In this document: positions 1 through 64,000 of the stretch, piece after piece
How the letters are laid out: each line of letters starts with the position of its first letter
Position numbering within the stretch: the first letter of the stretch is position 1
Assembly: GCA_937625935.1 (NCBI GenBank)
Contig: OW569352.1
Location: 186,001-250,000, forward strand
Direction: 5' to 3'
Origin: Tetramitus jugosus
Taxonomy: Eukaryota; Protista; Heterolobosea
Length of the DNA: 64,000 bases
Made by a program: the position numbers and the translations under genes
The notes under the pieces: generated by a model
What the model was told of the DNA's origin: nothing
What the model saw: the letters and a program-made list of their open reading frames with translations, nothing else
The model's database searches: none

Positions 1-2268
1 CAAGACAATAACAACGACAATGATATTCTTGAGATTCCAACACTTATTCCACTGCACGAGAATGTTCAAGAGCAAAACGAAGAAGAACTAGTCGATTATT
101 CTAGTGAAGACAGTGATGATGTGATTGAGAGATTGATGCAACCTGTGATTGAGCATCAACAACCTCTGCATCAACCAGATGATCACCAACACGTGAATGC
201 AGATCAACAAAACAATAATGATCACAACAATGAGAATGAAGAGCTGTTGGGTGACAATGCAAGGCCGATTCAAATCGTTTTCCAGGACGAGAATGAAGAT
301 GAAGCTGTTGATCTTGAAGAATTTATTGGACTGAAGGGAAGTTATCGTGCATTGCTACAGAATTGCTTGATTATTGTGCTGATGAACACATTGTATCTGT
401 TTGCACTGGTGTTTGTTCCGTTTACATTTGGTCGATTTGCACTGTCAATGCGAACACAGTTTCTACTCAAAACGAATGAAGAGTTTGAAGGTGTGGACAT
501 TTTTTCTAAATTGAGTGTGACGGCTGTGGGTTACTTGTGCATCCTTATCATTGGATTTGTTCTCTTTGTATGTATTGACATTTGTCTTTTATCGATAATT
601 GTACAATATTGAACGAGTGTGCTCACACAACTACTTTCACAACAGGTCATACTCCTTATTTTGCAACGCTTACTGTACAGTAACTCGAGCATTTCAGCAA
701 GTGCCATTGGTAACAAAACTCTGCAAGTGTGGCTATACATTCAAACGATATTGAAAGTCACATTCGTGAGTACATTTAACTTTGGTATCTCACCAGTGTG
801 CTGTGGAACAGTGTTGAATCTAGCGACTGCCGACTTTTTTGGATCAACTATGAGTGCTCGCATTAGCACAATGATGAATGACAAAATTTCGTTCCTGTTG
901 ATCCACTGGTTCTTGGGATTGTGTTTCTTGTTCAATTTGAGCTCTGCCATTAGATTACTCAGGAGGATCTTGCGAAAGAAGGTTCTATGGTTTTTGAACG
1001 ATCCAGATGATCCAAACTTCTCCTTTATCAGGGAGGCAGTCAATGTTCGATTCTTCACTGCGGTAAGACGTATTGCAGTTACTTTGAGCATGTTTGTGTT
1101 CTTGATTCTGGCTCTTGTGAGAGCACCTTTGAAGTTGTGCAAGAGCATTAGTGGCGATACATTCCCCTTAGCTCTAAAGTTCTCTCATCCGTTCCTTCAA
1201 ATTGGTGTCGATATTGTCATGTATTCCATTTTGACCCAGATAGGATTCGAGAATATCAGACCCCAGCTACAGGTTAAGACATTTGCCGAACAGTGGATAA
1301 AAACAGTGAGCACAGCCTTGGATCTCAATGATTACTTGTTCCCACATCCTGTGGATGAGAATGCTCAGATTGCACTTGAAGACGAGGAAGAAGACACGAT
1401 TTATAAGCCTCCAATGTTTGCACTCAGAATGGCTCTATTGTTAATGTTAGCCTGGTCCACATGTACTCTTAGTATTGGTGGTTTTATTTTGATTCCTCTA
1501 TTGGTAGGAAGAGGAGTACTGTGGATGTCACCTCATTTTATCTCATCCTATTTCTTCCGAACCAATGATTTGTACACTCACTTGATTGGCTCATATCTAA
1601 TGGGTGCAAGTATGATCGCAATCACATTTCTCATTCAACAAGTCCAACAACGCCAAGTGATGAACGTATTGACAACTGTTGCAAACTATATTACTCTGGG
1701 GATCAAGTGTTTTATTTTGGGAGCATTATGGTTCACAGTTATTCCTGTTCTTCTGGGACTTGCCTTTGAAATATCAATCGTCATCCCCGTTTTGATGAGT
1801 GACAAGACTGCGCTCATGCCATTGAGTGAGCTCTGGGCCTTTGGAGTATTCTTGTCTGGCATTTGTGTCCGATTTACCTATCTGTTGAAGAATGTTCAGG
1901 CTTTGGATTCGTGGAGACTTGAATTCGATAGAGTCGCTGCCAACGGAGCACAACAACTGGAAGCAACGAGAGTGTTTATGAACATCATCTTCCCAATCAT
2001 CTTTTGGTTGAGTGTGTTCATCAGTGTGCCATATCTTTTCGCAAAGCTATTGGCTCCATTCATTGTCTCCACTCGGCTCGTCCAGCATAGGGTACAAATC
2101 TACTCATATCCAATCATTGTCCTCATGTTCCTCTGCTACTTTTTACTGCTGTTGATCAAGATGTGCTGGAACAAGTTGCATGAAAACATTCGCGACCGAA
2201 GATACCTGATTCGAAGAAGTGTCGTTAATCTAGAAAATCTTCGAGCCGAACAAGAAATGATAAGATAA
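1..2268 (+). CDS. MARCH6: MARCH6/Doa10/SUD1-like multi-pass ER E3 ubiquitin ligase, 5'-truncated by the window edge; exons <1-567, 646-2268
   Basis: Frame 1 is open from base 1. Phase-0 intron 568-645 (GTATGT...AACAG) joins the two ORFs. TEB4/Doa10-type motifs LEEFIGLKG, VLWFLNDPDDPNF and C-terminal LHENIRDRRYL; many TM segments. The RING-CH domain would lie upstream of the window. Confidence 0.85.
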
Positions 2269-2313
2269 ATCATAAGGAGGAACATCTCTGTGATCATTGT
2301 AATTTGTCATTTA

Positions 2314-3222
2314 TTATTTGGCTTGCACGAGCAAATCCTTTAGCGTTTTCACACCTTGTTCCTTATTCTTGCCAAAAGAGGACGATGAATTCGTATCGGT
2401 TGTTATACCCTTCAACAACAACTCTGCCTCCGAAACACACAATTGACTCACCTCTGATGCAATTGCACACATTTGACGCAATTGATGCTTGTCCTTTGCA
2501 GCACCCTTGGCTGCACCACCACTCGCGCTATCAACACCAGCACCAGACAACGACTCACCAGACGACATTTTCTTCACCAATTCAGACTCTTCTCTCCTCA
2601 TGTGTCTAATGAGCTTTGGTTCTTGAAAAGTGAGATGGTGCATCTGATGAACAGCTCCACTCAAATCAACCAACATTTTTGAAATGTCCAACTTTGCAAA
2701 TGATTTGTAGTATTGAAGAGCATCTTGCTGTTCCAATGTCGTCGTAGGCTTCGTAGATTCGAGTCTAACGTCCAACCTTGACTTTTCTCTCGTTTTTGTC
2801 TCAAACAAGTGATCCAACAGTGCAATCATATAATTCACGTGCTTGTCCACATCATTGACCACATGTTTTGCATCTACTGCAGAGTCTTCATGATGAACAG
2901 AATCAGCTTCAGTAGTCGTAGTCGACGAAGCAGTTTTTTGATGAGTGGATTTCAGTGCAAGTGTCGTGTGAAGTTCATTGGCAGAGCTTCCATTGGACAA
3001 CAATGTGGGCACGATGCGAGAAGAAGTGTACAATTCATCATTGAACTCGAAAATGGAGTCCAGCTGAGATTTGGTCTTGAAATTGGCGCTCTTTTTCCAC
3101 TGTCGGAATAATTGATTGTGGGCAGAGTCTATTTTTGGTTTTTTGTTGTCTTGATGATCCTTGTCGTCACTATTGTTTGTACCATTATTGGTCTTGTTGT
3201 TATTCAAACGTTTGCGTTTCAT
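2314..3222 (-). CDS. Hypothetical protein (302 aa) with basic NLS-like N-terminus
   Basis: ATG-initiated ORF filling the space between neighbouring genes; MKRKRL...KKPK; no family recognised. Confidence 0.65.
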   Translation of the reverse strand: MKRKRLNNNKTNNGTNNSDDKDHQDNKKPKIDSAHNQLFRQWKKSANFKTKSQLDSIFEFNDELYTSSRIVPTLLSNGSSANELHTTLALKSTHQKTASSTTTTEADSVHHEDSAVDAKHVVNDVDKHVNYMIALLDHLFETKTREKSRLDVRLESTKPTTTLEQQDALQYYKSFAKLDISKMLVDLSGAVHQMHHLTFQEPKLIRHMRREESELVKKMSSGESLSGAGVDSASGGAAKGAAKDKHQLRQMCAIASEVSQLCVSEAELLLKGITTDTNSSSSFGKNKEQGVKTLKDLLVQAK

Positions 3223-3490
3223 TTTGAATTACTATGTTATTCACTGAATAATTGTATTTGCTGTTGTTGGTTGTTTGTGTGGAAATGCTGAATTTTTTCC
3301 TGTCGGCGAAATAATCAACGCACAAACACATTGAATGTTCATTCAACAACATGCCTGACACTTGATGTATTTGTCAAGTCATATGAAAGCACGCACGAAA
3401 CAAACAGAACAGGCACGGACAGCTGATCATCGAGCACACTAAAAATATCCAAAGAAAGTTTGGTGTCCCGAGAGATTTCACTCCTTCCCC

Positions 3491-5032
3491 ATGCCCTGGT
3501 TCAACTGTTGCGGCCTTTGTGACACCCGTCACAAACCAAAAAACAAGAAACTAAAGAACAGCACAAAGCACATGACACAGAACTCAAATCCGCAGTTGAA
3601 CTTGCCCTTGTTAGCGACTTCACCTTCTGAAGAGGAAGAAGTGAGCAAAAGCAACGTTGACTGGTACGATTTTCAGGACTTGCAACAGTTGCAAAGTGCA
3701 ATTGCAACGTATCGGTCAACAAGGAAGCACACCATTGTGCACAGAGGCACGACTCACGTAGCACCAACTCTGCTGCCGTCAGATCATCAGAGTAGGATGT
3801 CTTCACACAACAAGGATAACTGCGACAGCGATGGTGCCGAGAGTGCGCAAGATGAAGCTAACAATAGCGAGAAAGTACTCCTTGTTAGTGGAAGTTGTTG
3901 TAGTAGCAACATTACAGAACAACAATATAGAAATCATGTAATGACAGAGTTCTTAACAAGTGAAGAGAGCTATATTCATCAATTGGATGTGTTGAATGAT
4001 GAATTCATAGAGCCAATTGTTCAACAGGGAATTTTAACGCCCAAAGTTGCAGAGCTCATGTTCCCAGTCGATATACAAATCATACGAAAAGTGAACAAGA
4101 ACTTTTACTCTCACTTGCGTCAGATTGTGTTCAGTTCAAATCGCAATAGTCGTCGTCTCGCAGAGACTGATTATCAGGTTACCCTTCGATTGGACACTAC
4201 GAAACCTAAGACAATGCAATTGGCACAATTGTTCCTATATTTTGCTCAAGGATTTAGGCTTTACATTGGTTATATTACCAAATACAGTACGATAACAAAG
4301 GTATTACGCGAGGAAGTGAAGCGGCCCAATGTCAAGCTGAATGAGTTCTTGAAGGACCGACGCAGTCGGTTGAAAACTAGAGGAGAAAAGGTAGTTAATA
4401 TAACTGATTATTTGATTGTGATGATACAGCGTTTGCCTCGCTATCGGTTGTTGATGGAGGACTTGAGAAAACACACAGACCCAAACGATGAATCTTATTC
4501 TACGATAATTGAGGCATGCAAAGTTGTGGCCTCCATTGCAAAGTTTTGTAATGATAAGGAACGCGAATTCAAAATCAATAGTGTAACAGCAGATCTACAA
4601 CTCTCTCTACGGATGAAACTCCCGAACGGAACTATGCAAGACTTTATTCAACCATCTAGGCAACTTATCGAACAGCATACGAACGATCAGACTGCGATGC
4701 AATTGGTGATGCGAGACGGAAGATACGGTCCATGTGATTTGTACATATTTTCAGACTCGATTGCTGTGAAGAAAAGATATGGTGTGAATCAAAACAAAAC
4801 ATATGTGTTGTATTTGCGAGTGAATTGTGATACACCATTTGGACAAGTATCAGAAGTCAGTGTAAATGTTGAGTGGTTGTTGGAGACTGATGGAAGGGCA
4901 CTGAGTATCGCCACGACCTATCAAAAGGACAATGAGAAAGTCACAAAGAAGTTTGCGTTCGTGTGTGGTTCAACAGATACTTGTTCTCAGGTCATTAATA
5001 CTGTCAACCGGATTCTGGCATCAAAAATGTAA
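3491..5032 (+). CDS. RhoGEF (DH-PH domain) protein
   Basis: DH motifs EFLTSEESYIHQL and YLIVMIQRLPRYRLLMEDLRKHT, followed by PH-like LYIFSDSIAV; Cys-rich N-terminus MPWFNCCGLC. Confidence 0.9.
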   Translation: MPWFNCCGLCDTRHKPKNKKLKNSTKHMTQNSNPQLNLPLLATSPSEEEEVSKSNVDWYDFQDLQQLQSAIATYRSTRKHTIVHRGTTHVAPTLLPSDHQSRMSSHNKDNCDSDGAESAQDEANNSEKVLLVSGSCCSSNITEQQYRNHVMTEFLTSEESYIHQLDVLNDEFIEPIVQQGILTPKVAELMFPVDIQIIRKVNKNFYSHLRQIVFSSNRNSRRLAETDYQVTLRLDTTKPKTMQLAQLFLYFAQGFRLYIGYITKYSTITKVLREEVKRPNVKLNEFLKDRRSRLKTRGEKVVNITDYLIVMIQRLPRYRLLMEDLRKHTDPNDESYSTIIEACKVVASIAKFCNDKEREFKINSVTADLQLSLRMKLPNGTMQDFIQPSRQLIEQHTNDQTAMQLVMRDGRYGPCDLYIFSDSIAVKKRYGVNQNKTYVLYLRVNCDTPFGQVSEVSVNVEWLLETDGRALSIATTYQKDNEKVTKKFAFVCGSTDTCSQVINTVNRILASKM

Positions 5033-5116
5033 CATTCCTTTCAAACAATTCTCTGTTAGGTCGATCATTGTTGTAAATAAATATTGGATTTTACAAATGC
5101 AAGTTTGGCCGGTTAT

Positions 5117-6694
5117 TTACTCTGCGGTCGTCAGGACTGTTTGCGTTTCAATACCATTCGAGTCCCAAATCAAATAATGGTTGTTGTGGTACCAACTTGG
5201 CGCACATATTACCATCACACCGTCGACTTCATCATAACGCCCTCTCCAATCTCTCCTACTATCTCCAACGATAATTACCTTTTGTCTTTCATTCCGGGAA
5301 CCTTCGTCCAAGAAGGAGACAAGAGATAGGTCAGAGTCTAACTTCCAATATACTGGCTGCACCGTGAGTTCAAATGGTGTTAAATGTCTTTGTCGAATAA
5401 CGGTTCTCCATGCACGAACCCATTCATCATCTTTTTGAATGTTAGTGTGATCCGCAAAACGGAACAGGTTATTTCGAAGGAAACGAGATCCTAGTTCTAA
5501 ATCGGCACAGACTCTGACATCCACTTTATCCCACCAGGAGCCAACACATGGATCACTACAAAACTTGACATGCTTCATTTGTGAAAATAGATCCGTTATT
5601 TGAGTGCTGAGCTCAGCTCGTGGAAGCATTCCATTGAACCCTCCAGGGCATAAATCCCGCAAACCAGACACAAATCTGAACTTCAAATTAGAGAAATGGT
5701 TCAGTAGAGGAACTAGTTCAACAAAGAATCCCTTGTACAGTGCCATATTGGAGTGATTGTTCGATTTGAATTCAGGTGACACAAAACTGCCCAGTATTAG
5801 CACCAATGTATCAGGCTTTGAATCTCTATTGGTCAAGAAATCAAACAATGTATATAACCGTTCAAGTACTCCAACCTGATCAAAGAACAAATCCTTAATA
5901 ATTACAACACGACTCGAATCATTTGGCAAGTGCTGAACATCAAATGGTACATCCCGAGGAAGAATTGGCGGCAAAATCATTGCACTCACATCAACTGCTT
6001 GTGTAACTTGATTGAATTCTCCATTGACAATGACAGACATTCCAGCACAGAATATACCCTCACCAATCTTCTCACACTTGTCCAGATTGAGCCGTATCAC
6101 ACCAGTTGTATCCTCCAAGTACAAGCTTCTGTCATGAATCTTCTGAGTGATTGTTCCAAAAAGAGAATGTGTTCCACGAGAACTAATCAATGCATTAATC
6201 GGAATCATTTGTAAAGAACTCAACAAGTTACTGCTCTGACACAGTTGATGAATGATTCTCGTGCGTTGCAACTGTAAATTGACCAAATCAACACCGTTTG
6301 CAAACTTTGCACCTTGAATATCAATGGATTTCACATCAAAAGGCCCACTAAATCTCTCTGTTCTCGATTGAGATGTCCCTGAGCTCTGTTTCGTGTTCGT
6401 TCCTTGTTGCGCTGTTGCACTCGAGGCATTGTTGCTATTGCTCAAGGCAAAGAAGAATGCATCAACATGGGCAGTGTTAATGGTCGTTTCAGTCGGATTC
6501 GTAGCCAACTGTTTCTTGATAAACTTCTCCAGAGTGTCCTCGAATGAAATGTAATTGCCCGTGGAAGCACCATTTTCAGTAGTTGTGTAGACTTTTGTGA
6601 GAAAATGATCGAGAGCACTAGGCTGAATGACCATACGGTACTGCTTTAGCTTTTGAACCACACGTTTCTTGTCTCTCGCACTGTTTAACAACAT
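5117..6694 (-). CDS. POLE2: DNA polymerase epsilon subunit B (DPB2/POLE2)
   Basis: LYLEDTTGVIRLNL, GIFCAGMSVIVNG, LVLILGSF, LPRAEL, RTVIRQRHLTP...QPVYWKLDSDL match the B-subunit OB plus inactive phosphoesterase core. First ATG at 6694; the track's upstream extension overlaps VAMP7. Confidence 0.88.
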   Translation of the reverse strand: MLLNSARDKKRVVQKLKQYRMVIQPSALDHFLTKVYTTTENGASTGNYISFEDTLEKFIKKQLATNPTETTINTAHVDAFFFALSNSNNASSATAQQGTNTKQSSGTSQSRTERFSGPFDVKSIDIQGAKFANGVDLVNLQLQRTRIIHQLCQSSNLLSSLQMIPINALISSRGTHSLFGTITQKIHDRSLYLEDTTGVIRLNLDKCEKIGEGIFCAGMSVIVNGEFNQVTQAVDVSAMILPPILPRDVPFDVQHLPNDSSRVVIIKDLFFDQVGVLERLYTLFDFLTNRDSKPDTLVLILGSFVSPEFKSNNHSNMALYKGFFVELVPLLNHFSNLKFRFVSGLRDLCPGGFNGMLPRAELSTQITDLFSQMKHVKFCSDPCVGSWWDKVDVRVCADLELGSRFLRNNLFRFADHTNIQKDDEWVRAWRTVIRQRHLTPFELTVQPVYWKLDSDLSLVSFLDEGSRNERQKVIIVGDSRRDWRGRYDEVDGVMVICAPSWYHNNHYLIWDSNGIETQTVLTTAE

Positions 6695-6798
6695 GATGTC
6701 AACGTTTTGCCACTTTTTTTCTTTCTTGTTCAAGAACTGAAACGAACAAAAAATGGCGCCAATAAAAAAAGCGCGTAAAAACAGTAGTAAATGATCCT

Positions 6799-7455
6799 TT
6801 ACTTCTTGGTGGCGACACAACGATGGAAGGTTGGGAAACCACAAGCAAACAAAATGATGACTAGCAAGACAATCAATACTACAACAACAATCGCAGCAAT
6901 AATCATCATATGTCTCATAATCATTCTATTCTTCACTGCTCTGGACTTTCTTCTATAGTCGCTGGCATCTTGAGCCAATTGATCTGTTTTTGATACCAAA
7001 TCTTCCAATTTCTCACCTCTCTCCAATAGCTTATCAATATTATCAATCATAACATCCTTGACCTCATCCACTCTTCTCTTCAACTCTCTTAGCTTGTCAT
7101 TGGCTGGGTCATTGAACCGATTGAGCTCAGAGTCCAAAAAAGTAGACAAATTCTTTGTTCCTCTCTCGAGAACATAGTTCTCAATGCTATCAATCAGAGC
7201 CCAGACCAACCGCTTGCCAGCATCACTCTTTGCAATGATCAAGTAAATGTGGTCACCTGATACCTTGTAGTGGAACTCAATATCTTTTTGAGTCAAAATA
7301 CGCTTGTGGTTCTCTTCTGCGACCTTTGAAAGAATTCTTTGCTTCACGAAATCAACATATTGATCAAGGGAGGAAGAGGAGTGTGGAGCTGGACTCTGCC
7401 CAACAATTTCGCGGTCATAATCCATGTGAGCCACAAGGGCAACTAAAAAACTCAT
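6799..7455 (-). CDS. VAMP7: Longin R-SNARE (VAMP7-like)
   Basis: Longin-like N-terminus, synaptobrevin motif VKDVMIDNIDKLLERGEKLEDLVSKT, C-terminal TM. Probable start MSFLV at 7455. Confidence 0.88.
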   Translation of the reverse strand: MSFLVALVAHMDYDREIVGQSPAPHSSSSLDQYVDFVKQRILSKVAEENHKRILTQKDIEFHYKVSGDHIYLIIAKSDAGKRLVWALIDSIENYVLERGTKNLSTFLDSELNRFNDPANDKLRELKRRVDEVKDVMIDNIDKLLERGEKLEDLVSKTDQLAQDASDYRRKSRAVKNRMIMRHMMIIAAIVVVVLIVLLVIILFACGFPTFHRCVATKK

Positions 7456-7615
7456 TGTTGGTTTGCTGCGATATTCTTCTCGGTTTTGGTTCTTGTTCTT
7501 GTTCCTTCGATCTCCATGATGGAGAAGCGGAGAAAGTTGGAGTATCTCGGAGTAAATTGGACAAGATGTATTCGAAGGCATTACACTTTACAATACCTCA
7601 ACGAGCAAATATTTA

Positions 7616-8935
7616 TTACAATCTCTCTGCAAAAATGGCATTCATGTCGAACTTGACATAAGAACGATCGAATGCATTGTCTGGTCCTTGTTCACCTTCA
7701 GCCTTGGCATTGGCAACGTAGACGAAATTGTTCTTGAAGTCAAACACGGCGACTTGCATGTCTCCTGTCTTAGAAGCAGCAACAATCTGTCTTGTGTTCT
7801 CGGCATTGAGCTTTCCGTAGTATTGTCGGAGCATGGATCCAAAGCATGGATCGCTAGATGGCTGAACATGCTTATCCCAATAGACAACGTTACGCAATTG
7901 AGGATGAGCATCAGAAGAAGGTTGAGTCATCCAATCATAAACATTGAGATACTTGTGAGAATATTCAACACCTCTGAACTCTCCAGTCTTGCTGTCACCA
8001 ACACCAACGTGAATAGAACATGTTCTCTTGGCATTGATCAAAATGTTCAATGCAGCATCCAAATCAGTTGCATACTGAAGGACATCTCTCAACACATAGG
8101 TCCACGGCATGCCGAATCTAGAATCCTGAGTATCAGGATGACCCAACCACACCTTCTCAGAAATACCAATGCTATTGGCACTGTATCCAGTAATCACACC
8201 AATCAATCCAGGGTAACCAATATTGGAGAAGGCTTGTGTGCCGTCATTAGGATGATACACAACCATAGATGGCCACTTTTTAATAGGTGCATGACTATCC
8301 CAATCCAATGCTCTCAATTGCATGAGACCTCCTTGTTCAGTGGAAGAATTCCAAGCACCGTACATGGAGCAGCCTGCCTTGATCAACTCTGGCAACAAGT
8401 TCAATCGTCTAAACAACTTGACATCCAATCCACTACCATCAGCCAATCCTTGCAATTCTTGCTCATAACGATCAGGTGTATACTTCTTTGTAATATAGTA
8501 ATTCAAATCGAGAGCTGCATTCAATCCAAATTCAGCAATCAACTTTGCAAAATACTCTGGAATACGCTTCAAGTACTCTGCAATCATGTTGTCAAGGTAT
8601 GTAAAGTAAAGAGGAATCATAATATTCAATTCTTCCTTCATCAACTCACCCACTGCCTTACCCCAGTCATAAGGAGCACCGTAGACATGAAGGAGATGAA
8701 TGTGATCGTCACCCTTACCACCGGCGATGTATCTTCTGCCATTGGTTGTGTTCTTGATAAAGATGGGAGCAACATCAATGATTGGATTCGTGTTGGGACT
8801 ACCCTTGCAGTTATATTCATTGTCCTTTCGGACATAAAACTGTTTGGTTGGACGAGCGCTTTGGGCGTGGTTGGCCAGGAGGAAAATACTGGCCACCAAC
8901 AAAACGAACAATGTTGTCAATCGTAGTGACTTCAT
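7616..8935 (-). CDS. Secreted Ntn-hydrolase, acid ceramidase-like / peptidase C45 family (Dictyostelium dcd1-like)
   Basis: Signal peptide; ELQGLADGSG; putative autocleavage site with Cys nucleophile in IKAG/CSMYGAW; LRALDW. Confidence 0.8.
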   Translation of the reverse strand: MKSLRLTTLFVLLVASIFLLANHAQSARPTKQFYVRKDNEYNCKGSPNTNPIIDVAPIFIKNTTNGRRYIAGGKGDDHIHLLHVYGAPYDWGKAVGELMKEELNIMIPLYFTYLDNMIAEYLKRIPEYFAKLIAEFGLNAALDLNYYITKKYTPDRYEQELQGLADGSGLDVKLFRRLNLLPELIKAGCSMYGAWNSSTEQGGLMQLRALDWDSHAPIKKWPSMVVYHPNDGTQAFSNIGYPGLIGVITGYSANSIGISEKVWLGHPDTQDSRFGMPWTYVLRDVLQYATDLDAALNILINAKRTCSIHVGVGDSKTGEFRGVEYSHKYLNVYDWMTQPSSDAHPQLRNVVYWDKHVQPSSDPCFGSMLRQYYGKLNAENTRQIVAASKTGDMQVAVFDFKNNFVYVANAKAEGEQGPDNAFDRSYVKFDMNAIFAERL

Positions 8936-9164
8936 GTTAGATTATGATGAGGATAAATAAGTGCGTGTTGGATTGTGTGTTGTTTTTTGGGGATATCGCA
9001 CAAAACGAATGAACTGGACGGTTTCTGCGAAAGGCCGACAGAAGAAGGGATTAATGTTCACAATGTTCACCCCCAAAAAAATACCTGCACGTTCGGAGAT
9101 CTGTGCTTCAAAATGAGCAAAAATCTCATTCCCCAGTTCAACAAAGAAGAAGAATACAATCATC

Positions 9165-9635
9165 ATGAATAAGTTTTTGTCTATTGTTCGGATCAAGAGA
9201 GCAATTATCGTGCGTCACGGTCAATTGACATTTTCAACGCACGCCGCATTCCGCGGGGAAGTGGCGAAAGGCAGGCTTGAACACCACATGTCATTGAACG
9301 ATGAGTTGAACTCAACACATATTGAACCCGTAGATCTAAACATTGACTCCAATGAGTCAGAGGAAGGAAGTGCATCTTCTACAGTTGAAAATTTTGAAAT
9401 TGATCCTTTGGCTGGTAGAGTCGCTGTGGCACTGGAGGACTCTGGCACAATGAATGTTGAATTGGAGCCAGCAGTGGAGAGCCATATCAAGGGACTTTAC
9501 TCACCCAATGAAAACCAAAGAACGAACAAGTATCTTGACCCCACACTGCTCCGACAAGTAGAGGAAGACTCCTTTCACACTCACCAATCCGTGAGACCGA
9601 ATGCCTATCCAACGGACAACCAGAAAATTCCATAA
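9165..9635 (+). CDS. Hypothetical protein (156 aa), possible mitochondrial presequence
   Basis: ATG ORF; Arg-rich, acid-free N-terminus followed by an acidic body. Confidence 0.55.
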   Translation: MNKFLSIVRIKRAIIVRHGQLTFSTHAAFRGEVAKGRLEHHMSLNDELNSTHIEPVDLNIDSNESEEGSASSTVENFEIDPLAGRVAVALEDSGTMNVELEPAVESHIKGLYSPNENQRTNKYLDPTLLRQVEEDSFHTHQSVRPNAYPTDNQKIP

Positions 9636-9769
9636 TGTAGTAGTAACAATCTCCATTTGATTCTCGTGTTCTTATGGCCATACCATCAGTAAAGTAAATA
9701 ATTATTGTATCCATGTTATCCTCTTTTTGTTGGAGTTGAGAGTGGAGGTTGTGGCTATTGTGAATGTTT

Positions 9770-10591
9770 TTAATCCTCCAATGTTGCCAAGAATCGAGAA
9801 CAAATGTACAGGACACAACCACCTACTACATTGGCAACCAGTGTTCCCTCCTTACCAGAGTAACGCAATGCGTTGGGGATGAGTTCCTTCATGCAAACAT
9901 AGGTCATCACACCAGCCACAGCAGCCAACATAAATGACACTGCATACGCATCCATGAAATGATGAAAAACGAGACCAAATGCCAGAGCACCAATCGGTTC
10001 ACACAAACCACTCAAGGCACTCCACTTCATTGCTGTCCATTTGCTGTTTGTTGCTGCATAGATGGGCGCAGCAACTGCCATACCTTCTGGAAAGTTATGC
10101 AATCCGATCGCCACTGCAATCGTCACGCCCATTCTCCATCCGTTCATTGTTGATAGAAACACAGCCATTCCCTCTGGGAAATTATGAACTGAGATACCAA
10201 TCACAACAATGAACCCAGTGACCAACAACTTGGTATCGACGGCACGTGACTCACCCTTTCCACCATCTATGCCACTCACAGGCAACACAACAAACGAAGA
10301 AGCATCCGGTTCAGGAATAAACTTTACAATCAAGTGCATGACGATACATCCAATCAGAAAAGCAAGCAACAAAACACGAAATCCACCCAACACATGATAT
10401 GACTCTGGTAACAAATCGAAGCAACTGACATAGAGCATGACACCACTGGCGAAACCGAGCATAAGACCAGTTGTTTTATGACTAGGTTGTCCAAAACAGA
10501 TCACAAACAAGCCTCCAATACTAGTCGCCAATCCACTGATAAAGCTCAAGGCCAATGCGCTTTGATATTGGTCATTTGTAAAGAATTCCAT
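9770..10591 (-). CDS. ZIP-family metal transporter (ZupT/GufA/ZTP29 subgroup)
   Basis: Two HNFPEGMAV motifs, GFASGVML, SGLCEPIGAL, AAVAGVMTYV..ELIP; about 8 TM segments. Confidence 0.93.
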   Translation of the reverse strand: MEFFTNDQYQSALALSFISGLATSIGGLFVICFGQPSHKTTGLMLGFASGVMLYVSCFDLLPESYHVLGGFRVLLLAFLIGCIVMHLIVKFIPEPDASSFVVLPVSGIDGGKGESRAVDTKLLVTGFIVVIGISVHNFPEGMAVFLSTMNGWRMGVTIAVAIGLHNFPEGMAVAAPIYAATNSKWTAMKWSALSGLCEPIGALAFGLVFHHFMDAYAVSFMLAAVAGVMTYVCMKELIPNALRYSGKEGTLVANVVGGCVLYICSRFLATLED

Positions 10592-11024
10592 GACGTCGTC
10601 TCAATGTTTTGTGATGGTTTTATTTTTGCGCTCCAAAGATTGATCGGTATTTTGTTACAACGGATATCGCATATGGGATGTCATGATTTTGAGCATGGTA
10701 GCCAGCTGATCCTGAGCTCTGGTAAACTATTCTTCACATGGTAAGAAAGTGCTAGTTCGTGTCGAGTTGGTTTCGTGGCTCCCTCTGCCCACGGGCAATC
10801 GCAATGTCCGTGTTGATAGTTGGATCAATGAACACGATGAAGCATCCTCAGATTTCACACACCAACCAACACATGTTGCGGGACACTCCTCATCACAACT
10901 CTGGAGGAGAAAAGAGCGGACATGACGAACCTCACCAACTGAGAGCTTTTAAATCTCCACACCAAGCGCCAATTTTTTTACACACAAACCAAACAAAAGC
11001 TTTTAACAACAACAACAAACAGCA

Positions 11025-12095
11025 ATGATTCTGACAGTGATTGGTACCATTATTGCAATCCTTATTGGATTTGCTATCATTATGAAGCTGACTCTGAACC
11101 TTGGCAAGGGACCAGTGGCCGACAAGACCGCACAAGACTACAACAAGGAGTTTGACTTTAAGAACACGACTGATGAGACTAGAATTGAAAATTCATGGGA
11201 CAACACTGACAAGTACTATGACTTGGTCACTGATTTTTACATGTGGGGATGGGGCAACAGTTTCCACTTTGCTCCTCGTGCCAGAACAGAGTCTTTGGAA
11301 GAGTCTGTCGCTCGTCACGAGTACTATCTCAGCAATAGACTTTCATTGAAGCCTGGAATGAAGGTTCTTGATTTGGGATGCGGTATCGGTGGTCCAATGC
11401 AAAACATTGCAAGATTCAGTGGTGCTGAGATTACTGGTGTCAACAACCATGCTTATCAAGTCAAGGTTGGTACTGATTCACTCAAGAAAAACGGAATGGA
11501 CAAGTTGTGCAACTTTTTGAAGAGCAATTTCATGAAGGTGGACAGACCAGACAACTCTTATGATGCTGCTTATGCCATTGAAGCCACTTGCCATGCAGGT
11601 GACCGTGTGGGATGCTACTCTGAAATTTTGAGAATGTTGAAGCCTGGTTCAAAGTTTGCTGCCTACGAGTGGTGCAGCACTGACAAGTATGATCCAAAGA
11701 ATGCAGATCACGTTGAGTCTTTGCAAAACATTATCAAGGGTGACGGTCTTCCATGCATCTTGACCACTCACGAAGTTGTTCAAGCAATGAAGGACGCTGG
11801 ATTCATCAATGTTGAATTTGTTGATTTGGCACCAGTGAATCGCGAAAATCCAATTCCATGGTATCAACCATTTGTTGGTATTTCTTTCAGAAGCTTGCGT
11901 TCTTTGGCTCAATCCTATTTGGGTGCATTGATCTGCCACAAATTCTTGACTGGTTTGGAGTTGATCAAGGCTATTCCAGAGGGATCTGTCAAGTCTTATG
12001 AAGTGTTGATTGAGGCATCCAAGGGACTCAAGTACGGTGGAGAACAAGAAATCTTCACTCCTTGCTTCTTGATTGTTGGTACTAAACCAGAGTAA
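11025..12095 (+). CDS. SMT1: Sterol C-methyltransferase (SMT/ERG6 family), N-terminal membrane anchor
   Basis: YYDLVTDFYMWGWGNSFHFA (region I), VLDLGCGIGGP (SAM binding), YAIEATCHA, YEW, and SMT C-terminal GGEQEIFTP. Confidence 0.92.
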   Translation: MILTVIGTIIAILIGFAIIMKLTLNLGKGPVADKTAQDYNKEFDFKNTTDETRIENSWDNTDKYYDLVTDFYMWGWGNSFHFAPRARTESLEESVARHEYYLSNRLSLKPGMKVLDLGCGIGGPMQNIARFSGAEITGVNNHAYQVKVGTDSLKKNGMDKLCNFLKSNFMKVDRPDNSYDAAYAIEATCHAGDRVGCYSEILRMLKPGSKFAAYEWCSTDKYDPKNADHVESLQNIIKGDGLPCILTTHEVVQAMKDAGFINVEFVDLAPVNRENPIPWYQPFVGISFRSLRSLAQSYLGALICHKFLTGLELIKAIPEGSVKSYEVLIEASKGLKYGGEQEIFTPCFLIVGTKPE

Positions 12096-12199
12096 AACAA
12101 GACGTGTATTCTGTCTGACACATGTGCATACTCGCACATACTAAAAGCAAATTCTAATATATTATACTATCAAAATGTCTGAGAGTTTATTGTTTCGCA

Positions 12200-13261
12200 C
12201 TAGTTCTCTACTTGTTCTTCTTGTGCTTGTTCATCTTCGTCGAATTCTTCAGTCTCCAGCGATTCGTCACCATTTTCCATGGCAACGATCTCTGCCTTCC
12301 ATTCACATGCCAGATTCTCTAACAATTGATAGTATTGATAATTTTGGTCATAAGTCATGTCGAACCAGAAGTTGACTGCGATGACTCGCCCAGATTCATC
12401 ATTCTGTTGTTCCACCTGATGATACCACAAGCTTGGAAGATACAACACATCACCAGGTTCCAACACAACTTTCATCACATACAAATGTTCCATATTGAAA
12501 TCATAGGCCTGTCGAAGGTCCATCTTGACCCATGGAACTTTCATTGACATGTCTGCTTCTTCTTCTTCTTCTTCTTCCTCTTTGTTTCTTGGTTCAATCT
12601 TCCACTCATTGTTCTCATCTCTCGTGAACTGCGCTGACTCATAGAGTTGAATGTCCAAGTGTGTCACAGCAGCCGGTGGCAGTATATAAAATATTTTACG
12701 ACCACATATCTGAGCATACAAGTTCTCATAATGATCCTTGTGAGCACTCGAGACACTCTCTTCTGTTCCGATCCAGATATTCGCAGCGTCCACTTCGGTT
12801 CGAAACGCTCGACTCAAACTATCCAAACTAGAGGGATCGATATCTTGTTTCAGAGCACTGAACTCTAGATCAAAATTTCCATTTTGCTGTTGTATGTACA
12901 GCACTTCATCTCTGTCGTCATCTTCCCTCAACTTTGCAAAAAAATCAGAGAGCTTCATTTGAGTGACCAGCGGCTCTACAAAGTATCGATTGTGATACAC
13001 GGCATCTACTTTACCAAAGGGAGATGAAGCAACACTAACTTCACTGTCTCCCATTGTTTCTACCAGATATTCGTTACTCTTCCACTTTTCTAAGGCCGGC
13101 CAATTGGAAATGGCATTTTTAATGACCAGAGGACGATTTTGCTTCACATAATCCGCGAGAAATGACAGGGAGTCAATGTCAACCATGTCCACACATTTGC
13201 AGTGCGTTCCATAGAAATCTCTATTCTGTTTCTGAAGTAGCTCAAAACACTGTTTCTGCAT
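12200..13261 (-). CDS. JMJD7: JmjC/cupin-8 2OG-Fe(II) hydroxylase, JMJD7-like
   Basis: NRPLVI..WPALEKW, YIQQQN, NIWIG, HKDHYENLY (HxD), LYLPSLWYHQV, AVNFWFDM. Confidence 0.88.
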   Translation of the reverse strand: MQKQCFELLQKQNRDFYGTHCKCVDMVDIDSLSFLADYVKQNRPLVIKNAISNWPALEKWKSNEYLVETMGDSEVSVASSPFGKVDAVYHNRYFVEPLVTQMKLSDFFAKLREDDDRDEVLYIQQQNGNFDLEFSALKQDIDPSSLDSLSRAFRTEVDAANIWIGTEESVSSAHKDHYENLYAQICGRKIFYILPPAAVTHLDIQLYESAQFTRDENNEWKIEPRNKEEEEEEEEADMSMKVPWVKMDLRQAYDFNMEHLYVMKVVLEPGDVLYLPSLWYHQVEQQNDESGRVIAVNFWFDMTYDQNYQYYQLLENLACEWKAEIVAMENGDESLETEEFDEDEQAQEEQVEN

Positions 13262-13478
13262 GATTCTTTTTGTTTCACTTTACTTTTTCTCCGTTGTCGG
13301 AGTTCAGATCTTTCTCCGATGTGCGGCAACTCAATTTAGTTCATTGGGCAATTGAGCAGGGTTGTTTTGGGTCAACAGTTGTGTCTCCTCGTGATTTGGA
13401 ATGATCTCGAGATAATTATCTGATTTCTTTCCACCCATCAGACAAAGTTCTCACCAGAATCATTATTTCTGACAACCA

Positions 13479-14603
13479 ATGCTTTCTGTACTTCGTCTCA
13501 TTGTATTTGTATTTATTGTAATTGTTATTGGTCACTGGGGTGCTTTTACATGGGCAAGCAACTATGATCCGCACAAGATTCCCATGTATGGCGTTTACTT
13601 CGAAGGATGGTCCACTCGAGTGGTCAATACAGATGGTTCCTCCGTGGGTTACATGGTAGGTTCATTCTGCTCGACAGAAGACAGATGTTCTCATGGAGGT
13701 AACATTCCAGGATATGTGGCCATTATGTATCAAGGGCCTGGTGAGAGTCATCCCATAATAACCAGTGAAGCATATGTAAAGCACTCCAACATCACTGTTC
13801 GAAACGGACAACGAGTAACAAAGGATCCAGATTTCTCTTCTGAACCTGATTTTCTCTGGACATCTGAACTAGGTCTCATTTCTCATGATTCTGCCTCACT
13901 ATTTGTTAGAGACTACAGATTAGAGTTGACAATGTCTGAGCCAGAGTATTGGAATCCAGAGAATCCAGGCGAAGGACCAGGAGGCTTCACTGATTTATTT
14001 CCATTACCCTATCATTGGTTCGTATATAGTCTGGCATCCGAGGCAGAATATGCCTTTATCGATGTAAAATCCAAGAAAATTCTATCCAGTGGAGTAGGGT
14101 ATGCTCATCAAGAGAAGAGTTGGGGATATGCGTTCCCAAGTAGTTGGGTTTGGAGTGAGGGAATGGCCGAAGAAAGCTCGTCATTGGAGTTAACTGATCC
14201 TTCAAAGTTTGTTCTTTCTGGAGGTAGTTTCTCTCTGGGACCAATAGAGGTGGCCACATGGTTCGTGGGTTATCGTTCCAAGAAGCTACAGTGGGACTTC
14301 AAGCCACAAAGTTTGGCAATGACCCTTCCAGATGTTGACTCCTGTCGTGGAGAATTCCGCATCACCATAATGGAGTTGAATCGAAAATTGATTGTCAGGG
14401 CCATGGCTCCAACAAGCTCATTCTCTGACTTATCGAGACCAACAAGGACAGGATTCACTCCCAACAACAGCATGTTGTCATACTCGGCACACGTGGTTGT
14501 TGAAGCGTACATCAGTGGAGTTCTAGTCGAGAAACAGATATTCCGAAGTTCAGCATTGGAGTTTGGAGGTGAATTCAAGTGTGGTCACAAAAAATTGTAT
14601 TGA
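13479..14603 (+). CDS. Tocopherol cyclase (VTE1)-like protein with signal peptide
   Basis: YFEGW, PYHWFV, YAHQEKSWGYAFPSSWVW and ALEFGG match tocopherol-cyclase family motifs (FFEGW, EKNWG.FP..W.W, LE.GG); hydrophobic N-terminus. Confidence 0.72.
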   Translation: MLSVLRLIVFVFIVIVIGHWGAFTWASNYDPHKIPMYGVYFEGWSTRVVNTDGSSVGYMVGSFCSTEDRCSHGGNIPGYVAIMYQGPGESHPIITSEAYVKHSNITVRNGQRVTKDPDFSSEPDFLWTSELGLISHDSASLFVRDYRLELTMSEPEYWNPENPGEGPGGFTDLFPLPYHWFVYSLASEAEYAFIDVKSKKILSSGVGYAHQEKSWGYAFPSSWVWSEGMAEESSSLELTDPSKFVLSGGSFSLGPIEVATWFVGYRSKKLQWDFKPQSLAMTLPDVDSCRGEFRITIMELNRKLIVRAMAPTSSFSDLSRPTRTGFTPNNSMLSYSAHVVVEAYISGVLVEKQIFRSSALEFGGEFKCGHKKLY

Positions 14604-14729
14604 AAACTCCTTCAAATCTTTTTTTACCAATTGGCATTTATCCGACCTATTTACTGCGAGTCAATTAATTCATCTAAATATTCTCATTGCACGAGTTGAC
14701 CTCCAATCCCTTTTATAAACAATAATTGA

Positions 14730-15392
14730 ATGTCATACCATAAACAACAACACAACATAGCGAAAACAATGATCAAGAAACCAAGGAGTACCATTACCGC
14801 CCAAAAACCCATTATTCGAAGAGAAGAAGTCGAGGTGCCCGAAACGAGTGTAGCTAGCGACCCACAAGCCTTTGTCGCAAAGAAATTGCAGAGAGGCAAG
14901 TCATACTACAAGACTACTGTATTTGTCACAGGTCTCCTGTTTCTCTTCAACTTTGTCCTATTGTACTTTGGAACAATCTATGGAGAAGAGAGAGTGAATG
15001 TGAGCAAGTTTTACGGGTTCAAGGAGGGAAAGCAAGAACATTTACAAAGAACCAATGGAGTATTCTGTCTCATCATGTTCTTCGTTAATATGATGCCATT
15101 GTTGAAGGATGAGGAACATGGTAAGAATTCCATGTTGGCCTTCAGTGCTCTTTGCAACATCATCGTAATTGCACACTACATTTTGGAGACTCTTTACTTT
15201 GTGGGTATGAGACTCGAAGTGATCTCTATTCAAGGATTCGTCTTGGCAATGAACCTCTATTGGTCAATCGTTGACTACCACCAAAGAAGGAAGGTTAAAG
15301 CATTGAAGGGAGAGGACCCAGAAGCCGCCCACGAAGATGTCTCTCTTCGACAAAAATTGGAAGAGAAGAAGGCAACGACTAGTATTGCTTAA
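14730..15392 (+). CDS. ERG28: ERG28-like four-TM ER protein
   Basis: LQRTNGVFCLIM, IAHYILETLYF and VLAMNLYWSI align by eye with ERG28 motifs (RTFGxWT, HFxxExLxF, SLxWM). Divergent. Confidence 0.55.
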   Translation: MSYHKQQHNIAKTMIKKPRSTITAQKPIIRREEVEVPETSVASDPQAFVAKKLQRGKSYYKTTVFVTGLLFLFNFVLLYFGTIYGEERVNVSKFYGFKEGKQEHLQRTNGVFCLIMFFVNMMPLLKDEEHGKNSMLAFSALCNIIVIAHYILETLYFVGMRLEVISIQGFVLAMNLYWSIVDYHQRRKVKALKGEDPEAAHEDVSLRQKLEEKKATTSIA

Positions 15393-15435
15393 AATGACAA
15401 ATAAATGGTTGTTTTATGAACCGTTAGATCCTATG

Positions 15436-16149
15436 TTACTTCTTCACTAGCTTGGCTGATTTCCACGTCCGAGACCAGTCTTCATCGGTTTGAATGTGAC
15501 CCTTGCGAACAAATTTTGCAACACAACGTTCAAAGTCCTTGTTTGCGAAGCCATGAACTGTTCGTATCACAAACCCCTCTGCTCCATCTCTACCTCCCAC
15601 TGCACTACTCCTCTTTCTCATTTCCTTCTCCATCCAGTCCTTGATTTGTTGAACCGAGGAAAATGTTCCCTTAAACAGAACGGGAACAGTAGGAACACCA
15701 ATCTGGTCAGCATACTCTTCAACTTGTTCCCAACTCCACCATCTTCCATCCTCAGTGCTGTCCGATGATGCTTCACCATTGTTGTTGTTTGAATAATCCA
15801 TGACACCAAACATGTAAAAGAAGCTCTCTAGTGCGTCATACTCGATCGAATGAATACCAAACATGTTCTCTCCAAAGATGGCAATCTCATCCGGCACCAT
15901 GTAACTAAATTGACTGTACAGTTGCTTTATGGCAGAAAAACTCTTGTGAGTGGCTTCTTTGCTCGTTGTTCTCGCGTAGACTTTTCCTTGAAACAATTGA
16001 CAATTGCCTCCATCCACCTTTTCTGTGATGATGACTTCTTGATTCACAAACTGAGAACAGTGGTGCTCGTTGAGTGAGATGTCGTCGTCTTTGACTTCGG
16101 GACTGAATGGTAAGTGGGGTGTTTTTGGGTACTTTTGAGGCGTTAACAT
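15436..16149 (-). CDS. ATP-dependent RNA ligase family nucleotidyltransferase (bacterial/phage-type, stand-alone)
   Basis: KYPKTPHLPFS; motif I ITEKVDGGN; III IFGEN; IIIa FYMFG; IV EGFVIR; V AKFVR; intronless. Confidence 0.88.
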   Translation of the reverse strand: MLTPQKYPKTPHLPFSPEVKDDDISLNEHHCSQFVNQEVIITEKVDGGNCQLFQGKVYARTTSKEATHKSFSAIKQLYSQFSYMVPDEIAIFGENMFGIHSIEYDALESFFYMFGVMDYSNNNNGEASSDSTEDGRWWSWEQVEEYADQIGVPTVPVLFKGTFSSVQQIKDWMEKEMRKRSSAVGGRDGAEGFVIRTVHGFANKDFERCVAKFVRKGHIQTDEDWSRTWKSAKLVKK

Positions 16150-16394
16150 TCTTTATCGTGTTGTGATATATTTGATTCAATGATTGAGTGGTTTGTTTGT
16201 CTGATTGTTGTTGGGATTGATTGGTCGCTGCTATCGATTTATTCACATGAGTGATGAACTCTATCAGACGAACTTCAAGTTGGGAATTGTGAATTTTTGC
16301 ATTTGTTCGTGAGACCAAGAAGCAGAACAAGAACTTCATGAGGAATGCTTTGACACTGATGTCGTAAATATTTACTGTTTTTCCTTGATCTAAA

Positions 16395-17200
16395 TTACTG
16401 CAATTGATCCAGCTGTGCTTGTATGGTTTCCAAGTTTTGGAAGAAATAGTACAGTTCATCTTGAGAGAATTCAACCACGAGTGATTCATCCTGGGCATCT
16501 GAATAAAATGAATCATTCTTCAGGTTGAATTGGAAGAGACAGTTTGGTGCTTTGAGCTTTGACAGATTCTGTTCACTCATGTGCAACTAATTAACATCAC
16601 AATCAAGAAAGATAAAGTTAGAGACTGGTTTCAATTGTGAAAAGATTTGTGTTAGTTTTTTCTTCTTCTTACCTGTAAACGATGAGAAAAGCTTGTGAGA
16701 ACTTGAGGTGCCATATCACGATCCTTTGCTCTCTTGACCATGTCTCTGCCCTCCTGTTCCCAAACAGTTTTGAATATATTGGCTACATTTTCAGTCATCT
16801 ATAGATGTTTCAAGCAACAAAAATAATATTCTCGTTAGATAAGCTGATCCAAAATACAATTCAGCGCTGTAGAACATAAACGATTTGGCGCCAAAAAAAC
16901 GCATGCAGCGCCCAAAAAACAACATACACCCATTTCGATCAGCCCGTGGTTCAATTTCTCTGGATTTAACGTCGAATAAAGTGCCTTTTCCAAAATATAT
17001 TTCACACCACTCGTCACATTCTCACCAAACGATGACAAAAATTCAGTTTCTTGTGCACTGATTTCAGGGGATGAGCCAGTGGTGAGCAAAGACGATGTAA
17101 CAATGAGTTGTAGTAAATGATACAATTGCTTCAGCTCCAATTCATTAATCAGAGCAATCGATTGAGATAGTTTTTCGGTCCTCTTGAAAATGTTGCTCAT
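16395..17200 (-). CDS. COMMD10: COMM domain protein 10; exons 17200-16928, 16798-16673, 16586-16395
   Basis: Two phase-0 GT-AG introns (16799-16927, 16587-16672) give a continuous protein ending VVEFSQDELYYFFQNLETIQAQLDQLQ, matching COMMD10. Confidence 0.9.
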
Positions 17201-17330
17201 CTCTCTTCTTTGCTGTGTTATCACTTTTTCTTCTTCTTTCTTGCTATTACTCCGTTCCAAGGTGGAGTATTTCGAACGCGGTATTACTAACAAAAATAGA
17301 GCATCAAAGAACACAACTGAAAAACAACAC

Positions 17331-18785
17331 ATGATGGATGATTTTGATGATTTTTTGAATGAACGTCTCGAGAGTGATGAAGAACGAGAGGATAATGAGC
17401 AAGAAGAAGAGCTTGTGAAACCGTCCACTGTCCCTCCACCAACAACAACAACAACAACAACACTACCACCATCATCATCATCAGTCGCAGAAAAAACATT
17501 GGACAATGTTTCAATTGTCGTCAATGGTCATATCGAGAAGAATGAAAAGAAGGATACTGCGACTCCTACTCCAATCAAAACAACAGAATCATCATCCATT
17601 TCAAATTCTGTCGCAGAAAAGCACAATCAACCATTGGTTGTCCCTGATCAATCAACCAATCAGAAACAACAACAACGACAACAACAATCGGATCAGAAGA
17701 ATAACAAAACAAAAGAAGAAGCAATAAATACGGAGATCAAGAATGAAAAACAAGTGGAAACAACAAAAAAGGAGAGCCAACATCATCCATCTTCAATCAA
17801 ATCAGAGGATGAAGTCGATTTGGATACATTGTTGAATGAAGCCGAAAGGGAAGACATTAATTTTTCAAAGCAGCAGAATCAGGAAGTGATTTTGCAGTTT
17901 TGGAGTCATACCATTGTACAATCGGATGCATCTGATGCTGATTCTAATAGCGACAGTGTTGAGAAGAGAGAAGAGAGTGAATTGAATGAAAAAATTAACA
18001 AGTTTCTGGTGCCAAACGTAGCTCCCACCAAACCACCAAAGAAGAGCTCTCCTACAGAGAGAAGCAAACCGTTGATCAATGCATCACCAACTCTCTCTGA
18101 TAGCAATGTGTCTGAACAGAGTGAAGATGCATCGACTACTACCACAACTCCGAGTGAACCAGCAGTACTGGACGCTAAGCAACAGCGCGTATTAGAGCGA
18201 CAAAAACAAAGACAACGATTGAAGCAATATTTGACTCAATTGGAGAGTAGCAATGCTTCTCTCACTAAGAAACTGCACATTAGAGATGAACGATTAAATT
18301 TAGCAAAGCAGAGATGGACTCAAGAGAGAACAATTCTACTCGATATGTTAAAGGAGAAGGGTGTTGAAGTCGATGTGACAATTCTTCAAAATTTCTACAA
18401 TATCGATGAGTTGGATCAAATCAACGATGATGATGACAACGCCAACGAGAGCTTGTTTTCATCGATGCCTGCATCCTTGGTCACAGCATCCGAGATGTTG
18501 TCAAGTCTAATTGCCTCCTTTTCAGAGCCTGTACAACAAACAAAAGTCACTGCACAACCGGCTGTAGTTCCTACAAAACCGCAACAACCGACACAAGCTC
18601 AAGCAGCACCAGAGTCTGTTCTCGACTCGTTCAAGGGTTGGATATGGGGTTCACCTGCATCTACGTCGACTCAATCTGAAACTTCACCCAGGCGCAAACA
18701 GGCAGAAATCGACGCTGCGAGAAGAAAGAGAGAGCAAGCCACCAGGAAAAAGCAAACTGTACAACAAGCAAACAACACTCAATAA
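17331..18785 (+). CDS. Hypothetical acidic/low-complexity coiled-coil protein
   Basis: Long ORF; first ATG at 17331 (MMDDFDDFL); coiled-coil segment QRLKQYLTQLESSNASLTKKL. Confidence 0.7.
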   Translation: MMDDFDDFLNERLESDEEREDNEQEEELVKPSTVPPPTTTTTTTLPPSSSSVAEKTLDNVSIVVNGHIEKNEKKDTATPTPIKTTESSSISNSVAEKHNQPLVVPDQSTNQKQQQRQQQSDQKNNKTKEEAINTEIKNEKQVETTKKESQHHPSSIKSEDEVDLDTLLNEAEREDINFSKQQNQEVILQFWSHTIVQSDASDADSNSDSVEKREESELNEKINKFLVPNVAPTKPPKKSSPTERSKPLINASPTLSDSNVSEQSEDASTTTTTPSEPAVLDAKQQRVLERQKQRQRLKQYLTQLESSNASLTKKLHIRDERLNLAKQRWTQERTILLDMLKEKGVEVDVTILQNFYNIDELDQINDDDDNANESLFSSMPASLVTASEMLSSLIASFSEPVQQTKVTAQPAVVPTKPQQPTQAQAAPESVLDSFKGWIWGSPASTSTQSETSPRRKQAEIDAARRKREQATRKKQTVQQANNTQ

Positions 18786-18855
18786 CATTCCACTGCATTC
18801 CTTTCATTCGCTCTATCGGTACGACTTACACAAAAATACATTTATATAATACAAG

Positions 18856-19626
18856 TTACAATTCGCCGTCATTGTTGCTATATTCAATCATTGTCCACGG
18901 TTCATCGCTATCAATCGCTGAATCACAATTTACATCTTCATCGGTTGCATCAGATGGCATTCGATCCCTCCTCGGAAGTGCCTCTTCTGACAACATTCTC
19001 ACTCTGGCCATTTCCCTCTCTTGTTGAATAATGTCCTGTTCTACGAGTGCAATCACCCGATTGTCATTATAAATGTTCGAGTGTTTCTGGGCTGACTGTA
19101 TCCAATCGTTCATTGTGGGAAAATTAGGTGCCACCAATTGAAAGATTCTCGATCCTGTCACAATCTCGAAACAAGGTGACGCAGGATAGTACTCTGAAGA
19201 GACACGAATGAATGCTTCGTCCAGTGGTATGAAATGAATGGCTGCATTCGCGTCTTTTGACTTGTAATAGAACAATTTGTTACCACTGAGCACGAACCAC
19301 CTTTCCTTGAACCTCTTATTTACAACACCCATCTTTTGAAGCTTACCACTCATTTCTGGTATCCATAAATGTTCATAATATCAATCGCACATTGACCATG
19401 ATAACAATAATTCCAATCAATAACCATATGGTCAAGAGAAAGAAAATCGATAATGATTGGTTATGAGTATTTCGTTCTGCTGTGTGCAAAATGGCAATTT
19501 GAATCAACAAAATAAAAAATGCAACAATGTACCATGATTGCGTGTATCAGATGGATTCGGCGATGTCACAGTCTTCTTTCTCACAAACGAATACTTGGCA
19601 CTCAGCCGGTCGCTGTTTATTGACAT
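18856..19626 (-). CDS. Small PH-domain protein; exons 19626-19533, 19355-18856
   Basis: PH motifs GKLQKMG...FKERWFVLSGNKLFYYK...MNDWIQS; phase-1 intron 19356-19532 (GTACAT...CCAG) links an upstream ATG exon. Confidence 0.8.
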
Positions 19627-19781
19627 TTTGTGTTTGTGTGTTCGTTTTCTCCGGTTGCGTATTCCCGACTTCGGGATATTCATGAATGGAACATGAAGAA
19701 AAGTTCGAGGAGATCTTTGCACCAAAAAAACAAGCAAAAAAAAAGCAAAACAACAACGAACAACAAAGCACCATCGACATC

Positions 19782-20707
19782 ATGGCAGACAAATCAACAT
19801 CAGCAGACGCGCGTGTCAACAAGGTTGTCCAATCTGGAAAATGGAATTTATTGAGCTATGAATGTGAGAAGGCTGAGCTCGATGTACGTCAGTCAATATT
19901 CGCTTTTTTTTCATCGTTTTGATTGTTTTTTGAAAATGAAAAAAATCCCCATTGTGATTCTAACACTGGTGTCCTATTCAATACACACACATGTATAGGT
20001 CATGTCTGAGCCATTTGCTAGACCATCTCCCTTCTTCTATTGTTCATTCCTGTTGGCATACATGATTGAAAATGATTTGAACAATGCTCGTTTCTTGTGG
20101 AAGAGAATTCCAGCAGATGTCAAGAGAAACAATCCTATTATCGGTGTTGTTTGGACCATTGGAAAGCACATGTGGCAGAGAGAGTACTCAAAGACGTATA
20201 GTGCAGTGAGTGAAACACAGTGGGACGCTGCATTGTTGCCATTGGTGAACCGATTGACACAGGCTTTCCGTGAAAGAACTGCCACCTTGTTGACAAAGGC
20301 ATACACTAGCATCAGTGCAAGTGATGTCAGCTTGTTCCTCGGGTTGAGCGAACAAGATGCATCTGCATGTATGTAGACGACGCGTCAATCTCTCTTGTTG
20401 TTTGCTCAACTGATGATTGTTTTGCTAACCATGGTGTTTATGTGTTTGTGAATGACTTTTTTGAATGTGTTGTTGTTGTTTTTGTGATGATCATTCTTGT
20501 TGTTGTTGCTGTTGCTGTTATTACGCATCAATGTTGTTGGTATTGATAGATGTGGCACCTTTGCAATGGGCTTTTGATGCCAATACCAAGTTCTTTACTC
20601 CAAACAAGGAATTTATCACTGCTCAACAAGTTCAACAACAGAGATCATCTGGAATTCAAACACTGCAAGGATTGGCTGACAGGACTGTATTCTTGGAATT
20701 GGATTAG
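19782..20707 (+). CDS. COPS8: COP9 signalosome subunit 8; exons 19782-19883, 19999-20368, 20550-20707
   Basis: NDLNNARFLWKRIP, AYTSISASD..FLGL and C-terminal LADRTVFLE; two GT-AG introns keep the frame. Confidence 0.9.
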
Positions 20708-20947
20708 ATTTTTATTGGTGTATGTCCCTTGTTGAAATGTGTATGTGGAGTGTGATTCGCCACTTGTGTGTGAAGCTCACCAAAACACATTTTGTAATTG
20801 TAAAAAAATAAAAATGTATCTCCCTTGCTCGGACTCTTCGTCTTGGAATTGTAGCAGGATGACCAGTGCTTGACTTCTACGACTCTAGTTCTCCGACATG
20901 GTTATCTCCGATTTTCATTCCTTTCCCAAGTATAACAACTACTCAAC

Positions 20948-22294
20948 ATGAATAGTACGAGTTCTTCTATGCAGAGACAGCAACGACAGTCGAATAACAA
21001 GCTCGATCATTCGACGATAATAAAGTCAAAGTGGAGAATCACCTCGAAAATAGGACAGGGAGCTTTCGGTGAGACGTACTCTGCTGTTGATATCTACACC
21101 AATGCTATTGTAGCTATCAAGGTGGAAAGATTAGATAATAAGAAGATGGTTTTGAAATTGGAGGTGATAGCCCTGAAGAAACTACAACCATGTCCCTTTG
21201 TTGTACGATATGTTCACAGCGGAAGACAAGATGACTATAACTTCTTAGTGATGGAGCAGTTAGGTGAAAACTTGGCAGAATTGAAGAAGAAATGTCCCAA
21301 TGTAAGTTGAACATTTGACTGAATTTCCTGTACTTCTTGTTAGTACTGACTCAAGACGTCGATCGTTGGCTCAGCAAAATTTTTCACTGTCAACATCTCT
21401 TCGTTTAGGAATTCAGATGATTGAAGCTCTTCAGGGAGTTCATAAACTAGGTTACATCCATAGAGATGTCAAACCCGTAAGTATCAAGTAAGCTTATCAA
21501 CGCCACGAATAGAGATTAACCTCTATCTTTTTCAGTCTAATTTCGTAATGGGGCGAGAGGAGAAGAACGATAGGGCTTATCTTATTGATTTTGGTTTGGC
21601 AAGAAAATTCAGACTGCCGAATGGGGAGCTACGGCCGCCAAGAAAGACAGCTGGATTTCGAGGAACGGCAAGGTACGCATCCCTCAACTCTCACAAAATG
21701 AAAGAACTAGGAAGGAGAGATGATATATGGTCGGTTTTCTATGTATTGGTCGAGTTCTGTGCTGGTTCATTACCATGGAGAAAAATTAAGGAGAAGGAAA
21801 CCATTGGCCAGCTGAAAGAAAAACTAACTAATGCAGAACTGGTATCCGATCTTCCTCGACAGTTTGTTTCATTCATGGATTATCTTCATAATCTTGGATA
21901 TTCGGACGAACCAGATTACGATTATTTGAAGAATTTATTGCGCGAGATTATAGAAGAGAATAACTACTCATATGATGAGTGGGATTGGATGATGAAAGAA
22001 CAGCCACACAGTCCTCCTACACGCGAAATGCAATCAATACTAGAAGAGGGTGCAATCTCAAGTAATCCTAGCGCCAGAAGAGACACTACTCGAGTTGTCA
22101 CAAATCCTATCTCGAATCCCGCACAAAAACACAACGTGAATGACACAGATGACTTCTGCAATGTCTACGTAACGAGAAAATCTTCAGATGACTTCAAAAA
22201 TGTTAATCTTTTGCAAGGAAAGAAGTATACAATAGACCTCAAGGACAACCTGCAAGATCGCTCTATTCATGGTTGTAAGTGTGTCGTCATGTAA
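20948..22294 (+). CDS. CK1-group kinase, tau-tubulin kinase (TTBK)-like, C-terminal CaaX; exons 20948-21301, 21375-21476, 21536-22294
   Basis: IGQGAFGE, LKLEVIALKKLQ, HRDVKP/SNF (spans an intron), IDFGLAR, GFRGTARYAS, RRDDIWS; ends CKCVVM. Confidence 0.9.
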
Positions 22295-22299
22295 TGTCT

Positions 22300-23808
22300 T
22301 CAAAACAAACCTGGCAACACTGCTTTCCATAATTTTATGCGATACTTTTGGTCCTTTCCTCTGCGTACCAACAGCTCCTTCAGAGAGCTATTATTTGGAA
22401 TTAGGAATGGATTTCTCTGAGATAAATGTTCAATCAAACCCCGTATGACATCTTGGAATAGATACACGAATAGCATTCTCTTCAGAGAGCTACGAATATG
22501 ATCTGATTCGTTTTTATCTGAAAACAAACGAATAACGCATAGAACAACACTCTTCTCTCTGATTGAAATTCGACTTTCGAGTAAAATACGTTTCATTCTT
22601 GCGCTATCTTCCATCGGAATGTGTAGAACATTTTGTTTTGTGCGTCGATAAATGAGTAGCAGTAATTGATTTTCTAACAATCGTTGGTATGTGTTCCATT
22701 GTTTCCCTCGTAATGTATGATTGATTAAATCATTCTCAATCTTCTCAATGGTATTATACTTGTATAAAAAACGCAAATGTTTTTCAAGCTCGAATGACGT
22801 AAATGGATAATTAATGGTAGATGCATTCCTCAATGGGATAACATTTATCCAAGGATCTTTTTCCACCGTTTCTCCATCATTCTGAACAGAACTCGTTGCA
22901 GCTGCGGTTGATAATGGTAAATATATATCAATAACCGTCTTTCGCTCTCGTAACTGCACAATTTGATTATACAGAGTATAGATCTGATTCTGTTGTTTTC
23001 TCTGTTCTTCTTCGAATCTTTCCATTTGTATTCGCTCGTGTGCACTTAGCAGCCTTTCACGAATAGTATCGTCAGACCACAAAATTTTCGCAACTCTTCT
23101 CATTAGTCGTTTTCGGGCAGATTTCTTCATGTGAAGCGCGAGAGGTTCCTTTTCGTCCTGTCGTTTTCTTAGCATCTCGTCATCTTTGTTTTCTAAAACC
23201 TTATAAGAGCGAGCACCTAGCTTTGTTCGTTGATAGAGCTGAATTGTATTCTGATAAAAGCGCTGAACACTCTCCACAAGCATTGGTAATTCCACAATAC
23301 TTGAATAGACATTGGATTGCAGAGCTCTAATGTCATACATCACTTCAGCAAATGATTCAATCAGATCGAGCAACAAAGTTTGATCATTCATGGATGGTTT
23401 TGACTGTTTCCGAATTGGATATTGCTCTATTACATCATAGTGCACTAGCTCAGTTACGGATGGAGCACTCAACTCTCCATTTGTCTGTTTTCTGCTTGTA
23501 TTGTTGATCAACACATTCGGATAAACGTTCATTTCCTTCACATCTGAATAGTGTCTGGACAGTAAATGCTCTGAATCGTAGGCATAGTGCAACTGTCCTG
23601 TTTGCAAATTGGTCATGAGCGTTGGTTCATATGGTGTTTCTGTTCTGTTTGTTGGTAGATATCTACGTCTACCAATCACATGATTCGACAGAGGTGATTC
23701 CTTCAATGCAATGAGAGGATTTGGCTCACCATACGCTCCTTGCATCATACCAAACAGCATTTGATGCCATACGTGAGCAGAAGAGTTGTTGCGCGATGAT
23801 GCTTGCAT
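22300..23808 (-). CDS. Hypothetical protein (502 aa), helical/coiled-coil
   Basis: Long ATG ORF; no family recognised. Confidence 0.65.
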   Translation of the reverse strand: MQASSRNNSSAHVWHQMLFGMMQGAYGEPNPLIALKESPLSNHVIGRRRYLPTNRTETPYEPTLMTNLQTGQLHYAYDSEHLLSRHYSDVKEMNVYPNVLINNTSRKQTNGELSAPSVTELVHYDVIEQYPIRKQSKPSMNDQTLLLDLIESFAEVMYDIRALQSNVYSSIVELPMLVESVQRFYQNTIQLYQRTKLGARSYKVLENKDDEMLRKRQDEKEPLALHMKKSARKRLMRRVAKILWSDDTIRERLLSAHERIQMERFEEEQRKQQNQIYTLYNQIVQLRERKTVIDIYLPLSTAAATSSVQNDGETVEKDPWINVIPLRNASTINYPFTSFELEKHLRFLYKYNTIEKIENDLINHTLRGKQWNTYQRLLENQLLLLIYRRTKQNVLHIPMEDSARMKRILLESRISIREKSVVLCVIRLFSDKNESDHIRSSLKRMLFVYLFQDVIRGLIEHLSQRNPFLIPNNSSLKELLVRRGKDQKYRIKLWKAVLPGLF

Positions 23809-23859
23809 CCTTTTTTATTTCATGTTTCTTGTTTTGTGGTCTTGGTGGTTGGCTCCCAT

Positions 23860-26800
23860 TCAATTTCTGAAAAATATCATCAGCTTTGCAGCTTTTTGTA
23901 ACTCGTGGGTCGTGGCTGAATTCGGAATGTCTGAAGGATATGGCACATTGACCAACTCCTTTACTTCGTTTTGCAAGTTACTCTTCTTCTTCTTCCATGC
24001 AGACACAATGGCAGATCCGAAAATATCTCTGCACAGATCTTCCTTGGCTAAACCCAAAAAGAATCGATATGCGAGCATGATTCTGTCTCTTTGGGGCGAA
24101 CTATCAGCATTGAGAACCCAGGTACCCTTCTTACAAGTAAATGTAATACTGGTATCGTTTGTAGTATCTTGAGTCATTGGACAGAAGAACTTTTGGAGAG
24201 GGTCAATGAATCTGGATTGGACAATAACCTTCCTATCGGCTCCCTTCAAGGTGGTTCTTTGGTGAGAGAATTCGACAGTAACAGAGTTCTTATTTGTATC
24301 CTGTAGACCAGAAACAGATAATTCTCCTCTTGTCAGTGCGTGAGTCAACATTTCTAGAAACTCTTGGTCGAGGGTTACCCTGACAGCGGAAGATGATTCC
24401 ACAGCCACTCCTCTCACACCATCACTTCTAACTGGGATATACTGCACCTTAACATGTAAACCTACATGTTCGTTGCAGATTTGAAACTTGTTCTTATTTC
24501 CTCCACTGATAGGGGAATAAGTTCCGTCTCTCTTATCCGAGGCTAACCAAACATATTCTGATTGTCCTTCAACTCCACCATAGTAAGATCCCGAAACAGA
24601 GAGTTCAGTCGACATTTGACCACTGCCACTAATTTTAACGTTGGTAACCGTTGGTGGTTTGGCCTGGACTACTTCTGTGTCGTACTTTACGACCTTACCT
24701 TTGACGTTGTCACATCTGATTGGGGTGTACTCAAATGAAATTGAAAAGCCAATATCTTGCTTCGTGACTGTATATTCATTGGTTTCGATTGCAATAGTTG
24801 GATTGGACAGAGCATCTAATCGTTTCCATCTTTTCATTGAGGCTCCTTCTCGTCCACCAAAGTATTCGCACCTAGCAACTAATTTGCAATCTTCGACTGC
24901 CTCTCCTTCAACAAACAGATTGTTGATAATAGGAAAGCCAGGTACAACTGCTTCTGATGTGATTGTTGATATTGCTTCTCCTATGACTCCATCATCTCTG
25001 ACTGGTGTGCATTCAAATTTGATGTAAGCACCAATATCATCAGCAGTTAAGGAATATACTCTCAAACCACTATTCCCTGGAATAAGTGTAGAATTATCGT
25101 CTCGCACTCTGTACCATTGTAGAACACTGATACCTTCGACTCCGCCATGATACTCATAAGATGCAGTAAGCTCCTTCGCCTCTTCGTTTCCTCCAGATAA
25201 AACGCAATTACGGGCTGTAGGTTCGCTCGCACCAATCACTGTTGATGTTGTACACATTTCTTCTCCAACGACACCATACTCATCGCGAGAAGGTATAAAA
25301 TAACATCTTAATCTACAACCGATATCTTCGTCAATGATTTGGTATGTCAGGCCTTCACAAAGTGGCATTTCGATCTCACTTTGATCCACTCTTACCCATC
25401 TGAACCTTTTCTCTCCAGACAAATATTTTCCTTCAACATAAGCCTCAACTGTTCCATCTTGAGTAAAATCTCCAGTAATAGAAAATTCTGAGACCTCAGG
25501 ACCTCTTGAAATGACAACTTCTGAAGGAGAACTGAACGCCCATTGGCTCTCACTGTCAGATCGCACACCTTTAACAGCATAAATAAGGCGAGTATTGATA
25601 TCCTCTGTTTGGATAGTGTATATATCTTGAGTAGCTCCTTCAATCTCTACTTCAGCACTCTCTGTGAGGCGAATCCATTTGTGTTCTCTAGAAACCTCAA
25701 TCCCTCCATAGAACTCTGCCGATCCATACACAGTCTCATGTTCTCTTACTTTCATTGCATGTATTTGCACCTTCGTCATGAGAGGATCAGATGCCTTCAC
25801 AACTTCAGTTACAATTTCTGAAGGCTCCCCTTGGACACCATCGTCTCTTACAGGAGTCAACTTCACCTTAAGCATTTTGCCTAAGTCCTTCATCGAGATC
25901 GAGTATTCCATTTTTCCTTCTTGATCTTCTAGTTCGACCTCCTTCTCCTCCAATCTGTACCATTGAATAATACTAGCTCCCTCAACCCCACCTATATATG
26001 AATAATTCAATTTGACTTCTCCATCTTGAACAAATTCTCCCGAGATAGCAAGAGTAGTAATTCGAGGGACTGATGCTTGCACAGCTGTACTGGTTCTTAC
26101 CGAGAGGGACCTTCCAACAACTCCATCACTTCGAACGGGAGTCTTCGTAGCTTGAACATAGCTTCCAACATCTTCTAATGTGAGAGTGTAGGTGCTATCA
26201 TGGCAAGGCAAAGTAATGCTCTCTCCCTCAGGACTAATTCTAAACCATTCAATAGTACTGTTTCCCTCGAAACCACCAAAATATTCACTATTCAAACTTA
26301 GAGTGTCACCTTGGACAAGAGATTGTTCATTAAGACTTAATGAATTGAGATGTGGGGCTACTGGGCGTACAATCTCAGTAACCTTTGTTCCAAGAATTCC
26401 TCTTGTTCCATCGGAGTCCACTGGTACTATTTGCACCTTCAATCGTCGACCAACATCATCCAAGGATAGTTGCAATTGTTTCTCATGTTCACCCACGATT
26501 TCTTCAAACTCATTTGTCCCTAAAATGCTTCTAAACCAAGAAATATCGGTCTTACCTTCGACTCCTCCATAATAGTCATAATCAATCTCAATGGTACATC
26601 CTTGGAAAGTATCACCGACAATGATTAAATTCTCAATCTCTGGAGATGCAGCCCTTACGATTTCAGATTCAACTCGTGTAGGAGCTCCAGCTACACCATC
26701 CTTTCTGATTGGAGTGAATTCCACTGCTATTCGGTGGCCAATGTCATCTATAGTGAGATCATATGTGGGACCTTCTACTATCCTACCCTTTGGCCCGTAC

Positions 26801-28387
26801 CACTTCAGAACACAATCACCTTGTTTTCCACCAGAGTAAAAAGCTCTCACATTTAGCACCTCTCCCTCAGTGGCAATTCCTTCAATACAAATTGATTCGC
26901 ATTTTGGATCTCCGTATTGCACTTTATCTTCAGAAAAGTCGTACACAGCAAAGAGCTCATCTTCAAGACCACTATCATTGTAACAAGAGAATTCAACCTT
27001 GAGTGAAGAACCAAAATCTTCAATGGTTGGAATATACTCTAGACTATTGGAATTCTCGATCTCAGAGTACGAGGTACCATTCAATGATCTAAACCAGCGA
27101 ATTCTCGTATAGAGACATCTTGTTGCTTCAGAGGTTTGTTGAGTCGTAGAAATAGAAACTGTATCCTTGTGCAAGATGTCCTCAGCACACAAAAATTGGA
27201 CGTCATATTCGCCTGCAGGAATGAGCACTTTGATGGAGTACTCATTTCCCTCGCCTCGTTTCATTTTAATCGGTAAACACTGGAATTGTCAGTTAGAAGG
27301 AGACAAACTCAAACAATGAAAACACGAAAACATACATTATCTATCTGCAAAGTGACTTGATCTGACTCACTTGTAATTGTGAAAGAATGGACAATCAAAT
27401 TAGGAGGTGAGTGGACTTCCACATCCCCCTCCAATTGAAAAACAGGAATGACCCTACATTTCTCATTCTCTTTTGCTTCTCCAATGAGTGAGAGTCGAGC
27501 AAGATGCAGCGGTGTTTGTTGTGTTTTTTTTCTTTGGATGAGTTTGAAGTGTTCATCTGCTCTCTGTCTAACATCATAATCTTCTTCGTCTTTCGAGATA
27601 TACAGACCTTCTCTTGCACTGATTGCAACTGAGGTTCTGTACTTAAATCCCTTGCATTTCTCAGATTCAGTCAAGTCTAAATGTTTCATGTAAGAACTCA
27701 GCCTAACAACGTCACAATAACAAATTTGTAACTTACCCTGGCCGTTCACCTTCTCAAGTTTCAAATTTAAACCATACGAGATCTCCTTGAACTCTTTCAT
27801 CTCTGAGATGCTGTTATCTATGAGATTGAGCACTTCCAACTGGGGAAGGTGAGGAAAATCTTTGTAATCGTGCAACATATTTGAATTGAGATTAAGAACC
27901 CGTAATTTAGGGAGGGGAGTCAATCCCGTAAACGACGATATTTGATTAGAGCTTAAATTAAGAGATTCCAAGTTCAACAAGAGAGGAATACTCTCGAATG
28001 ATTCCAGCTTGCTGCTGTTCACAAAAACATGCTTCAAATTAGGCATACTCTCCAGAAAATTAAGGGATGAGATGCTGTTCGAAGACAAATCAATCACTCT
28101 GAGAACTGGAAATTGAACAATCAACTCCAATGTATGCAGTTCCCCATTTCTCAAATACAGATATTCATAATCGAACAATTCATTGATATCAAAATTTGAT
28201 AAATCAGTGTTACTCAAATTCATTTTCTTTATGAAGAACAGTCGTGAGTTAGTCAGAGAAATCGATATCATGATGAGAGGACAAATAAACTAACCTTCGT
28301 CTGCTCTACCAACCTCTTTGCAGACGGTGGCGCTCTGACAGAAACTCTCAAAGATCCATTGAGTAAAGATCGCTCCTTGATCGTCAT
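23860..28387 (-). CDS. AIR9: AIR9-like microtubule-associated protein (LRR + about 10 A9 Ig-like repeats + PH-like tail); exons 28387-28295, 28226-27737, 27676-27336, 27279-23860
   Basis: SDS22-type LRRs (LxxLNLSSNQI); repeats of Y.GG.EG.S...W.R...Y.LT.DD.G...TP.R.DG..G; three GT-AG introns (28227-28294, 27677-27736, 27280-27335) restore one frame. Confidence 0.88.
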
Positions 28388-28570
28388 TATCACAGTGCTT
28401 TCTTTCTTTGTGATTCGGTAGGAAACTGTAAATTTTTTAGCGCCATATTTTTGTAATGACCGGTTCCAGAGGTTGGTGGAACAAAAAAATCAAGAATTTG
28501 TTGGAACTGGCTCTCACCCAACCAAACAAAGAACCAAAGATTATCGAGACATACAGACACCAAGTACATC

Positions 28571-30051
28571 ATGTCATCCCAACAGCATACTCAATCGTAT
28601 GAATTCAGGTATGTTTCCCACCAAGTGAGTCCTCAATTCTCTAACCATTCACACTCACTCACTCACCGACCAATTTTGTATTCATCTGTTACTTACTGTA
28701 TAGCGAGTACACGAACAGCACAGATTTTCGACATGACTTATCATACGAGAACAAGATTATCATTGGAAACTACTCAAGGCAAAACCAATGTCTCATTGAT
28801 GATGAATTTCAAACAGTGAAGCGTCAATTCATCACTCAAAAGATACACGTACCCAAAGAATCTATCGCCTCCATCTCTGGTCATCAACAAAATGAAGTAC
28901 TCTTGTACATGAAGCACTCCAAAACCAGTGAAGAAGTGTCAGATAAACCAGAGGGTGTACTTGATGATTTTTGGTCCTCGTTTGTCGATTGTTGGACAGC
29001 TCTATTCAAACTACCTCACATGGTGAGCAAGTACTCTGGCCGTAATGACTACCAATGGAAGAATGGTGTCTTCTCTAAATTGTATCCATTTATTATCAAA
29101 GACCTAGATGATCAATTCGAAGAAGATAGACAAGTGCACGTGTCGATCAATGCATCCTCTCTATTGCAAGATCACTCCAACACAGCAGCGACAACATCGT
29201 CAACTGCAGATCAGCAGCAGCAACAACAGCAGCAAACCACCATTACCATTCCCAACATGATTACAATTGGCATTCAAAAAACGAGAGAGATTCGTCAATG
29301 TCTGTCCAAGCTAAAGATCATGCAAAAGAATCCAACCATCGATCAAAAGCTATCATTGGGTGAAACATTCGTACCATTCTTTTGCTGCAAGGAAATGGGT
29401 GACAAAGGATCGCAATTCCAAGCAGAAAATGAGCTGTCAATTGCAATGAAGAGCTGTTTGGATTGTCAGTACAAGTGCCTAGGATCCCAAGCCAAGACCA
29501 AGAGAAGAATCGTTGTTGGATTAACATGTGTTGGCCCCATTGTCACAGGTTTTATCATGCGTAGAAAGCAACTCTCAAGCAAGGAGTTTGAGAACGATGA
29601 TGCAACAGTTTCATGCATGCAACCAATCGACTCCTTCAATCTGTCGTTGTTTGATGACTTGATGAGATTGGCCAAGTTCTTGGCATCCACAAAGTGCTAT
29701 GGTGATGAGTTGGTTCAAGATGTACGTCTAAGGCTGAGACAATTGGTCTCACCAAAGGACGCGAAGAGCTCTGCCATCGTAACCCCTCCAGCACCTAAGC
29801 AAATAGCAGCAACATCCCCAACAGATGAACGGAAGGTGCAACAACAGCAACCATCCAAAAGAAAGAGTCCTGATGTGAACCAACGATCATCATCCAAAAA
29901 GCAAAAGCCATCTAGCAATAAGAGCGTGAGCAACCATCACTCCAACAATGGTGAAACTGAGTTCTCTGCAGGCACTGACTCAGACTTGGATGCAGATTAT
30001 GACGACCGTGGTGAACAGGAACACACCCAATCTGACGATAGTAAGAACTAA
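28571..30051 (+). CDS. Hypothetical protein; exons 28571-28608, 28704-30051
   Basis: Phase-2 intron 28609-28703 (GTATGT...TATAG) joins an ATG exon in frame to the 411-aa ORF; basic NLS-like and acidic C-terminus. Confidence 0.7.
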
Positions 30052-30077
30052 CTTGTGACCAATAAAATGTAACCTTG

Positions 30078-31133
30078 TTATGCAGTGTTCCTTATTTGCT
30101 GTTTGCTGTATCGCCGTAACTGAGAAACATTTCCAGCTTCTCCTCCTGTGTGAATATAAATCCATTTCTGCTCAGCGAGCTCTGGTTGCTCCTTTAGTTT
30201 GTCAACAAACGATAACAGAGTTTTTGGAGCATAAATCAAGTCTAACTCAATATCATAAAGCTCTTTAAACTCTTTCCAAAAATGATACACTTGTGGATGA
30301 GGTTGTGCAAACCGCCTAAATTTCGATTTTGACTCAATACAATGAATGTTGGTCTCTATCCACGCTCTGTCAGGAAAAGTGTCCTGCATTTGATCATAGA
30401 GATAACATGTCCTTCCAACACATGGTACAGTCCACAATTTTGTCATTGGTTGATTCTCACTCAAATATCGACTCAGAAATAAACTTGTCGTCCCTGTTCC
30501 ACTCGGCAACAAGATATTTGCTGGCTCCGATCCAATTTCTCGCGTTAAAAACTCTCCCAACAAGTCAACCCCTTGCTTTGCTTCAATGGAGGCCCCACCT
30601 CTCTCGACAATCAATGTATCACCTCTCTTTTGTTCCAACACCACATCTGACTCGTATCGCTCAATGTTTCGCATCTCTACAATCATATTGTCACACGACG
30701 AAAGAAACACTTTGCCAAATGTTGAATCATGCAGCTCAGTTGTCCTCCAATAGTCACTACTCGGTTCATCCGTATAATAAATGAACTGCCATCCGTGATC
30801 CAAACACATTTGATAGATGGCATACATGGCATTGGAGAAATTACCACCTCTAGAAATGACTCTTCTCACATGCCTGTACTTTGTCTCATAATTGTCATAG
30901 AAATGAAACAATTTGAGTGCCTTGTTGCCAGACAAAGCGTTCCGATATTCTTCATCAGCACAAGGCAATGCTTCTCGTGTGTGAACGATTCTTGTGGTGC
31001 AAACTTGAAATTGGTTCTTGGGAGCAAGCAGCTGCTGCATGGGTTGAAGTGCGGAGCCATGAGACGGACGGCTGCTCATTTCTAGTTTCCGAAGTGAAAA
31101 GAGTACTCGTTGGTTGATCATAAGGTGGTGCAT
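30078..31133 (-). CDS. PLP-dependent ACC deaminase / D-cysteine desulfhydrase family enzyme
   Basis: LSGNKALKL (PLP lysine), GGNFSNAM, PSGTGTT, ELDLIYAPK, YIHTGG. Start may instead be the later ATG (MSSRPS). Confidence 0.85.
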   Translation of the reverse strand: MHHLMINQRVLFSLRKLEMSSRPSHGSALQPMQQLLAPKNQFQVCTTRIVHTREALPCADEEYRNALSGNKALKLFHFYDNYETKYRHVRRVISRGGNFSNAMYAIYQMCLDHGWQFIYYTDEPSSDYWRTTELHDSTFGKVFLSSCDNMIVEMRNIERYESDVVLEQKRGDTLIVERGGASIEAKQGVDLLGEFLTREIGSEPANILLPSGTGTTSLFLSRYLSENQPMTKLWTVPCVGRTCYLYDQMQDTFPDRAWIETNIHCIESKSKFRRFAQPHPQVYHFWKEFKELYDIELDLIYAPKTLLSFVDKLKEQPELAEQKWIYIHTGGEAGNVSQLRRYSKQQIRNTA

Positions 31134-31497
31134 ATGTTGTCTTCAAGGAATAATTCAGCAATAGTTCTTTCTTGAATGATAATATGTTTTTTTAATCACA
31201 TCATTCTTGTTGATTTGTTTGGTCGCGGGAAAAAAACAATTCAAGGTTGAGTGTGAGAAAAAAATGTGGGTAGTGATCAAAACTTTTGGACAAGGAATTT
31301 TGGAACCAATTCAATTATTTCATTGTTTGATCATCAATGTTATGCATTCCCACAATAATGATCCCATGATGACGAATACCATGTTCATCAAGATGTTCAT
31401 TTGTCCAAGTTCAACAACAACAACAACAACATGAATGAAACAATAAATGTGCGTATCTGTGTGTACAAGTATTATTATATTTCATTTTATTATTTAT

Positions 31498-31869
31498 TTA
31501 ATAACCGTTCTCTCTCAAGAAATCAGCCAACTTACCAACAGCAACAGCAGCGTTACCTGGTTGTTGTGGTTCTTGGTAGATACCAATGACAACAGCCATA
31601 CCGGTCTTTTCAGCAACGAATCCACCCTTGCCCAACTTTCCGTTGATGGTAGAGTCAGTAGCAGCCAATTGCATGTACTTTTGGCCTTCGACTTGGTAAG
31701 ATCCTGTACTAACACCAGAGAAACCTTGGGTGATGGCAGCAGCTTCAGCATCAGTAATGTTGAATCCAGCAGAGCATGCCCACTTTCCTCCTTGAACGCC
31801 AAAGATGGCACCCTTGGTGATGTGTCCAGTTCCGACTAAGTTTTGATCGACGTATGCTTGCCAGCTCAT
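31498..31869 (-). CDS. Profilin
   Basis: MSWQAYVDQNLVGTG...QPGNAAVAVGKLADFLRENGY, a canonical profilin. Confidence 0.97.
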   Translation of the reverse strand: MSWQAYVDQNLVGTGHITKGAIFGVQGGKWACSAGFNITDAEAAAITQGFSGVSTGSYQVEGQKYMQLAATDSTINGKLGKGGFVAEKTGMAVVIGIYQEPQQPGNAAVAVGKLADFLRENGY

Positions 31870-31949
31870 TGTTGTTATATATGTACTTGGGTTGTTGTTG
31901 TTGTTTGTTTGGTTGTTTGTTGTGTGTCTTTACGTCGAGGTAAGATCTA

Positions 31950-31965
31950 AGGGTTTTTTATAGGG
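31950..31965 (-). promoter_or_regulatory. TATA-like element upstream of profilin
   Basis: CCTATAAAAAACCC on the minus strand about 90 nt upstream of the ATG. Confidence 0.45.
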
Positions 31966-32360
31966 CCACTGTTCGTCACTGCACGACGATGACAGGTGTT
32001 TGATGGACGAGCGGTGAGTTACAATGGTAAATCTGCGACGTTTGATGTGTTTGGATTGATGGACGAACGGTGAAATGATGTTTTCACATGAACGGATCCA
32101 TCTACAGGAGATCTGCTGCTGGGTGAAGAATAATGACTGCCGTGAACGAGATACTAGCATGTTGTGCGACCGATATCGACAAGAATCTTGGTAGAATGGA
32201 GTTTTGTGCCCTCAAAGTCCTAAAAAAGTCCTTGAGAACTATTTTCAACACGGCGTTCCTCACCCGGACTGAGGCTCAAAAATCTCGGGAGGCTTTAACC
32301 AGATCCTTGGATGGACCAAGAAAACGAAATCGTTGAAGCACAAATTATGAATCAGAAACA

Positions 32361-32972
32361 ATGGAAGCAAATAATAGCAGTAGAGAACCTCTCGTCCATC
32401 AATTGAGCATATGCAGTGTTCCATTTGATTCCATCACACAAGAATTCGATCCCACCTTGCCCGAAGTATTATCCCGATACTCGATTGATCAACCGCACTA
32501 CCTGTATACCGTGAGTACTTGCTCAGCGATATGCAGATCATGCAATGAAGGAATGATTCAATATCGGAGGAGTTTTTACTACTCTTTGCTCTTCTCATTG
32601 ATATTCTCAGTGATCGTCTTAAGTCTTCTGTGGTCGTACATGGGTGTAAATAACGTGTCACCAGACAAGATACCGAGGTGGAGATCACCATTGGCATTGT
32701 TGCTGATTATTGTAATGTCATTTCCCATCTTGTTACTATCCTTCATGCGATTTCATCTCAGGTCAAGACAGCTTCAACAAGACACAATGAACAAGTTGAC
32801 TGAATTTTTGTCCAGGGAGAATGATGTCCGTTACAAATATTTAGGAGTTCAATTCTGTGCAAAGAGTTATCTGAAAGAACTTGCTGTTCTCTGTGGTTCT
32901 AATCGATCCTTGAACAATACCAATATTCAAATCTTCCCTTCTCCGTTTCTCTTCTCGTACAGAACGAACTAA
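32361..32972 (+). CDS. Hypothetical two-TM membrane protein
   Basis: 203-aa ATG ORF with two hydrophobic helices. Confidence 0.6.
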   Translation: MEANNSSREPLVHQLSICSVPFDSITQEFDPTLPEVLSRYSIDQPHYLYTVSTCSAICRSCNEGMIQYRRSFYYSLLFSLIFSVIVLSLLWSYMGVNNVSPDKIPRWRSPLALLLIIVMSFPILLLSFMRFHLRSRQLQQDTMNKLTEFLSRENDVRYKYLGVQFCAKSYLKELAVLCGSNRSLNNTNIQIFPSPFLFSYRTN

Positions 32973-33466
32973 TGAAACAAAGTAAACGAAATTTTTGTAA
33001 AGATGTTACCGAAATGTGTGTTTTTATTTGTTTGGAGATTGTTTGATGGGGGATCATTTTTAGGTGTGTGATGTTTCTTTTCAGCTTTCTTGACTTATGT
33101 GATGAGACAGAGTGACCAGAGTTGACTTCCTCTTTTGTTGCAGTGATTCGTGCTCATTTCATGTCCCAATAACTAAAATATCGTCATCAATTGTTATTTA
33201 TGTTTTTCAACAGGCCTTCTCACAGATCCTAATGATTAGATGGGATATCGATTTTGGCTTTCGTGTTATGTCTATGGATGTTTCTGTTTGTGTTGCGGTA
33301 AATATATCTCGAACTACCTGGCCTAGGTTGGCTCCAGGAATTCCTGGTTTTCAAGTAATACAAACAAATTAATATCTCAAAATCTCTTCAATAGATAGTC
33401 CATACCACAACCTTTCCATAGCACAAACAGTCCAAGGTAAAACAGTCAAGTATAATTAGCATCACA

Positions 33467-34657
33467 ATGACAGGAGTAAGATACCTTATGACAGTCACTC
33501 AAGACACTTCGAGTGAGAAGAGTACGCCCACTCGTCCTCCTATAGTTACAATGGAGCCTCAAGTCATCATTCAACCACCAGAAATGAGCACATTTCATTC
33601 TTTGTTCATGGGGTATAATAAAGCAGCTGAATCTATCAAAAGTGGATGGTATTGGAGGGGAGAAGGAGCGGCAATGGACTCCTTATCTCATGAGAGAAAT
33701 TCTGGTGCTCAGGTAGAGATTTCTGAAGTTTCTTACGACACAAAACACGTTGATGCGATATTTCGAATAGAAAACTCCAAACCTCTGATTCATGGGGCGA
33801 TCTATAACGAGAGAAGAAACGAGCAGGTGACAGATATACAGATCCCTTCGTTGCCTTCCTCTCCTAGTAATTCTTCCCCTCTGTCCTCTCCCATCTCCAG
33901 CCGTGCAGAAATCGTTCTCAAGGGTGGCTATGATCAATCATTCCAATATAGCAGTAGAAGTACAAGTTATGGTGAGCTCAGGAAAGAAAGTTCTCTGCCA
34001 AATGAAAACCCATCCAGTTCCTATTATGACCGTCCAAAATCTTTCCAAATCAAACCAAAGCATATCCATCACTACCAAAATCACTCCAGACAGCTATCTG
34101 AATTCAACAAAGAACATAAACTTGATAGGACAAGTGAGTTAGGGGTGGAGCATGGAGATGGAGAGCAAAGTGAAGTAGAGAATGATCAAATTCAGAGTTC
34201 AATAGAGGCCTCATCATCCATCTCTTCTCCTCAAAGAAGAGACAGTCGTAGTTTCATGACTGACAACTACAATAGAGAAAAGAGATCCATGACCCATTGT
34301 TCAGATTTCACATCAGACAAAATATTGAAACCAAGTCGCCAGAGGAGCGACAGAGACCGTAGATACAACCACGGTCGTTGGACAGCAGCAGAACACGAAG
34401 CATTCGTCAAGGCATTCAAGATTTGTGGTAGAGATTGGTCAAGAATTGCAAGAGAATTTGTAAGAACTAGGATGAGAAGTCAGGTGGCCAGTCATGCTCA
34501 AAAGTACTTGATGAAGATTGAGGGAGGTGACACTGAATCAGAGACTCTCATGACCTACCAAGATGACAATGAGGACGAGGAGGGAGCTCTTTCGCCCAGG
34601 GGTGAAACATCTCCTTGTTCTCCTATACTCGGTACTCCTTCATCTGACACGGACTGA
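33467..34657 (+). CDS. Single-repeat MYB (SHAQKY class) transcription factor
   Basis: GRWTAAEHEAFVKAFKICGRDWSRIAREFVRTRMRSQVASHAQKY. Confidence 0.9.
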   Translation: MTGVRYLMTVTQDTSSEKSTPTRPPIVTMEPQVIIQPPEMSTFHSLFMGYNKAAESIKSGWYWRGEGAAMDSLSHERNSGAQVEISEVSYDTKHVDAIFRIENSKPLIHGAIYNERRNEQVTDIQIPSLPSSPSNSSPLSSPISSRAEIVLKGGYDQSFQYSSRSTSYGELRKESSLPNENPSSSYYDRPKSFQIKPKHIHHYQNHSRQLSEFNKEHKLDRTSELGVEHGDGEQSEVENDQIQSSIEASSSISSPQRRDSRSFMTDNYNREKRSMTHCSDFTSDKILKPSRQRSDRDRRYNHGRWTAAEHEAFVKAFKICGRDWSRIAREFVRTRMRSQVASHAQKYLMKIEGGDTESETLMTYQDDNEDEEGALSPRGETSPCSPILGTPSSDTD

Positions 34658-34870
34658 AACCTATCCTATCGGTAGTAAAATTGTAGTTGTAAATTTCCGA
34701 AAAAGTCATGTCGGACGAATCGCAATCTGATTCTTTCGCATGTGAAAAAACACCCACAGAACAGAAGAAGTCTTGCACGACGATAACAACAATTCCTTGG
34801 ACATTCTGAATCACCCACCACTCACATTGCATTCATTGTTGTGTATTGTTTTTCATCGTGAGAGCGAAAT

Positions 34871-37807
34871 ATGACACATAACCACGCCACTCAAAAGAAA
34901 CAGCAAGAGGACTCCTCTTCTCCTGTCATGCTGTTGTCCCCAGTGAATCTCAAATGGTACCAGAACAGAAGAGTTTCACTCCTGTTCTTTGCACTCATTA
35001 TTGTGCAGTTTATTGTTGCGTTTTCTCTGTTTACAACCATGATCTCCACTCATAGTCACCTGTTGTTCCTGTGTGGAGGAGCCGAGTTTATCGTCTTTTG
35101 CATTTTATTTATTGTATCTGTCGTTGGTGTTATCGTGTCATTGTACAGTGCATTGACATGCTGTAACGATACGGCAGCTTCCAGTCGTGATATTGCATTC
35201 AATCGACTCACAGAAATCTCAAGGGCTTCACTGTCCACTGTTCTCCGTTCAAACGAAGTGGAACAATCAATGAAAACAGAGCTGCCATCTCCGAATGATA
35301 ATGGTGACGATGATCGTTATACTACTACTCCAAAGAGTGCAAGAGAAAAGCTATTGAGTCAAGTGTTCCTTGGAGTAAGGCTCTCAGTGATTGCACTATC
35401 TGTTCTGTCGACGCTTGTTATCGTTGTTTTGTCTATTGTGTACCTCAGTATCACTCAATCAGCACTTCCCAGATACAGTGGAACATTTACCATCAAGCAT
35501 TCCAAACTCAGCGCACCAGTCACTGTTCATAGAGAGAGATCTGGTCTGATTCATGTGATTGGAAGAAAAAAATTGGATGTTTCATTTGCACAGGGATTTG
35601 TGAGTGCTCAAGAGAGATTGTGGCAAATGGAATTTAATCGAAGAGTTGCCAGGGGTAGGTTGAGTGAGGTTGTGGGTAGTGCTGGTCTGGGAGTTGATAA
35701 GTTTATGCGAACAATGGGCTTTGCTCGTTTGGTTGATGAGGATGTGAGCAATGGGATTTATAAGGCAGAAATTATAGAAATTGTTCAGAGATTTGTCGAT
35801 GGTGTTAATGCATATATCGACAGTCATGCTGCGGCCTATCGTTTGGCACCAGAGTTTGGAATATTTGGATATAAGCCGGAGCCATTTATTGTTGCTGATG
35901 TTATATTGTGGACAAAGTTGTTGAGTTATGATCTATCAACGAATTTGGACTACGAGTTGGATCGATTCTACGCCATGAAACATGGTATCTCATTGCAGAG
36001 AGTAGAGGAGTTGATGGCTCCCTCAGCAATCGAACAAACTATCTTATCCAAGGAGGAGTTGAACATTACGAGCACAACAGCACAGGATGAGGATCTTGAA
36101 CGACAATTCAATGACAATTCTGGTGCCTATATTCCTGCTACATTCTCAAACTCCCGAAGAGTGAGCACCACGAAGGATCAGTTTAACTTTGGTCGAGAAT
36201 ACAAGAGCCTTTATTCTAAAATATTCAAGCATGATCATAATAATCCATTCGCAAGTAACAACTGGGTGGTATCAGGATCCTTGATGGAAAATGGAAAGGG
36301 ATTTTGTGCGAATGATCCTCATTTGACAATATCTTCTCCTAGTATATGGATTCTGATGCATGTCAAAACAACACACGAAGAGAATAATTGGGACGCTATG
36401 GGAGCCACTTTGCCCACAATTCCAAATATCATTATTGGCAAGAATCAAGATATTTGCTGGAGTGTGACAAACAGTATGCCAGATGTACAAGATTTGTATG
36501 TTGTAGATGAAGTGAATGGCAAGTACGAATACAATGGAAAAATGGTCAATATTGTTGAAAGGGAAGAGGCAATCAAAGTGAAGGGTGCTTCCAATGTCAT
36601 TTACAAGGTGCGAAGTACACTTTATGGTCCAATTGTGAATGATATATATCCCGATGAATTGGGAGAGGAGAAGCCAGTGTCATTGAGATGGACCTCTCTG
36701 CAACCAAATGATACCACCGCTGAAGTGATGATAACACTACTAGAAAGACATAACTGGACTGATTTTAGAAACTCCTTTGCTCGCTATGTATCGCCAACTC
36801 AAAATTTTGTGTATGCTGATGCAAGTGGAAATATTGGTTACCTGACTCCTGGTTTAGTACCAATCAGAGAACAGGGACATTCAGGAATGTTTCCAGTTCC
36901 AGGCAATGGAACATACGATTGGAGAGGATACATTCCGTTTGACTCACTGCCTCAAGTATACAATCCTGCGAAGGGTTATGTTGTTACAGCCAATAACAGA
37001 GTCCAACCTGCTGGTTATCCCTATAACTTTGCACGAGATTTTTCATCGATCCAGCGAGCAGCGAGAATAGTGGAAATGATGGAAGAGTTTGTCAATTCCA
37101 CCCAACCAATCACAGTAGAAGATATGAAGACAATTCAGCTGGATGTCAAATCATTGCTGTTTAATGATATACGGGATGTTTTTTCCAAACTAAATGGTCA
37201 TGTTTCTGGAGAGTATGAGCAATGGAGAAACAAACTGGAGAAATGGGACGGTATTGAATCAGTTGGCTCAACACAAGCAAGTGTGTTCGAGGCATTTGTT
37301 TATCATTCACCAAATTTGTTCGTCAAAGAATTGGGTCGGAGATACTACGATAATGACTTGTTGGTGAAAACTTTGAAGAATGTTACTGATATCTCCCTCC
37401 TGCAAGATGTGAGTACAGTGTTTAAAACTGCAGTCAATTCCGTATCACAGACTAATGGCGTTAAAGAATGGGGCAAGGACGTTCATGCGATAACAGCTAA
37501 TCATGCAATACTCGGTAAGTCTCCAATTAAGTGTATTGCCAACCGTTGGATTTATGTGCCAGGTGGTACAGGAACAGTGGCTGTTGCCCCTCCAAAGTCA
37601 AATGACTTGAGTGTGACTCACGGAGCATCATATCGTCACCTAATTAATTTCGATGAAAACGAAGATCAATTCGTCATTCCCGGAGGACAATCAGGAAATA
37701 TGTTTTCATACTATTATGATAACATGTTGTTTGTGTACTCTAAAGGTGGATATTTCCCAATGAGAACCAAGGGTTATCCAGTTTATCGGACCATGAAGAT
37801 AAATTAA
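34871..37807 (+). CDS. Penicillin acylase / peptidase S45 (AHL-acylase-like) Ntn-hydrolase with three N-terminal TM segments
   Basis: FAQGFVSAQERLWQME..RR.ARGRLSE, A/SNNWVVSG (Ser nucleophile), ANDPHL, QNFVYAD..GNIG, TANNR, PGGQSGN. Confidence 0.92.
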   Translation: MTHNHATQKKQQEDSSSPVMLLSPVNLKWYQNRRVSLLFFALIIVQFIVAFSLFTTMISTHSHLLFLCGGAEFIVFCILFIVSVVGVIVSLYSALTCCNDTAASSRDIAFNRLTEISRASLSTVLRSNEVEQSMKTELPSPNDNGDDDRYTTTPKSAREKLLSQVFLGVRLSVIALSVLSTLVIVVLSIVYLSITQSALPRYSGTFTIKHSKLSAPVTVHRERSGLIHVIGRKKLDVSFAQGFVSAQERLWQMEFNRRVARGRLSEVVGSAGLGVDKFMRTMGFARLVDEDVSNGIYKAEIIEIVQRFVDGVNAYIDSHAAAYRLAPEFGIFGYKPEPFIVADVILWTKLLSYDLSTNLDYELDRFYAMKHGISLQRVEELMAPSAIEQTILSKEELNITSTTAQDEDLERQFNDNSGAYIPATFSNSRRVSTTKDQFNFGREYKSLYSKIFKHDHNNPFASNNWVVSGSLMENGKGFCANDPHLTISSPSIWILMHVKTTHEENNWDAMGATLPTIPNIIIGKNQDICWSVTNSMPDVQDLYVVDEVNGKYEYNGKMVNIVEREEAIKVKGASNVIYKVRSTLYGPIVNDIYPDELGEEKPVSLRWTSLQPNDTTAEVMITLLERHNWTDFRNSFARYVSPTQNFVYADASGNIGYLTPGLVPIREQGHSGMFPVPGNGTYDWRGYIPFDSLPQVYNPAKGYVVTANNRVQPAGYPYNFARDFSSIQRAARIVEMMEEFVNSTQPITVEDMKTIQLDVKSLLFNDIRDVFSKLNGHVSGEYEQWRNKLEKWDGIESVGSTQASVFEAFVYHSPNLFVKELGRRYYDNDLLVKTLKNVTDISLLQDVSTVFKTAVNSVSQTNGVKEWGKDVHAITANHAILGKSPIKCIANRWIYVPGGTGTVAVAPPKSNDLSVTHGASYRHLINFDENEDQFVIPGGQSGNMFSYYYDNMLFVYSKGGYFPMRTKGYPVYRTMKIN

Positions 37808-39063
37808 AATGGTTTTGATGGTTTACCATGCTTGTGCTTTGTGGCTTGGTACTTGTGTATCCTCTGATAGCTATTGTACTGAGTCTTGGTTCTATTGACT
37901 TTATCGTCCAAAAAGCGAGTTCGTTGAATGTCCTTGTTCGCAGTCTTTGACTTCTTGATCAACTCCCCAATTCTGAGCTTTGCTTTGCTCTTCTTCTTCT
38001 TTTGTGTACGCGGCATCATCGTTGGTGTTGCAACTTTCTCCTTCTTTGAGTCCACATCATCTTCTGGTTGATCGCTTACCGAATCCACAACAATGGTCTC
38101 ACTTCCATTTCTCTCAGATTTCGGTGTTTCCTCTTCTACTATCGTTTGCTTAGGTGCCTCTGGTAGTGGTGACACAGGTTTCGTTCTCTTAATGACCCAT
38201 TGACCATTTTCATTCGCTACTTTTGCAATGCCAATCGTTGCCAAGATGTGGAACCGCATTTCATCAATGCCACTCTTCTTCCGTGACGACGTTTCCAAAA
38301 TCTCCAAGTTGTTCAAGTACGATTTCTCAACAATCTGCGACCTCTGTGCCAACTTTCTCAATTCGCTACGCACCAATTTTTGTACAGATACCTGTAAAGC
38401 TTGCATGCTCTCTCTTGGTTTGTCCACTTTTGTGTACACGATAGAGAATGGTATGCGATTCGCTACGAGGAACTTTCCAAACTTGATATCTGCTTCCTTT
38501 GGTTGATCTCTTCTGCTGTCCAACAACCAATAGACCATACTCGGTGTTTGTTCTTTCAAGAATTGTTGATTGACTTGTTGCCATCCACGCACAACAGAGA
38601 TGGGTGCTTTTGCATAGCCATATCCAGGCATGTCCACCATGTAGAACAGTGCAGATGCATCACTGTGCACAGAACCATGATCAGAAGAAGAAGTTGCACC
38701 ACTATTGCTGTTCAGTGCACCACCATCATGATCACCACTGCTACCATCATTCTTCTTCTTGTTGCCCACAGTGAAAAAGTTTAATAATTGAGTGCGACCA
38801 GGTGTCTTGCTTGTTTTGACAGACTTTTTGTTGTTGAATAGGGCATTCATCAGAGAACTTTTTCCTACGTTACTTCTTCCACAGAGAGCTACAAATGTGT
38901 GATTGAGTCCATGGTTGTGCAATGTCGGTGGAGCACTAAAGGAGCTCTTGAACTGATGTCTCATGAACAATTGCTTTGATTGTTGAATGGTTTTGGCAGA
39001 GGATTTGAATTGAGAAAATTTGGAGAGTAGTTGATTGACAGAGAAGCCACTGGATGATGACAT
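37804..39063 (-). CDS. EngB/YsxC-family ribosome biogenesis GTPase (GTPBP8-like, probably mitochondrial)
   Basis: GRSNVGKSS, SKTPGRT, VDMPGYG, LLDSR, YTKVDK, TSS. Probable start MSSSSG at 39063. Confidence 0.9.
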   Translation of the reverse strand: MSSSSGFSVNQLLSKFSQFKSSAKTIQQSKQLFMRHQFKSSFSAPPTLHNHGLNHTFVALCGRSNVGKSSLMNALFNNKKSVKTSKTPGRTQLLNFFTVGNKKKNDGSSGDHDGGALNSNSGATSSSDHGSVHSDASALFYMVDMPGYGYAKAPISVVRGWQQVNQQFLKEQTPSMVYWLLDSRRDQPKEADIKFGKFLVANRIPFSIVYTKVDKPRESMQALQVSVQKLVRSELRKLAQRSQIVEKSYLNNLEILETSSRKKSGIDEMRFHILATIGIAKVANENGQWVIKRTKPVSPLPEAPKQTIVEEETPKSERNGSETIVVDSVSDQPEDDVDSKKEKVATPTMMPRTQKKKKSKAKLRIGELIKKSKTANKDIQRTRFLDDKVNRTKTQYNSYQRIHKYQATKHKHGKPSKPF

Positions 39064-39231
39064 GATGAGAGAGTGTTGTTGTTGGATGATGATTTGATTG
39101 TTTGATTGTTTGTCGTGTGAAAGTTCACACGAAAAATGGAAACAAGCATTTTCTCGAAAGAGGGTTTTGGCGCCATTTGCGTTTCTACGAACAACCGACT
39201 GACAAGAAACTCTCAGAAAGTCTTGATCATC

Positions 39232-41774
39232 ATGGTGAGAGCTGTAGTTCGAATATGCCCGAATGTGAGTTTTCATCCTTCTATTTTGCCCTCATCCACA
39301 CCGAGGTACTTTTATGAGGCAACAGATTTGGAGAACTTTAAGTTGTACGAGAGCAATGTGAGGCACTGTGGGCTGGAGAGCAGAGTGGATATGATATATG
39401 ATCAGAATTGCAGTCAGTATGACTTTTTTGAAAAGGAAGTTTCAAAATATGTTCAAATGGCCGTCAGAGGAACCGATTCTAGTGTTCTTTTGTTGGGATG
39501 CCCTCATGGAGGCAGAAGATATAGTCTAGAAGGAACTTCTGAATACCCTGGATTGTATTTTCGATCCTTAGATATGATCCTATCTTCTATTAGTATGTAT
39601 TGAATGATACCCACTTGGTTCAAATGAAATAGTTCAAGTTGTCTGACCATGTGTCTACTCATATAGATTCTGAATCAAACAAACATCAGTATCGGTTGCG
39701 TTTTTCCTGTTGTACAATCGAGAGGGATGTAATTGTAGATTCTCTGCCTGAAAAAGGGAGTAAGTATCAAATTCGATTGAGAGATGATCCAATTTATGGG
39801 ATAGTTCCTGAAGGGCTAAACTGGAAAGTCGTTCATAATGTTCAAAGCGGGATGCAGATGTTCCGAGAGTCAAGGTAATTCATTTTGAGAAATCAAAAGT
39901 TCCTAAAGGCCACTAACAACAAAATTAGTTTAAGAATGAATCAGAAACGATCTCATCTCATTGTATCATTATCCGTGGAAAATTCCCAAACAGGACAACA
40001 AGGAACTCTGAACTTTGTATCTCTCGGTAGTATTTTCGCAACCCAAATGAATCAACCCTCTTCGGGAGTGAAATCCAAGGATATACTTCAAGTATCCAAG
40101 TGGTTCGAAGTACTAAACTCTTGTTTGTCAGCATTGGAGAGTAGAACTTCAGCTATAGTTCAATTTCATAAGTCCAAATTGTCAATGTTGCTCAGAGATT
40201 ATTTGATAGGCCGAAAAGAAGCTATTGTGTTATGTTGTCTCTCTCCGAACATGGAGAACTATCAAACTGCCAAGGGAATGTTGAACTTATCCCATAGGTT
40301 GAAAAGAAGTTGTCCAGAGATCTTTGGTCATCTCGAAACCAAAGATCTACCCAACAAGGAACTAATTGAGACAGCACATCAGAGATATCACCGAATGAAA
40401 TTTGAGCAAGAGAAGAACAAACAAGTACTAAAGGTCCAGAATAAGTACTTAGAACTTATTCAGAACCCAGTTTTGGTTCCTTCTCAGAATTTTCGGACCC
40501 AAGGCATTCTCTACGATTCAGAAAGACCAGTGTTACATGGAGAGAGTCTTACAGAATCAGAAGATTTTGTGTTCCCTATTCCATTGAATGCCACTCTTAA
40601 GATTCAGGATGATTTTGAAGATGCATTTCAAGTTTATGAAGTGAGAGGTGATAACACATTCACACCAAGACGATCGAAAAGACTCATAGAGCGATCAGAA
40701 CAAAAGAGAGATCTTAAGAATAAGGATGAAACAGACTCCATCGAGGCGATTCGAACAACACCACATAGAGGAATACCAAAAAACAACAAGAAGGATCAAG
40801 TCCAAGCAAAAGACGAGGAAATAGAAAAACTACGGGCAGAAAAGGAAGAACTGCAAAGAAAGATAAAAAGTTTAGAAGAAGAGTCATTAATTAAAGAGAG
40901 GAAGTACATCGATTCTCATGAGAAACAGAGAGTTCACTTTGAGCATTTGATGAAGATACAAGAACAACAAGTTAGACAAAGGTATTCGAAGAAAGAAACA
41001 GCGAGACTATCGATCGAGAAGAAAAACAATAATGATATCCCTCTTACAACTCCTCGCAACTCTGAAGAGAGCAGGTACACTGAAGTGATGGAAGCAGCGA
41101 TAAAGCGAATGAAGTTAGAGATAAACGATCTTGAAATCGAAAATGAAAACTTAAAGAAATCCATCCTAAAGAAAGATGCAGAGTTGTTGAAGAAGAGAAC
41201 TAGTGCTCGGCTGAAAACTATGGGAGACATATCTCTACTACGGAAGTCGTTTGCTGAAGCACAAGAGAACATCGAAAAAATGAAGAACAAACTCAATCAG
41301 ATGAAGAGATGTGAATTAGCCTGGGCCAATGAAAGAAAACTGCTCATTAATACAATAGAAAGGTTAGAGAATAAGGGAGTAAAAGACTCTGCTCCAGTGG
41401 AAGAACTCTCAACGGATAACATCAACCATCTCCTGGATCAACAATATGATACTGAAGATGAAATTATGGATCAAACTTACTGTCCCTCGAGTGAGGAATC
41501 CAGTGAGATGATCTCTGACTTAGACCAAGAGTATAGTGACAATCCTTCAATAAGCAAAAGAGAAGAAGCTGAAAAGTTGAGGAATACTCTCGTTAAGGCT
41601 CTCTCAAGAACTCGGCCAAACAAATCCTTATCTCCCCCACCTTATTCATCTTCTCCAATCGTCTTCGAGACGGGCAGTCCTCCAGTGTTGACCAACGATG
41701 AACCATCTACAACCTCCATATTTATCGAATCTGACCCAGAAGAAGTGGAGTTGTTTGAGATGCCGAGTTATTGA
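39232..41774 (+). CDS. Divergent kinesin-motor-like protein with coiled-coil tail; introns 39593-39666 and 39875-about 39934
   Basis: MVRAVVRICP, LRDDPIYGIVPEGL, MNQKRSHLIV, FHKSKLSMLLRDYLIG, CCLSP trace the kinesin fold; the catalytic motifs are degenerate. Confidence 0.78.
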
Positions 41775-41894
41775 ATGACTTTGCGTCTCAAGAGTTCAAT
41801 CCCAGAGTTGACTTTGGAACTTTTTGCTCTGAACTTTCAGTTTTCTTCCTCGCAGTCAAAAAAAAAAGTCAAACACGATACATCGAAATCAATC

Positions 41895-42644
41895 ATGACA
41901 GCCACTCAGAACAAGAACAACAATAATAATCCATCTTCATCCAACAAACAAAGAGCACCTCGTTCAAACAATAGAAAGAATGATGGTGGACCACTCACAG
42001 GCACCAATCTCTCCAAATCTCTCTCCTATGTGCTGAGACATGGTGCAGTGAAGCAAAAGATTGCCATTCGAAGCGATGGCTTTGTTCTCTTGTCCGATAT
42101 TTTGAATCAACAAAAATTCAAGGGCGTAACGCTAGACATGGTCAAAGAAGTGGTGGCCGCCTGTCAAAAACAACGATTCAAGCTAGAGCAACTGCCTGTT
42201 GATAGCAATGAACAACAATCGAGTAGTGGTGGAGAAGAAAAATTGGAATGGTACATTCGTGCGAACCAAGGTCACTCGTTCTCTGTGCCCGATCTCGAAC
42301 TGAAGCCCATCACCTCTGCAGAACAAGCACCCGTGTGCATTCATGGAACATATCATGCCGCTTGGGCCCACATCAAGAAAACTGGTCTGTCTAAAATGTC
42401 TAGACAACACATTCACTTTGCTACAGGTGTGGCGCACGATGAGACTGTGATCAGTGGAATGCGTAACACGGCTCAAGTGCTCATTCATATGAACGTTGCG
42501 AAACTGATTGCTGATGGAGTTCCATTGCTGCAGAGTGATAACAAGGTGCTGCTCAGTCCTGGTATTGGAGAAACAGGTGCCATTCCAACCGCTTACTTTC
42601 ACAAGGTCATTGACGCTCAAACACAACAAGAATTGCCATTCTAA
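41895..42644 (+). CDS. TPT1: tRNA 2'-phosphotransferase (Tpt1/KptA)
   Basis: LSKSLSYVLRH, KQRF, IRANQGHS, HGT, GLSKMSRQHIH, SGMR, SDNKVLL. Confidence 0.95.
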   Translation: MTATQNKNNNNNPSSSNKQRAPRSNNRKNDGGPLTGTNLSKSLSYVLRHGAVKQKIAIRSDGFVLLSDILNQQKFKGVTLDMVKEVVAACQKQRFKLEQLPVDSNEQQSSSGGEEKLEWYIRANQGHSFSVPDLELKPITSAEQAPVCIHGTYHAAWAHIKKTGLSKMSRQHIHFATGVAHDETVISGMRNTAQVLIHMNVAKLIADGVPLLQSDNKVLLSPGIGETGAIPTAYFHKVIDAQTQQELPF

Positions 42645-42763
42645 TATCCACCAACCTTGAAAACACCAATAAAAAATCGCGACAATTTTTGCGCGCCAAA
42701 ATCAAACTGATCAACACACAAAACGTCAAAAGAAGAAAATTTCAAGTGAACAACAACAAACAT

Positions 42764-44527
42764 ATGACTTGTCACGCATGCAGAAAAGCAAAAAAGGCGT
42801 GTGATGGCAATGAAGATCATCCATGTGCCAGATGTGTCAAAGCAGGACAACCATGCATACCTGTGACACCAAAGAAGAAGAAGTCCGCCAAAACACCATC
42901 ATCGTCCATGATGTCTGGTGGTGGTGGTGTTGGTAGCACCAGTAAGCGCATGATACCTATATCTTCCATCATTGACCACTCATCATCAATGCTATCACCT
43001 TCAATGATGATGATGGATGCACTGTCTCATCAACAATACAATCAACAACACCATCAGCATCAGCAGTATCAACAATCATCACAACAGTATCAGCAGCAGC
43101 AACAACAACATCAGAGACGTTCATCCATGTCTGCTGCGATGATGGACGTTGTTGATGTTGGATATTCAGATGATGAATCATCCAACTACAACATGTCGTA
43201 TGCCAATCAACAACAACATCCCATATTTTCACTATCATCATCATCATCATCATCATCAACAGTAACGACAGCATCAACACAACAACAACAGCATCATGAC
43301 TTTAACAACAACAATAGCAATATCATGGCAATGATGATGAATGATGGATATGATCAAAACAATTTTGGAATGACAGCACTCGCTCCTCCGAGTCTAGGAT
43401 TTGAGTATGATGCGGATGCCATGATGGTATCATCATCGTCATTATCTCATCAGAAATCCCTCTCCACTCAACAATCTCATTCTTTGTCCAACATTTCTGT
43501 ATTGAAACCACAATATCGATTGTCACGTATCGATCACTTGTACCTTGTTCCCATGAGAATCGATTTGGACGATGAAGGAATTCGTGTCATTGATTTCTTC
43601 AGTTGGCATGTTCTTCAATCTGATTGCACTGTGCAACAATTTGCAGAATGGTATTCTAGGGATATGAAACTGCCGAGCAACACGATACCACTTATTGTCA
43701 AATCCATCAATGCACAACTCACACGATTTTGTAACCTGTTCTCTGACACCTACTTTTGTCACACGTTCTTTGATGCGGAGAATGATTTGAGTGTGACGAT
43801 AAAGCTCGATGTTCGGTTACAGGGAACAGTGCTCAAGGATCAGTTTGAGTGGAACATTTTGAATGGCAATGTATCACCAGAGCAATTTGCTCAGCAGTTG
43901 TGTGAAGATATTGCCATTGATTTACACTTTATGCCCATGGTTTCCAATGCGATACGAGAGCAAATTTTTCAATTCATCTTCCAAAAGTATGAACGATACT
44001 TGCAACTGGTTCAAAGAGCGAGGAATCAAGCAAGCAACGATGACACACAAGTCGTAGAAATTAACTTTAATGACGTTGTGCAGAAAGTGCAGGTTGATCA
44101 ACCCCAACCACTGCCACAAACCACCACAACAACAACAAGCTCATCGACTCAACAACAGGAGTCAAAGCAAGAGCAAGAGAAACAAAATCAAGTACAAAAA
44201 GAACAGAAAGAACAAAAGCGAAGAGGAAGGAGAAGAAGCACAAAGAACACGAAAAAGCGAAAGAGGAAAGCAGAAGCAGAATCATCCGATTCTTCTGATT
44301 CTGAAAGGGAGGACAACGAAGAGAAAAGTACTTCCAAGGACAGAGATAACGGTATGGATGATGGAGATGCTCAAGACTATCATGACTACACAGATGACCC
44401 CTTGTTCCGAGATGAGGATGAAGTAGATGAATGGCGACCTAGGATAGAAATTCTTGATGAGGAAGAATTGGAGAGAATTGCAGCCAAAGAGGAAAGAGAG
44501 TCCAGATACAGAAGAAGGAGACTTTAA
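42764..44527 (+). CDS. SNF5: Zn(II)2Cys6 cluster-SNF5/INI1 fusion protein
   Basis: N-terminal CHACRKAKKACDGNEDHPCARCVKAGQPC; SNF5 repeats LVPMRIDLD...DFFSW and IKLDV...LKDQFEWNI...SPEQFAQQLCED...AIREQI; C-terminal WRPRIEIL...ERESRYRRR. Confidence 0.9.
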   Translation: MTCHACRKAKKACDGNEDHPCARCVKAGQPCIPVTPKKKKSAKTPSSSMMSGGGGVGSTSKRMIPISSIIDHSSSMLSPSMMMMDALSHQQYNQQHHQHQQYQQSSQQYQQQQQQHQRRSSMSAAMMDVVDVGYSDDESSNYNMSYANQQQHPIFSLSSSSSSSSTVTTASTQQQQHHDFNNNNSNIMAMMMNDGYDQNNFGMTALAPPSLGFEYDADAMMVSSSSLSHQKSLSTQQSHSLSNISVLKPQYRLSRIDHLYLVPMRIDLDDEGIRVIDFFSWHVLQSDCTVQQFAEWYSRDMKLPSNTIPLIVKSINAQLTRFCNLFSDTYFCHTFFDAENDLSVTIKLDVRLQGTVLKDQFEWNILNGNVSPEQFAQQLCEDIAIDLHFMPMVSNAIREQIFQFIFQKYERYLQLVQRARNQASNDDTQVVEINFNDVVQKVQVDQPQPLPQTTTTTTSSSTQQQESKQEQEKQNQVQKEQKEQKRRGRRRSTKNTKKRKRKAEAESSDSSDSEREDNEEKSTSKDRDNGMDDGDAQDYHDYTDDPLFRDEDEVDEWRPRIEILDEEELERIAAKEERESRYRRRRL

Positions 44528-44604
44528 TTTTTGTAATCATGATTGTACAAATGAGCTGACAAGTGACACTGAATAAACAAAATATTATGATATGTACATT
44601 TTAT

Positions 44605-45351
44605 CTACTTGTGATACTCTCTCTCACCAAAGATTGTTGAGCCCACACGCACAAGAGTAGCTCCATATCGAATAGCCAACTCATAATCGGAGCTCATGCC
44701 CATTGATAGATGAAACTGGTTCTGATCCAGTGCCAGCTCTTGACACACTGTGCCCTTCAATGAGACTAATTTTTCAAAATCTGGATTGTAATCCTCGGTG
44801 GACTTTGAATTGGTTAGATCACCAATGGTCATCAATCCACATAGCTCCAAGAATGGACACTGATCAATCACATACTTGCACAGTGCAACGGTTTCCTCTG
44901 GCGGACAACCGCTCTTGCTGTCTTCACCCGATGTGTTCACTTGAACCAGAACTTTAAGTTTGCGAGATTCGAGTTCACTCATGGCTGAATTGAGTGCTTT
45001 GGCAATCTTTTGTCTGTCCACTGTTTGAACCATGTAGAGATTAGGTATTTGACAAATGGATTTGACCTTGTTTGACTGCAAATGACCAATAAAGTGCCAA
45101 TGAATGTCAGATGGCAGTACCTTGCTCTTATCAATCAACTCTTGCACATAATTCTCTCCAAAGTGTCTCTGCTGATTCTGATAGCACTCCATGAGCAAAT
45201 TGGCGGGTTTTGTTTTTCCGACTGCGATCAATGTCGGAGTCAATTGAGTGTGGTTGGGTGGAGTGATGTTGTGAATGTTTGACAGTACTCGACTCAGATT
45301 CTGAGCAATGAGTGATGTTGTTGCTGTGGTGCCAGTCTTGGAAGCAATCAT
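44605..45351 (-). CDS. PLPBP: PLP homeostasis protein (YggS/PROSC)
   Basis: LIAVGKTKP, FGENYVQEL, WHFIGHLQSNK, QVNTSGEDSKSG, LSMGMSSD, RVGSTIFG. Confidence 0.95.
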   Translation of the reverse strand: MIASKTGTTATTSLIAQNLSRVLSNIHNITPPNHTQLTPTLIAVGKTKPANLLMECYQNQQRHFGENYVQELIDKSKVLPSDIHWHFIGHLQSNKVKSICQIPNLYMVQTVDRQKIAKALNSAMSELESRKLKVLVQVNTSGEDSKSGCPPEETVALCKYVIDQCPFLELCGLMTIGDLTNSKSTEDYNPDFEKLVSLKGTVCQELALDQNQFHLSMGMSSDYELAIRYGATLVRVGSTIFGEREYHK

Positions 45352-45468
45352 ATTTCGAGCGAGATCAATTTTTTGTTTTGCAGTGTTGTTTTTGTTTCGT
45401 TGTTGGGCGGCTTTGGAGAATTTTCTTGCATTTTCGCCCTCAGAAACAGGAGAACAAACAAACACAGA

Positions 45469-48456
45469 ATGAAGCGATTTGTGAATCATCATCCACATCA
45501 TCATCATCACCATCATTACTATCACCATCATGTTATTCTACATATCGCATCCTCCTCACAAGCAACAACAGCATCATCATTCATCACCCAAGAGAAACGA
45601 CGACTCTATTCATCTGATTATCATACAAAAAACAACAACAACAACAACAATAATAATCACCCAAATAACTTGAGTACAGTGGATACTAACAAGAGAAGAA
45701 ACAATCATCAACAACAACAACATACGAAACACATGTATCAAAACACAGTCTATGGTCACAGATACCTGTTGAATAAACAGAGAGCAATGGAACAGCAGAA
45801 GCAGCAACAACAACAATTGTACCAACAATCACCAACACGATCATCATCGTCATCATCATCATCGATGTACATTGATGATAACAATTCAAATCATGATGAT
45901 CAACCATGGACAAAAAGTGTTGTTCATACTGGATTGGCCAACATATTTTCAAAAGCAACACCATCACCACCACCAACAGAATCATCTCAAGACTCACCAC
46001 CACCACCACAACTGTCTCAAACAACAACAGCTGCAACAACAACTACGAGTCATTATCGTCCGAGTGCACAACAAGAACAACAACAAAAATCATCCTACAT
46101 GAGATCAAAGCCTGATCTCAATCGAAAATTCACCACTCATGCACAACATGAGAAACAGACAAGAATGATGGATCAAGTGCTAGGCTCTTTTCTGCACAAT
46201 CATATGAAACCATTGCTCTTGACAGCAACCACCCGTTCTGCTAGCTCTACTGCTGCTACTGTTACGACTGCTACTGCTACTGCTGCTGCTCATTCGAAAG
46301 ATGCCACCACAATCATCAATCAGAGCATCAATGACAATGACACTGCCATTGACTCACTTGTTGATCATTTGATCCAATCACAGAAACAACATCAACAATA
46401 CTTGCATGATTCTATGTCTATTCTGAGATTTATTGCACAGTGTGTGAATCGATTGAACAACCATTCAGTAGTAGATCAATCATCATTGGTGTATGAGAGT
46501 GATGAAGATATTGCCATGTTTCTGTCTCTGTCCCATTACAACAACAATGAACAATTGGATGAACAGCAGCACTACTACTATGATCATCACAAGAAGAGAC
46601 AAGATGGACAATTGTCGATCACAAAATCAGCCATCATTGCCCAGCAGTTGAATGAACACTTGAGAGCTCAATTGATTCTTGTTTGTATTCGATTGCATGA
46701 GCGATATGTGATGAACTCTACGTGTTTCACTCAATCATTCTACTTGATTCGATTGTTGGTTCAATTAGGAATGAATTATGTGGCAAGCGATGGTGGAATT
46801 GCTCATTTATTAGCGAGTGAATCTAATCATTCGACAACTGACACACCCCATACTGCTGTGGTGAACAATGTGACACGTGCTCAAAACAATAGGATGATTA
46901 TGAATGATTTCATTGTTCAATGGGTGTCTCAGTTGATTGTCAGTAAAGGCATCACCCATCCCGTTCTCGTAGAAAAAGTAGTGATTGCTCTCGTGCAACA
47001 ATTGATTCAACAAGATCGATATGGAGATGCCTGTGCTCTGATACAGTCCAATTCCAGTACATTTAACATCAAGAACGACAATGTAAACAGTATATACACA
47101 TTGCTGATACAAAGTACCGACAGCAACAACCGGAAACATGTAGAAAGATTAATGGAATTGCTAACACACTTGTACAATCAAATTGTTTCATATGCAACGG
47201 ATGATATGAACCGTGTGGTACCGGAGACGTATACTCGATCGAAACATCGATATTTGAGTGTGTTGAATATGGGACTGAAACACTTGTCAATCACACTTCA
47301 GAGCCCCTCTTCTGCCATTTCGTTGTTCAAGCAGTGGTATCAAGTTCCTACACACAAATACTATGAATCCTTGCTCGATAATGAAAAGAGTTATCTCTTG
47401 TCATCTGAGGGACAAGTGCTATCCGATCGCAACATCTACCTTACTGTTCTGACAGCACTGAGGCACAGTCAAAAAAGTGAAGAGAACTTGCAATTCGTTA
47501 TGGATCGCTTGAACAAAGAACCAACTCTGATTTGGAATCTTGAGCTGTGTTTGCAGTCGATTCGATGTCTTTTGTCATACAAAGACCACCAAGAGGAAGC
47601 CTATCAGATATTTATACGAAGCATGGATCAATTTTCGCCTCAATTGCTTCAATATTCCTCGAAAGAGCAGTTCATATTTACTGCTATTCAATTGTTAAAG
47701 CAATTGTTTGTACAAAATCCAAAGCGGATGGCAGCCAGTGATATTGATGAATTAGAGAGGGTTCTTGCCAAGCTCGGACCCTTCATTGATGCCAGAATTT
47801 TGGGACTTAGTGCTGTTCCTATCACAGCAGACAGTGAAACTTGGTTCTTGCTCGAACTATTAAGATATGTCGATGAACATGTGGCTCGATCTGCGTTTAG
47901 GCCACAGATTCTGGATAGTCTCGTTGCTCACTCAATCATCCAGAGTAGTGACGATGTACAAATCACTCAGAAACTGATTAATCGACTCAGAGAACTGTAT
48001 CCTGATTTTCAGTTGAGCACAAACATTGCCAATACTGTTGTGAGTTCTTCCAGAGTTCTCAACCATTCAGATTCTGCCCTTCTAGTGAAACTATTCAAAC
48101 AGCTAAAGGATAGTTTTAATTTAGCGCCAGATAGGAATGGATATGAATCCATGGTGTTGCAATTTGTCGCCAGTGGGAAGGTAACCGAAGCTGAGAACGT
48201 TGTCTGTTTTCTGGCTTCTCAATCCGATCAAGGCATCAACAGCCAACTTGTTAAACCATTGATGGAATACTATGTGCCAAGGGAAGCAAATTCAAAGAAA
48301 TTTGGCGATCGAGCAAACTACTGGACAAAACTGCACAACATACTGGTCAATATGGAGCACGAACAGGAACGTCTCAAGACAAATGACGAGCCACTAGTCG
48401 AGCTCAACAATGATGAAACAGCTCACCTGACGCTGGAGGCGGACTTTGTGAAATAA
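45469..48456 (+). CDS. Large helical-repeat protein, probably PPR-like and mitochondrial
   Basis: Long ORF from ATG 45469; presequence-like start with RRLYSS; degenerate PPR-like unit LAPDRNGYESMVLQFVASGKVTEAENVV. Confidence 0.55.
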   Translation: MKRFVNHHPHHHHHHHYYHHHVILHIASSSQATTASSFITQEKRRLYSSDYHTKNNNNNNNNNHPNNLSTVDTNKRRNNHQQQQHTKHMYQNTVYGHRYLLNKQRAMEQQKQQQQQLYQQSPTRSSSSSSSSMYIDDNNSNHDDQPWTKSVVHTGLANIFSKATPSPPPTESSQDSPPPPQLSQTTTAATTTTSHYRPSAQQEQQQKSSYMRSKPDLNRKFTTHAQHEKQTRMMDQVLGSFLHNHMKPLLLTATTRSASSTAATVTTATATAAAHSKDATTIINQSINDNDTAIDSLVDHLIQSQKQHQQYLHDSMSILRFIAQCVNRLNNHSVVDQSSLVYESDEDIAMFLSLSHYNNNEQLDEQQHYYYDHHKKRQDGQLSITKSAIIAQQLNEHLRAQLILVCIRLHERYVMNSTCFTQSFYLIRLLVQLGMNYVASDGGIAHLLASESNHSTTDTPHTAVVNNVTRAQNNRMIMNDFIVQWVSQLIVSKGITHPVLVEKVVIALVQQLIQQDRYGDACALIQSNSSTFNIKNDNVNSIYTLLIQSTDSNNRKHVERLMELLTHLYNQIVSYATDDMNRVVPETYTRSKHRYLSVLNMGLKHLSITLQSPSSAISLFKQWYQVPTHKYYESLLDNEKSYLLSSEGQVLSDRNIYLTVLTALRHSQKSEENLQFVMDRLNKEPTLIWNLELCLQSIRCLLSYKDHQEEAYQIFIRSMDQFSPQLLQYSSKEQFIFTAIQLLKQLFVQNPKRMAASDIDELERVLAKLGPFIDARILGLSAVPITADSETWFLLELLRYVDEHVARSAFRPQILDSLVAHSIIQSSDDVQITQKLINRLRELYPDFQLSTNIANTVVSSSRVLNHSDSALLVKLFKQLKDSFNLAPDRNGYESMVLQFVASGKVTEAENVVCFLASQSDQGINSQLVKPLMEYYVPREANSKKFGDRANYWTKLHNILVNMEHEQERLKTNDEPLVELNNDETAHLTLEADFVK

Positions 48457-49117
48457 ACCGATCCCTCCGTTGTCAAGACCAAAAAACCGAAAACCAAAAA
48501 AAATTGTGAAAAGCTTTTGTGTCGTTCGTGTCATTTCCCATTACGTACGCACCCACACAAGCACCACCCAGTATCAAGATTGTCGACACAAAATTAGTCG
48601 TAGTCATCGTGTCTCCTATCCTTGTGGTACGTGTGTCATCTCATTATTCTCTCATATGAACCATTTCTCCTCCACACACACACAGGCACGCACACCCACA
48701 TCATGAATTGAGAATTTTTCATGAAGTGATGTTGCACTTTTTTTTTTCCGAGTGTGTGTGTGTGAATTTATTTATTATTGTTGTTGTTGTTTATGAGTGA
48801 ATGACTTGTCAACTAATATTAGTTGTTCCAATGATCCATCATCATGTATATAGATTATTAGCTTTGTATTGGCACTCGCTGCTGCAAAAGCCATACAACA
48901 CTGTATTCAAAAATATCGCAATCGCCAGCGAATCACTGAACAAAAGTATCTGTTGAGACATCAATTGGAACAACAACAACAAGAAGAACAAACTTTGTCA
49001 ACAACAAGCACAACAAACAGCAGCATTAGCAGTCGCAGCAACAGCAGTGACACTCTTTATCATTATAATATCCATATCAATAACAATAATAACAACAATA
49101 ACAACAATAACAACAAC

Positions 49118-49672
49118 ATGAGTGGTGTAGCAAGCAGTAACAACACTAACAATAATAGTAATGATAGTCGTTTTCTATCCAATCAAAAACAATTAACAGG
49201 TGGATCAAAGATTCATGAAGTGGATCCAATGACAAAGTATGATGAGATTGCGGTTGAATTGGGAGTTGGATTAGATAGATGGACAGTGATACGAAAAGCA
49301 TGGCAAACTGGTGGCAACAACAACTCTGCTCCTTCTCGAAAGAAGAATAGCGGTAGTAGTTCAAAGAATAATTATGACAAGTATGTGGATGTGGACAGTG
49401 TAGTGGAGCATTTGGTCAATCCGAGGAAACCTGCATTTAAGCATCCAGTGCCATTGCCTGAAATGATTGTTGTAAGTGTCGATTTGTTTATTTTTTTTTT
49501 CTGATGAGTGGTCGATTGAGTGTATGATGCTTGATTTGTGTGTGTGTGTTTATTGATTGTGTTGAGAACATTGTCTCATACTAAATGGTTTATTGATCAA
49601 TCACATGTGTGAAATGAATAACTATAGATATTGAATGAATTATGGGAGGCAGATGGATTGTATGATAATTGA
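49118..49672 (+). CDS. DUF4050/Gag1-like clamp domain protein; intron 49472-49627; start uncertain
   Basis: GLDRWTVIRKAW...FKHPVPLPEMIV spliced (GTAAGT...TATAG) to ILNELWEADGLYDN*, matching P.PL.EMV..L..LW..EG. The frame is also open upstream to an acceptor at 48853. Confidence 0.72.
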
Positions 49673-50427
49673 ATTTAAGGATAGTGTGCACCACACTATG
49701 TGCTTGTTGTTGTCTTTTTCTTCTTCGTTTGTTGTTGCTATTGTTGGTTCGTTGTTGGTTTGTTGTTGTTATCACATTTCATCTCACGATGCAACTCACG
49801 TATTCACCACTATCCATGTGTGTGTATGTGTGTGTCATCTGGAAGTTTATGAGAGAGAAAACGACGAGAATATGCTAAATTAATGTTCAATGTCGAATGG
49901 AGAAGAGACGAGAGGGTTGGCTAGACAGGGACCTGTCTCGCATTGATGTGTGTGTGTACATGCTCGTTTGTGCATGCACACATCCAATGAACAAACCTGT
50001 AAACTTCCCTCATTTCTACGCGAATGACTATGTTCCAATGCGCGAATGTAATGTGTTGGTGATGATGATAACGACAAGAATGACTAGTCAGAGGAGAGCA
50101 CACCAGAAAGAGGAGCTGTCATGTTTGTGATGGAATCGATCTGCGTGTGTTTGCTAGATGACAACAAGCAGCAACAATCAACAACCAATAACAATATTAA
50201 ATGCAAGAACATGCATTGACCTATTTTGAACTATGGGAAACCAACTAAATATCAACCATAACCAACTTTCTAGCAGAGAAAATAAAGTAATTATTGCACG
50301 AAGCGTGTTAACATTTTCGGATCAACTTCTCCATTTTTCGTGTCGAAACCAAAGAAACAGCAACTGCTACCTCTGCGCGACTGTGGCATTTATTAAACTA
50401 CGATAACGACACAAACAAGATACAAGC

Positions 50428-50760
50428 ATGGCTGACAGACAACACAATCATGTGCAATCAGATGAGATCAGAGTGATAACGAATCGAGAGGAAGATGATG
50501 ATGACGACGTCGACACATTGGATCAGATCATTGAACAGTTGGGGCCATGTGCTCGAACCTATTGGGATTTGGATCAATGCCTTGAGCAGACCGATCACAG
50601 CTGGCAAAAGTGTAAAGCACGAGTCCAAGATCTGAGCAAATGTTGGCGTAAATTGGAACAACAGGGTTTGAAGCAGAAACAACAAGAGCGAGAGATGATG
50701 GAAAAGTTCAAATTAATGAAAGAAGCAAAGAAGAAAAAGGAATTAGAGAGCACCACATAA
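50428..50760 (+). CDS. COA4: Twin CX9C (CHCH) protein, COA4-like cytochrome c oxidase assembly factor
   Basis: CARTYWDLDQC...SWQKCKARVQDLSKC (two CX9C motifs) after an acidic N-terminus. Confidence 0.75.
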   Translation: MADRQHNHVQSDEIRVITNREEDDDDDVDTLDQIIEQLGPCARTYWDLDQCLEQTDHSWQKCKARVQDLSKCWRKLEQQGLKQKQQEREMMEKFKLMKEAKKKKELESTT

Positions 50761-50789
50761 AAAACTCGAACATGGCTTCACTTTCCTGC

Positions 50790-51720
50790 TCCATCATGCC
50801 TTCAAGTTCTCTTTGCTCGTCCCTCTGCAGCGATCCTCATGATTGCATCTGTTTGACTGATTCAGGGCTGGACTTTTTGAGGGTAGTGACCTTCCTTGGA
50901 CCGAAGGTGTGCAAGGCAGGTATTTTTACAGTTTAATGTTTTCTTCAAGCAAGGAAAAAGGACAACACCCTGCATTCGATTTTTTTAATACAACCATTTC
51001 GGTTTCTCACTTTAATGTCTTTTGTTTTCTTCAGCCATCGCTCTTGCTGACCTCTTTTATTCCCAATGACGCTCTGCGAACGTAATTGTTGTCATTTCGC
51101 TTTTGTTGTTGTGAACAGATGAAGGAGGGTCGTGAGACACCTCCGTTTCACACTGCTCACATATGTTCTTGCTTTCTTTTCTTTAACACACTCTCTCTTG
51201 GTGCTGTCAATGACACTCGCAGCCCTTTTTTCTGCGACCTTCTTTTTGCATCCTGTCTTTATGAGGGCATTGAGAATATCCTCCCTTGTCTCTCCCTCCT
51301 TCCCTATCAAACCGGCCAAAGTATCATGTGAAGTCATGGCTGCATTTCTTTTGGTCAAGCTTCCATTACAGTACAAGTAACTGTCGAACCAGAGTTCCAC
51401 CTGTGTGTCTTTTGGCAGCCTTAATCTGTTGAGTCTATCAACCACTGACACACATATTCTTTTTCTGACTTCATGTGCGGATGAACACTCAACCAGAAGA
51501 TGAACAATAGTATCATCTTCCTCTCCAGTTCCATATAGAATTGTACATTTCGGTACTTCTTGGGTCCTAAGCCCTTTAGAGCGTAGACACTCTTTGCCTT
51601 CTCATAAGACATGATACTACCTTCGTGATATAGTTGTTCATTTCTGTGCACTCCGTTTGCCTTGAGAATTCTAGCTTCATTTAAGGGGAGATGAAATTCA
51701 TTGACATGCACAGAAACATC
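50790..51720 (-). pseudogene. Fragmented coding-like sequence abutting the tRNA
   Basis: Consecutive ATG-less ORF pieces (51421-51711, 51092-51451) that change frame around a TG run; HhH-like LKGLGPKK. Confidence 0.3.
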
Positions 51721-51769
51721 TCCGGTGTGGAAATAAATTCCATATTTATAGTGTTTGCAAAAGCAAGAT

Positions 51770-51849
51770 GGCGAGGTGGTCGAGTGGTCTAAGACGCTGT
51801 GTTAAGGCCGCAGTCCTTCGGGGCGCGGGTTCAAATCCCGCCCTCGTCA
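51770..51849 (+). tRNA. tRNA-Leu (anticodon AAG)
   Basis: Acceptor stem GGCGAGG/CCTCGTC; D-arm TGGTCGAGTGGTCTAAGAC; anticodon arm CTGTG-TTAAGGC-CGCAG; variable arm CCTTCGGG; T-loop GGTTCAAATCC; TTTT Pol III terminator at 51853-51856. Confidence 0.96.
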
Positions 51850-52283
51850 GAGTTTTGCTGTAAAAGAGAGTCGCAGATTACAATGCTCAACCACGATTGT
51901 AAGCGGACATCCATTGCGCGTGATAAAATTTTCACGCTCGTTCATTTGACTCTGAACGGATGCTGCTGTGTAAAAAACAAACACACATCTCACCCCTTAC
52001 CTTGCACCAAGGGTTAAGAGTCCGACCGTCGCTCTCTCCGTTTCAGCGTCGCTTCAGACCCCAAATTGCGTATTCAAAACCAAGACTAGTATCTTGAACA
52101 TACACAAGGCACATAGCTCAACAGGTCTCACAACCAACCCCAGCTACAGCAACACCAAACCTTTTCTGTTGCCAGTAACAACGGTGAAACAAGAACAAGA
52201 ATATCCTCATCTCAGGTGTTACTTATTCCTTTCCAGCCTCGTTCATTCATCTCCATCGTACTTGTGTGACGAACGAGTGATAA

Positions 52284-52860
52284 ATGAATAACCCTTTTTT
52301 CAACGACCAGCATCATCAAAGTAGTGGCCACATGGGTGATATCACATCTATTCCTCCATCGTCGTCTTCCGCTGTGGCGACGACTACCTCAGCAGCGTCA
52401 TCGTTGGATGACGACTCATTTTTCAGCATGTTGCAATCCATGACTGGCTCAATCAATCCATCATCAAATGTTGTCTCCAACCACAACAACAACAACAACA
52501 ACCACTCGAGCATGTCTCCAGCAGCAGCAGCAGCAGCAATGAATCATCAACAGTGTGCATTGGTGGACAATATCGTGTCACCGACAACAACAACACCTCA
52601 CTCCTCCAACAACCACAACAACAATACGACAACATTCAACAACAGTCCCTATCATCATCACCATCATCACTCATACATCAATTGCAAGATTGAATATCAG
52701 GACCATCAGTGCATTGTGACATCAACCAATGTCAACAGTGTTGTGCTTCGTGGTCTCATGCTCTCACCTCACTCTTTTCAACAATTGTGTACGAGTGGAG
52801 TATTGGATTTGGAGACTTTGAATGCCATTCGATCCTTTGCATTTGCTCAACAACAACAGG

Positions 52861-52894
<34 letters not shown>

Positions 52895-55124
52895 GCAGCA
52901 AGAACAATTGAGTCATACTTCCTCTAGTTTTACATCAATGATGGTGGAGAATAGTGGCACGAGTGGTGCACCTACAATGACTCCTCCCTCTTCTGTTGTT
53001 GGCCGCCTCACATCATTGCACAATTCAAATGATTTGTTGTTGAATGATGAAGACTTGAGTGATGCTAGACCATCATTGATGCTTATCGATCAACAAGCCT
53101 GTGAAAAACAAGAATTGACCACACAAGTACAGAATCATCATCATCATCATCACAAGAATGCACAAGAACCACAACAAAAACAAGAAATGGATGATGTGCT
53201 CGAAGATGAAGAAGATGAGGACGAAGAAGGAGATGAGGATGAAGACGTTCTGACATCCTCTGATGAAAACAAGCAAAAAACACAATCAAGTGTAGCAGGA
53301 GGAGTCACAACAACCAGTCAAAATAACTTGACTGGTTCTCTTGTGAACTCTGTGATGATTCAAAAGATGGACCGAAGAAAAAAGATTGGAAAGAAGCGAA
53401 AGTACGTCAAGAGTGGTCTCTACAGAAAAGACAGAAATGGCAATTTCATCTTTTCTAGTTCTGATAGAGCTCGATTGGCTGTCATTATTGAGAAACCAGA
53501 ACACAATCAAGAGTCTACTAACGGCAATATGGATGACGAAGACACACCTTATTCGTCCTCTATTGAGAGATCTCCATTGGGCTCTGCTGTGAGCACAAGT
53601 GGCTCTGAAGTTTCCTTTATGAATGGCACTTCTCATCATCATCACCACCATGAGAAGGTTGGCACATCTATGAGTGCTTCATCCTCCACTTGTTTGCCAA
53701 TGCTGGTCCCTGAATCATTTGTTCAATCATCGGAATTTTTGTTGTTTTGTAGGGAACAGCGCTCGCTGCTCTCCTCTAGTCTAGAAGATTACTCGAGTGA
53801 AGTTGTTGAATCATTGTTGATTGAACAGTGGAAAGTGTTACCTGCTGTAGAGAAGAGCAGGTATCAGGCATTGGCTCATGGTGGCTCTGTTCAACAGAGG
53901 GATCATTCATCTTTGAATGTCACCATTAATTCTCCACTCTCCTCCACAGCCATCCCAAATGTCAATAGTCCTACAACAACGAATGGTGGTAGTGCTGTGC
54001 TGTTGAACAGTAGCAGCAATAACAACAACAACATGACAAGTGGTGGTGGTGCAACATCATCCTCTGTGGACAATTCATCTGTCACATCGAGTACAAGTAG
54101 CACAGAGGTGTCTGATGGACAGAGCAATCAAAGAGTGAAGAGACCTTTGAACGCTTACAACATTTTCTGCAAGATGCACTTTGAAGAAGTGAAGGAGAAG
54201 AATCCAAACATGAGTATTAATGAACTCTCAAAACTCATGGGTGAAAAGTGGAAACAAATGACGGATCAAGACAAGAAACTGTACTATGACAAGGTAGAGC
54301 ACGGACAACCAAGGTACAAGAAGCCATTGAACTCTTATAATTTGTTTTGCAAGAAGAATTTTGAGGCATTGAAGAAGCAATATCCCAATCAGAGCATCAA
54401 CGTACTCTCAAAGATTATGGGAGAGAAGTGGAAGCGGTTACCAGCCGTTGAAAAGCAACAGTATGTCGAAAGAGCCAAGCAAATATCTGAGCAGCAGAGT
54501 ATGATGGACTTGCAACAGATGAACATGCACGTCGCTCAGAATACCAACAATAGCAACAACAATAGCAATAGTAGTAGCAACAATAGCAACAACCATGTGG
54601 CTGTTAATCATCACAATGCAAGTCACAACAGTCATCTAAACACTAGTCATGCCATTGCTGCTCACAACATTGATGTTCACAATCATCATCTCCACCATCT
54701 CCATCATCAACAACAGCAACAACAACAGTCGCATCACAACCTCCATCTCCATCATCAACACCACTATCATCCAACTCCAGATGCCAATGTTTCTCCCCTT
54801 GCCCTAGCCATTCCCATCCATAATAGCAACCTGCACCCCATGGCCAATCCAAATGCTATTTATTCATCGCCTCTTACTTTTTATCCCCCTAGTTTATTCA
54901 ATGGTGGCCATCACCAAACGCATGCAATGATACAGCCGAATGACGATCTGACATTTAATGGACAAATCCAGTTTGCGAACAGTGTTGCACCTTCAACAAC
55001 AACACCAGTGATGCAGCATCAACCATCTCCACAGCAACAGCAACAGCAGCAACAGCAGCAACAACAACACTACAACTCACTTTTTGCATCAATGGACTCT
55101 AGTGCCACTGACTTTTTCTCGTGA
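52284..55124 (+). CDS. HMG-box protein (two clear boxes, one degenerate) with poly-Q/N/H tracts
   Basis: VKRPLNAYNIFCK...ELSKLMGEKWKQMTDQDKKLY; KKPLNSYNLFCK...GEKWKRLPAVEKQQY; degenerate box FLLFCREQR...EQWKVLPAVEKSRY. Confidence 0.9.
52848..52906. repeat. (CAA)n microsatellite encoding poly-Q in the HMG protein
   Basis: Long CAA run. Confidence 0.85.
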
Positions 55125-55527
55125 TAGTTGTCTACACATTTGAGTATGGTTTGTTCCATTTATTCATATTTTTTCACCTTATTTTGACCTGACGGGAGCG
55201 CACCATGATACACAAGAGTACAATCGAGAGAAAGAAAGCGTGGACTATTATGATGACAAGGCTGACCAACTCCATATGTCGCTTTTTCATCCTAATAAAA
55301 CCGTACAACAACCTCGAACAGTGCTGCTGTTTAAGAATTGGGCAATCTGCCGAGCAGCCTGATTCTGTCCGATGAAGCAATTGTTTTAACTCAACCAACA
55401 ACAAAACACAAACATCTTAATTGACCTCCAGGTAAGTACTATGCTCATTTTTTCCTTGTCATTCCTATGTCTTTCACTTTTTCGAGCCGAAAAATACGCC
55501 CAAATACCGAATAAAAAACAATTACTT

Positions 55528-56319
55528 ATGATCAGATACCTACCCTCCCTCCGTCTGAGAAAATCAGTCGATGCCTCGCCCATAGTTGCAGACTTCTCGT
55601 CAAGCATCTTCCATTACTTTGGGAAGGACAGTCAGTGTTGTACCATGCAAATTCAGATTGAAGATCTGAAAGCGCCTCTCGAGATGACTATCCACCCGAC
55701 GGCAGATGATGACACGCATCTGTCTGGATCAGAAGTTGCCGTCATGATGGGACGTGCTCCTGATTGTCCCATGTTTCAACTCAATACCAATCCTGATCTA
55801 AGGACAGATTGGAATCAGCTCAAGGACCTCAATTCAAACAAGTGTACTTTGGTCGGAATGGCCGTTCTTATCGAGGATCAAATTCGGCAGCAAGTTCTAA
55901 TTACACAACGTCAGAGTCATATGAGATCATTCAAGGGCGAGTGGGTGTTACCAGGCGGTCACTTTGAATCGTCCGATAAATCATGGAAGCATGCTGCTGC
56001 TCGAGAAGTACAGGAGGAGGTTGGACTTGTTCTTGATCCTGAAACATTTCAACTGTTTGCTGCATGGGAATCAGTGTTTCCTACTCGGTTGACAACTGGT
56101 CTTCCAACGAGACATCACCTTGTGCTTTATTACTACGCAAGGTGGAGTGAAGAACGACCACCACTGCTTACTCTTCAAGAGGAAGAAGTAAAACAAGCAT
56201 TGTGGTTCGATAGAGAGCGAGTGATACAAGAGTTGGGGAGCGATCGATTAGTGATTACTCAGGGCACAAAGTTTTGTCTCGAGAGATGGTTAGACCTCAC
56301 ACCAAATTCACAAGATTAA
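55528..56319 (+). CDS. NUDT17: Nudix hydrolase, NUDT17-like
   Basis: LITQRQSHMRSF..WVLPGGH..AAAREVQEEVGL (Nudix box) and WESVFP..L..GLP.RHHLVLY. Confidence 0.85.
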   Translation: MIRYLPSLRLRKSVDASPIVADFSSSIFHYFGKDSQCCTMQIQIEDLKAPLEMTIHPTADDDTHLSGSEVAVMMGRAPDCPMFQLNTNPDLRTDWNQLKDLNSNKCTLVGMAVLIEDQIRQQVLITQRQSHMRSFKGEWVLPGGHFESSDKSWKHAAAREVQEEVGLVLDPETFQLFAAWESVFPTRLTTGLPTRHHLVLYYYARWSEERPPLLTLQEEEVKQALWFDRERVIQELGSDRLVITQGTKFCLERWLDLTPNSQD

Positions 56320-56323
56320 AAAT

Positions 56324-58504
56324 TTACTTCCTTTTGCAATACCGAAGACAGTAGCTCAGCATTAAGGTTACGGGTAGTGCAACAAATCCCATTACAAACA
56401 GTATCGCTAATGGTCGAATGGTTGGGAATTGATCATACAGTTGCATAATCATATGCTCCTCCCAGGTAATGTTCTTTCTTGCGACACCGTACCATTGGAA
56501 GAAGTTTGCTTTTCGATTGTTTGCCATGTTAAACTTGAGAATCCCATAGTTTGTTCCCAGGAATTGTTGGAGTGGTAATCCAGGTTGATTCACCTGTTGT
56601 TGCAAGTACCATGATCCCGCATGGATCGATGGTTGCAAATAACGATTCACTCCATAGAACAATAGTAGTTTCATCTCGCCCAACACTGATGATCCATTGG
56701 TAATACCACTGGTTGCCATCTGATCGAGGCACACTGGAATGGCAGACATGTTGCAGATGCGACTCTGGAAGAATTGATGAATGTCACCACCGACGAGTTT
56801 GATGTCTCTGTTTGGATTGTTAATCTTGAATTGACCGAGCATGTTCAATAGACGAATCGTGTCAGGTAGCATGTCACGATGTGTGCTGTACCTCTCCTTC
56901 TCCACTGCATACACGAGTTGAGACATGGTCTGACTCAGGAACAACACTGGTGTCGATGACAGGAGAACAGTGAGCCGATTGGACATTGAGCACGTGTTCA
57001 ACTCATTCTCTAACCAATTGAATTGTTCTTGACCAATCAAGAAGGGCAATGATGAATCATTATCATCATCATATGCTCTCTCAAATCTAAAGTCCAAGAA
57101 GAGGAAGCAAGTGTTGAGCATTTGTTTTGAAAAGTAGACTCGCTTGTACGCATGAGAGGAAACATTGTCATCATCAGTGTCATTGTTGTTCAGAGGAGCA
57201 GCATCATGATGATCTGTTTGTGCACGATTCGACGACAAGTTGGACTCATTATTCTCTTGTTGTTGTGCTTCTTCTTCTTCTTCTTGTTGTTCTTGTTCTT
57301 CTTGTTGTTCTTGTTGTTCTTGTTGTTCTTGTTGTTGATTCACATGAATGTAATGTACGTGATTATTCACAGTCCTATTGTTATCAACATGCTGAGTGGA
57401 ATGTTGTTGTAATGTCGACTCGAGTCGCAATGCATATTGATATTCGTAGAATGCGATACGACCTGCCATTCTCACTCGATCTCTAATCATCATTGTTTGC
57501 CTTCGATGAGTAGTAGATACAGATGATGATTCATGATCCAGATTATTAAACACATCGTGATCATCTGGTATCATCCAATGAGCACCCACTCTCATCAATT
57601 GTTTCATTGACGGGTGATTCCATGTACTTCTATACACATTTCTATACATTTCAATCACTGTATCCAAACTAGGTATCATCTGATCATCATGATTATCAAC
57701 ACTCGTATCACTAGCAGTAGTAGTAGTAGTAGTAGTAGCATCGCTAGTAGTAGTAGTAGTATCACTAGCAGTAGAATGGTGAGTGTCTGATGATAATGAT
57801 GATAGCAGCAACAGTTGTTTGAGAATAGAGTCAGCATAGATTTGATCTCCCAAGTGAATCATTCCCAACCGATCCGATTCATCTCTAATCATTTGTTGAA
57901 TCATAATGTCATCCATGTCTTCATACAGTCGATTGCATGACACGACTAGAATCTTTTCATTTCGATTCTTATTATTATTATGGTGATTGTTGTTGTTGTT
58001 GTTGTTGTTGTTGTCGTCAAGAGTTCTAAAGGTCACGTTGATGAATGATTGATGATTCCATGTCAGTGTGTAATGAGTGTTTGATTTCAATTGATTCAAT
58101 TGTAGGATATTGTAGGGTGGTGACCACCGTTGTGATGATGCTGATGCTGATGATGCTGCTGATGCTGCTGATGATGATGAAGAATAGTGATTGTTGATGT
58201 GTGACAATGGTGAGGAGGATGGTGGTAGATGATGATCCAATAGCAAGTGCAAGTCATGATCATTGATTGAATCATGTTCATACAATTGAACAGAATGATG
58301 ATGATCAGCAGTGGTGGTGGTGGTGGTGGTGGACAAATCTTCATACAGTATTCTCACCTTGTCATGAGACACGTCTCCCATGACCAACAGAAAGTGATCC
58401 TCCTGACTCGTGATACTGCTACATTGTACCACCACTGCAGTCGATATCAACAGAATCAATGTAACTGCAATCACCAACAAATTCTTGTATTGTTGTTGTT
58501 TCAT
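56324..58504 (-). CDS. PhoD-like alkaline phosphatase/phosphodiesterase, type I membrane topology
   Basis: Signal peptide; VVSCN, HLGDQIYAD, IPDDHD, LDFRFER, IGQEQF, GGDIH; C-terminal TM. Confidence 0.85.
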   Translation of the reverse strand: MKQQQYKNLLVIAVTLILLISTAVVVQCSSITSQEDHFLLVMGDVSHDKVRILYEDLSTTTTTTTADHHHSVQLYEHDSINDHDLHLLLDHHLPPSSSPLSHINNHYSSSSSAASAASSASASSQRWSPPYNILQLNQLKSNTHYTLTWNHQSFINVTFRTLDDNNNNNNNNNHHNNNKNRNEKILVVSCNRLYEDMDDIMIQQMIRDESDRLGMIHLGDQIYADSILKQLLLLSSLSSDTHHSTASDTTTTTSDATTTTTTTASDTSVDNHDDQMIPSLDTVIEMYRNVYRSTWNHPSMKQLMRVGAHWMIPDDHDVFNNLDHESSSVSTTHRRQTMMIRDRVRMAGRIAFYEYQYALRLESTLQQHSTQHVDNNRTVNNHVHYIHVNQQQEQQEQQEQQEEQEQQEEEEEAQQQENNESNLSSNRAQTDHHDAAPLNNNDTDDDNVSSHAYKRVYFSKQMLNTCFLFLDFRFERAYDDDNDSSLPFLIGQEQFNWLENELNTCSMSNRLTVLLSSTPVLFLSQTMSQLVYAVEKERYSTHRDMLPDTIRLLNMLGQFKINNPNRDIKLVGGDIHQFFQSRICNMSAIPVCLDQMATSGITNGSSVLGEMKLLLFYGVNRYLQPSIHAGSWYLQQQVNQPGLPLQQFLGTNYGILKFNMANNRKANFFQWYGVARKNITWEEHMIMQLYDQFPTIRPLAILFVMGFVALPVTLMLSYCLRYCKRK
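57258..57336. repeat. CTT / CTTGTTGTT tandem repeat (coding EQQ tract in PhoD)
   Basis: Visible 3-nt and 9-nt tandem units. Confidence 0.8.
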
Positions 58505-58586
58505 GTTGTTTGGTTGTTGTTTCTCAGTGGTTTTTAGTCGGAAACATTTACAGAAAACTGTGTAGGTGTCTGTCAAACGAAAAAAG

Positions 58587-61130
58587 ATGAATGGCTATTC
58601 AAGTGATGATTTCGAAGATGATTTCGATGAAGATTTCGAAGTAGACATCTCCACACAACAACATCCTTCGTACGCAATGACAACTCAGAATAATGATGAT
58701 GATCTGTATGACGAAGATGATGATGACGACAGCAGGGGCTATGAAGGATACTCATCCTATAACAGTCCCAACAACAACACTAGTGATATGACAAGAGATG
58801 CATACCAGATGAATGAGTCTATCGTTGATGACATTTATGGAAGTACAACTACGAGCCACACGGAGGAGAGCCTTCATGACAATGATCATCAAAACGTCTT
58901 TCCTCATTCCTCTAGAGAGTTTCGATCTGATATGAAAGTAGTTAAGCAAGATACAACAGAAAATGGTATCAAGTTCGAGAACTTAGAGGGCTTCCAAAGA
59001 TACGAAGTACCAGAGAGTGATGATGATGAACAGGAAGAAGAAGCGAAAGAACATGAGAATAGCAAGACGAAGGACGAAATATATGAGTTTGAACAACTGG
59101 AAGGACTTCAAACATATGTCGTAGGAGATAGTTCTTCAGAGGCGTCAGATGATGAGCAAGTGACTCATGCTTATCCTTCTCAACAAGTTCATCACTGGCC
59201 CACTGCTGGTTCTATCCCTTTGCAAGGAGAAAACCTCAGAGAATCAACGCTAGAGACCTATCAAGGAAACATGAAAGAAAAGCAGGAAGAAAATTTTGAG
59301 AGAATAGGACTTAAATCATGTACATTTTCAGGTAACGATTCTGAATCGTCTTCATCCACTTCCCAATCTCCTCAACATGGAGCACGGGAAAAGGAAGATC
59401 AGATACAAAAAGAAACCAACCCAGCTCGGATGATAGAGGGTCTTCCTATGGAGAAGCTCTCTTCCAATCCCATTGCTTCCATAGATGCTCTAACATCTGT
59501 ACGTTCCTTACCACAGAGTCATCCTAACCTAGGCATAGCTTTTTCACAGTTGCAACCGAATAATGGCATGAATGGCCCAAGTGTTAAGAATGTACTGTTT
59601 CAAGAACCGAACAAAACAGGAGAGAAACTTGTTAGTGAAAGTAAAGAGAAGAGAGATACAGAAAGAAGGGAATTACCTTTTTCATTAAGGGCTGATGATG
59701 GTCTGAACCTTAATGAAGAACGAGACACTCTCCTAACCACTCAGCCAATGAGTCAACGGAGTCACACCAAAAACCACAAGTTGAGTTCAGGAAGAGAGAG
59801 TACTTATGATCAAAATCCCAAGGTCTCACTTCATAGATATGAAAATAGCTTGTTGTCCGAGAGTTTAACCTCCAACAACTTTAGTACTAGTTTCCCTTCC
59901 AGAGAAGGCCGACCAATGGATCCAATCTATTCCCGCCGAGAAACCGTACATGTTTATCCAACCAATAGAAAACCAACCTATGATGGTCTTCAGTGGAATA
60001 GGAATGAGGATGTACAGTTCGATAGAGAACCACCAAACTTTGACTATAGACCATATTGTCCTGACAACGGATCAAGAGACATACCCAGTCAAGTTAGAAA
60101 AGAGAGAGAACTCGGAATTCACGAACACCTGAGAGATGAAGCACTGTTGGGAGTTATCATGAAGTTGTATTATAACAATACGATTATTCCCGGAGGTAAG
60201 AGGGGATACACAAGTACATACTCCAGAATTCACAACACAACAAGCAGAAACAACTATTATCTGACGGAATCAGAGAGTCATACCGTGTCACCTCGGACAA
60301 ATCTCTCAGAAAGTCGAAAGAGGATCCAAAACTTTGCCGGGAAGAGAAATGTGAAGAGGAACGATGTTACATCGAGAATTGCCTCCAGGAATGAAGAATA
60401 TGATATAGAAAATGAATTTATGGATAGTGAATCCATGTCCCAAATTGTACTTGAACAGGTGTTGAAACTGTCAAATTCTCTCGACGTTATGAAGAGACAG
60501 TCGATACTGTTTCCTCTTTTGTTGGATTTGTGCGAATCACTATCTCAATGCCTGCTCAGCACGACAGAAGAGCAAGACTGTATCTCCTACATAGTATACA
60601 ACGGCTCGATCTCAACGAATACTTTCTCTATCCACCAGAAACTAATGTCTATACTTCCCTTCTCCTCATCATTCCATCAATCTGGTCAACCAGTCAAATA
60701 CAAACTTGATTACTGGTTAACAAGAGAGCATATTAATGTTCTAATTGTGATTTGTTGTAAAATATTGCGGATTGAAAGTCAAGGACCATCCAATCACTCT
60801 CTCATTCCCAAGCCATTGTACACTGCAGAAATTGGTCCAAAGTTCACAAATTCTGAACCACTCTCCAACAACAGCAGAACAAAAGTGTCCCAAGATGGCA
60901 GAATCCCAACATCAATAGGGCTGAATCAAATGATCGAGCAGGACATAACATTTCAAATCGAGGCCAAATTGTTTCACTTGACGGGAGATTACCGAAGCAG
61001 AAGACCTCAGCTGGTCCAAGAACAGCTGGAGGACACATTGAACGAAATGCTCAGGGATTCATCGATTCAAGATCTTCTCGTCAAGAGAGTAGTGAATAAA
61101 ATGATGTCAAGTCGATCATTTTATTATTAA
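58587..61130 (+). CDS. Hypothetical protein (about 850 aa), acidic disordered N-terminus
   Basis: Long ORF with first ATG at 58587; no family recognised. Confidence 0.7.
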   Translation: MNGYSSDDFEDDFDEDFEVDISTQQHPSYAMTTQNNDDDLYDEDDDDDSRGYEGYSSYNSPNNNTSDMTRDAYQMNESIVDDIYGSTTTSHTEESLHDNDHQNVFPHSSREFRSDMKVVKQDTTENGIKFENLEGFQRYEVPESDDDEQEEEAKEHENSKTKDEIYEFEQLEGLQTYVVGDSSSEASDDEQVTHAYPSQQVHHWPTAGSIPLQGENLRESTLETYQGNMKEKQEENFERIGLKSCTFSGNDSESSSSTSQSPQHGAREKEDQIQKETNPARMIEGLPMEKLSSNPIASIDALTSVRSLPQSHPNLGIAFSQLQPNNGMNGPSVKNVLFQEPNKTGEKLVSESKEKRDTERRELPFSLRADDGLNLNEERDTLLTTQPMSQRSHTKNHKLSSGRESTYDQNPKVSLHRYENSLLSESLTSNNFSTSFPSREGRPMDPIYSRRETVHVYPTNRKPTYDGLQWNRNEDVQFDREPPNFDYRPYCPDNGSRDIPSQVRKERELGIHEHLRDEALLGVIMKLYYNNTIIPGGKRGYTSTYSRIHNTTSRNNYYLTESESHTVSPRTNLSESRKRIQNFAGKRNVKRNDVTSRIASRNEEYDIENEFMDSESMSQIVLEQVLKLSNSLDVMKRQSILFPLLLDLCESLSQCLLSTTEEQDCISYIVYNGSISTNTFSIHQKLMSILPFSSSFHQSGQPVKYKLDYWLTREHINVLIVICCKILRIESQGPSNHSLIPKPLYTAEIGPKFTNSEPLSNNSRTKVSQDGRIPTSIGLNQMIEQDITFQIEAKLFHLTGDYRSRRPQLVQEQLEDTLNEMLRDSSIQDLLVKRVVNKMMSSRSFYY

Positions 61131-61253
61131 AATATATGCAGATTGATTGGTTGTGTCAGCTAGTCAGTCAGTCATTCATTTGTTGTACATTTCATTTGTG
61201 TTGTGCGTGTGTGCAGATTCATTGGAGGTCTCGAGAGACACTCTAGAATCTAT

Positions 61254-63446
61254 TCACTCCTGATTCACCAATTGTAGATTGTTCATGACAGACAAGTATT
61301 CAACATCTTGAATCGTGCGCTCCTGAGGATATCGAGTCAATAGAACACTACCTGTCAACAATGAGTGTTGCACAGTGGCACTGTGCTCTCTCTCTAATCG
61401 ATTCAAATCATTGGCTACACTTCTCAACTGATTGACATACTCTTGTTCTTCAGGTGTTCTGTCCGCTGCCTTCTTGCTCAATATTTCATGTGCTCTCTTT
61501 GCAACCAGTTCTTGTAGTTGAATCTGTTGATTGGCAGCAGTCATGGATGGAGATGACTTTGGTAGTTGTGCTTGTTGCTGTTGTTGTTGTGCAGTAATGA
61601 CACCAGATGTGTGCAATTGAGTCAAGTATTCGTTGACCATGTCATTGACATACTCTCTCTCAATCTGTGTCCTGTGTTGTTCAGGTATCAGGAAGATGCA
61701 TGTTCCACTGGCCAAGCTGTACTCTGGTTTGACATTGTGTCTCTGAGTGTGATTCAACAGAGCATTCGTGTACTGTTGCATGGCCAACACATAGGCTTGT
61801 TCCTCTGGTGTGCGATGCTTGGGATCCTTGAGAAAGATTTCTGTGGCACTCATGGCAATATCGTATTCATCGTCTTCGGACACGAGTAGCAAGTTGCCAC
61901 CACTACCACCACTACCACCACTCGTAGAAGATGATGATTGTTGATTGGCACCAGTAGTAGAAGAAGAAGAGGATGATGATTGTTGATGATGATTCAAATG
62001 AGATGACTTGTAGCTGCTGGGAGTGGTGGCTGTTGTTGTCAATGGAACAAGTGCAGCTGCACTGCTACTGGCTGCCAACAGTCGATGAAGACTGGCAGAT
62101 TTGATGTGAAGTGGTTGTTGAGAGATGGGACGATGGAATTGAACACTACCAGAGCCTTCATCATCATCATCATCATCATCACCATCATCATCACCACCAC
62201 CTGCACTCTCGTCATCATCACCTTTTACAATAATATTCTTTTCATCTTCATATCCATCATCATCCTCACCGTCATGCTCACCGCCGTCATCATTACCACC
62301 ATTTGTCGTATGATTCTCAACAGAAGCAGCAGCAGCAGCAGCAGCTAATTGTTGTTGTTGTAATGCTTGTTGCAACTTTAATTGTTCCATCAATTGTCGA
62401 ATCATTTGCATCCATTCGTTCATTTCATTGGCACTCGATGCTCTGAAACAGTGAACAGTGTCTGGATTGGTCAACATGAAAATATTCTTTTTGCTGCTGG
62501 CAGTGTTGGTAGTGACATTGGTGGTACTCGTGGGACTCATACTCGCCAATGCACTCAACAAACTATTGCTGTTGCTGCTGCTACTCTTGCTGTTGTGACT
62601 ACTGCCACCTGTTTTACTCGTGCTACTATTGTTGTCACTAGTAGAGTGATCATTGTCACTCAATTTGAATTGAATGTCTGATGATGACTGTTGTTGTGAC
62701 TGTTGTGATTGTTGTTGTGCTGCAGTCGTAGTAAACATAATTTTACCATTCATGGGTTCATTGGCCAAATAGTGAATCATGTCCATCTCTGTCATAATGT
62801 TGTTGCTGTTCATATTGCCACGAGTATAGTAGTATTCAATACCATCGGGTACCAACTTTAAGAAACACTTTTTCCATGCCTTCTTGTTGGCACTCTCCTT
62901 GCTCAATAGACCAACCTTGTACACTGTAGGTGAACGTTGGTCCAATGACTGTTGTGTGTCCATGATGACAATGGCATTGTTGCTACTGTTGTTGTTGTTG
63001 CTATTGTTGTTGTAGTTGTGATTGTAGTTGGAATGGCTTGAACTAGTGTCTTGATGATGATGATTGGATTGTTGATGATGAGTGAGTGGTGATGAATTGA
63101 TGGGAGAGTGATTAAAGTGATTACTGTTGTTATTGTTGTTCGATGATGATGATGATGAGTGCTTGGGTGTCAAGTTTCCACTGCTGCTACTACTGCTCGT
63201 ATCATTTGCATTGTCACTCCAATTGTCACCTGATGTTCTTCTGGGAGTGTTGGGAGAACTCCGTGGAGAATCAAAAATGTTTTGATTGTTGTTGTTGTTG
63301 CTGTTGGCTGTTGTCGGTGTTGGTGAATTGTTGTTGTTGTTACTATTATTGTTGGAAGCAGTGTCAGTCACGTTACTGTTCGTGTCCTTGGTCTTCCCAC
63401 TGCCACTACCTGGTTTTTTCACTTTGAAAATGTTGAATTTCTTCAT
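61254..63446 (-). CDS. PH-domain protein with low-complexity inserts and a duplicated C-terminal repeat
   Basis: Split PH domain KVGLLSKES..KKAWKKCFLKL...IEYY / HCFRASSANEMNEWMQMIR. Probable start MKKFNIFK at 63446. Confidence 0.8.
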   Translation of the reverse strand: MKKFNIFKVKKPGSGSGKTKDTNSNVTDTASNNNSNNNNNSPTPTTANSNNNNNQNIFDSPRSSPNTPRRTSGDNWSDNANDTSSSSSSGNLTPKHSSSSSSNNNNNSNHFNHSPINSSPLTHHQQSNHHHQDTSSSHSNYNHNYNNNSNNNNSSNNAIVIMDTQQSLDQRSPTVYKVGLLSKESANKKAWKKCFLKLVPDGIEYYYTRGNMNSNNIMTEMDMIHYLANEPMNGKIMFTTTAAQQQSQQSQQQSSSDIQFKLSDNDHSTSDNNSSTSKTGGSSHNSKSSSSNSNSLLSALASMSPTSTTNVTTNTASSKKNIFMLTNPDTVHCFRASSANEMNEWMQMIRQLMEQLKLQQALQQQQLAAAAAAASVENHTTNGGNDDGGEHDGEDDDGYEDEKNIIVKGDDDESAGGGDDDGDDDDDDDEGSGSVQFHRPISQQPLHIKSASLHRLLAASSSAAALVPLTTTATTPSSYKSSHLNHHQQSSSSSSSTTGANQQSSSSTSGGSGGSGGNLLLVSEDDEYDIAMSATEIFLKDPKHRTPEEQAYVLAMQQYTNALLNHTQRHNVKPEYSLASGTCIFLIPEQHRTQIEREYVNDMVNEYLTQLHTSGVITAQQQQQQAQLPKSSPSMTAANQQIQLQELVAKRAHEILSKKAADRTPEEQEYVNQLRSVANDLNRLEREHSATVQHSLLTGSVLLTRYPQERTIQDVEYLSVMNNLQLVNQE

Positions 63447-64000
63447 TGTTGTTTGTTGCTTGTTGTTGCTTGTAGACTTTTTGTGTTTTTTGTTCTCTTC
63501 TTTGGTGACGGTTTTGATGGACCACATGACACATGACAAATGATATTCCGCTCGGATTAACTTGACTCACACAATGGATTGATTGAATTGAATGATTAAT
63601 TGATTCATACAATAAAATTTGACAGATGTGCACAAAAAAGACCTGCACGGATGAAGTAATTGACAGAGCACTGAAATTTCCATGTTGAAGAGGCAGCACC
63701 GGAGAGCAGAACTGTATGGTTTCTTGGAGTGGTTTGGGGAACTTATTCTTACGCAACGTACTACAGAACAGGAAAAAACGTCCGACAGGAAACGAACACA
63801 CATAGAAAACATTCTTCGACGAGGCAACATAGCCTATATCAAGCTCCAGATGACATAAATGTTAATACGTGAAAATGCATTATTACACAGATCAAATTAT
63901 TGTATTGAAATTTTCGTTTATAAAAGTAAATATTTATATAGTATCTAATATTTATATATCTAATATTTATATTAATACAATGTTATCATTAATAATATTT

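What the first reader, a model, noticed from the sequence alone, without database searches (positions are those of the whole stretch)
42764..44527. Zn(II)2Cys6 DNA-binding cluster fused to a complete SNF5/INI1 chromatin-remodeller subunit
Seen: one uninterrupted ORF. It begins at a GAL4-type six-Cys cluster (CxxC-x6-C-x8-CxxC-x6-C, about 42770-42860), continues through a Q/S/M-rich linker, both SNF5 repeats (about 43540-43980), and ends in the Arg-rich helix (ERESRYRRR). Known: that helix binds the nucleosome acidic patch in SMARCB1/Snf5/Sfh1. Animal SMARCB1 carries a winged helix at its N-terminus. In yeast RSC the Zn2Cys6 proteins Rsc3/Rsc30 are separate subunits from the SNF5 paralogue Sfh1. 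Inference: this is a Rosetta-stone-like fusion giving a SWI/SNF-type complex built-in sequence specificity in a non-fungal protist. I do not recall this architecture being described.
Basis: partly seen in the sequence, partly recalled or inferred. Interest (0 to 1): 0.82.

Follow-up and report, generated by a model that had tools for sequence, protein, structure and literature searches.

The report
Zinc-cluster DNA reader fused to SNF5
A soil and groundwater amoeboflagellate (a heterolobosean, not a fungus) encodes its only SNF5 chromatin-remodeller core subunit as one protein with a "fungal-type" Zn2Cys6 DNA-binding cluster at the N-terminus, a conserved and apparently undescribed way of giving a SWI/SNF complex its own DNA reader.

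Summary
Window 42764-44527 (+) is one uninterrupted 587-aa ORF. Pfam finds Zn_clus (residues 3-41, 25 bits, cut-off 21) and SNF5 (residues 259-581, 97 bits). The structure model and PDB matches confirm both SNF5 repeats and the Arg-rich C-terminal helix.

The fusion is not an artefact:
- A 99%-identical strain contig has the same gene, with frame-breaking indels only upstream of the ATG.
- A relative with only 54% identity carries the same architecture on an mRNA-like contig (AATAAA signal, poly(A) end).
- The Zn cluster is as constrained as the SNF5 core (dN 0.15 against dS about 1), while the linker has diverged freely (dN 0.84).

It is the only SNF5 hit in the 26 Mb genome, which also encodes one Snf2 ATPase with a SnAC domain, plus SWIRM and SWIB proteins. 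The ATPase's best named relatives are Willaertia, Naegleria and Percolomonas, so the host is a heterolobosean.

Among the 150 best SNF5 relatives out of 1.84 billion representatives, only this two-lineage clade has a Zn2Cys6 cluster. Its sister has an AT-hook-like N-terminus, Acrasis has none, and about 28 others carry a C-terminal GATA-type finger.

Verdict: a real, selected fusion and a new variant of a known theme (SNF5 with an appended nucleic-acid-binding module). DNA binding and targeting are inferred, not shown.

The parts
42764..44527 (+). Complete CDS, 587 aa plus stop: Zn2Cys6-SNF5 fusion protein
   Evidence: Translation without stops. Both Pfam domains are above their cut-offs. The same gene is present in strain contig L004 and the same architecture in relative P0002/L002.
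42770..42856 (+). Zn2Cys6 binuclear cluster, C3-C31 (CxxC-x6-C-x7-CxxC-x6-C); R7 and K10 correspond to Gal4 Arg15 and Lys18
   Evidence: Pfam PF00172 scores 25 bits against a cut-off of 21. PDB sequence matches are to Pho7, Leu3, Put3, Ppr1 and Gal4 DNA-binding domains. 37 of 45 residues are identical to P0002, with dN/dS about 0.14.
42857..42898 (+). Pro/Lys-rich basic tail after the cluster (IPVTPKKKKSAKTP), with no coiled-coil; a possible extra DNA contact or nuclear localisation signal
   Evidence: Conserved in P0002. AF2 predicts no helix here. The role is inferred.
42899..43537 (+). Low-complexity S/Q/M-rich linker (residues 46-258), including a predicted Q-rich helix at residues 85-126 (43016-43141)
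   Evidence: AF2 pLDDT is below 50 except for residues 90-120. dN is 0.84 against P0002, and the linker is much shorter in P0002.
43538..44032 (+). SNF5 core: RPT1 (about residues 259-327) and RPT2 (about residues 340-423), each strand-strand-helix-helix
   Evidence: Pfam SNF5. phmmer matches to SMARCB1, Sfh1 and Snf5 chains. AF2 pLDDT 93-98. The top 27 Foldseek hits are all BAF47, Snf5 or Sfh1.
44216..44269 (+). Basic cluster KRRGRRRSTKNTKKRKRK (residues 485-502) inside a variable spacer; resembles a nuclear localisation signal
   Evidence: Seen directly in the sequence. It is absent from P0002. The function is inferred.
44405..44524 (+). Conserved C-terminal element (residues 548-587): short strand plus the Arg-rich helix ...EERESRYRRRRL
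   Evidence: Aligns to SMARCB1 340-377 and Sfh1 368-404. AF2 predicts a helix at 566-586 with pLDDT 90-97. dN is 0.13 against P0002.
42645..42763 (+). 119-bp intergenic region between the Tpt1 stop and the ATG (putative promoter and short 5' UTR), holding the conserved motif TCGCGACAATTTTTGCGCGCC at 42677-42697
   Evidence: Strain comparison shows frame-breaking indels around a conserved motif block.

Best explanation
This is a real, translated, single-exon gene of a heterolobosean protist. Its product is the only SNF5/SMARCB1-type core subunit of the organism's SWI/SNF-type remodeller.

Proposed arrangement (inferred):
- The C-terminal two thirds act as in every SNF5. RPT1 and RPT2 dock on the SWIRM domains of the Swi3-type scaffold, and the Arg-rich C-terminal helix anchors on the H2A-H2B acidic patch.
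- The N-terminal Zn2Cys6 cluster is held on a flexible, disordered linker of about 210 residues. It is most likely a monomeric DNA-binding module of the CGG-reading type, like Pho7 or AlcR, because no dimerising coiled-coil follows it.
- The cluster would tether or bias the remodeller towards linker or promoter DNA that carries its site.

Functionally this parallels what the separate Rsc3/Rsc30 zinc-cluster subunits do for yeast RSC and what the N-terminal winged helix may do for animal SMARCB1.

The cluster was most parsimoniously gained on the branch leading to this organism and the P0002 organism, drawn from a large resident Zn2Cys6 family.

Shown here: the architecture, its conservation, purifying selection, a single SNF5 copy, and presence of the partner subunits. 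Inferred: zinc and DNA binding, monomeric mode, and the targeting role.
For: Architecture and folds:
- Both domains are above Pfam cut-offs in this protein and in P0002.
- The AF2 model and Foldseek confirm the SNF5 core and C-terminal helix.

The gene is real:
- It appears independently in strain contig L004, where indels stop exactly at the ATG, and in several DNA metagenome runs.
- Relative L002 carries the whole fused ORF on a 1549-nt contig that starts 2 nt before the ATG and ends in AATAAA, then 22 nt, then A13. That looks like an mRNA.

Selection:
- Zn cluster dN 0.154 with dS about 1.07.
- SNF5 core dN 0.23 and C-terminal helix dN 0.13.
- Linker dN 0.84.

DNA-binding features:
- The Gal4 Lys18 and Arg15 equivalents are kept (K10, R7). 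The best solved-structure sequence match is the monomeric Pho7 DNA-binding domain (PMC6265462).

Genome context:
- Only one SNF5 locus.
- One Snf2 ATPase with SnAC and a bromodomain, plus SWIRM and SWIB genes.
- At least 41 Zn_clus loci, the closest only 43-50% identical, so the fusion is old.

Phylogeny:
- The quick tree gives ((window, P0002) 95, P0003) 98, Acrasis) 99.
- P0003 and Acrasis have no Zn cluster in any frame near the gene.
Against: - There is no direct RNA or protein evidence from this organism that links the cluster to SNF5. Metatranscriptome contigs cover the gene only in fragments, and none bridges the low-complexity linker.
- The Zn_clus score is modest: 25 bits, against 26-43 bits for the genome's other clusters. 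Two positions that are basic in Gal4 (K17, K20) are alanine here.
- A single CGG-type half-site gives little specificity.
- A zinc module on SNF5 need not bind DNA. The C4 finger of Chaetomium Sfh1 packs on RPT1/2 and decides subunit choice (PMC13580576).
- Only the best 150 of 1072 SNF5 hits could be inspected, so the architecture could exist in a distant lineage.
Confidence: 0.6

Rival explanations
1. The fusion is real, but the Zn2Cys6 cluster is not a DNA reader. It would be a structural or protein-protein module, for example docking on another subunit or on the RPT core, or an N-terminal element needed mainly for nuclear import together with its basic tail.
For: The C4 (GATA-type) finger of Chaetomium thermophilum Sfh1 packs against RPT1/2 and blocks a partner site rather than reading DNA (PMC13580576). 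The Zn_clus score is low and two usually basic positions are alanine. No dimerisation element follows the cluster.
Against: The cluster sits about 210 disordered residues away from the core. It keeps the Gal4 Lys18 and Arg15 equivalents and the basic flank. Monomeric Zn2Cys6 DNA binders exist (PMC6265462). AF2 did not dock it onto the core.
Confidence: 0.22
2. The main protein isoform lacks the cluster. Transcription or translation would usually start downstream (for example at M49/M50), so the Zn cluster would be a minor or regulated isoform, or an upstream ORF-like remnant.
For: No RNA contig bridges the cluster to the SNF5 part in this organism. In-frame methionines follow at residues 49-50.
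Against: dN/dS of about 0.14 over the first 45 codons across saturated synonymous divergence. The MTC start is conserved. Strain indels stop at the ATG. The relative's mRNA-like contig begins 2 nt before the same ATG. Some RNA-library contigs cover 42749-42855 (table 2).
Confidence: 0.08
3. Assembly chimera or mis-joined gene model: two separate genes, a Zn2Cys6 factor and SNF5, wrongly read as one.
For: None found. The low-complexity linker is the kind of sequence that breaks short-read assemblies.
Against: There is one open frame with no stop. The same structure appears in an independent Logan contig from another run and in a 54%-identical relative from two assemblies. No joints or loose ends support a break inside the gene other than low-complexity cross-matches.
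Confidence: 0.02

Closest known systems
SMARCB1/BAF47/INI1 (animals), Snf5 and Sfh1 (fungi), BSH (plants): the SNF5 core subunit of SWI/SNF-family remodellers
   Same: It has RPT1 and RPT2 repeats, plus the conserved C-terminal strand and Arg-rich helix that binds the nucleosome acidic patch in solved complexes. Pfam, sequence and fold matches agree. The partner subunits are present in the genome.
   Different: The N-terminus is a Zn2Cys6 cluster rather than the animal winged helix or the long Q-rich fungal Snf5 N-terminus. The SNF5 domain is divergent (97 bits against 180-215 bits for other eukaryotes). There is a single paralogue rather than the fungal Snf5/Sfh1 pair.
Rsc3/Rsc30, the Zn2Cys6 subunits of S. 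cerevisiae RSC
   Same: A Zn2Cys6 DNA-binding cluster is physically part of a SWI/SNF-family remodeller. In yeast it reads CGCG at promoters and helps keep nucleosome-free regions (PMC6959994).
   Different: In yeast they are separate, dispensable, heterodimeric subunits with large fungal-type regulatory regions. They bind Rsc9 in the body and tail, not Sfh1 (PMC6959994, PMC13580576). Here the cluster is covalently part of the SNF5 subunit, has no Fungal_trans region and shows no evident dimerisation element. The resemblance is convergent, not homologous.
SNF5 + C-terminal GATA-type C4 zinc finger (many fungal Sfh1-type proteins; also seen here in Galdieria and Allomyces sequences)
   Same: An SNF5 subunit carrying a small zinc module in the same polypeptide. 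About 28 of the 150 best relatives have it, and Pfam confirms it on L005 and L006.
   Different: The zinc fold differs (C4 against binuclear Cys6) and so does the end of the protein (C-terminal against N-terminal). In Chaetomium the finger packs on RPT1/2 as a structural element (PMC13580576). Here the cluster is on a long flexible linker.
Pho7 (S. pombe) and AlcR (Aspergillus): monomeric Zn2Cys6 DNA binders
   Same: The Pho7 DNA-binding domain is the best solved-structure sequence match to residues 2-40. It has a cluster followed by a basic, Pro/Lys-rich tail, without a coiled-coil.
   Different: Those are conventional transcription factors. The residues with which Pho7 reads its 14-bp site were not compared in detail here.

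Membership tests
SNF5/SMARCB1/INI1 (PF04855) | Profile match above the curated cut-off, spanning both repeats | tested here: met
   97.4 bits against a cut-off of 21.8, residues 259-581 on profile positions 6-225.
SNF5/SMARCB1/INI1 (PF04855) | Two tandem RPT repeats with the strand-strand-helix-helix fold | tested here: met
   AF2 predicts E261-270, E273-282, H290-300, H305-327 and E343-352, E355-364, H372-383, H389-423 at pLDDT 93-98. The top Foldseek hits are BAF47, Snf5 and Sfh1.
SNF5/SMARCB1/INI1 (PF04855) | C-terminal Arg-rich helix (the acidic-patch anchor in solved complexes) | tested here: met
   Residues 548-585 align to SMARCB1 340-377 and Sfh1 368-404. AF2 predicts a helix at 566-586 with pLDDT 90-97. 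Actual nucleosome binding was not tested.
SNF5/SMARCB1/INI1 (PF04855) | Assembly with a Snf2-type ATPase and a Swi3/SWIRM scaffold | not testable with these tools
   The partner genes exist: an ATPase with SNF2, Helicase_C, SnAC and bromodomain, SWIRM and SWIB. Physical association needs co-purification.
Zn2Cys6 binuclear cluster (PF00172) | Six cysteines with spacing CX2CX6CX5-12CX2CX6-8C | tested here: met
   C3, C6, C13, C21, C24 and C31, that is CX2CX6CX7CX2CX6C. All six are conserved in P0002.
Zn2Cys6 binuclear cluster (PF00172) | Profile match above the gathering score | tested here: met
   25.0 bits for this protein and 23.3 bits for P0002, against a cut-off of 21. This is marginal compared with the genome's other clusters at 26-43 bits.
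Zn2Cys6 binuclear cluster (PF00172) | Base- and phosphate-contacting basic residues of the first half-cluster (Gal4 Arg15, Lys18) | tested here: met
   R7 and K10 align to Gal4 Arg15 and Lys18 (alignment ranges; PMC6265462 for the role of Lys18). The Gal4 Lys17 and Lys20 positions are alanine here.
Zn2Cys6 binuclear cluster (PF00172) | Binds two zinc ions and DNA | not testable with these tools
   Needs biochemistry.
Classical dimeric Gal4-type factor | Linker plus coiled-coil dimerisation element directly after the cluster | tested here: not met
   Residues 32-84 are Pro/Lys/Ser-rich and predicted non-helical with low pLDDT. A Q-rich helix appears only at residues 85-126, and its significance is uncertain.
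Rsc3/Rsc30-type RSC subunit | Zn cluster followed by the fungal transcription-factor middle homology region; a separate subunit | tested here: not met
   There is no Fungal_trans or Fungal_trans_2 hit, and the cluster is fused to SNF5. It is analogous only.
Animal SMARCB1 architecture | N-terminal winged-helix DNA-binding domain | tested here: not met
   No such Pfam hit. The N-terminus is the Zn cluster.
Fungal Sfh1-type SNF5 + GATA finger | C-terminal CX2CX17-20CX2C finger | tested here: not met
   The regex finds none in P0001 or P0002. The protein ends at the Arg-rich helix.

The most novel reading that the evidence does not exclude
A heterolobosean lineage has hard-wired a sequence-reading Zn2Cys6 module into the single core SNF5 subunit of its only SWI/SNF remodeller. 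The same genome also puts a Zn2Cys6 cluster on a GTF3C2-like TFIIIC WD40 subunit. On this reading, the lineage uses 'fungal' zinc clusters as portable DNA-address tags on general chromatin and transcription machinery. That would be a convergent, covalent version of yeast Rsc3/Rsc30, making every remodeller molecule intrinsically sequence-targeted.
Probability: 0.35. Interest if true: 0.75.

Novelty: new variant of a known kind. Interest (0 to 1): 0.56.

Why it matters
How SWI/SNF remodellers find their sites is a central question. The usual answer is recruitment by separate transcription factors, or by peripheral subunits such as Rsc3/Rsc30 in budding yeast.

A core, single-copy SNF5 subunit that carries its own Zn2Cys6 reader would be a natural experiment in built-in targeting. 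It occurs in a deep-branching eukaryote (Discoba) far from fungi. It would show that the pairing of zinc cluster and remodeller evolved at least twice.

It also documents a large Zn2Cys6 family (at least 41 loci) outside fungi. And it gives a small, testable module: 45 residues whose DNA motif could be determined and then mapped onto promoters of a compact 26 Mb genome.

Tried and rejected
- Word-indexed protein searches with the whole protein and with residues 250-425 found only P0001 and P0002. The SNF5 domain is too divergent for shared 5-mers, so I used the exhaustive profile search instead.
- The ESM Atlas search gave no usable hit.
- Read laying on four RNA or RNA-like runs, using 3201 letters (within the operators' limit), gave only fragmentary contigs. 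There were no joints and no contig bridging the cluster to SNF5. The short matches at 42704-42766, 43078-43114 and about 44120 are low-complexity cross-matches from other organisms. It neither supports nor refutes the fused transcript in this organism.
- Literature searches for SNF5 with Zn2Cys6 and fusion, Zn2Cys6 with Naegleria, and Zn_clus with Naegleria returned nothing relevant. The Acrasis genome paper mentions neither family.
- Synteny: the P0003 and Acrasis orthologues have different neighbours, so context gave no help.
- CGCG-type motif enrichment in intergenic DNA of the window is suggestive (GCGCG/CGCGC 0.65 against 0.10 per kb). It rests on about 9 against 5 sites, and the site upstream of this gene looks more like an E2F-type palindrome. 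I do not use it as evidence for a target motif.
- The careful maximum-likelihood tree did not finish in time, so only the quick tree (SH-aLRT support) is reported.
- No spliced models were needed, because the gene is intronless.
Full report
**1. Observation**

Window 42764-44527 (+) is one open frame of 587 codons.
- Pfam finds the Zn(2)-Cys(6) binuclear cluster at residues 3-41 (25.0 bits, cut-off 21) and SNF5 at residues 259-581 (97.4 bits, cut-off 21.8).
- The six cysteines are C3, C6, C13, C21, C24 and C31 (42770-42856).
- The linker, residues 46-258, is S/Q/M-rich.

**2. Is the gene model right?**

The neighbours are a Tpt1 RNA 2'-phosphotransferase gene ending at 42644 (+) and a PLP-binding (Ala_racemase_N-type) gene at 44605-45531 (-). 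That leaves a 119-bp upstream gap.

A Logan contig from a different run (L004; protein P0001, 99% identical) has the same three genes. When aligned to the window:
- the upstream gap shows indels of 2, 5, 1, 2, 8 and 2 bases;
- from the ATG onward, the 147 aligned coding bases are identical.

So the region upstream of 42764 is non-coding and the ATG is the start.

Several DNA metagenome runs (groundwater, soil, hydrocarbon) hold 57-91% of the locus's words. An assembly chimera is therefore very unlikely.

**3. A second, divergent lineage has the same fusion**

P0002 (452 aa, 54% identical overall) begins with the same cluster sequence as this protein. It passes the Pfam Zn_clus cut-off (23.3 bits) and has SNF5 at 122 bits.
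- Its contig L002 (1549 nt) starts 2 nt before the ATG and ends in AATAAA, then 22 nt, then 13 A's. It has the form of an assembled polyadenylated mRNA covering the whole fused ORF.
- Codon comparison of the window with L002 gives these dN values, with synonymous sites saturated (dS about 1.07, pS 0.57-0.9):
  - Zn cluster and basic tail: 0.154
  - SNF5 repeats: 0.229
  - C-terminal helix: 0.126
  - linker: 0.84
  - spacer: 0.78

The cluster is thus under purifying selection as strong as the SNF5 core.

**4. RNA evidence in this organism is weak**

Contigs from four RNA or RNA-like runs lie on parts of the gene, including bins over the cluster. None bridges the low-complexity linker, and no splice joints were seen. 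This is neither support nor refutation.

**5. The SNF5 part is complete**

- phmmer against the PDB matches human SMARCB1 (6kag, 6ltj, 6lth), yeast Sfh1 (6k15) and Snf5.
- Residues 548-585 align to SMARCB1 340-377 and Sfh1 368-404, the conserved C-terminal element.
- An AlphaFold2 model built with 60 homologues gives pLDDT 93-98 for residues 250-445, with two strand-strand-helix-helix repeats, and 90-97 for the C-terminal helix at 566-586.
- In the same model the cluster has two short helices at pLDDT 63-76. The linker is disordered apart from a Q-rich helix at residues 85-126.
- The top 27 Foldseek hits are all BAF47, Snf5 or Sfh1.

**6. The Zn cluster**

- The best solved-structure sequence matches for residues 1-50 are DNA-binding domains: S. 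pombe Pho7 (6e33, 6o19), then Leu3, Put3, Ppr1 and Gal4.
- With the offset of that alignment, R7 and K10 correspond to Gal4 Arg15 and Lys18. Lys18 is the only Gal4 side chain that contacts the bases of the CGG triplet (PMC6265462).
- No coiled-coil follows the cluster. The next 14 residues are Pro/Lys-rich.
- Pho7 and AlcR show that monomeric Zn2Cys6 DNA binding exists (PMC6265462).
- There is no Fungal_trans region.

**7. Genome context**

- The genome (26.35 Mb, 56 contigs) has exactly one SNF5 match.
- It has one SnAC-bearing Snf2 ATPase, which Pfam resolves as SNF2-related, Helicase_C, SnAC and bromodomain.
- It has two SWIRM loci, SWIB loci and one HSA locus.
- It has at least 41 Zn_clus loci, all in long open frames. 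The closest to this cluster is only 43-50% identical, so this is not a recent exon copy.

**8. Who is the host?**

The Snf2 ATPase's best named relatives are Willaertia magna (59%), Naegleria lovaniensis, N. fowleri and N. gruberi (56-57%) and Percolomonas cosmopolitus (56%). These rank ahead of animals and fungi (about 52%). Two unnamed metagenome proteins are 74-76% identical.

The nearest named SNF5 is KAL0484606.1 on JAOPGA02, which is Acrasis kona (PMC11589745).

The host is therefore a heterolobosean outside Naegleria and Willaertia, found in groundwater, soil and hot-spring samples.

**9. How rare is the architecture?**

An exhaustive profile search of 1.84 billion representatives gave 1072 SNF5-type hits. 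Among the best 150:
- a Zn2Cys6 pattern occurs only in P0001 and P0002;
- about 28 carry a C-terminal GATA-type finger, confirmed by Pfam on L005 and L006.

A quick ML tree gives ((window, P0002) 95, P0003) 98, Acrasis kona) 99.
- P0003, from a 46.7-kb metagenome contig, starts with an AT-hook-like KRGRGRPRK. Only 157 bp separate it from the upstream gene.
- The Acrasis protein starts directly at RPT1.
- Neither locus encodes a Zn2Cys6 pattern in any frame.

The most parsimonious reading is a gain of the cluster on the branch leading to the window organism and P0002.

Literature searches found no description of this fusion. Only 150 of the 1072 hits could be inspected, so a distant independent occurrence is not excluded.

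**10. Comparison with known systems**

- In yeast RSC, Rsc3/Rsc30 are separate, dispensable zinc-cluster subunits. They bind CGCG, sit on Rsc9 and form the tail, whereas Sfh1 lies in the arm lobe (PMC6959994). They have no homologues even in S. pombe or Chaetomium (PMC13580576; see also PMC9170682). The present protein is therefore a convergent analogue, not a fusion of Rsc3-like and Sfh1-like ancestors.
- The animal SMARCB1 N-terminal winged helix is cited in PMC6959994's reference list (Allen et al. 2015).
- The fungal C-terminal C4 finger shows that SNF5 repeatedly acquires small appended modules.
- In Chaetomium Sfh1 that finger is structural: it packs on RPT1/2 and excludes Snf70 (PMC13580576). 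This is the main caution against assuming DNA binding here.

**11. Mechanism proposed (inferred)**

- The SNF5 core assembles with the SWIRM scaffold and anchors the complex on the acidic patch.
- The N-terminal cluster, on its flexible tether of about 210 residues, samples nearby linker or promoter DNA as a monomer. It would add affinity for CGG-type sites, biasing where the single remodeller engages.

My probabilities:
- real, translated fusion: about 0.9;
- DNA-binding and targeting role: about 0.6;
- structural or other role: about 0.2.

**12. Verdict**

This is a new variant of a known kind and is moderately interesting. It is a clean, conserved, lineage-specific architecture in an under-studied eukaryotic group, with a directly testable hypothesis. 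It remains a domain-architecture finding without functional data.

Noticed in passing
L016:1034-3913 (G000:C44:127033-129912, +): A second Zn2Cys6 fusion to general machinery. This 959-aa ORF has Zn_clus at residues 21-50 (31.5 bits) and a C-terminal WD40 propeller. Its longest PDB sequence match is human GTF3C2 (8cli_C, residues 480-745 against 408-680, E 3.5e-7).
   Followed up: partly
G000, whole genome: At least 41 Zn_clus (PF00172) loci above the cut-off in a heterolobosean genome of 26 Mb, nearly all in open frames of 400-1200 aa. This is a large 'fungal-type' family outside fungi.
   Followed up: partly
window 42677-42697: The motif TCGCGACAATTTTTGCGCGCC lies 67-87 bp upstream of the ATG. 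It is conserved between strains while its flanks carry indels. TTTTTGCGCGCCAAAA resembles a palindromic E2F-type site. GCGCG-type words are somewhat enriched in intergenic DNA of the window, though the counts are small.
   Followed up: partly
L013:6001-6930 (protein P0003): The sister-lineage SNF5 (309 aa) has an AT-hook-like motif, KRGRGRPRK, at its N-terminus in place of the Zn cluster. Different small DNA-binding appendages sit on the same subunit in neighbouring lineages.
   Followed up: partly
L005:17-1426, L006:252-1673 and about 28 of the 150 best SNF5 relatives: SNF5 with a C-terminal GATA-type C4 finger is widespread among the relatives. It appears in sequences labelled Galdieria and Allomyces, not only in Dikarya.
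   Followed up: partly
window 41772-41777: The kinesin-like ORF ends at 41774 and the Tpt1 ORF starts at 41775, so stop and ATG are directly adjacent. This fits the very tight gene spacing of this genome. The kinesin ORF matches only the last third of the motor-domain profile.
   Followed up: no
window 43016-43141 (residues 85-126): AF2 predicts a long Q/H/Y-rich helix in the linker (pLDDT up to 88). P0002 has a Q/L/F-rich counterpart. It could be a coiled-coil or activator-contact region like the Q-rich N-terminus of yeast Snf5, or an AF2 artefact on low-complexity sequence.
   Followed up: no
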